From IMG/VR virus record IMGVR_UViG_3300012953_000147, positions 1 to 29,599 of that record: DNA of 29,599 nt; one strand, given 5' to 3'. Shown here in pieces: positions 1 to 29,599 of the stretch. Each line of letters begins with the position of its first letter. Positions within the stretch are counted from its first letter, which is position 1. The DNA comes from a virus (lineage: Duplodnaviria > Caudoviricetes). Position numbers and translations under genes: made by a program. Below the pieces are notes generated by a model. The model saw only the letters and a program-made list of their open reading frames with translations, did not search any database and was not told where the DNA came from.

Positions 1-67
1 CTATTGCAGGTGCAACACCTACACTTGCAAAGACCACAGTTGTCGCAAATTTCAGAATCCTTTTCAT
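1..67 (-). CDS. 5' end of a signal-peptide-bearing hypothetical protein (runs off window)
   Basis: Minus-strand ATG at 67, 12 nt after the stop of the 80..580 ORF, reads MKRILKFATTVVFASVGVAPAI..., a basic-hydrophobic signal-like N-terminus. Not in the ORF track. Confidence 0.65.
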   Translation of the reverse strand, partial: MKRILKFATTVVFASVGVAPAI

Positions 68-79
68 CTTCAACCACTA

Positions 80-580
80 CTAACGTACGGTTATCTCAGA
101 TACAAACTGTGTTGTTACAGCAGTATTTGCTCCACCAGCTGCTATGTCACTAAACTCGTGAGTACTATTGACTTCACCAGCAAGGTCAGCAACTGTACCA
201 CCAGCTACACTGTATATATCACCAAAGTTTTGCGATGCTCCAACAGTTACTGCTGATGTAGGCAATGCGTCCCCTTGTAAAAAACTAGTAGAGTAGCTAA
301 AAGCTTCCCCTGCTGTGTGCTGTTCTGCTACTACTGCACCAGGAACTATAAGACCTGAAGTAATAGTACCTGATGATAGGTAATCATCATTGTCACCTAT
401 ACTTGTGTCCACATTACTACCTGAAATGCTGAACGAAGATCCTATCCTCTCAGCCTGAGTTGATGCTCCTCCTACGCTCAGTTGTACTGAAGAGGAAAAC
501 CTTGTAGTAATATCAGCTCTCACTGGGTTTGCTAATACACCGATACTAGCAAGCATAACGAAAGGAATGAATCTTTTCAT
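80..580 (-). CDS. hypothetical exported or virion-associated protein (Ser/Gly/Thr-rich, beta-rich)
   Basis: 166-aa ORF with signal-peptide-like N-terminus MKRFIPFVMLASIGVLANPVRA; preceded by a minus-strand TATAAATA late promoter. Confidence 0.8.
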   Translation of the reverse strand: MKRFIPFVMLASIGVLANPVRADITTRFSSSVQLSVGGASTQAERIGSSFSISGSNVDTSIGDNDDYLSSGTITSGLIVPGAVVAEQHTAGEAFSYSTSFLQGDALPTSAVTVGASQNFGDIYSVAGGTVADLAGEVNSTHEFSDIAAGGANTAVTTQFVSEITVR

Positions 581-605
581 TTCTTTACATAAGTTGATCT
601 TCAGC

Positions 606-613
606 TATTTATA
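606..613 (-). promoter_or_regulatory. T4-type late promoter (TATAAATA)
   Basis: tatttata on + = TATAAATA on -, about 25 nt upstream of the 580 start codon. Confidence 0.75.
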
Positions 614-632
614 CCTATAGATGTTCTAGAAA

Positions 633-652
633 ACCGTATCAAAATTTACGGT
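633..652. promoter_or_regulatory. palindromic operator ACCGTA-N8-TACGGT (contains NtcA-like GTA-N8-TAC)
   Basis: Perfect 6-bp arms around an 8-nt spacer in the divergent intergenic region. Confidence 0.4.
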
Positions 653-684
653 ATCAACGCTAACCATTCTTCCTCTTTACAGTG

Positions 685-691
685 TTAAATA
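685..691 (+). promoter_or_regulatory. late-promoter-like element (TTAAATA) for hsp20
   Basis: TAAATA core immediately upstream of the structured hsp20 leader. Confidence 0.5.
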
Positions 692-694
692 GAA

Positions 695-749
695 GTGATT
701 GCCGAAAGGGATCACCATTAACCTCGCTTATTTAAGGAGAACTATTATG
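695..749 (+). promoter_or_regulatory. structured hsp20 5' UTR, ROSE-like RNA thermometer
   Basis: Hairpin 1 GUGAU-U-g-CC-GAAA-GG-G-AUCAC (695-715). Hairpin 2 CUC-g-CUU-auuu-AAG-GAG (723-739) pairs the SD and contains UCGCU with a bulged G. Confidence 0.55.
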
Positions 750-1193
750 ACAAATTTATCACGTTATCGTGCGTCTGATTTACCCGAACTATTTGATAAG
801 ATTACTAAGCATAGTCTAGGGTTTAATGATCAATACTTTGATCGTTTTTTCAATGTAGATGTACCACACAGTAATTATCCACCATACAATCTTGTAACTA
901 TTAACAACGTGGAGTCACGTTTGGAGATTGCACTTGCTGGATTCAAGCGTGAAGACGTAAATGTCTACACAGAATATGGTAAGTTAGTTGTAGAAGGTAA
1001 GAAGGACACTAAAGAAGGAGAGGAAGTAGAATACTTCCATCAGGGTCTTGCTCAGAGATCTTTCACTAAACAGTGGACTCTTACTGATGATACAGAAGTT
1101 CGTAATGTAAAATTTGAGGACGGTTTACTCACCATTGAGTTGGGTAAGATTGTTCCAGAACATCACGCAAGAAAGGATTGGTCATTAGCTTGA
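747..1193 (+). CDS. hsp20: small heat shock protein (Hsp20/alpha-crystallin family)
   Basis: NYPPYNL...LEIALAGF...RSFTKQWTL...FEDGLLTIEL motifs. True start is probably ATG 747 after AAGGAG, not 699. Confidence 0.95.
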   Translation: MTNLSRYRASDLPELFDKITKHSLGFNDQYFDRFFNVDVPHSNYPPYNLVTINNVESRLEIALAGFKREDVNVYTEYGKLVVEGKKDTKEGEEVEYFHQGLAQRSFTKQWTLTDDTEVRNVKFEDGLLTIELGKIVPEHHARKDWSLA

Positions 1194-1223
1194 CTTATCC
1201 TTAACCTTGTGCTATTATAAATA
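1190..1223 (+). promoter_or_regulatory. overlapping sigma70-like and late promoters
   Basis: TTGACT(1190)-17 nt-TATTAT(1213) with extended TG, plus TATAAATA at 1216-1223. Confidence 0.7.
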
Positions 1224-1225
1224 AC

Positions 1226-1329
1226 TTAACATACGTTAATACAGGCCCGAAAGATCGTACCCTGTCAGATGTTAAAACTATCCCATGTCGGGGATGGTAT
1301 CATCCGCAGGGTTTTTCTATACCTTTGCG
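1226..1329 (+). ncRNA. putative structured leader or cis-regulatory RNA
   Basis: Stems TTAACAT/ATGTTAA (1226-1232/1269-1275), ACAGG/CCTGT (1241-1245/1261-1265), ACTATCCC/GGGATGGT (1277-1284/1291-1298), CGCAGGGT/ACCTTTGCG (1305-1312/1321-1329). Confidence 0.55.
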
Positions 1330-1347
1330 AGATAATTAAAAACTAAA

Positions 1348-1707
1348 ATGTCTTTTAAATCAACAATCGCTGCGGTAGCAGCATCTCCATTCCTATTCGC
1401 TGGTGCAGCTTTTGCTGGTCCTTACGTGAATATTGAAGCGAATGGTTCATATCCAGATGGTTCATATGAGTCAGGTGCATTAGAAGCACAAGTTGGATAC
1501 GAAGGATCCACAGAAGGTGGATTTGACTGGTATGTATCAGGCGGTCCTACAGTAACTCACACAGAATCTACTGATGAGTACGGTGATGTAGAACTAGCAG
1601 GATACCTTGGTGGTTCTTATGATAAGTTCTACGGAGAGATCTACGGTGTAACTAACGACAGCGACCTTGACCTTGCTGGAAAGGTTGGTGTTAAGTTCAC
1701 TTTCTAA
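1348..1707 (+). CDS. small outer-membrane beta-barrel-like protein
   Basis: Signal peptide ending AAFA, alternating Gly/aromatic beta strands, C-terminal ...GVKFTF (terminal Phe typical of OMPs). Confidence 0.75.
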   Translation: MSFKSTIAAVAASPFLFAGAAFAGPYVNIEANGSYPDGSYESGALEAQVGYEGSTEGGFDWYVSGGPTVTHTESTDEYGDVELAGYLGGSYDKFYGEIYGVTNDSDLDLAGKVGVKFTF

Positions 1708-1740
1708 AATAAAAAGTTATATATAGTCTATAACTTAATA

Positions 1741-1765
1741 GAGAACCCTTCGGGGTTCTCTTTTT
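1741..1765 (+). terminator. Rho-independent terminator with UUCG tetraloop
   Basis: GAGAACCC-TTCG-GGGTTCTC-TTTTT. Confidence 0.9.
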
Positions 1766-1778
1766 ATTGGAATTCCTA

Positions 1779-2009
1779 ATGAACTTCTATTATAATTGCT
1801 CACCACAAGGCTACAATGGTGACAAAGAGGTCTTGACAATTGAACTCCCATCGTATATGATGGAAGATGTATTGACGCTTGCACGTAACATTGCATACGA
1901 AAAAGGCACTCATCCTACCAAAGTCCTTAAGGACATAATTAATCAAAGCGTCAACATTATTGCAGAAAAAAGCTATGAGCGTAAAAATCGCAAGACTAAA
2001 AGGCGGTGA
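1779..2009 (+). CDS. hypothetical protein
   Basis: ORF from ATG 1779 (MNFYYNCSPQGY...), overlapping the next gene. Confidence 0.7.
   Translation: MNFYYNCSPQGYNGDKEVLTIELPSYMMEDVLTLARNIAYEKGTHPTKVLKDIINQSVNIIAEKSYERKNRKTKRR
1833..1861 (+). promoter_or_regulatory. sigma70-like early/middle promoter
   Basis: TTGACA-17 nt-TATGAT inside the 1779 ORF, upstream of the 1975 gene. Confidence 0.55.
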
Positions 2010-2376
2010 AGATGTCATCGCTGACATTAAAGAAGTCAGTGCTAAGGAAGACGAGAACAAAACTGCTATTGCATTCATGTTCCGTGACCCATACACAGTC
2101 ATTTTAGATGATCAATCTGAAATTGAGATGGAGATGTGGGGTGAAGGAGATGAAGAGATGGAAGAAGAGCAGGAGATTCTAGCATCTAATAAAGAAGCAA
2201 TTGAAAAGAATCCTAATCTTATTCTATATCCTTGGGCACCCTTAGCAACTAACAGAGACTTTTATATTCGTTTAGAAGAAGTCGTTACTGTCTATGATCC
2301 TCATGGTCAAGTAACAGAAAAGTACATTGAACTTATTGAGGCAAAAGATGGAGAATCTAAAGATAGTTCTTCTTAA
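1975..2376 (+). CDS. conserved T4-like cyanophage hypothetical protein upstream of gp43
   Basis: MSVKIARLKGGEDVIAD...LYPWAPL pattern with an acidic insertion; syntenic between hsp20 and gp43. Confidence 0.8.
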   Translation: MSVKIARLKGGEDVIADIKEVSAKEDENKTAIAFMFRDPYTVILDDQSEIEMEMWGEGDEEMEEEQEILASNKEAIEKNPNLILYPWAPLATNRDFYIRLEEVVTVYDPHGQVTEKYIELIEAKDGESKDSSS

Positions 2377-2626
2377 GAACGGTGGTCTAAATGACTATCT
2401 TATTGGTGTAGTTGAAGAACTTGATGAGGAGCCAGCACTCTTCATTCAAGATTGCTTCAAGATTGTGGATGATAACTTGGAGGTCTATCCAAAATATTCA
2501 GCACAACGTGACTTGTTCTTGACAAGTGAGTCAATCTTTACTATAGTAGATCCAAGTGCTGCAATGGTGGAACTGTACAATTTTACAGTACCTGCTAAAC
2601 CACCTGCTGACGAACCTACTGAATGA
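2348..2626 (+). CDS. conserved hypothetical protein
   Basis: ORF from ATG 2348 (MENLKIVLLKNG...); stop overlaps the gp43 start (ATGA). Confidence 0.75.
   Translation: MENLKIVLLKNGGLNDYLIGVVEELDEEPALFIQDCFKIVDDNLEVYPKYSAQRDLFLTSESIFTIVDPSAAMVELYNFTVPAKPPADEPTE
2519..2547 (+). promoter_or_regulatory. sigma70-like promoter for gp43
   Basis: TTGACA-17 nt-TATAGT, about 75 nt upstream of the gp43 start. Confidence 0.6.
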
Positions 2627-5100
2627 GTTTCTACACCAACGTTCAACTTTTAGGAAATACTATCCTCTATAGAGGATATGAAGGAGGGGAGCGAGTAGAA
2701 CATCGCTTCCAATTTTCTCCTACTCTTTTCATGACAAGTAATAAGGAGGAGAAGTATAAGACTTTAACAGGACGTAATGTTAAACCTGTTAAATTCAACA
2801 CAGTTCGTGAAGCAAGAGATTTTGCTGAGAAATATCACGGTGTTGAGGGTGTAGAAGTACATGGATATGACCGTTATCTTTATCAATTCTTGTCTAAAGA
2901 ATTTGCAGGTGAGGTAGACTATCGTATGGATCAGATGAAGATCTATACTATTGATATTGAGGTAGCATGTGAGAATGGATTCCCAGATGTAGATGCATCA
3001 GCAGAGGAAATGCTATGTATTACGATCAGAGATCATGCAACTAAGAAGACTATTACATGGGGAATCAGAGAATTTGAATCTGAGCATGAGCATCACATCT
3101 TTGATGATGAACGTTCAATGCTTGCTCACTTTATTAAATGGTGGGCAGAAAATACTCCTGACATTGTAACAGGATGGAACTGTAACCTGTATGATATTCC
3201 ATATATTTGTCGTCGTGTAGATCGTATCCTTGGAGAGAAGTGGATGAAGTCTTTGTCACCTTGGAATAAGGTTGATGAGGAAGAAGTTTATATTCAAGGT
3301 CGTCGTAATATCTACTATGATATTTGTGGTGTATCAATTCTAGATTATCTAGATCTTTATAAGAAGTTTACCTATACTAATAGAGAGTCTTATCGTCTTG
3401 ATTATATTGCCAATGTAGAATTGGGACAGAAGAAGTTAGATTGGTCTGAACATGAAAACTTCAAAGCATTCTATACTAATGATTGGCAGAAGTTTATTGA
3501 ATATAACATCATTGACGTTGAACTTGTTGACCGTTTGGAAGACAAGATGAAGTTGCTTGAACTAGCAATCACAATGGCATATGATGCTAAGGTAAACTTT
3601 GATGACGTATACTCACAGGTTCGCATGTGGGATACTATGATATATAATTATCTAAAGAAGAAGAACTTTGTAGTTCCTCCAAAAAAACGTTCATCTAAAA
3701 ACGAAAAATACGCAGGTGCTTATGTTAAGGAACCGAAACCAGGACGCTATGATTGGGTGGTTAATTTTGACCTCAATAGCCTGTATCCTCATCTCATTAT
3801 GCAGTACAATATCAGTCCAGAAACCCTCTGGGAGACTAGACACAGTAATGCCAGCGTTGAAGGGATCTTAAAACAAGATTGTACATTTGATCCTCAGTTT
3901 GCAACATGTGCTAATGGTGCACAGTATCGTAAAGATATCAGAGGATTCCTACCAGAAATGATGGAGACTATTTACAATGAGCGAACGATTTATAAGAAGA
4001 AAATGCTCAAAGCGAAGGGGGATAATGAAGTTTCGCCAAGTGCCAAACTACAAAGAGATATTAGTAAATTCAATAACATCCAAATGGCTAGAAAGATCCA
4101 GCTCAATTCAGCTTATGGTGCCATTGGAAATCAATACTTTAGATATTACAACCTACTTAATGCTGAGGCGATTACTCTCAGTGGGCAGGTTAGCATCCGT
4201 TGGATTGAAAACAAAATGAATCAGTATCTAAACAAGATACTGAAAACTACTGGAGAAGATTATGTTATTGCTTCTGATACCGACAGTATATATCTTAACT
4301 TGGGTCCTCTGGTTGAGACTGTATACAAGGGGAGAGAGAAAACTGATGAAAGCGTTGTCACGTTCCTTAATAAGATCTGTGAGTTGGAACTTGAAAAGTT
4401 TATTGAAAGTTCTTACCAAGAATTGGCCGACTACGTAAGTGCTTACGATCAAAAGATGTTTATGAAACGTGAGACCATTGCCAACAAAGGTATATGGACA
4501 GCGAAGAAGAGATACATCTTAAATGCATGGGACATAGAGGGTGTTCGTTTCAAAGAACCACAACTTAAAGTTATGGGTATTGAAGCGGTCAAGTCTTCTA
4601 CACCTGCTGCATGTCGTACTGCTATTAAGGATGCACTTAAAGTTATTATGAATGGTACTGAGGAAGATGCTCAGAAATTTATAGCAGACTTTAAAGAAAA
4701 GTTCAACGCACTTCCACCAGAGAATATTGCATTCCCTCGTGGGTGTAATGGTGTAAGTAAGTGGTCAGACCCATCAGGTTTGTATAGTAAGGGTACTCCT
4801 ATACATGTACGTGGTGCTATTCTTTATAACTTCCATATTAAGAAGAACAAACTCACACACAAGTACCCATTAATTCAAGACGGTGAGAAGGTGAAATTCA
4901 TTTACTTGAAGACACCAAACAAGATCATTGAGAATGTCATCTCATTTATGAGTGACTTCCCCAAAGAATTGGGGCTTGACAAATCAGTGGATTATGAGTT
5001 ACAATTCCAGAAGAGTTTCCTAGATCCACTAAAAGTTATTCTTGACACAATCGGGTGGAAACCTGAGAAAATAGCAACCTTAGAACATTTATTCGGATGA
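2623..5100 (+). CDS. gp43: family B DNA polymerase (T4 gp43-like)
   Basis: Exo motifs [18 protein letters not shown]; polymerase motifs [26 protein letters not shown]. Confidence 0.98.
4976..5005 (+). promoter_or_regulatory. possible sigma70-like promoter for uvsX
   Basis: TTGACA-18 nt-TACAAT near the end of gp43. Confidence 0.45.
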
Positions 5101-6122
5101 CAAGTAGTTTTTTAAAAGATGTAGTTGGAGAGATTGGAAACGAGTATGCTTCCATCGTCTCCGATGGTGTATCAGCAGGTGATACTGCTAATTACATTGA
5201 CACTGGTAGTTACATTTTCAATGCACTATGTAGTGGGTCTATCTATGGAGGTCTTCCATCTAATAAGATCACAGCACTTGCTGGTGAGACTAGTACAGGT
5301 AAAACATTCTTTGCCCTAGGACTAGTTCGTAGTTTTCTGGAGATGGATCCAGATGCAGGTGTTGTTTATTTTGAAAGTGAATCTGCTCTCTCTAAAAATT
5401 TAATTGAAGAGAAGGGTATAGATTCAAATCGTATTATCATTGTGCCTGTAGTTACAGTACAGGAATTTAGAACACAAGCAATACGTATCCTTGATAAATA
5501 TTTACAACAGGCAGAATCAGATCGTAAACCTTTAATGTTTGTTCTTGACTCACTTGGTATGCTAAGTACTACCAAAGAGATTGAGGACAGTGAAGCAGGG
5601 AAAGAAACTCGTGATATGACTCGTGCCCAGATTGTCAAGTCCATCTTTAGAGTGTTAACTTTAAAACTTGGCAAGTCAAATGTACCCCTTATAGTTACTA
5701 ATCATACATACGATGTGGTCGGCAGTTATATCCCAACTAAAGAAATGGGAGGCGGTAGTGGCCTCAAGTATGCCGCGTCTACAATCATCTATCTTAGCAA
5801 AAAAAAGGAAAAGGATCAGACAGAGGTTGTTGGAAACCTTATTAAAGCTAAGACAGCTAAAAGTAGACTCAGTAAAGAAAACTCGGAAGTCACTACTAGA
5901 TTATTTTACCAAAAAGGATTAGACAGATACTATGGTCTCATAGAACTCGGTCTTAAATACGAAGTATTTGAAAAGAAAGGTACTCGTATCAAGGTCGGAG
6001 ACTCATCAGTTTATCCAAAACAAATGCTTGAGAATCCTGAGAAGTATTTTACTCCAGAGATCATGCAAGCACTAGACGAGTGTGCTAAAAAGGAATTTAG
6101 TTACGGTAATGAAACTACTTAA
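5097..6122 (+). CDS. uvsX: RecA-like recombinase UvsX
   Basis: Walker [28 protein letters not shown]. Confidence 0.96.
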
Positions 6123-6705
6123 AGATTACATCCGTGTTTACGATGATGTAATTGATGAAGCTTTATGCCAACAATGTATCAGTCTCTTTGAAGATAATAA
6201 AGAACTTCATCAGAGATTGGAAAATGAATTACGTCCCCAATGCACCCAGTTTAATTTTACTAAACTGTATCAAGAAGATAAGACAACCCACGAACCTCTA
6301 CACTACCTATTACAGGCAGCGTATGTGGGTTGTTTAAATCTATATAAAACTGAAGCAGGTGTTGGTGATAAGTATCAAGACGATGTTGCCCTAGAAGAAT
6401 TTAGATTTACAAAGTATAATACTTCATTTCAAGATGATTGTACTTTACCTAGTGGTGATTCAGATCAGTATAAAGAACATGTACATGTTCGTGACTACAA
6501 TTCTGCTCGTAGATACCTAGCAATGATCTTGTATCTCAGCGAACCTAATGAAGGTGAAGAAGTATTTCCTGACATAAGTTACTGGATTAAGCCAAAGTGT
6601 GGTAGAATGTTAGTGTTCCCACCCACATGGCAATACCCTAACTTAAGTAAACCATGTAGAAAGAGAGCGAAGTATCAAGTCGGAACTTATTTGCATTACC
6701 TATGA
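6109..6705 (+). CDS. 2OG-Fe(II) oxygenase-fold protein with altered metal ligands
   Basis: [21 protein letters not shown]...[17 protein letters not shown]...KY..GTYLHY layout matches phage prolyl-4-hydroxylase-like proteins; start probably ATG 6109. Confidence 0.75.
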
Positions 6706-8075
6706 ATCAAGAGTTACTAATTTTAACTAACCTTTTATGTAATGAACAGTACGTACGCAAGGCAACACCGTTCTTAAAGTCAGAGTATTTTACTGAGTTT
6801 AATTACCGTGTAATCTTTGATGAACTTCATGCTTACATAAATAAGTACAATAGTCTTGCCGATAAGAACATACTCTACATTGAGTTAGAGAAGAGAACAG
6901 ATCTAACCGATGATGGATTTCAGCAAGTCAGAGGCATTGTAGAAAGCATAATTTGCGAAGAACAAGAACTACCATGGTTGTTGGACACCACTGAGAAATG
7001 GTGTCAGGAGAGAGCAATATATTTGGCACTCATGGAGTCTATCAAAATTGCAGATGGACAAGATAAAGATAAAGACAAGGGAGCAATCCCTCATGTTTTA
7101 ACTGAAGCACTTGGAGTTTCCTTTGACACACATATCGGGCACGATTATATCTCAGATTCAGACGAGAGATATGAAACGTATCATAAGAAAGAACAGAAGA
7201 TTCCGTTTGATTTGGAACTCTTCAATAAAATTACGAAAGGGGGTCTCCCTAATAAGACGCTCAACGTGGCACTGGCTGGAACTGGTGTTGGTAAGTCATT
7301 GTTTATGTGTCATATGGCCAGTGCGACGTTACTACAAGGGAAGAACGTTCTCTATATCACATTGGAAATGGCTGAAGAGAAGATCGCAGAGAGAATTGAC
7401 GCAAATCTACTCAATGTTAACATCCAAGACTTGAAATCATTACCCAAAGTAATGTTTGATAACAAGATTGGAAACCTTCAAAAGAAAACAACTGGTAAGG
7501 TTATCATCAAAGAGTATCCTACTGCATCAGCACACTCTGGACACTTCAGATCATTGGTTGGTGACCTTAAACTTAAGAAGAATTTTACTCCAGACATCAT
7601 CTTTGTAGACTATCTAAATATATGTGCTTCAAGCAGATATCGTAGTGGCACGAACATCAACTCGTACACGTTGGTTAAGAGTATCGCAGAAGAACTTCGT
7701 GGACTTGCTGTTGAAAGTAATGTCCCGATTGTTAGTGCTACTCAAACTACTCGTGCTGGTTTCGGGTCTAGCGATCCTGACCTTACTGACACGTCAGAGT
7801 CTTTCGGACTCCCTGCTACTGCTGACCTTATGTTCGCTCTCATATCTACTGAGGAATTGGAAGGTTTGAATCAGATCATGGTCAAGCAGTTGAAGAATCG
7901 TTACAACGATCCTACAATGAACAAAAAGTTTTGCGTAGGTATTGACAGAGCGAAGATGAGACTGTATGATATACCAAACCCTCAAGGGGGATTGGTTGAT
8001 TCTGGTCAGGATCAAGACATTGAAATCGTTAAGAAGATTTCTAAGAGTGACAAATTATCTCAATTAACTTATTAA
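6702..8075 (+). CDS. gp41: replicative DnaB-like helicase (T4 gp41)
   Basis: AGTGVGKS Walker A, ITLEMAEE, IFVDYLN, SATQTTR, QLKNRY. Confidence 0.96.
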   Translation: MNQELLILTNLLCNEQYVRKATPFLKSEYFTEFNYRVIFDELHAYINKYNSLADKNILYIELEKRTDLTDDGFQQVRGIVESIICEEQELPWLLDTTEKWCQERAIYLALMESIKIADGQDKDKDKGAIPHVLTEALGVSFDTHIGHDYISDSDERYETYHKKEQKIPFDLELFNKITKGGLPNKTLNVALAGTGVGKSLFMCHMASATLLQGKNVLYITLEMAEEKIAERIDANLLNVNIQDLKSLPKVMFDNKIGNLQKKTTGKVIIKEYPTASAHSGHFRSLVGDLKLKKNFTPDIIFVDYLNICASSRYRSGTNINSYTLVKSIAEELRGLAVESNVPIVSATQTTRAGFGSSDPDLTDTSESFGLPATADLMFALISTEELEGLNQIMVKQLKNRYNDPTMNKKFCVGIDRAKMRLYDIPNPQGGLVDSGQDQDIEIVKKISKSDKLSQLTY

Positions 8076-8076
8076 A

Positions 8077-8550
8077 ATGAAACGACCTGAGAAAGGATTT
8101 GCCAGTGGTACTGGTATTAATGAAGACACCGTTACGGATGTCATTCCAAAGGTAGATTATGATGCCTATCTTGAATTTGTAGAACAGGTAACCTCACCTG
8201 AGTCTAAAGATTATGATGCATTTGGAGAACGCTTAGATGCACTCCAAGCAAAACAAGCAGATGTCCAAAGATTAATCACTGCTGCTATGGGTATTAGTGC
8301 TGAAGGTGGTGAGTTTATGGAGATCGTTAAGAAGATTTGCTTCCAAGGAAAACCTTATAGCGATGACAATATTGATCATATGAAGACCGAACTAGGTGAT
8401 ATATTATGGTACATAGGACAAGCATGTATAGCATTGGGTACATCATTTGATGAACTTACCTTGCTAAACGTGAATAAATTAGTAGCAAGATACCCAGAAG
8501 AACAATTCAATGTGATGCGTTCTGAAAATCGTAAAAAAGGAGACCGTTAA
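8077..8550 (+). CDS. mazG: MazG-like nucleotide pyrophosphohydrolase
   Basis: EGGEFMEIVKK...ELGDILWY...NVNKLVARYP. Confidence 0.92.
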   Translation: MKRPEKGFASGTGINEDTVTDVIPKVDYDAYLEFVEQVTSPESKDYDAFGERLDALQAKQADVQRLITAAMGISAEGGEFMEIVKKICFQGKPYSDDNIDHMKTELGDILWYIGQACIALGTSFDELTLLNVNKLVARYPEEQFNVMRSENRKKGDR

Positions 8551-8750
8551 TGTTATCAAAACAAGTAGAAGAATCACTAAGAGCATCCCAAGAACATCTA
8601 AGAGATGCTTTAGCATTCTCAGCACGAGGTGAGAAACCTTATGTATCAAAACATATCGCTAGTTTCTTAGCAGATATTGATAACCTCATTGATGCATATG
8701 ATATCATAGAAAAGATGAGAGAGAAAGTAGAAGGACTAGACGATAAATAG
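8550..8750 (+). CDS. hypothetical protein
   Basis: 66-aa ORF translationally coupled to mazG (TAATG). Confidence 0.75.
   Translation: MLSKQVEESLRASQEHLRDALAFSARGEKPYVSKHIASFLADIDNLIDAYDIIEKMREKVEGLDDK
8743..8749 (+). promoter_or_regulatory. late promoter (ATAAATA)
   Basis: About 24 nt upstream of the 8773 start, followed by a GAGGAG SD. Confidence 0.6.
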
Positions 8751-8772
8751 TCCGAGGAGACCTGCGTGACTA

Positions 8773-10125
8773 ATGGCAAAGAAGAAACCTAGAGGAACTA
8801 ATACAGAATCTGAGATAATGTTAGCCATTAATCAGGTTCTTGACAGTTATGATACTGAGATTATAAGTTCATCCAGTCAGATGACACGAATCAAAGTTGT
8901 AGGTAAGGATAGGGCAGCAATAAGAGATGAAGTTCATAAAGAACTTAAGAAGATCAATTGTGATTTTGTATTCTCTGATCAGTTCTATGAAGTAGGTAAG
9001 TGGATATCTAGTTTTCCTGGTACTATATTAATATCAACAGAAGGTACTAAGACTGAATTAGTTTATAAAGCAAAGGGTGGAGATAAACAATCAGGTGGTG
9101 GAGCAGCAATAACAAAGTTAACTGAGTCTGCTCAATGTGTGTATGCTGCTGTTAGACAGAAGAAAGGATCTGATATTGTACCATCAGATGTTACCGCAGC
9201 AAGTGTTAAAGCAGCATCAAACTTCTTTGACATTGATGAGAAAGTAGATAACGTTTTAAAAAATTTAACAGAGGACTGGATTATATCTTGTACTAGGGGT
9301 GCCAATATGATGGTACCCTTTTTTGGTAAAGGTTATTCATATCATAGAGGATCTAAGACTGTCAATCAAATTGAAAAAGCATTCAAAGATATCAAAGCAA
9401 AAGAAAAGATCAGGATGGACATTAACAAATGGTCACCTGCTGACATCTATGCATTTAAAAACTTTGATCCTAAATGTTTGAATGAGGAGATGAGTTTTAA
9501 AGGATTGAATCAGTGTATGCAAGAAAGGATACAGAAAGGTATTGCTCTAGGTGTATCTCTGAAGAAGATTGAAGGTGCTGCTAAACCATTAAAGGAAGTT
9601 AACTTTGATAAGAAACAAAAGAACACTCAAGAGTTTGATAAGTTTGAGTTCAGTAAGGACTCTATGGATGGATACATTCATTTTAAATCAGGTTCAAAGA
9701 TACAGTTTAGATCCTTTGGTGGTAAGAAACTAACTGGTTGGCAAGGTGAAGTTAAAGGTGCCTCTGCTAATCAGGGTAAGATATCATTAGGACCTATGAA
9801 TATTCTATTGAAACAGCATGGTCTAGGTAATAAACAGATACCAACTACAGCAGCAAACAAAGTTAGAAACAATAAATCGCAGGTTATAGATGAGATTATA
9901 AAAGGATTTGGGAAGTACAGTACTCACAATACTAAGGTGATTACTCAGATAGTAATGAAGGCAGAGGATCCATGGTTATATTCTAAGTGGCAGGTTGTTA
10001 AACTTTTTGATACAGTTTCAGGTATCACTCCAAAGAAAGCAAAGGATAAATTCTGTGAGGATCTATTACTATATGCTGCTAGTCAGTCCAGTCTGTCAGC
10101 ACCATATTATAAACTGACAGATTAA
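8773..10125 (+). CDS. hypothetical protein, putative PD-(D/E)xK restriction-endonuclease-like fold
   Basis: 450-aa basic ORF with an upstream helix Glu (TESAQC), NKWSPADI and GVSLKK motifs resembling the E...PD...(S)xK catalytic arrangement. Function is inferred. Confidence 0.55.
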   Translation: MAKKKPRGTNTESEIMLAINQVLDSYDTEIISSSSQMTRIKVVGKDRAAIRDEVHKELKKINCDFVFSDQFYEVGKWISSFPGTILISTEGTKTELVYKAKGGDKQSGGGAAITKLTESAQCVYAAVRQKKGSDIVPSDVTAASVKAASNFFDIDEKVDNVLKNLTEDWIISCTRGANMMVPFFGKGYSYHRGSKTVNQIEKAFKDIKAKEKIRMDINKWSPADIYAFKNFDPKCLNEEMSFKGLNQCMQERIQKGIALGVSLKKIEGAAKPLKEVNFDKKQKNTQEFDKFEFSKDSMDGYIHFKSGSKIQFRSFGGKKLTGWQGEVKGASANQGKISLGPMNILLKQHGLGNKQIPTTAANKVRNNKSQVIDEIIKGFGKYSTHNTKVITQIVMKAEDPWLYSKWQVVKLFDTVSGITPKKAKDKFCEDLLLYAASQSSLSAPYYKLTD

Positions 10126-10171
10126 AAACTGTCACATCACTGATGACAACTAGGGTTTAGTGTGCTATAAT
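10115..10171 (+). promoter_or_regulatory. early promoter with upstream inverted repeat
   Basis: TGACAG-N8-CTGTCA (10115-10134) just upstream of ATGACA-17 nt-TATAAT (10143-10171, extended TG). Confidence 0.65.
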
Positions 10172-10192
10172 AAGGGTATCTGACAGACAAGC

Positions 10193-11104
10193 ATGCCCAA
10201 CAAGCACCTAGAACATCCAGAAGATCTAATACTATTAGGAACAGATCCTAATGAAGTGTTGGATCATCTTTTTATGGTGCATAAACTTACTACCAAATGG
10301 GATGGTGCACCTTCAATAGTATTTGGTAAGCATCATACTAGTGGTAGATTCTTTGTTGGTACGAAGAGTGTCTTCAACAAGAGAATGATAAAGATTAATT
10401 ATAGTGTCGCAGATATCGTTAGTAATCATGAAGGTGCAGTAGCACAGATTCTTACCGCCTGTTTCTATGCTTTACCTCGTATAGAAGGTATCGTACAAGC
10501 AGATTTTATCGGGTTTGGAGGTTCTGATCGCTACTGCCCCAACACGATTACTTATAAGTTTCCCTCAATTTTGAAACAAGACGTAATCATTGCACCACAT
10601 ACAGCATATAATGAGGTTAGTCCTACTGCTGTACCTATCTTTGGTGTTAAGTTACCATCAACTGATACATGTTATTGTATAGATACTGAGACATGTACAT
10701 TAGATGTGCCTTTTAAAGCAAAAAGTTTAATTCAAGCAGCAAGATTGTTGGTTCCATTCTGTAAGTTTCCTACTTCAGATTTGAGATCATATTATAATAA
10801 ATTTGTTCGTGAAGGTAAAACTCCTACAGCGTCTGAAATCTACTTTAGTTTGCCTGATAAATATAAGTGTGAGGTAAATATAAATACCTTTAGATTATAC
10901 AATCTAATACTGAATATTAAAGATAATTTACTCGCTGCCATTAAGGTAGATGAGACTGTTGAATACTTACTAAGTGATCAACCTACTACACCAGAAGGTT
11001 TTGTTTTAATAGGACCTAAGTATTCAGTGAAACTTGTTAACCGTTTGGAATTTAGTCAAGCAAACTTTAACTTACGTAAAAATTGGAAGCATGAAAAAGT
11101 TTAG
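10193..11104 (+). CDS. ATP-dependent ligase/capping-enzyme-like nucleotidyltransferase fold protein
   Basis: KWDG (motif I KxDG), IVQADF (motif III-like), EGFV (motif IV), VKLV (motif V); N-terminal HLEHPED. Confidence 0.6.
   Translation: MPNKHLEHPEDLILLGTDPNEVLDHLFMVHKLTTKWDGAPSIVFGKHHTSGRFFVGTKSVFNKRMIKINYSVADIVSNHEGAVAQILTACFYALPRIEGIVQADFIGFGGSDRYCPNTITYKFPSILKQDVIIAPHTAYNEVSPTAVPIFGVKLPSTDTCYCIDTETCTLDVPFKAKSLIQAARLLVPFCKFPTSDLRSYYNKFVREGKTPTASEIYFSLPDKYKCEVNINTFRLYNLILNIKDNLLAAIKVDETVEYLLSDQPTTPEGFVLIGPKYSVKLVNRLEFSQANFNLRKNWKHEKV
10857..10886 (+). promoter_or_regulatory. cluster of late-promoter cores inside the 10193 ORF
   Basis: ATAAATA 10857-10863, TAAATA 10875-10880, TATAAATA 10879-10886; about 205 nt upstream of the 11091 start. 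Confidence 0.4.
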
Positions 11105-12317
11105 CGACTTCCTTACCGAAGCAGCAAAATCAAGAGCCGCAGATCAGGCATCAAAACTAGGGTTAAATCACGTAGGGTACGGCTACTATGGTAGTGCCAA
11201 CGGACAGGTTACCCATCGTTCTGTTAATGGAGTATTAATAGAACTAACACCAGAACAGCAAGCAGCAAAGAATGGAACACCACCAGAACAACAGACTCAA
11301 CAAGGAACTGGAGAGGAAGAAGGTGGCAACGCGGGCACTAAAGGTGACATATCTATTACATTTGGAAGATTTAATCCACCAACTGTCGGACATGAAAAAC
11401 TCATTGAGCGACTCGCTTCATCTAGTAAGAGTGGGGAGTACAAGATATATCCCAGTAGGTCTCAAGATCCAGCAAAGAACCCAATAGATCCTGAGACGAA
11501 AGTACATTACATGCGTCAGATGTTTCCTGACCATGCCCATGCAATTATTAATAACGAAGAATTTAAAACAATATTTGATGTTCTTAAATCTCTATACAAT
11601 GAAGGGTATTCTTCTATCAATCTAGTACTAGGTGGTGATAGAGTTGCAGAGTTTGAGAACCTAGCACAGAAATATAATGGTAAACTCTACGAGTTTGAAG
11701 AGATCAAGGTACAATCAGCAGGTGATAGAGACCCTGATTCAGATAGTGTAGAGGGTATGTCAGCATCTAAAATGCGTAAGGCAGTAGCAGATGGTGATTA
11801 TAATATGTTTAAATCAGGAATACCTAAGACACTTAGTGATAAAGAGTGTAAAGAACTCTTTAAAGAAGTAAAGAACTCTATGCAATTGCAAGAGGAAGAT
11901 GATTTCTCAGAAGCATCTTATGCTTTATATGAGATAGCACCTAAGTTAGATCCCGATGGTCTTAGGGAAGCATATTATGACATGAAGGTCTTTAAAGAAG
12001 GTACCTTCATTGAAAATATCAACAGTGGTATTACTGGAAAGATTGTAAAACGTGGTGTAAACTATGTTATATACATTGATGAGCATGATAATGTTTACCG
12101 TGGTTGGTTAAAGGACTTACAAGAAGTACTTCCATCTGGAAAGAACTTTGTTTCCTTCAAAAAAACTGATCCTAAAAAAGGATACGCAGATCTTAAGGCA
12201 TACAATTTTAGTCCATTAGGATTAGAAGGAACACCTAAACTTGCTAAAGCAGTAAGAGATCTGACACCAGGTTTAACAAAAACTATAAATAAAAAGAGCA
12301 AGGTAAAAGCAAAATGA
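11091..12317 (+). CDS. cytidylyltransferase-like (HxGH) nucleotidyltransferase
   Basis: ITFGRFNPPTVGHEKL, VLGGDR, GMSASKMR motifs; start ATG 11091 (MKKFSDFLTEA). Confidence 0.85.
   Translation: MKKFSDFLTEAAKSRAADQASKLGLNHVGYGYYGSANGQVTHRSVNGVLIELTPEQQAAKNGTPPEQQTQQGTGEEEGGNAGTKGDISITFGRFNPPTVGHEKLIERLASSSKSGEYKIYPSRSQDPAKNPIDPETKVHYMRQMFPDHAHAIINNEEFKTIFDVLKSLYNEGYSSINLVLGGDRVAEFENLAQKYNGKLYEFEEIKVQSAGDRDPDSDSVEGMSASKMRKAVADGDYNMFKSGIPKTLSDKECKELFKEVKNSMQLQEEDDFSEASYALYEIAPKLDPDGLREAYYDMKVFKEGTFIENINSGITGKIVKRGVNYVIYIDEHDNVYRGWLKDLQEVLPSGKNFVSFKKTDPKKGYADLKAYNFSPLGLEGTPKLAKAVRDLTPGLTKTINKKSKVKAK
12284..12291 (+). promoter_or_regulatory. late promoter (TATAAATA)
   Basis: Perfect consensus 22 nt upstream of ATG 12314. 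Confidence 0.75.
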
Positions 12318-12481
12318 ACCTACAAGAACTCCCCGATATGACCGATGCCCTTGAGCGTATATATCAAGAGCAGAAAAAGAAAGGAAAGAAAGCCAAACGT
12401 TGGTGGGACGACGATGGTGATGGAAAAGGATATGAGAAGGGTGAAGTAGATGGTAAGTTCCCTAATAAGAAGGAGAAGTGA
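12314..12481 (+). CDS. small hypothetical protein (55 aa)
   Basis: MNLQELPDMTDALERIYQEQKKKGKKAKRWWDDDGDGKGYEKGEVDGKFPNKKEK*; directly after a late promoter. Not in the ORF track. Confidence 0.7.
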   Translation: MNLQELPDMTDALERIYQEQKKKGKKAKRWWDDDGDGKGYEKGEVDGKFPNKKEK

Positions 12482-12484
12482 TTC

Positions 12485-13978
12485 ATGTTAACCTTAAAAG
12501 AATACTCTAAGAAGAAATCTAAGGTTAAGATCAATCCAATGACCAAAGATCTTATGGAAAAACCTGAGTCTCTTCCTAAAGAAAAGAAGGAGATGAAGAG
12601 TAAGAAGCTTGATGATAATGAAGGACTTACTGTAGAAGCAAAGGTAGATAAAGGTCGTTCTGATTATGGTAAAGCATCTATCAGAAATTACAGAAGGAAA
12701 GGACCTGGCCATGATGATCCAGGAATGTTTGATCCAGAAGGTAAGAGAGGAAAGACAATAGATCAGAGACGGAAAGAGCACAAAGCACGTCGGGGTGTTA
12801 AGGGTGCAAAGGTTCCAGCATATAAGAGAGAAGATGCAGAGGTTCTTGATGAACTCAAGACTTCAACGCTATTGAGTTATACTCAATCAGCAACAAACCG
12901 TTTAGCATTTGATGGTAAAGGTGACAAGAAATCTATCAAAAGAGCTAAGGGAATTAAAAACGCAGCAGGTAAATTGGCAATGAGAGCAACTGATCCAGAT
13001 GGTAAGATGGGATTCAATAAGAACCCTAAGAATGAAGCTACACTAGCAACAGCACGTAAGAATATTAAGATGGATCCAGATAAACCTTCCTGTTGGAAAG
13101 GTTATAAGGCAACTGGTACCAAGATGAAAGGTGGTAAAGCAGTTCCAGATTGTAAGAAGGAAGAACTTGCAGACGAAGGAACTTCATACGGATTATATAA
13201 GGGATCAGGTAAGGCAGGTGGTGCTATGAAAGCATACTTAGATAATAAGGCAAAGAAGTTAGAAGCAAAGAAGAAGAAACAAAAACCAGAGTATGCTAAC
13301 AATCCTGCGTTTGGTGATCCTTCACATCATTCTAATGCTAAGAATAAAACTGAAGAACTGAAAGGTTTCAATGCATACCTAGAGTCTTCATGTGATACAA
13401 AAGAGAAAGCAAAAAATGATGCTGTATTAAAACGTAAAGAAGACCTCAAAGTTGCTAAATATAACACCAAGAAAGAGGAAATTGCTTATGCTGATGCAGA
13501 AAAAGTCCGTGAAGAAGTCCAAGAAAAAACTTACTCCACCAAGACTCTGGATGCAATTAAAGCAAAACTTACTGAAAGAGCCACTGCCCTCCACCTAGAA
13601 TACTCTAAGGTTAAGAAAAAAAAAATTAAACTTGAGGCCACTCGTTTAAAAAAAGAGTTAGGTTATGATGTAGGTGGTACTAAGAAACCATCAGGAAAAA
13701 AGGTAGTTGACGCTGCTCTTCAAGCAGCAAAGAAGTCAATAGCAGCCAAGTATGGTAAGGGTGCTATCATGAGAAGTGGTAGTAACCAAGCAAAGAAGGT
13801 CAAGGGTGCTAAGTCTACTGTAGGTACTAATAAGTATAAGGATGCAGCAGACAAGAAGAAAGCAACAGCAGCTAGTGCTAAGAAGCGTGGGTTTAAGTCT
13901 ACACAAAATTACGTAGACACAATGGCACGTTACGGTGGCAAGAAAAACTACGACAAAGGTAAAGGTCTTGGAACTTAA
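12485..13978 (+). CDS. Lys-rich modular protein, probably virion-internal
   Basis: 497-aa highly basic ORF made of basic blocks separated by short acidic ...xE linkers; late transcription unit. Confidence 0.75.
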   Translation: MLTLKEYSKKKSKVKINPMTKDLMEKPESLPKEKKEMKSKKLDDNEGLTVEAKVDKGRSDYGKASIRNYRRKGPGHDDPGMFDPEGKRGKTIDQRRKEHKARRGVKGAKVPAYKREDAEVLDELKTSTLLSYTQSATNRLAFDGKGDKKSIKRAKGIKNAAGKLAMRATDPDGKMGFNKNPKNEATLATARKNIKMDPDKPSCWKGYKATGTKMKGGKAVPDCKKEELADEGTSYGLYKGSGKAGGAMKAYLDNKAKKLEAKKKKQKPEYANNPAFGDPSHHSNAKNKTEELKGFNAYLESSCDTKEKAKNDAVLKRKEDLKVAKYNTKKEEIAYADAEKVREEVQEKTYSTKTLDAIKAKLTERATALHLEYSKVKKKKIKLEATRLKKELGYDVGGTKKPSGKKVVDAALQAAKKSIAAKYGKGAIMRSGSNQAKKVKGAKSTVGTNKYKDAADKKKATAASAKKRGFKSTQNYVDTMARYGGKKNYDKGKGLGT

Positions 13979-14660
13979 CGAGAAACCAAATCCATATGGT
14001 AAGCGAGCAAAACTCAAGATGCTTATCAAAGGGTTTGCTGAAAAGCAAAGAGCAAAGGCAGGTGTCACAAAAGAAGGTACTTCTTGTGGTGAAGGAGAGT
14101 ATTTCTGTCGTGATGAACAGAAGTGTAAACCTATACCCAAGGGTCACCATGTCATGAAGGATGGTACTCTTATGAAGGGTGAGACCCACAAGGAAGGTGC
14201 TGCTTGGACAAAGAAAGCAGGTCAAAATAAGGAGGGTGGACTCAATGAGAAGGGTAGGAAGTCTTATGAACGTGAGAATCCTGGCTCAGATCTAAAAGCA
14301 CCAAGTAAAAAGAAAGGTAATAAGAGGAGAGCATCCTTTTGTGCTAGGATGAAAGGTATGAGAAAGAGACAGAAACCATCTAACAATACAGGTGATGATA
14401 GATTATCTAAGTCACTAAGAGCATGGAACTGTGAGTATGAACCAGTTGGTACACCCATAGTAGAGACTACTAAGTTAAAGGATGAACTCATTGCTGGTGC
14501 TCAGAAAAGACATGCTGCTGCTAAGAAGAAAAAGTTTGGAGCATTCATGGGTGATGCTAAGAAAGCAAAGGAAAGGATAACTAAATCTGAGAAAGGTGTC
14601 AGATTTTACGATAAGAAGGGATCAGGATTCATGAGGGGTGGAAAGAAGAAGTACGATTGA
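13968..14660 (+). CDS. Lys-rich modular protein with GGLNEKGR...RRASFCARM...SLRAWNC module
   Basis: Frame open from 13935; TTG 13968 after AAAGGT is a plausible start. Contains Cys-rich and basic modules. Confidence 0.7.
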   Translation: MELNEKPNPYGKRAKLKMLIKGFAEKQRAKAGVTKEGTSCGEGEYFCRDEQKCKPIPKGHHVMKDGTLMKGETHKEGAAWTKKAGQNKEGGLNEKGRKSYERENPGSDLKAPSKKKGNKRRASFCARMKGMRKRQKPSNNTGDDRLSKSLRAWNCEYEPVGTPIVETTKLKDELIAGAQKRHAAAKKKKFGAFMGDAKKAKERITKSEKGVRFYDKKGSGFMRGGKKKYD

Positions 14661-14690
14661 GGCTATATAATGTAGCATGCAAAATTAATT

Positions 14691-14879
14691 ATGACTAAAT
14701 TTTTACTTCCTATCGCTATCAACATCATAGACAAAGCGGTAGACAAAATCCCAGAAGATCTAGAAGGTAAGATCAAGGAGTTCATTATCGGACTACTTAA
14801 AAAGGCTGCTGCCAAGTCAGGGAACAAGGTAGATGATCAGTTAGTAGCTGCTTTAGAGAAAGCACTTCTAGAGTCCTGA
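14691..14879 (+). CDS. small amphipathic helical hypothetical protein
   Basis: 62-aa ORF MTKFLLPIAINIIDKAVDKIP...NKVDDQLV. Confidence 0.75.
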   Translation: MTKFLLPIAINIIDKAVDKIPEDLEGKIKEFIIGLLKKAAAKSGNKVDDQLVAALEKALLES

Positions 14880-14883
14880 TCGT

Positions 14884-14891
14884 TATAAATA
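14884..14891 (+). promoter_or_regulatory. late promoter (TATAAATA)
   Basis: Perfect consensus upstream of 14926. Confidence 0.8.
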
Positions 14892-14925
14892 ATATCAATA
14901 GACAAATATTTTAGGGGATATCAAA

Positions 14926-15498
14926 ATGGCTCTATGGGGAGTTACTGACGCAGCAGAGGACAAGCCTAAGTGGGCTGTAGAAGGCGGTGCTGTTGATCCA
15001 AGTAATGTATTTGCCACCGCACAAGGTTGGGTATTACGTCATTATAAAGCAGCTGATAAGTCATCATACTGGGACGAAGTTCTAGTAGCAACTGATGGTC
15101 TTGTTGGTGCTGGTGGTCGTGGTACAGATACCCTAGGTGAAGCAGATATCACAGCAGTATTCTTTGAGGAGAGTACATACGCAGCCGCTGCAACTGGTAC
15201 AGTTATCGTTATCTACAACGAACTCGTTGATGTAACTAACGGTGCTACTCTTGTAGTTACTAACACTACAGACAGTGCAAGTATAACTGCTACTGCTGCT
15301 GCACAGACAGGTACAAACCGTGTTGAATTTACATTCACATGTGCTGCTGCCGACAAGGTACACACTATTGGTGCTCAAACAATTTCTGGAACAATTAAGG
15401 ACGCAGGTACAAACACTGCATCTGATAAGGTGTTCGTTTTAGGAGATACAATAGGAGCAGGTGGTTCTGGTAGTACCAAAACAATCACTACGACTTAA
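14926..15498 (+). CDS. putative virion structural protein with Ig-like C-terminal region
   Basis: MALWG N-terminus, Ala/Thr/Gly-rich beta composition, late promoter. Confidence 0.7.
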   Translation: MALWGVTDAAEDKPKWAVEGGAVDPSNVFATAQGWVLRHYKAADKSSYWDEVLVATDGLVGAGGRGTDTLGEADITAVFFEESTYAAAATGTVIVIYNELVDVTNGATLVVTNTTDSASITATAAAQTGTNRVEFTFTCAAADKVHTIGAQTISGTIKDAGTNTASDKVFVLGDTIGAGGSGSTKTITTT

Positions 15499-15505
15499 TC
15501 ATTAG

Positions 15506-15868
15506 ATGAAATTTGGTGAACTGAATACCGAAAACTATATAATGTTCGCCATCAAAAATTATGAGAATCCTCACAGTGTTACTCGTGAGGATTTTGATGA
15601 AGACATGAAACGATTCAAATACCTCAAGAGATTACTCAAGAGGTATTTGCGTGGGGGACCTCTGAGAACCCACTTAATCATTAATCATTTGATTGTTCTT
15701 TATAATGTTTTTGATGACGCTGCAACACCATTACTTCTTTACAAATTTGAAAAAGAGTATTGGCCACTGTTGCGAGCATTTTTAGAATACCTAAACAGAT
15801 TTCCTGAACATTACATGGACTGTTTAGAATCTGACCCAGACGTTGTTAAAGATCTGAACAAGTTATGA
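15506..15868 (+). CDS. conserved T4-like hypothetical protein
   Basis: FAIKNYENP...DFDEDMKRFKYLKRLL...LIINHLIVLYNVF pattern. Confidence 0.8.
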   Translation: MKFGELNTENYIMFAIKNYENPHSVTREDFDEDMKRFKYLKRLLKRYLRGGPLRTHLIINHLIVLYNVFDDAATPLLLYKFEKEYWPLLRAFLEYLNRFPEHYMDCLESDPDVVKDLNKL

Positions 15869-16731
15869 TCAACGAAGAACCTACAATGAGTGTTGGAGCA
15901 GGTGGATTTACAGGATCCGCAGCTGCAACAGGTCCTAATGCAGGTTTTGATCCTATATTAGACTTCCGTAAGAAAGCTAATGCTAAGATAAAAGATCATC
16001 CATTTGTCAGTGAGTATAGAAAGGCACGTCCTAAGAAGGTCAAGAAGGAAGCTGTTACCCCTAATGACGGTAAGGTAAAGAACAAAGTTAACCCTGCTAT
16101 GCCTAGTAGGTTACTACAATATAAGGTCAAGGTACCTGGTGTAGGAGAAACTATTGTTTATGCTAACAATCCTTCTGAACTTAGACAGAAGATGCGTCTA
16201 CTCATTAACCCTCGTTACAGAGGTGATGTAGAAATTGATAGAGTGTTTCCTGGTCAAGCAGCAAAATTTTATATGGACAAGCGAATGAAAGCTTTAAAGA
16301 ACATCCCCGAAGAGTTTGTCCTTGAGGATCAAGACAAGCAAATGAAACAGCAACTTGCTCAACAGAAGGTGCAGAATCTTAAGAAGAATGCACAACTTAA
16401 GAAGCAAGAGATTCAGAAAACATTACAAAAGAAGACTGCTAACCTTAAGAGGAAAGCAAGAGTAGGTACAGATGTATCAACTCAGAACGAAGAGTTTACT
16501 AAGAGTGGTAACCTAGCAAAGATCAAGAGTTGTGCTGATGGTGGATGTGCAGGTGCTATCAAGTTCCATACAGGAGAAGAGTTTGAAGTGACTCCTGATG
16601 TAGCTAAGAAAGTTATGACTGCATTCTCTTCCCTTGGTGCTCGTAAGAATCAAGCAAAGTTTAGCAATGCATGTAATGAGAATCCAGATATGTTCAATCG
16701 TGTCCTAGCATTTAGTAATCCACAAGAGTAA
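15865..16731 (+). CDS. hypothetical protein, basic with coiled-coil region
   Basis: 288-aa ORF coupled to both neighbours (ATGA, TAATG). Confidence 0.75.
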   Translation: MINEEPTMSVGAGGFTGSAAATGPNAGFDPILDFRKKANAKIKDHPFVSEYRKARPKKVKKEAVTPNDGKVKNKVNPAMPSRLLQYKVKVPGVGETIVYANNPSELRQKMRLLINPRYRGDVEIDRVFPGQAAKFYMDKRMKALKNIPEEFVLEDQDKQMKQQLAQQKVQNLKKNAQLKKQEIQKTLQKKTANLKRKARVGTDVSTQNEEFTKSGNLAKIKSCADGGCAGAIKFHTGEEFEVTPDVAKKVMTAFSSLGARKNQAKFSNACNENPDMFNRVLAFSNPQE

Positions 16732-17168
16732 TGGCTGAGAGTATTAACACTGCTATAATAGAAAGACTTGAGAAAGTCGTTAATACTCTTCAAGACAACT
16801 CAGTCAAGATGGGACAGTTGCTTGCTGTTCATAATGAGAAACTAGATAAGCAAGATCGTATAGACGCTGTTCTATTTGAGAAAGTAGATAGTCTTCATAG
16901 AGAAGTAAACCGTAAGGCAGAGGAGATAAAGAAGGGTTGTGAAAGAGATATACGCAAAATTGATGATCGTCTACGTCTCATGGAGAAGAAGATGTGGACT
17001 ATTTTTGGTGGTCTTACTGTTATATCTGTCTGCGTGTCTCCACTCGGACAAAAAGTAATTAAGCAGTTGACAGGAAATGATAAGAGTGTTATGATAAGGT
17101 CTGAGTTAGTCGCGTATGAATTACATAGAAAGCAAATACGTGAACCTTCTCAGTGGAAGACTGGATAA
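16731..17168 (+). CDS. coiled-coil protein with one C-terminal hydrophobic segment
   Basis: Heptad-like N-terminus then MWTIFGGLTVISVCVSPLG. Confidence 0.75.
   Translation: MAESINTAIIERLEKVVNTLQDNSVKMGQLLAVHNEKLDKQDRIDAVLFEKVDSLHREVNRKAEEIKKGCERDIRKIDDRLRLMEKKMWTIFGGLTVISVCVSPLGQKVIKQLTGNDKSVMIRSELVAYELHRKQIREPSQWKTG
17067..17095 (+). promoter_or_regulatory. sigma70-like promoter for primase/nrd operon
   Basis: TTGACA-17 nt-TATGAT with extended TG, 20 nt before ATG 17116. Confidence 0.7.
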
Positions 17169-18123
17169 ATTTGTTCGTAAGAAGGATGGGTTGTGGAATT
17201 TTAGATGTCCTTATTGTGGTGATTCAAAGAAGTACAAGAACAAGGCACGAGGATATTTCATCAGAGTAAAAACTGATTTGGTATACAAGTGTCACAATTG
17301 TGGTGTGGGTAGATCCTTTTCCAATTTTCTTAAGGAACAGGCAGTTGACCTACATGATGAGTACATCATGGAACGCTATAAGGAGGGTCTCACTGGGAAA
17401 GGTAGATACGTTAAAAGTCCAGAGTCTTTATTTACTGTTAAGAAGCCGAAAACAATTAAAATTCCTGACGGTTTACAGACCATTGCGAGTCTAAATAAAG
17501 AACATCCCGCTAAAGATTATATTTTAAAACGTGGCATCCCAGAAAAGTATCACACTGAATTATATTATGTTGAAAAGTTTCAAGCATGGGTTAACACACA
17601 GAAGTATACATATTCAAATGAGTCTCTAAAATACGACCACCCTCGTGTCATCATACCGTTGATAGAGGGTGGTTCTTGGTTTGGATTTCAAGGTAGATCT
17701 TTGGATCCTCAAGACAAGATGAGATATGTTACTGTCATACTAGATGATGAGAAGAAAAAGATCTATGGTTTAAATCACTGTTCCTTTGATGAAACATTAT
17801 TTGTTACAGAAGGTCCTATAGATTCTTTGTTCTTAAAAAACTCTATCGCTATGGTAGGAGCAGACGTTGACTGGACATTTGCTGAGGAAAAGAACGTGGT
17901 GTTCATCTATGATAATGAACCACGTAACGAGCAGATTGTGAGACGTATGCAAATGGTAATAGATAGAGGACTTAGATTGGTCATTTGGCCACAGAAAGTT
18001 CAGCAAAAGGACATAAACGATATGGTATCAGCTGGACATAACGTTCAAAGTATAGTAGAATCATACACTACTAGCGGATTACAAGCACAATTAGCATTAA
18101 ACGATTGGAAACGAGTACTATGA
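17116..18123 (+). CDS. gp61: DNA primase (T4 gp61)
   Basis: Zn finger CPYCGDS...CHNC; TOPRIM EGPIDS, YDNE, KDIND. Confidence 0.95.
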   Translation: MNYIESKYVNLLSGRLDKFVRKKDGLWNFRCPYCGDSKKYKNKARGYFIRVKTDLVYKCHNCGVGRSFSNFLKEQAVDLHDEYIMERYKEGLTGKGRYVKSPESLFTVKKPKTIKIPDGLQTIASLNKEHPAKDYILKRGIPEKYHTELYYVEKFQAWVNTQKYTYSNESLKYDHPRVIIPLIEGGSWFGFQGRSLDPQDKMRYVTVILDDEKKKIYGLNHCSFDETLFVTEGPIDSLFLKNSIAMVGADVDWTFAEEKNVVFIYDNEPRNEQIVRRMQMVIDRGLRLVIWPQKVQQKDINDMVSAGHNVQSIVESYTTSGLQAQLALNDWKRVL

Positions 18124-20447
18124 CATTCTCCACCGACATAAAGGTTGTAAAAAGAAACAAGAAGGTTGAACAGATCAACCTTGAAAAGGTACACAAAATG
18201 GTGGAGCATGCCTGTGAAGGTCTTGCAGGTGTGTCTGAGAGTCAGATTGAAATGAACGCTAACATACAATGGTATGATGGTATTAAAACAACTGACATTC
18301 AGGAAATTCTTATAAGATCTGCTAATGATTTGATCTCATTAGATAACCCTAACTATCAATTTGTAGCAGCAAGACTACTATTGTTTGCACTCCGTAAGAG
18401 TGTCTATGGATGTCACCCTGATGACCGTCCTCCTATAGTAGAACATCTTGAAGGTGGTGTTGAGTTAGGAATATATGACGAGACATTACCATCTGCATAC
18501 AGCGATGAAGAATGGGAAGAGATTGACTCATACATAGATCATGATCGTGATTTCCTGTTCACTTATGCAGGACTCAGACAGGTCGTAGATAAATATCTAG
18601 TACAGGATCGCAGTAGCAACACAGTATACGAGACACCTCAGTATATGTACATGCTTATTGCTGCAACACTCTTCAAAAATTATCCAGCAGATACTAAAAT
18701 AGATTATGTCAGAAGATACTACAACGCAATCAGCAAGCACAAACTCAACATCCCAACACCAGTCATGGCAGGGGTCAGAACACCCATTCGTCAATTTGCA
18801 TCTTGTGTTCTGGTTGATGTTGATGACACCCTCAATAGTATCTTTAGTTCTGATATGGCTATTGGCAAATACGTCGCACAACGTGCTGGTATCGGTATTA
18901 ACGCGGGAAGAATCAGAGGGATCAATTCTAAGATCCGTGGAGGAGAAGTTCAACACACAGGTGTTGTCCCCTTCCTTAAAAAGTTTGAATCAACTGTCAG
19001 ATGCTGCACTCAAAATGGCATCCGAGGCGGTTCAGCGACAGTCCACTTTCCTATCTGGCATCAAGAAATTCAAGACATCATTGTTCTCAAAAACAACAAA
19101 GGAACAGAAGACAACCGAGTAAGAAAGCTTGACTACTCTATTCAAATATCAAAGTTGTTCTATGAAAGATTTATCAAAGGTGGTTCTATTAGTCTTTTCA
19201 GTCCTCATGATTGTCCTGGGTTGTATGACTCTTTCGGTACTGAACGTTTTGACGAACTCTATACCAGATACGAAGGAGATGAAACCATCTCTAGACACAC
19301 CGTTGATGCCCAAGAATTAATACTTGACCTCTTGAAAGAAAGAGCAGAGACAGGTCGTATATACATCATGAACATTGATCATTGTAATAGTCATAGTTCA
19401 TTCCTAGACAAGGTGAACATGAGTAACCTATGTCAAGAGATCACTCTACCTACCACACCTATTAACCACATAGATTCTAGTGATGGTGAGATAGCATTGT
19501 GTATTCTATCTGCTATCAACGTAGGTAAGTTGAATAGACTACAGGACATGGAAGAACTATGTGATCTCTCTGTCCGTGCATTAGATGAACTCATTGACTA
19601 TCAAGAGTATCCAGTTGAAGCAGCAAAGGTTTCAACATTAGCAAGACGTTCTCTTGGTATAGGTTACATAGGTCTAGCACACTATCTTGCTAAGAACAAA
19701 GTCAAGTATGAAGACCCTGCTGCATGGAGTTTAGTACATGATCTAACAGAATCATTCCAGTACTACCTACTCAAAGCATCTAATGAGGTAGCAAAAGAGA
19801 AGGGAGCATGTGACTATTTTAACAGAACTAAATACTCTCACGGTGTTCTACCAATTGATTCATATAAGAAAGAGGTAGACGAATTAGTTCCAAATAATTT
19901 AAAGCATGATTGGGAATCTCTTAGATCATCTATCATATCCAACGGTTTACGGCACTCAACATTGTCCGCACAAATGCCTTCGGAGAGCAGTTCCATTGTG
20001 TCAAACGCAACAAATGGAATTGAACCACCTAGAGACTACCTGTCCGTTAAAAAATCAAAGAAAGGACCTCTTAAGCAAATTGTTCCCGCCTATGGTCATC
20101 TAAAGAATGACTATACATTACTATGGAACATGCCTAGCAATGCAGGTTATATTAATATTGTAGCAGTGATGCAGAAGTTCTTTGATCAAGCGATCAGTGG
20201 TAACTGGAGTTATAATCCAGAGAACTATCCAGACTCTGAAGTTCCTGTTAGTGTAATGGCACAGGATCTTCTTACGTCTTATAAGTATGGATGGAAGACT
20301 TCTTATTATCAGAATACATATGATGCTAAGAAAGATGTAGATGAACCAGCACATCCTATTGGTTGGAAGGATGACGTAGCTGTTAACAACCTAATCAACG
20401 AAATACTAACTACCGAGGAGGAGATTTGTGACAGCTGTGCAGTCTGA
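18120..20447 (+). CDS. nrdA: class Ia ribonucleotide reductase alpha subunit
   Basis: ATP cone VVKRN, FASC, TQNGIRGG, SNLCQEI, QMPSESSS, KTSYY, C-terminal CDSC. Confidence 0.97.
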   Translation: MTFSTDIKVVKRNKKVEQINLEKVHKMVEHACEGLAGVSESQIEMNANIQWYDGIKTTDIQEILIRSANDLISLDNPNYQFVAARLLLFALRKSVYGCHPDDRPPIVEHLEGGVELGIYDETLPSAYSDEEWEEIDSYIDHDRDFLFTYAGLRQVVDKYLVQDRSSNTVYETPQYMYMLIAATLFKNYPADTKIDYVRRYYNAISKHKLNIPTPVMAGVRTPIRQFASCVLVDVDDTLNSIFSSDMAIGKYVAQRAGIGINAGRIRGINSKIRGGEVQHTGVVPFLKKFESTVRCCTQNGIRGGSATVHFPIWHQEIQDIIVLKNNKGTEDNRVRKLDYSIQISKLFYERFIKGGSISLFSPHDCPGLYDSFGTERFDELYTRYEGDETISRHTVDAQELILDLLKERAETGRIYIMNIDHCNSHSSFLDKVNMSNLCQEITLPTTPINHIDSSDGEIALCILSAINVGKLNRLQDMEELCDLSVRALDELIDYQEYPVEAAKVSTLARRSLGIGYIGLAHYLAKNKVKYEDPAAWSLVHDLTESFQYYLLKASNEVAKEKGACDYFNRTKYSHGVLPIDSYKKEVDELVPNNLKHDWESLRSSIISNGLRHSTLSAQMPSESSSIVSNATNGIEPPRDYLSVKKSKKGPLKQIVPAYGHLKNDYTLLWNMPSNAGYINIVAVMQKFFDQAISGNWSYNPENYPDSEVPVSVMAQDLLTSYKYGWKTSYYQNTYDAKKDVDEPAHPIGWKDDVAVNNLINEILTTEEEICDSCAV

Positions 20448-21588
20448 ACCAACTGGTATGACAGTGTTCAATACGAACAAGGTCAATACTAAGAAGCAAC
20501 CAATGTTTTTTGGTGCTCCATTAGGAGTACAGAGATACGATACATACAAGTATCCTACCTTTGACCGATTGACTCAACAACAGTTGGGTTATTTCTGGAG
20601 ACCTGAAGAGGTATCACTTCAGAAAGATCGTTCAGACTATGCACAACTAACAGATCAACAGAAGCATATCTTTACTTCTAATCTGAAGTACCAGATCATG
20701 TTAGATAGTGTACAAGGTAGAGCACCAGGTATGGCATTCCTTCCTTACTGTTCTTTACCAGAACTTGAATCTTGTATGGAAGTGTGGTCATTCATGGAGA
20801 TGATTCATAGTAGATCTTATACTTACATAATTAAGAACGTTTATTCAGATCCATCAGAGGTATTTGATCAGATCTTAGATGATGATAAGATATTATCTAG
20901 AGCATCATCCGTTACTAAATCTTATGATGACTTTATAAACTATGCTCAGTCATGGGGTCAAGGTAACTTATGGAAACAAGATTCTAAAGGATCCCCATCA
21001 GCAGTATGGACATTGAAGGATCTAAAACGTACACTTTATAGAGCAGTCGCTAATGTTAACATCCTTGAAGGTATTCGTTTTTACGTGTCTTTTGCTTGCA
21101 GTTTCGCTTTCGGTGAGCTCAAGCTTATGGAAGGGTCTGCAAAAATCCTTTCCCTCATTTCCAGAGACGAATCACAGCACTTGGTTCTTACACAACAGAT
21201 TTTAAAGAACTGGTCTCAAGGTGATGACCCTGATATGTTAGAAGTTATTGAGGAAGAGAAGGAAACTGTTATTCAAATGTTTAAGGATGCAGTAGATGAA
21301 GAGAAAGCATGGGCAGACTATCTGTTTCAAGATGGTAGTATGATAGGATTAAATGAGAGACTACTAGGACAGTATGTTGAATGGATTGCTAATAGAAGAA
21401 TGAAAGCAATTGGTTTTGAACCTATCTATGATGTGCCTTTGAGAAATAACCCACTCCCTTGGACTGAGCATTGGCTCAACTCCAAAGGTCAACAGAATGC
21501 TCCACAAGAAACAGAGATAGAATCTTATGTTGTAGGTGGCATCAAGCAGGATGTTAAAAAAGATACTTTCGCAGACTTCTCATTATGA
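20428..21588 (+). CDS. nrdB: class Ia ribonucleotide reductase beta subunit
   Basis: FWRPEEV, LDSVQ, EMIHSRSY, EGIRFYVSF, DESQH, QETEIESY. Confidence 0.97.
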   Translation: MTAVQSEPTGMTVFNTNKVNTKKQPMFFGAPLGVQRYDTYKYPTFDRLTQQQLGYFWRPEEVSLQKDRSDYAQLTDQQKHIFTSNLKYQIMLDSVQGRAPGMAFLPYCSLPELESCMEVWSFMEMIHSRSYTYIIKNVYSDPSEVFDQILDDDKILSRASSVTKSYDDFINYAQSWGQGNLWKQDSKGSPSAVWTLKDLKRTLYRAVANVNILEGIRFYVSFACSFAFGELKLMEGSAKILSLISRDESQHLVLTQQILKNWSQGDDPDMLEVIEEEKETVIQMFKDAVDEEKAWADYLFQDGSMIGLNERLLGQYVEWIANRRMKAIGFEPIYDVPLRNNPLPWTEHWLNSKGQQNAPQETEIESYVVGGIKQDVKKDTFADFSL

Positions 21589-21830
21589 TTTCAGTTTTTG
21601 AATTACAACTCGCAAGAGATTTTCTATTCGGTTCATGTCCACCAGTATATACTTTACCTGGTACATGGACTAAGTGTAATGCACTTATACCACACTACAA
21701 TGCCAATCCAAACATCACGTTTGGTATATCAGTTGCAGTAATCACAATATTACTAGCAGGTTTTGGAGTGTACAAAGCATTCTTTAACAACAAAGAACTA
21801 GCAGACCCTTGGGATGATCACGACGATTGA
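21585..21830 (+). CDS. psbN: PsbN-like membrane protein with N-terminal extension
   Basis: Single TM helix then GVYKAFF...LADPWDDHDD, matching the PsbN Y-x-A-F...L-x-DP-F/W-EE-H-x-D tail. Confidence 0.7.
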   Translation: MISVFELQLARDFLFGSCPPVYTLPGTWTKCNALIPHYNANPNITFGISVAVITILLAGFGVYKAFFNNKELADPWDDHDD

Positions 21831-21832
21831 TT

Positions 21833-22357
21833 ATGGACATTCGTGATGGTCTTATTACTATCAAAAATTTTGTTAGTAAAGAAGAAGGTGAGAAATTATC
21901 AAAGTATATACTTGAATACGAAAGCACTATCAAGTCATTAGGTCCTGATATATACGGTGGTACTTCTGATGACTCTCTAACAGGAAGATTTAATGTGTTT
22001 AACTATCTGGAACATGAACCAGGTGAAATATTAAATCCAAAACTGAAAGATATGTTTGGAGAATGTTTAGTTCAGTGTTGGGCAAACACATTTAGAAAGG
22101 GTGAGGGTATAGAACCTCATAAGCACAGTAATAAATTTAGATCTGGAATGGTATGTGCAAATTTATTTCTATCAGGAGTCAACAATGGTACTTGGTATGA
22201 AGCAGAAGGAGATATACATAATGAGATTGGAACTCTAGTTATATTTCCTAATGATTATGTACATGGTGTAAAACCAAATACTTCAGATGCTATTAGAATT
22301 AGTATGGCATTTGATATTTACACCCTACCTAAAGCAAACACTTATCATTTAAAGTAA
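21833..22357 (+). CDS. 2OG-Fe(II) oxygenase-like protein (HxH type)
   Basis: WAN..., HKH, GTLVIFP, HGV, RISMAF. Confidence 0.75.
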   Translation: MDIRDGLITIKNFVSKEEGEKLSKYILEYESTIKSLGPDIYGGTSDDSLTGRFNVFNYLEHEPGEILNPKLKDMFGECLVQCWANTFRKGEGIEPHKHSNKFRSGMVCANLFLSGVNNGTWYEAEGDIHNEIGTLVIFPNDYVHGVKPNTSDAIRISMAFDIYTLPKANTYHLK

Positions 22358-22932
22358 TGGATTTTATTACAGAGTATGCAGTAGAGGATGAAGTCTGTGA
22401 TGGACTTATGACTTTATATAAAGAAGTTGAAGCATCAGGTAAAGGTTGCCAAAAAGGTACTGTAGGATCTCATAATCAAGTAGATGAATCCTACAAGAAG
22501 TGTACTGATTTATTCTTTAATGATATTCCTAAATCAGGTGTTGAGTATCACCCTAGATTTAAAGACATTGAATACTTAAATCATTTAAAAGAAAGTTCTG
22601 AAGATTATAGTAAGAAGTATCTGTATGGTAGAGAGATAGTATTTCATAGTCATCCTAAGTTTCAATACTATAAACCTGGCGAAGCATTTTATGTTGAACA
22701 CTTTGATGCTTCAGGTCCTGAACAAGGTAGAGTAGTTGCTTGGATTACCTATCTAAATACTCTTACTGATGGAGGTGGTACATATTTTACCTACCAAAAT
22801 CATACTGTTGAACCTAGAAAAGGTAAGACAGTCTTCTTTCCCGCAGGTTATACTCACGCACATAGAGGTGTAGTATCACCTACTCAAGAAAAATTTATCG
22901 TAACTGGATGGTTCGCATGGAACATGAAATAA
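22357..22932 (+). CDS. 2OG-Fe(II) oxygenase (prolyl-4-hydroxylase-like)
   Basis: HFD...YLN...GGGTYF...FPAGYTHAHRG...KFIVTGW. Confidence 0.88.
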   Translation: MDFITEYAVEDEVCDGLMTLYKEVEASGKGCQKGTVGSHNQVDESYKKCTDLFFNDIPKSGVEYHPRFKDIEYLNHLKESSEDYSKKYLYGREIVFHSHPKFQYYKPGEAFYVEHFDASGPEQGRVVAWITYLNTLTDGGGTYFTYQNHTVEPRKGKTVFFPAGYTHAHRGVVSPTQEKFIVTGWFAWNMK

Positions 22933-23111
22933 ACCCCTCACAAGACAAACCTTTAACAGAAGAATACCAAAGAAAGGCAGAAGAACGTTATGAACAACTC
23001 CTATCCGAGTATGATACCTCAGAAACTGAGTCAGCTGGACTCCATTTTCTCTGGGAGCAAGGAAAAAAGTCTCAAAATGTTACTAAAGATACACAAAAAC
23101 TTGATAAATAG
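22917..23111 (+). CDS. hypothetical protein
   Basis: Short ORF from ATG 22917; its 3' end overlaps regulatory elements. Confidence 0.5.
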   Translation: MEHEINPSQDKPLTEEYQRKAEERYEQLLSEYDTSETESAGLHFLWEQGKKSQNVTKDTQKLDK

Positions 23112-23129
23112 ATGTGGGTATGCTAACAT
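23078..23129 (+). promoter_or_regulatory. NtcA-like box plus overlapping sigma70-like and late promoters
   Basis: TGT-N10-ACA at 23078-23093; TTGATA(23101)-17 nt-TAACAT(23124) with extended TG; ATAAATA 23104-23110. Confidence 0.5.
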
Positions 23130-23137
23130 ACCTATGT

Positions 23138-23180
23138 CGTTCAACCTCATTAGAGGTCGCAAGTAAGCCGACTCGGAACG
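23138..23180 (+). ncRNA. glutamine riboswitch-like aptamer 1 (glnA / Downstream-peptide family)
   Basis: P1 CGUUC/GAACG, P2 ACCUC-auua-GAGGU, junction CGCAAGUA; matches the CGUUCA...CG.AAGUA...GAACG pattern. Confidence 0.7.
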
Positions 23181-23183
23181 GAG

Positions 23184-23380
23184 CGTTCATCCCATGATAC
23201 CACTGCTACTAGCAACTGCTTTAGTCTGTGCCGATATATCAGAAATGGTAGATCGTGTTAATGCAAAACAAGACCTTACCCTTCGTGAGAAGGAAGAGAT
23301 CATTGCAATATATCAGATTCATTTAGTAGAGGCAACAGGACTGGTATGCGACTGGGACGCAAAAGCCGACTGAAGGAACG
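23184..23380 (+). ncRNA. glutamine riboswitch-like aptamer 2, split by an ORF in the P2 loop
   Basis: 5' half CGUUCA-UCCCA (23184-23194); 3' half UGGGA-CGCAAAAGCCGACUGAAGGAACG (23353-23380). Confidence 0.6.
23194..23373 (+). CDS. 59-aa protein nested within aptamer 2
   Basis: MIPLLLATALVCADISEMVDRVNAKQDLTLREKEEIIAIYQIHLVEATGLVCDWDAKAD*; GGAG at 23180-23183. Not in the ORF track. Confidence 0.65.
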   Translation: MIPLLLATALVCADISEMVDRVNAKQDLTLREKEEIIAIYQIHLVEATGLVCDWDAKAD

Positions 23381-23415
23381 GATGTAAAAATCCAATTACT
23401 TTAGGAGAAAACCAA

Positions 23416-23547
23416 ATGGCACAAGTCACATATCGCGGTGTTAAATATGACACTACCGACAAGTCAAAGAAAGACTTGAAAGAAAACGTACAGCAACTAC
23501 ACTATCGTGGGTTAAACCATGACAAGAAAGTTACAGTTTGTGCGTAA
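23416..23547 (+). CDS. YRG-repeat small protein (DUF4278-like)
   Basis: MAQVTYRGVKYDT...LHYRGLNH...; strong AGGAG SD. This protein type is typically found downstream of cyanobacterial glutamine riboswitches. Not in the ORF track. Confidence 0.8.
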   Translation: MAQVTYRGVKYDTTDKSKKDLKENVQQLHYRGLNHDKKVTVCA

Positions 23548-23568
23548 ACCTACATACTTGTATTTGTT

Positions 23569-23597
23569 AACACACCCTTTACAGGGTGTGTTTTTTT
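23569..23597 (+). terminator. Rho-independent terminator
   Basis: AACACACCCT-TTAC-AGGGTGTGTT-TTTTT. Confidence 0.88.
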
Positions 23598-23605
23598 ATG
23601 CTACA

Positions 23606-23612
23606 ATAAATA
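23606..23612 (+). promoter_or_regulatory. late promoter for talC
   Basis: ATAAATA between the terminator and the talC SD (AAGGA). Confidence 0.6.
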
Positions 23613-23633
23613 ATGAAAGTATGAAGGAAAGTC

Positions 23634-24299
23634 ATGAAACTTTTTCTGGACTGTTCTGAAGTCCCACAAATTAAGGAGATTTACAATACTGGATTGATTG
23701 ATGGTGTTACTACCAATCCTACATTGATGGCAAAGTCAGGTAGAAATCCAGTTGATGTGTACAAAGAATTGTCTGAAATTTTTCCTTGGAATTCTTCTAT
23801 TTCTGCTGAAGTAGTTGGAGATACTTCGGAAGAGATGTTACAGATGGCAGCAGAGTACTTGGACATAGGTCCGAACATTACTATCAAAGTACCTTGTACA
23901 CCACAAGGTCTTATTGCATGTCATGAACTCAATAAAGATGAGATCCCTGTCAACGTCACGTTGATCTTTTCTACCGCACAAGCAATCCTTGCTTCAAAAG
24001 CAGGTGCTACATATGTTAGTCCGTTTGTTGGTAGAGTAAATGATCAGCACTATAATGGTATACAATTAGTGGAGGAAATTGCAGATGTCTTTGCAACTCA
24101 CAAATCCGAGACTCAAGTTTTGGCAGCGTCTATTCGTGAACCTGCCCAAGTATCCTCTTGCTTCCGAGTGGGTGCTGATATATGCACTATCCCTTTAAAA
24201 GTATTTCATGGGATGTACAATCATATTCTAACTGACCATGGATTGATGCTCTTTGATAGAGATTGGAAATCCGTTCAAGAGAATCTGATAAAACCATGA
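23634..24299 (+). CDS. talC: transaldolase (TalC/FSA family)
   Basis: GVTTNPT, IKVP (Schiff-base Lys), NVTLIFS, YVSPFVGR, LAASIR. Confidence 0.96.
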   Translation: MKLFLDCSEVPQIKEIYNTGLIDGVTTNPTLMAKSGRNPVDVYKELSEIFPWNSSISAEVVGDTSEEMLQMAAEYLDIGPNITIKVPCTPQGLIACHELNKDEIPVNVTLIFSTAQAILASKAGATYVSPFVGRVNDQHYNGIQLVEEIADVFATHKSETQVLAASIREPAQVSSCFRVGADICTIPLKVFHGMYNHILTDHGLMLFDRDWKSVQENLIKP

Positions 24300-24460
24300 A
24301 TGGTCGCATCAACAAGGTGCACATGACATCCCGCTTAATGAAAATTAAGAAAGGTATAGCGGAAAAATATTGGTATCCCGAATGGGATGACAAAGAACGA
24401 TGGGCAGCACAACAAGCATTGAATGCAGCCCTAGATATATTAGATGAGTATTATCAGTAA
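24296..24460 (+). CDS. hypothetical protein
   Basis: ATG 24296 overlaps the talC stop (ATGA). Confidence 0.7.
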   Translation: MNGRINKVHMTSRLMKIKKGIAEKYWYPEWDDKERWAAQQALNAALDILDEYYQ

Positions 24461-24462
24461 TT

Positions 24463-24684
24463 ATGTTACACATGAGAGAACAACTACTACGAGCAGTCTT
24501 AGCACATGCTCAAGGTGAAATAGAAAAGCACAAGGTAAATGTTAATGTTTACTTAGAACATCCAGTAGGTATTGGAGAGCATTCAGACATTACTGAAGCA
24601 ATCCAAGGTGAACTGGATAAGATCGCTAGATATCAAGATCAGATTGAAGTGGTCAACAAATACTTCCGTGCTTCTAGTGCTTAA
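24463..24684 (+). CDS. conserved hypothetical protein
   Basis: NVYLEHPVGIGEHSDI motif. Confidence 0.8.
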   Translation: MLHMREQLLRAVLAHAQGEIEKHKVNVNVYLEHPVGIGEHSDITEAIQGELDKIARYQDQIEVVNKYFRASSA

Positions 24685-24898
24685 AGAATGTCAAGCATGT
24701 CAATCTAGATGGTTAGATGGACAACTATACTGGTCTACTGGTAAGGTAGGTTGTCCACATGACTTAGCAGGATTGTTATGTAATGATATAGATTCCGAAC
24801 ACTGTATCAATCCGTGTAAGGGTTCTGACAGTGGACAGACATGGGCAATGAGGAGAGAATATATAGAAGGTACAAAAGATTTTTGGGACTACGACTAA
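24677..24898 (+). CDS. Cys-rich hypothetical protein
   Basis: GTG start at 24677; CQAC...WLDGQLYWSTG...DLAGLLCN...CINPC. Confidence 0.7.
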   Translation: MLKECQACQSRWLDGQLYWSTGKVGCPHDLAGLLCNDIDSEHCINPCKGSDSGQTWAMRREYIEGTKDFWDYD

Positions 24899-25053
24899 TG
24901 TGGAATTTCAATTTAAAAAAATCATTTGACAAAGTAGTTGCATGGGATAGAACTCTTGCAAGAAAATTTCAAGATAAGTTTAACTTAACTGACTACCAAA
25001 TGTTATGTGTTGCATTTGCTAAAGGATTTATTATAGGAGCAATTCTATTGTGA
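24898..25053 (+). CDS. small membrane protein
   Basis: TAATG coupling; C-terminal hydrophobic segment MLCVAFAKGFIIGAILL. Confidence 0.7.
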   Translation: MWNFNLKKSFDKVVAWDRTLARKFQDKFNLTDYQMLCVAFAKGFIIGAILL

Positions 25054-25262
25054 AACAACAGAAGATCACTTATCGTATCCGTCAGGATGGTGTAGTATAT
25101 GAAACAACTGAGGGTACAGAAGGTAATGAATGTGAAAGGTTGACTCAAGACATTGAGAAGGCACTAGGTACATTGTCTGATCGTATACATAAACCAGAGT
25201 ATTATAAATCACAACAAACTAGTACAAATGTCACACTTCAGCACGATCAAAACCAAACTTAA
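25050..25262 (+). CDS. DUF2997-like small protein
   Basis: IRQDGVVYETTEG..G..C..LT..IE..LG pattern; usually paired with Ycf35/DUF1257. Confidence 0.7.
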   Translation: MKQQKITYRIRQDGVVYETTEGTEGNECERLTQDIEKALGTLSDRIHKPEYYKSQQTSTNVTLQHDQNQT

Positions 25263-25608
25263 AGATAGAAAAGCATTGCTTCAAGCGTTGATGATCATGG
25301 GACATGGAGTTTTTGTGGATGAAATATTAGAGAACCCTCATGACCATGAGCATAAGCAATGGAAGGTTGATATTGCTATAGGAAAAGACTTTGGATTTAA
25401 GAAAAACAAAGAAGGAGTATATGAATTGGTTGCTGATGTTGAAACATGGAATCAAGATGTACCCATAGAAAGATTCATAGATAAAGTGTCTCAACAATAT
25501 GCTGTTGAGGTTATCTCTAGGGAAACTAAGAAAGCAGGTTGGGATGAGGAGTCACTTGAAGTAAATGACAAACAAGAAATAGAGCTTGTCGTTTCACGTT
25601 GGGTGTGA
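25228..25608 (+). CDS. ycf35: Ycf35/DUF1257-like protein
   Basis: MSHFSTIKTKL...GF...YELVAD...W...QQYA...LVVSRW. Confidence 0.75.
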   Translation: MSHFSTIKTKLKDRKALLQALMIMGHGVFVDEILENPHDHEHKQWKVDIAIGKDFGFKKNKEGVYELVADVETWNQDVPIERFIDKVSQQYAVEVISRETKKAGWDEESLEVNDKQEIELVVSRWV

Positions 25609-25636
25609 TATAATATTAGATACATCATATATAATC

Positions 25637-25936
25637 ATGACTAAGTTGACAAAAAAGGAGAGACACCAAGTTAAATCTAGGTGGTACTATCTCTTTTGGG
25701 GTGCAGCTACTGTTTCTGTATTTGCAGGTCAGATGTATGTTGGATCTGGATATCGTCAGATGTCTAGAGCATTCAATAGACTATTAGATACTACGATAGA
25801 AGTTTTACAACCCACACCTAGAATAAGAGGATACTATGCACCTATAGTTCCCCCACCACCAGAAAATTATTATGAAGATGATATGGTTCTAAGAGAACCT
25901 GCTGAGTTGTGGGGAACGGGTCCGAGTGAGTATTAA
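25637..25936 (+). CDS. hypothetical membrane protein
   Basis: ATG 25637; WYYLFWGAATVSVFAGQMYVG segment. Possible promoter TTGTCG-17-TATAAT at 25586-25614. Confidence 0.7.
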   Translation: MTKLTKKERHQVKSRWYYLFWGAATVSVFAGQMYVGSGYRQMSRAFNRLLDTTIEVLQPTPRIRGYYAPIVPPPPENYYEDDMVLREPAELWGTGPSEY

Positions 25937-25962
25937 AAAACCACCCCAGATGAGGTGGTTTT
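25937..25962. terminator. bidirectional terminator
   Basis: AAAACCACC-ccagatga-GGTGGTTTT between convergent genes. Confidence 0.75.
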
Positions 25963-25987
25963 GAATTATTAACTTGTATTCATTTGA

Positions 25988-26143
25988 CTACTGGAGTAAG
26001 ATTTCCTTACATATACGTTTGCATGAACTCTGATCTGTCTCGCATTCTATCAAGCATTCGTAGTAATCGTCTAGTTTTTGATCTTCCGTGAGATCCATAT
26101 GATTCCACTCCGCTAGATTATTTTGTGAGACTATGTTATGCAT
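25988..26143 (-). CDS. 51-aa four-cysteine small protein
   Basis: MHNIVSQNNLAEWNHMDLTEDQKLDDYYECLIECETDQSSCKRICKEILLQ*; GGAGGT SD; own promoter elements. Not in the ORF track. Confidence 0.8.
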   Translation of the reverse strand: MHNIVSQNNLAEWNHMDLTEDQKLDDYYECLIECETDQSSCKRICKEILLQ

Positions 26144-26205
26144 ACTTAACCTCCTAACTGTGGACAATCATAATATAGAAGTTTGGGTGCATCTTGTTTC
26201 CCCTA

Positions 26206-26250
26206 ATTCTACCATTATTTAGACAAACTGTGTCAGTATTCGCTGATACA
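26206..26250 (-). promoter_or_regulatory. extended -10, late core and NtcA-like box
   Basis: TGGTAGAAT (26214-26206) and TAAATA (26221-26216) on the minus strand; GTA-N8-TAC at 26236-26249. Confidence 0.5.
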
Positions 26251-26278
26251 TTTAACAAAAATTTATGCCTATTTAACC

Positions 26279-26998
26279 ATGAGTGTTAAAGATTTTTCTA
26301 AGCAAATCAAAGCAGGGACTAAGAAGTCACACACTGCTGCCGAGAACACATCGTTCGTTGCTTCATTCCTCCGAGGTGTAGTTAGCAAAGAGAATTATAG
26401 AAAGTTGATTGCCAACTTCTACTTTGTTTATCATGCTATGGAGACAGAAGTGGATAGACTTAAAGACGATACGAACGTAGGTCCGATAAGACTCAATGGA
26501 TTAGCGAGACATGATGCTCTTGCTAAAGATTGTGAGTATTTCTATGGTGAGAATTGGAGAGATGAGATCTATCCTAGTGAGGCAACCAAACAATACATCA
26601 ATAGAATCAAGGAAGTAGCACATGAGAATCCTAAACTATTAGTTGGACATCATTACACACGTTACCTAGGTGACCTATCAGGTGGACAGATTCTTAAGAA
26701 CATTGCTAAGAATGCTTTGAACCTTGATGATGGTGGACTAGATTTCTATGAGTTCCCTGATATAGATGACAAGAAACACTTTAAAGATTGTTATCGTAAT
26801 GTACTGGACACTTGTTTAGAGATTGATCAATCAGATGCTAATGCTATTATAGTAGAAGCAAACTATGCTTTCCGTTTAAACATGTATATGTTTGAAGAGT
26901 TAGAGGGTAATGCTACTAAAGGTTTCTTGAAGATGTTAGGTGGTGCAATTCAATCACGTATAGCATACTTCTTACAAACTGCGGGGATTGGATTCTAA
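26279..26998 (+). CDS. ho1: heme oxygenase
   Basis: TKKSHTAAEN (proximal His), HHYTRYLGDLSGGQIL, EANYAFRLNMYMF. Confidence 0.95.
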   Translation: MSVKDFSKQIKAGTKKSHTAAENTSFVASFLRGVVSKENYRKLIANFYFVYHAMETEVDRLKDDTNVGPIRLNGLARHDALAKDCEYFYGENWRDEIYPSEATKQYINRIKEVAHENPKLLVGHHYTRYLGDLSGGQILKNIAKNALNLDDGGLDFYEFPDIDDKKHFKDCYRNVLDTCLEIDQSDANAIIVEANYAFRLNMYMFEELEGNATKGFLKMLGGAIQSRIAYFLQTAGIGF

Positions 26999-27222
26999 TG
27001 CATGGTAATCTAGAACCAGAGAACAAGGTCTTCAATGACCTAACTCCAGAAGCAGCAAAAGTTATTGTTGAACAAGATCCTATCAAAGTACATATTGATG
27101 CTTTAGGATCTTTGATTGAAAGACAGGGTGGACACGTTGATTATGTGACATGTTCCAATTCATCTGGAAAACAATCTAAGAAAATTATTATTGAGTATGA
27201 CGTATGCAACAAGCACGACTAA
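26998..27222 (+). CDS. hypothetical protein
   Basis: TAATG coupling with ho1. Confidence 0.7.
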   Translation: MHGNLEPENKVFNDLTPEAAKVIVEQDPIKVHIDALGSLIERQGGHVDYVTCSNSSGKQSKKIIIEYDVCNKHD

Positions 27223-27347
27223 AAGAAATTATCAAGACACTTAAAGATGTCTTAGTTGAACTAGAATCCGAGGTCTATTCTGACCCTTCTAAATATTTAG
27301 AAGGACCTAATAGAATGATCGGTGATGACAACGACGGAGAATACTAG
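27204..27347 (+). CDS. small hypothetical protein (47 aa)
   Basis: MQQARLKEIIKTLKDVLVELESEVYSDPSKYLEGPNRMIGDDNDGEY* fills the gap between neighbours. Not in the ORF track. Confidence 0.65.
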   Translation: MQQARLKEIIKTLKDVLVELESEVYSDPSKYLEGPNRMIGDDNDGEY

Positions 27348-27360
27348 TGAAGATCTTAGG

Positions 27361-27819
27361 ATGGCAACCCCCACAGAGACCAAGGTGGGTGAAGGAGATT
27401 ATGAAAATCCCTGGTACTACAAAGGTACAGCTTTCACTTCTAATGATATTGGCGACTTCTTCGGTTTTGTCTACAGGATTACAAATATCCAGACAGGGAA
27501 ACAATACATCGGACGAAAGTATTTTACACAGCGTAGAAAGCCTAGAGGTGGGAAACGAAAAGTTACGAGTGAGAGTGACTGGAAAAAATACTACGGAAGT
27601 TCTGATGAACTTAAAACCGATGTTAAAGCACTGGGCAAGCACCTCTTCAAACGTGAAATAATTAGCCTACATAGTACACTGGGTCAAGTCAATTATGAAG
27701 AGACCCGACAGTTGTTTATTAACAACGTATTAACTGAGGCAACAGGTGATGGACAACCAGCGTTCTATAACTCAAACATCCTTGGAAGGTATATGCGAAA
27801 AGATTACTTCAAGGGTTGA
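27361..27819 (+). CDS. GIY-YIG family endonuclease
   Basis: GFVYRITN...KQYIGRK...YYGSS...E...YN motifs; start probably ATG 27361. Confidence 0.8.
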   Translation: MATPTETKVGEGDYENPWYYKGTAFTSNDIGDFFGFVYRITNIQTGKQYIGRKYFTQRRKPRGGKRKVTSESDWKKYYGSSDELKTDVKALGKHLFKREIISLHSTLGQVNYEETRQLFINNVLTEATGDGQPAFYNSNILGRYMRKDYFKG

Positions 27820-27844
27820 CAACCCCGATAGTGAATGCTATACT
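27816..27844 (+). promoter_or_regulatory. sigma70-like early promoter
   Basis: TTGACA-17 nt-TATACT with extended TG. Confidence 0.75.
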
Positions 27845-27865
27845 GTGGAAACTTACGAGTATCCT

Positions 27866-28021
27866 ATGGCCTCTGAAGACTTCCCTATGGACATGATCCA
27901 TAATGCACTCTCATCGTACGTTGATGAACTTCATGAGACTATCTCTCGTGGAGAAAACTGCGACCTCTTAGTAAAACGAATTAACGAACTTAAATCCCAT
28001 GACATGCAAACTATACAGTAA
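27866..28021 (+). CDS. hypothetical protein
   Basis: ATG 27866 just downstream of the promoter. Confidence 0.55.
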   Translation: MASEDFPMDMIHNALSSYVDELHETISRGENCDLLVKRINELKSHDMQTIQ

Positions 28022-28349
28022 AGCAGAAACTGCTGCTAGAGATGCGGTTATCCAAGCACTCCATGATAATGTAGACCAAGCAACCCTAGGTAAACTATGG
28101 GATGCATACTTAGGTTTGCGTGATGTTTCAGAGAATCATACTCATGAAGATGATATTACAATTACAACTCCAGATAATACTGGTGAGACTTTTGTAACCT
28201 TTGGAGAGACCAACATCGGAGACATCAACTTAGACTTCACCCCAGAAGATAACTTAAAAGATGTTCTTACATTTAATACAGGAGAGAGTGGTACAGGTAC
28301 TTTCAATGTAGAAACTGGTGTATATACAACAGACGAAGAGACTGTATAA
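27999..28349 (+). CDS. hypothetical protein with acidic Thr-rich tail
   Basis: 116-aa ORF. Confidence 0.7.
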   Translation: MTCKLYSKAETAARDAVIQALHDNVDQATLGKLWDAYLGLRDVSENHTHEDDITITTPDNTGETFVTFGETNIGDINLDFTPEDNLKDVLTFNTGESGTGTFNVETGVYTTDEETV

Positions 28350-28352
28350 ATA
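28345..28352 (+). promoter_or_regulatory. late promoter (TATAAATA)
   Basis: Perfect consensus overlapping the upstream stop codon. Confidence 0.75.
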
Positions 28353-28355
28353 ATT

Positions 28356-28451
28356 CGTCTTTGCCAATAGACCTTAATCTAGATGGTTGTAGCGCGAAAG
28401 CAACAATATCAGAAAAAGGTTAACAATCTGGGGAGCATCGCTCCCCTTTTT
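28356..28451 (+). ncRNA. putative ~95-nt late small RNA
   Basis: Lies between a late promoter and a terminator. Hairpin GUCU-uugccaau-AGAC, then a long irregular hairpin ACCUU...GC-GAAA-GC...AAGGU. Confidence 0.55.
28430..28451 (+). terminator. Rho-independent terminator
   Basis: GGGGAGC-ATC-GCTCCCC-TTTTT. Confidence 0.85.
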
Positions 28452-28454
28452 ATT

Positions 28455-29030
28455 ATGACAGAAAATTTTATTAGATCATACGATAACGTATTACCAAAAG
28501 AATTAGTAGAGAATCTAATTCAAATGGCAGGGCAATCTGTTACTTGGCAGAGTCGTTCGGATAAGTTCAGACAAGACATGCAGATAGCATTAGATCCTTT
28601 TTGGCCACAGATTGCCATGGATGTTAATAACTATCTACTTAATAATATGTTCACTCATTACCTAGATGACTTTCCATATCTACAGGGTCAAGGTGAGGAT
28701 TGGTGGAGTGGATCTGTAATATTACAAAAGACAGAACCGTTACAAGGTTATCATGCTTTCCATTGTGAAGACATTGCATGGGGAAATAGAAAAAGAGTTC
28801 TTGCATGGATGGTATATCTTAATGACGTTGAAGAAGGTGGAGATACAGAATGGTTATATCAACAGAAGAAAGTTCAACCAAAAGCAAACATGGGACTGTT
28901 GTGGCCTGGTTCTTTCACTCATCTACACAGAGGGAACCCTCCTATTAGTGGAACCAAGTATGTATTGACAGGATGGTACGCAAGCATGGTTAATATGAAT
29001 AGATTTAATGTGAATCATAAGAACTCCTAA
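28455..29030 (+). CDS. 2OG-Fe(II) oxygenase (prolyl-4-hydroxylase-like)
   Basis: GYHAFHCE...LAWMVYLND...GGDT...THLHRGNPP...KYVLTGW; start ATG 28455. Confidence 0.88.
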   Translation: MTENFIRSYDNVLPKELVENLIQMAGQSVTWQSRSDKFRQDMQIALDPFWPQIAMDVNNYLLNNMFTHYLDDFPYLQGQGEDWWSGSVILQKTEPLQGYHAFHCEDIAWGNRKRVLAWMVYLNDVEEGGDTEWLYQQKKVQPKANMGLLWPGSFTHLHRGNPPISGTKYVLTGWYASMVNMNRFNVNHKNS

Positions 29031-29073
29031 TGTGAAATCTTAAGATTTGGTAGTAATTTCCGCATTTTAGGGG

Positions 29074-29123
29074 TTTACAAAACTTAATCTTTGCTATATA
29101 ATATTGTTACAGTTCTTTACAAA
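29074..29123 (+). promoter_or_regulatory. hli promoter with HLR1-like (RpaB) direct repeat
   Basis: TTTACA-17 nt-TATAAT (29074-29102); GTTACAGT-tc-TTTACAAA (29106-29123). Confidence 0.6.
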
Positions 29124-29129
29124 ACTTAA

Positions 29130-29330
29130 ATGACTACAATTACAGAATCAGGTGGAAGACAAAACATGTATGCCACCGAACCACAGATGTCATACGTGCA
29201 GGACTATGAGGGATACGGTAAAACTGCCGAGAAACTCAATGGTAGACTAGCAATGCTTGGTCTAGTAACAGGATTCATATCCTATATTGCCACTGGCAAC
29301 TTCTTTTTCTTTAATATCTTAGGATTTTAA
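29130..29330 (+). CDS. hli: high-light inducible protein
   Basis: AEKLNGRLAMLG chlorophyll-binding motif. Confidence 0.93.
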   Translation: MTTITESGGRQNMYATEPQMSYVQDYEGYGKTAEKLNGRLAMLGLVTGFISYIATGNFFFFNILGF

Positions 29331-29401
29331 AGCACCCGCACTATTACCGTGACAGAAATGTCACACATTTATTTACAAATTAATTCAACAGGACAAAAAC
29401 C

Positions 29402-29509
29402 ATGACTCCAGAAGCAGAAAAGTTTAACGGTTGGTGTGCAATGCTAGGTTTCGTAGCCGCAGTAGGAGCATACATCACAACAGGTCAAATCATTCCAGGT
29501 ATATTCTAA
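29402..29509 (+). CDS. hli: high-light inducible protein (35 aa)
   Basis: MTPEAEKFNGWCAMLGFVAAVGAYITTGQIIPGIF*. Not in the ORF track. Confidence 0.93.
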   Translation: MTPEAEKFNGWCAMLGFVAAVGAYITTGQIIPGIF

Positions 29510-29599
29510 TGACACCATCAACAAAGAAAACAATCCAAGTGGAAAAGGAAAAGTTATTTGCTGAAAAACTCAATGGTAGATTCGCAATGCTAGGAATCA
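29509..29599 (+). CDS. hli: high-light inducible protein (truncated by window end)
   Basis: MTPSTKKTIQVEKEKLFAEKLNGRFAMLGI...; TAATG coupling. Confidence 0.9.
   Translation, partial: MTPSTKKTIQVEKEKLFAEKLNGRFAMLGI

Follow-up and report, generated by a model that had tools for sequence, protein, structure and literature searches.

How can a complete protein gene and two units resembling a glutamine aptamer share one stretch of phage RNA? The question is raised by positions 23138 to 23597 of a viral record of 29,599 nucleotides (IMG/VR IMGVR_UViG_3300012953_000147), the whole of which we call the window. The 29.6-kb window encodes T4-like DNA polymerase, helicase and ribonucleotide reductase genes, together with psbN-like, 2OG-Fe(II) oxygenase and transaldolase genes, and the locus is that of a cyanomyophage, flanked by nrdB and talC. 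The psbN-like open reading frame (ORF; 21585-21830, Pfam PsbN, E = 2.7e-10) lies directly 3' of nrdB. A first-pass annotation had described two separate tandem aptamers, the second enclosing a 59-codon ORF; all of its coordinates were verified base for base.

Layout of the leader

All features described here are on the plus strand. A sigma-70-like promoter, likely early, is present at 23101-23129 (-35 TTGATA, -10 TAACAT), and the predicted transcription start (approximately 23135-23137) is located 1 to 2 nt 5' of the aptamer. A promoter pattern precedes the element by at most 55 nt in 215 of 260 loci, compared with 7 of 227 background windows, and mostly lies 7 to 8 nt before CGTTCA. The CGTTCA of unit 1 (23138-23143) contains the outer P1 5' strand (23138-23142), whose predicted partner, 23376-23380, is favored by cross-unit covariation of the linchpin pair. 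It is followed by the outer P2 hairpin (23144-23157; 5 bp formed by arms 23144-23148 and 23153-23157, with a 4-nt loop) and by the outer J2/3 (CGCA) with the 5' E-loop strand AGTA (23158-23165), in which C23160 is the linchpin base and is predicted to pair with G23381. The 5' arm of the shared P3 duplex (23166-23173) has 23364-23371 as its predicted partner, giving six Watson-Crick pairs and two C-A appositions. The inner P1 hairpin, GAACG-GAG-CGTTC, occupies 23175-23188; its G23181 is predicted to pair with C23360, and it includes GGAG (23180-23183), the candidate Shine-Dalgarno sequence (SD) of the nested ORF.

The last base of the inner P2 5' arm, TCCCA (23190-23194), is the A of the start codon of the nested 59-codon gene (23194-23373; ATG 23194-23196, stop TGA 23371-23373), which belongs to the PHROG 504 family and whose product ends in WDAKAD. 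The two inner P2 arms lie 158 nt apart. The segment 23353-23363 comprises the 3' arm TGGGA (23353-23357), the inner J2/3 (CGCA, with linchpin C23360) and AA, and 23364-23381 comprises the P3 3' arm, the 3' E-loop strand GAA (23372-23374), the outer P1 3' strand and linchpin G23381. The last codons and the stop of the ORF overlap the P2 3' arm, J2/3, the P3 arm and the E-loop strand. An alternative compound hairpin, predicted for the ligand-free state, spans 23370-23404 (23370-23375 with 23399-23404, and 23380-23383 with 23390-23393). Downstream are an SD (23404-23407), a 43-amino-acid DUF4278-like gene with two YRG motifs (23416-23547) and an intrinsic terminator (23569-23592; 23569-23597 in all) with a 10-bp stem and a T run. 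A second sigma-70-like promoter (10/12, extended -10) at 23578-23607 overlaps the terminator and lies 5' of talC.

The octamer AGCCGACT occurs twice in the window, at the two units only, and the folding z-score of 23130-23420 (-1.28) is unremarkable. Two runs of one study yielded RNA contigs that span 23143-23348 at a depth of around 5 and with three differences; none was found over 22900-23085, and a DNA contig of that variant continues upstream. This coverage is a weak hint only of transcription from the element.

Distribution of the element

Three pattern scans of viral contigs returned at least 360 loci. With the window, these yielded 329 core matches, of which 36 were incomplete or duplicates and were dropped. 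The remaining 293 complete, distinct loci included 5 that were badly parsed, leaving 288 cleanly parsed loci, and 7 canonical doublets, leaving 281 for analysis. As a control for bias, 140 loci were fetched via the ORF protein alone, with no RNA pattern. The whole element was present in 133 of these, while 5 were cut by contig ends and 2 had a linker insertion; L488 and L489 in this set were misparsed as having a long outer loop. The element region also matched 346 records in a phage collection (280 Synechococcus phages, 36 "Cyanophage" entries, 22 Prochlorococcus phages and 8 marine viruses). Sequence matches on this scale, together with the protein-seeded loci, place the element far beyond what would be expected by chance. 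Marine and other aquatic cyanomyophages commonly carry it, among them the cultured models P-SSM7, P-SSM2, P-HM2 and S-PM2. A GTDB pattern scan found the element in 0 of 120 loci, with a pattern too loose to speak on cellular genomes. Because the loci are related and the tree was built on short proteins, the counts given below overstate the number of independent events.

Across the 281 loci, the inner P2 interior is mostly 11 to 43 nt or 138 to 212 nt long, with a single case of 65 nt. The layouts of the P2 loops (outer/inner) are short/long in 132 loci, short/short in 70, long/long in 45 and long/short in 20; the outer loop could not be parsed in 14. The seven canonical doublets (L253, L311, L305, L329, L339, L348 and L167) have full E-loops in both units and could serve as controls or mirror an ancestral state. 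L048 is a three-unit array in which the P3 arms of the last two units pair across units only. The gene context 5' of the element is widely variable (L007 and L119), and L119 seems to have another structured leader region immediately 5' of its promoter. In L015, L028, L040, L108 and L498, an additional hairpin-like insert of approximately 25 to 30 nt separates the aptamer from the downstream SD.

Cross-unit pairing predicts a single nested fold

The solved glutamine-I aptamer contains a pair between G23 and C60, the base that follows P1 (available text of PMC11477058, PMC5393176 and PMC6212724), and the singlet glnA units in the accessible part of supplement 5 of PMC2864571 show this linchpin pair, or its flip, within the unit. 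In the phage elements, base 23 of unit 1 forms a Watson-Crick pair with the base after unit 2 in all 281 loci (249 C:G and 32 G:C). The reciprocal pair, between base 23 of unit 2 and the base following unit 1, is present in 274, 6 of which are flipped to G:C; the seven misses comprise three C-A, one G-U and three likely misparses. Linchpin pairing within the units was found in 242 and 240 of the 281 loci, i.e., it fails in about 40. On a tree of 188 nested proteins, the partners of the outer linchpin changed seven times each, and all seven changes were joint.

The E-loop is divided in the same manner in 281 of the 288 cleanly parsed loci. Unit 1 has the 5' strand, which the parser required, and never the 3' strand; unit 2 has the 3' strand, with a 5' strand in 7 of 288. 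The P3 arms fall into 35 arm-pair types that pair across units, and none of 1,000 partner shuffles did as well; the mean duplex energy was -3.67 kcal/mol, compared with -2.29 kcal/mol with shuffled partners. The commonest type (94 loci) is unable to form local hairpins, and the same is true of most P3 types. When the nested fold was compared with two local folds, it had the lower energy in every one of the 67 ORF-less loci that could be evaluated, 3 of the 70 having been left out for unequal P3 arms. In the window, it wins by 3.6 kcal/mol only, and the P3 octamers, which could also make 2-bp local hairpins, are ambiguous on their own, without the homologues. In the ligand-free ensemble, the probabilities of outer P1 and cross-unit P3 were at most 0.03, and that of inner P1 in the window was 0.30. 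The low outer P1 and P3 values would fit a ligand-dependent P1, without proving it.

Given the cross-unit linchpin, the divided E-loop and the 35 cross-pairing P3 types, a single nested fold of the glutamine-I type with two cores is the best reading of the RNA. The two separate aptamers of the first-pass annotation were not upheld: P1, P3, the E-loop and the linchpin pair all span the units. Comparative analysis shows a predicted outer core in which the 5' half of unit 1 joins the 3' half of unit 2 and which amounts to a complete glutamine-I aptamer. The predicted inner core, which combines the 3' half of unit 1 with the 5' half of unit 2, is circularly permuted and has no E-loop. The same comparisons show both cores to share, as predicted secondary structure, a single P3 duplex, with the inner core sitting in the outer L3.

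A selected gene in the P2 loop

ORFs with an ATG 3 to 6 nt into the P2 arm and a frame open over at least 85% of the loop were found in 188 of 190 long inner loops and in 63 of 65 long outer loops, the latter among 267 loci with a parseable outer P2. At this composition, 50 codons would stay open by chance with a probability of 0.027; the other frames are mostly closed. With codons that overlap the aptamer excluded, dN/dS was 0.25 (65 disjoint pairs) and 0.14 (22 pairs). These substitution patterns show that the nested ORF behaves as a real gene under purifying selection, in agreement with the conserved frame that had been proposed. The stem around it is conserved as well. Of 188 loci, all keep inner P2 pairs 1 to 3 across the ORF, 185 keep pair 4 and 169 keep pair 5, and several types of pair occur. 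Among 94 disjoint tree pairs, double changes were compensatory in seven of eight cases at pair 4, seven of seven at pair 5 and six of eight at pair 6, some of them being one-pair register shifts; the distant arms covary, as anticipated. P2 closure was better than in synonymous shuffles of the ORF in 37 of 40 sampled loci (0.95 versus 0.78). Splicing or excision of the ORF was also considered; it was rejected because ORF-skipping joints were found in DNA runs, and the ORF-less forms exist as DNA.

The nested protein has a hydrophobic N terminus and two invariant cysteines, and all members have at least two. PHROG 504 contains 597 clusters of near length; three longer homologues exist. The best protein match of the window's ORF is P-SSM7_205 (67.8% identity). 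In P-SSM2 the nested ORF is present and unannotated (L483:1258-1407; 245213-245362 of the P-SSM2 record). No Pfam family (83 members searched) or NCBIfam family was matched, and there was no relative among PDB sequences (best E = 0.18) and no match among PDB folds (best Foldseek E = 2.7, best Z = 5.8). Neighbors in the Atlas are unnamed and are viral wherever taxa are recorded, and only cyanophage relatives stand near the top of the BFVD matches. AlphaFold2 predicts a two-helix hairpin between both cysteines (pLDDT 82), a Cys-helix-helix-Cys pattern that brought a possible saposin-like half domain into consideration. The saposin family is absent from the Pfam hits of the 83 members and from the listed fold matches, of which the best had the Z of 5.8. 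A lipoprotein or signal peptide reading, which the hydrophobic N terminus might suggest, is disfavored by the residue before the cysteine, by eye mostly T, S, D or A. Two of three outer-loop ORFs tested belong to PHROG 6471 and have a weak likeness to the inner ORF (probability 43%).

A further gene was observed in two contigs (L626:1521-2111 and L627:1521-2111, the records of L496 and L501). Here, a 591-nt insert in the inner P1 hairpin loop, closed by its own stem (pair probabilities 0.68 to 1.0), holds a 190-codon homing-endonuclease-like gene with a GIY-YIG-type motif seen by eye and no Pfam hit; a fragment of the gene matches PHROG 314 at E = 4e-4. Counting this one, three loops of the element can carry a gene.

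How closely the nested gene is tied to the aptamer bears on an alternative in which the double aptamer controls the DUF4278 gene only and the ORF, sitting in a tolerant loop behind the same promoter, is translated largely regardless of glutamine. The inner ORF is absent in 91 of 281 loci, L012 and L037 have near-identical downstream flanks with and without it, and an ORF may occupy either P2 loop or both. The loops accept cargo, as the homing-endonuclease-like gene indicates, and L2 was swapped for a tetraloop in a crystal construct (accessible sections of PMC5393176). The burial of the AUG and the SD are widely variable too: zero, one, two and three AUG bases are paired in 22, 80, 23 and 63 of the 188 loci, respectively (in the window, the A only), and GGAG is present in 98 of the 188 inner-ORF loci and in none of the 63 outer-loop ORFs. 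The GGAG that had been annotated as the SD of the nested ORF therefore holds for those 98 loci and is missing in the other 90. On the other hand, the AUG always lies 3 to 6 nt into the P2 arm, and in most loci the alternative helix and the stop of the ORF overlap. The GAG linker, which creates the SD, is present in 100 loci with the ORF and in 0 of 91 without it, an association to which shared lineage contributes. Among the 140 protein-seeded loci, no member of the family turned up outside the element, the 7 that lack a whole element being those with contig ends or linker insertions. We regard such an uncoupled ORF as rather improbable and favor a gene whose translation is linked to the fold.

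Aptamer class and predicted glutamine recognition

The glnA-type origin first suggested is supported. Unit 1 of the window matches RF01739 with 34.5 bits (E = 1.5e-5), just under the gathering score of 35. No RF01739 match was obtained at unit 2 of the window, and an Rfam scan of the window gave nothing at the gathering score. On 12 homologous loci, RF01739 reached at least 35 bits in 8, the best score of 41 being in the nested alignment; at L127, Rfam itself chooses the nested alignment (41 bits, with a 39-nt insert in L3). Unit 2 of natural ORF-less homologues scored 33.3 to 37.2 bits (seven loci, S-PM2 included), and the expectation that the model would match once the loop was short is supported by these natural homologues. 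The Downstream-peptide model that had also been put forward (RF01704, glutamine-II) did not fit: it scored 23.1 bits on the window against a cutoff of 33, with six non-standard pairs in the 3' helix, and its best homologue, at 31.1 bits, was also below 33.

Within the glutamine-I three-way junction of P1, P2 and P3, the P2 and the cross-unit P3 covary; the P1 strands are invariant, partly fixed by the search patterns, and P1 itself shows no covariation. The E-loop at the base of P3 is present in the outer core (AGTA, 23162-23165, with GAA, 23372-23374) and absent from the inner core. C1, G22, C58, G59 and the long-range pair, which contact glutamine in solved structures (available portion of PMC6698751), are present in both cores. 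The outer core quite probably binds glutamine, and the inner core may well do so, a prediction that we hold with moderate confidence.

The missing inner E-loop and the window's Rfam score below the gathering cutoff would suit a different reading, in which the fold is real and glutamine binding has been lost from one or both cores, with a structural role for the inner core or a changed ligand. The same can be said of the marine picocyanobacterial hosts, which, according to the accessible text of PMC6212724, carry the glutamine-II class rather than glnA. The retention of the glutamine-contacting bases in both cores (PMC6698751, as available), the compensatory flips of the inner linchpin and a downstream gene that is the usual DUF4278 target argue against such a loss, and we consider it unlikely. 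Two independent tandem aptamers, as first annotated and as in the pseudo-cooperative doublets of the literature (157 are counted in section 28 of PMC9481103), agree with the separate alignment of each half to RF01739, with the separate rows that such halves have in the available part of the published glnA alignment and with the seven viral loci with complete E-loops in both units, but are largely refuted by covariation and very improbable, since within-unit linchpins fail where the outer cross pair never does, each half has one E-loop strand only, and most P3 types cannot fold locally.

Downstream gene and expression platform

The 43-amino-acid protein matched DUF4278 (PF14105) at E = 2.9e-5 and 24.8 bits, just under the cutoff of 25.3. 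This was its sole Pfam match, nothing was found in NCBIfam, and the DUF4278-type assignment made at first pass stands. Of 222 downstream ORFs, 163 have YRG within their first 14 residues; among the 30 others listed, most have it further in. In L124, L125, L131 and many more loci, the downstream protein has an extra N-terminal segment of about 22 residues before YRG. In the sections available, PMC6316151 describes DUF4278 as covering the N terminus of IF17, reported as stabilizing and dispensable for IF17 function, and describes the control of glutamine synthetase in picocyanobacteria as unclear. Modulation of glutamine synthetase by a phage microprotein, as first suggested, is a lead.

The C:G linchpin class has 193 loci with a downstream gene. 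In these, a CUUY-RG stretch whose last base is the first G of the downstream SD offers an alternative partner to the end of P3 and the 3' E-loop strand. The CUUY anchor is missing in 44 of the 193, which were left out of the pair counts. In the other 149, the variable pair of the alternative helix is G-U in 77, A-U in 51, G-C in 21 and A-C in 0, and the next pair is U-A in 96, U-G in 26 and C-G in 19. G59 and G60 make a second small hairpin in 179 of the 193. The alternative helix excludes the outer core, and therefore a switch exists. In the G:C class, the anti-SD begins at the linchpin base, and freeing it raises SD access in 26 of 29 loci; such an arrangement of anti-SD and linchpin has been postulated for gifB (PMC6212724). 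Computed SD access in the C:G class, window included, showed no net change (0.37 versus 0.39; 32 up and 24 down of 193), and a shorter folding window gave the opposite direction (71 down, 11 up). By analogy, the downstream gene of the C:G class is likely to be on with glutamine. The C:G orientation of the linchpin is that seen in the glutamine-II crystal structure (PMC6698751, portion available).

We propose, with moderate confidence, that the leader of this cyanomyophage mini-operon, whose transcript would start at the sigma-70-like promoter, is a nested double glutamine-I-type aptamer with a gene in the inner P2 loop, and that high glutamine turns the DUF4278 gene on and the enclosed gene down. 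Binding would, somewhat more probably than not, free the downstream SD, as in gifB. That it also sequesters the SD and start codon of the nested ORF is a closer call, to which we lean slightly against. GGAG overlaps the inner G59 and the inner linchpin base, and repression of the nested ORF by glutamine is plausible from these overlaps. Because the ORF overlaps aptamer strands, a ribosome on it must unfold both cores; the incompatibility of translation and folding noted at the outset thus holds as a steric point. Since the alternative helix has the stop codon in its 5' strand, a terminating ribosome could also free the downstream SD, so that the logic would be coupled rather than a clean either-or. 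A broader model is tentative, and we think it possible rather than probable. Here the element, a permuted aptamer nested in its parent, would be a cooperative two-site glutamine sensor with the loop genes as a second input. Bound to glutamine, it would silence the nested gene and free DUF4278; without ligand, ribosomes would unfold the sensor, and the stop in the anti-SD helix would set the output. On this model, many of the glutamine riboswitches published as "tandem" would be single folds, and the loops would be landing sites for new genes, including the homing endonuclease.

Relation to known RNAs

The closest known system is the glutamine-I riboswitch (RF01739), including the Synechocystis gifB/IF17 leader (PMC6212724). 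The element shares with it the P1/P2/P3 junction, E-loop, linchpin pair and pocket bases, as well as a DUF4278-type downstream gene and a candidate anti-SD beside the linchpin. It differs in that its outer aptamer holds a second, circularly permuted core in L3, and in being phage borne, with a whole gene in a P2 loop. It thus reads as a glutamine-I riboswitch variant with a strand-swapped double core, predicted to bind the ligand, and a selected gene in its loop. The tandem glutamine doublets (PMC2864571 and PMC9481103, as far as available) are the same sequences, and half-units of the element type are separate rows in the 2010 glnA alignment. In its accessible parts, Weinberg 2010 (PMC2864571) notes glnA tandems, with wide gap columns in L2 and L3 of the alignment, and Sherlock 2022 (PMC9481103) terms the glutamine doublets pseudo-cooperative. 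The published doublets are separate aptamers in series, whereas the element has strand exchange between units and one expression platform.

Glutamine-II (RF01704; PMC6698751, available sections) resembles the element in its C:G long-range pair and small DUF4278 targets and, like the inner core, has no E-loop. It crystallized as a dimer in which two molecules exchange strands, whereas the exchange in the element is intramolecular and under selection; unlike glutamine-II, the element has no pseudoknot helix after GGAACG, and the window's RF01704 score is subthreshold. Table 1 of PMC9481103, in the part available, places the c-di-AMP riboswitch among single-RNA two-site riboswitches. Like the element, that riboswitch has two pockets in one fold and is possibly cooperative; it has another ligand and another fold, and the element was apparently built from a duplicated glnA unit. 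The fold of the c-di-AMP riboswitch is pseudo-two-fold. Group I introns carry ORFs in peripheral loops, e.g., phage T4 td with I-TevI. As in the element, a gene is nested in a loop of a structured RNA and its start region is tied up. Unlike those introns, the element is a ligand sensor, its cargo is a small two-Cys helical protein and it shows no sign of splicing.

Glutamine riboswitch hits have been described in phages (PMC9964418 and PMC9004378), the available text of which gives no detail of a nested ORF or cross-pairing, and in cellular genomes (PMC12379486, same limit); the accessible part of PMC9971707 adds nothing on the nested layout. A full-text literature search, with partial coverage of earlier glutamine riboswitch work, returned no description of an ORF in a glutamine aptamer or of cross-unit pairing.

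The element is real, widespread and structurally more unusual than it first appeared; its function is less settled. In these phages, published doublets read as two aptamers in series are one nested fold, and the aptamer escapes standard Rfam scans because one of its stems encloses a protein gene under selection. With S-PM2 as a natural ORF-less control, the element provides a handle on whether and how lytic cyanophages read the nitrogen status of their hosts.
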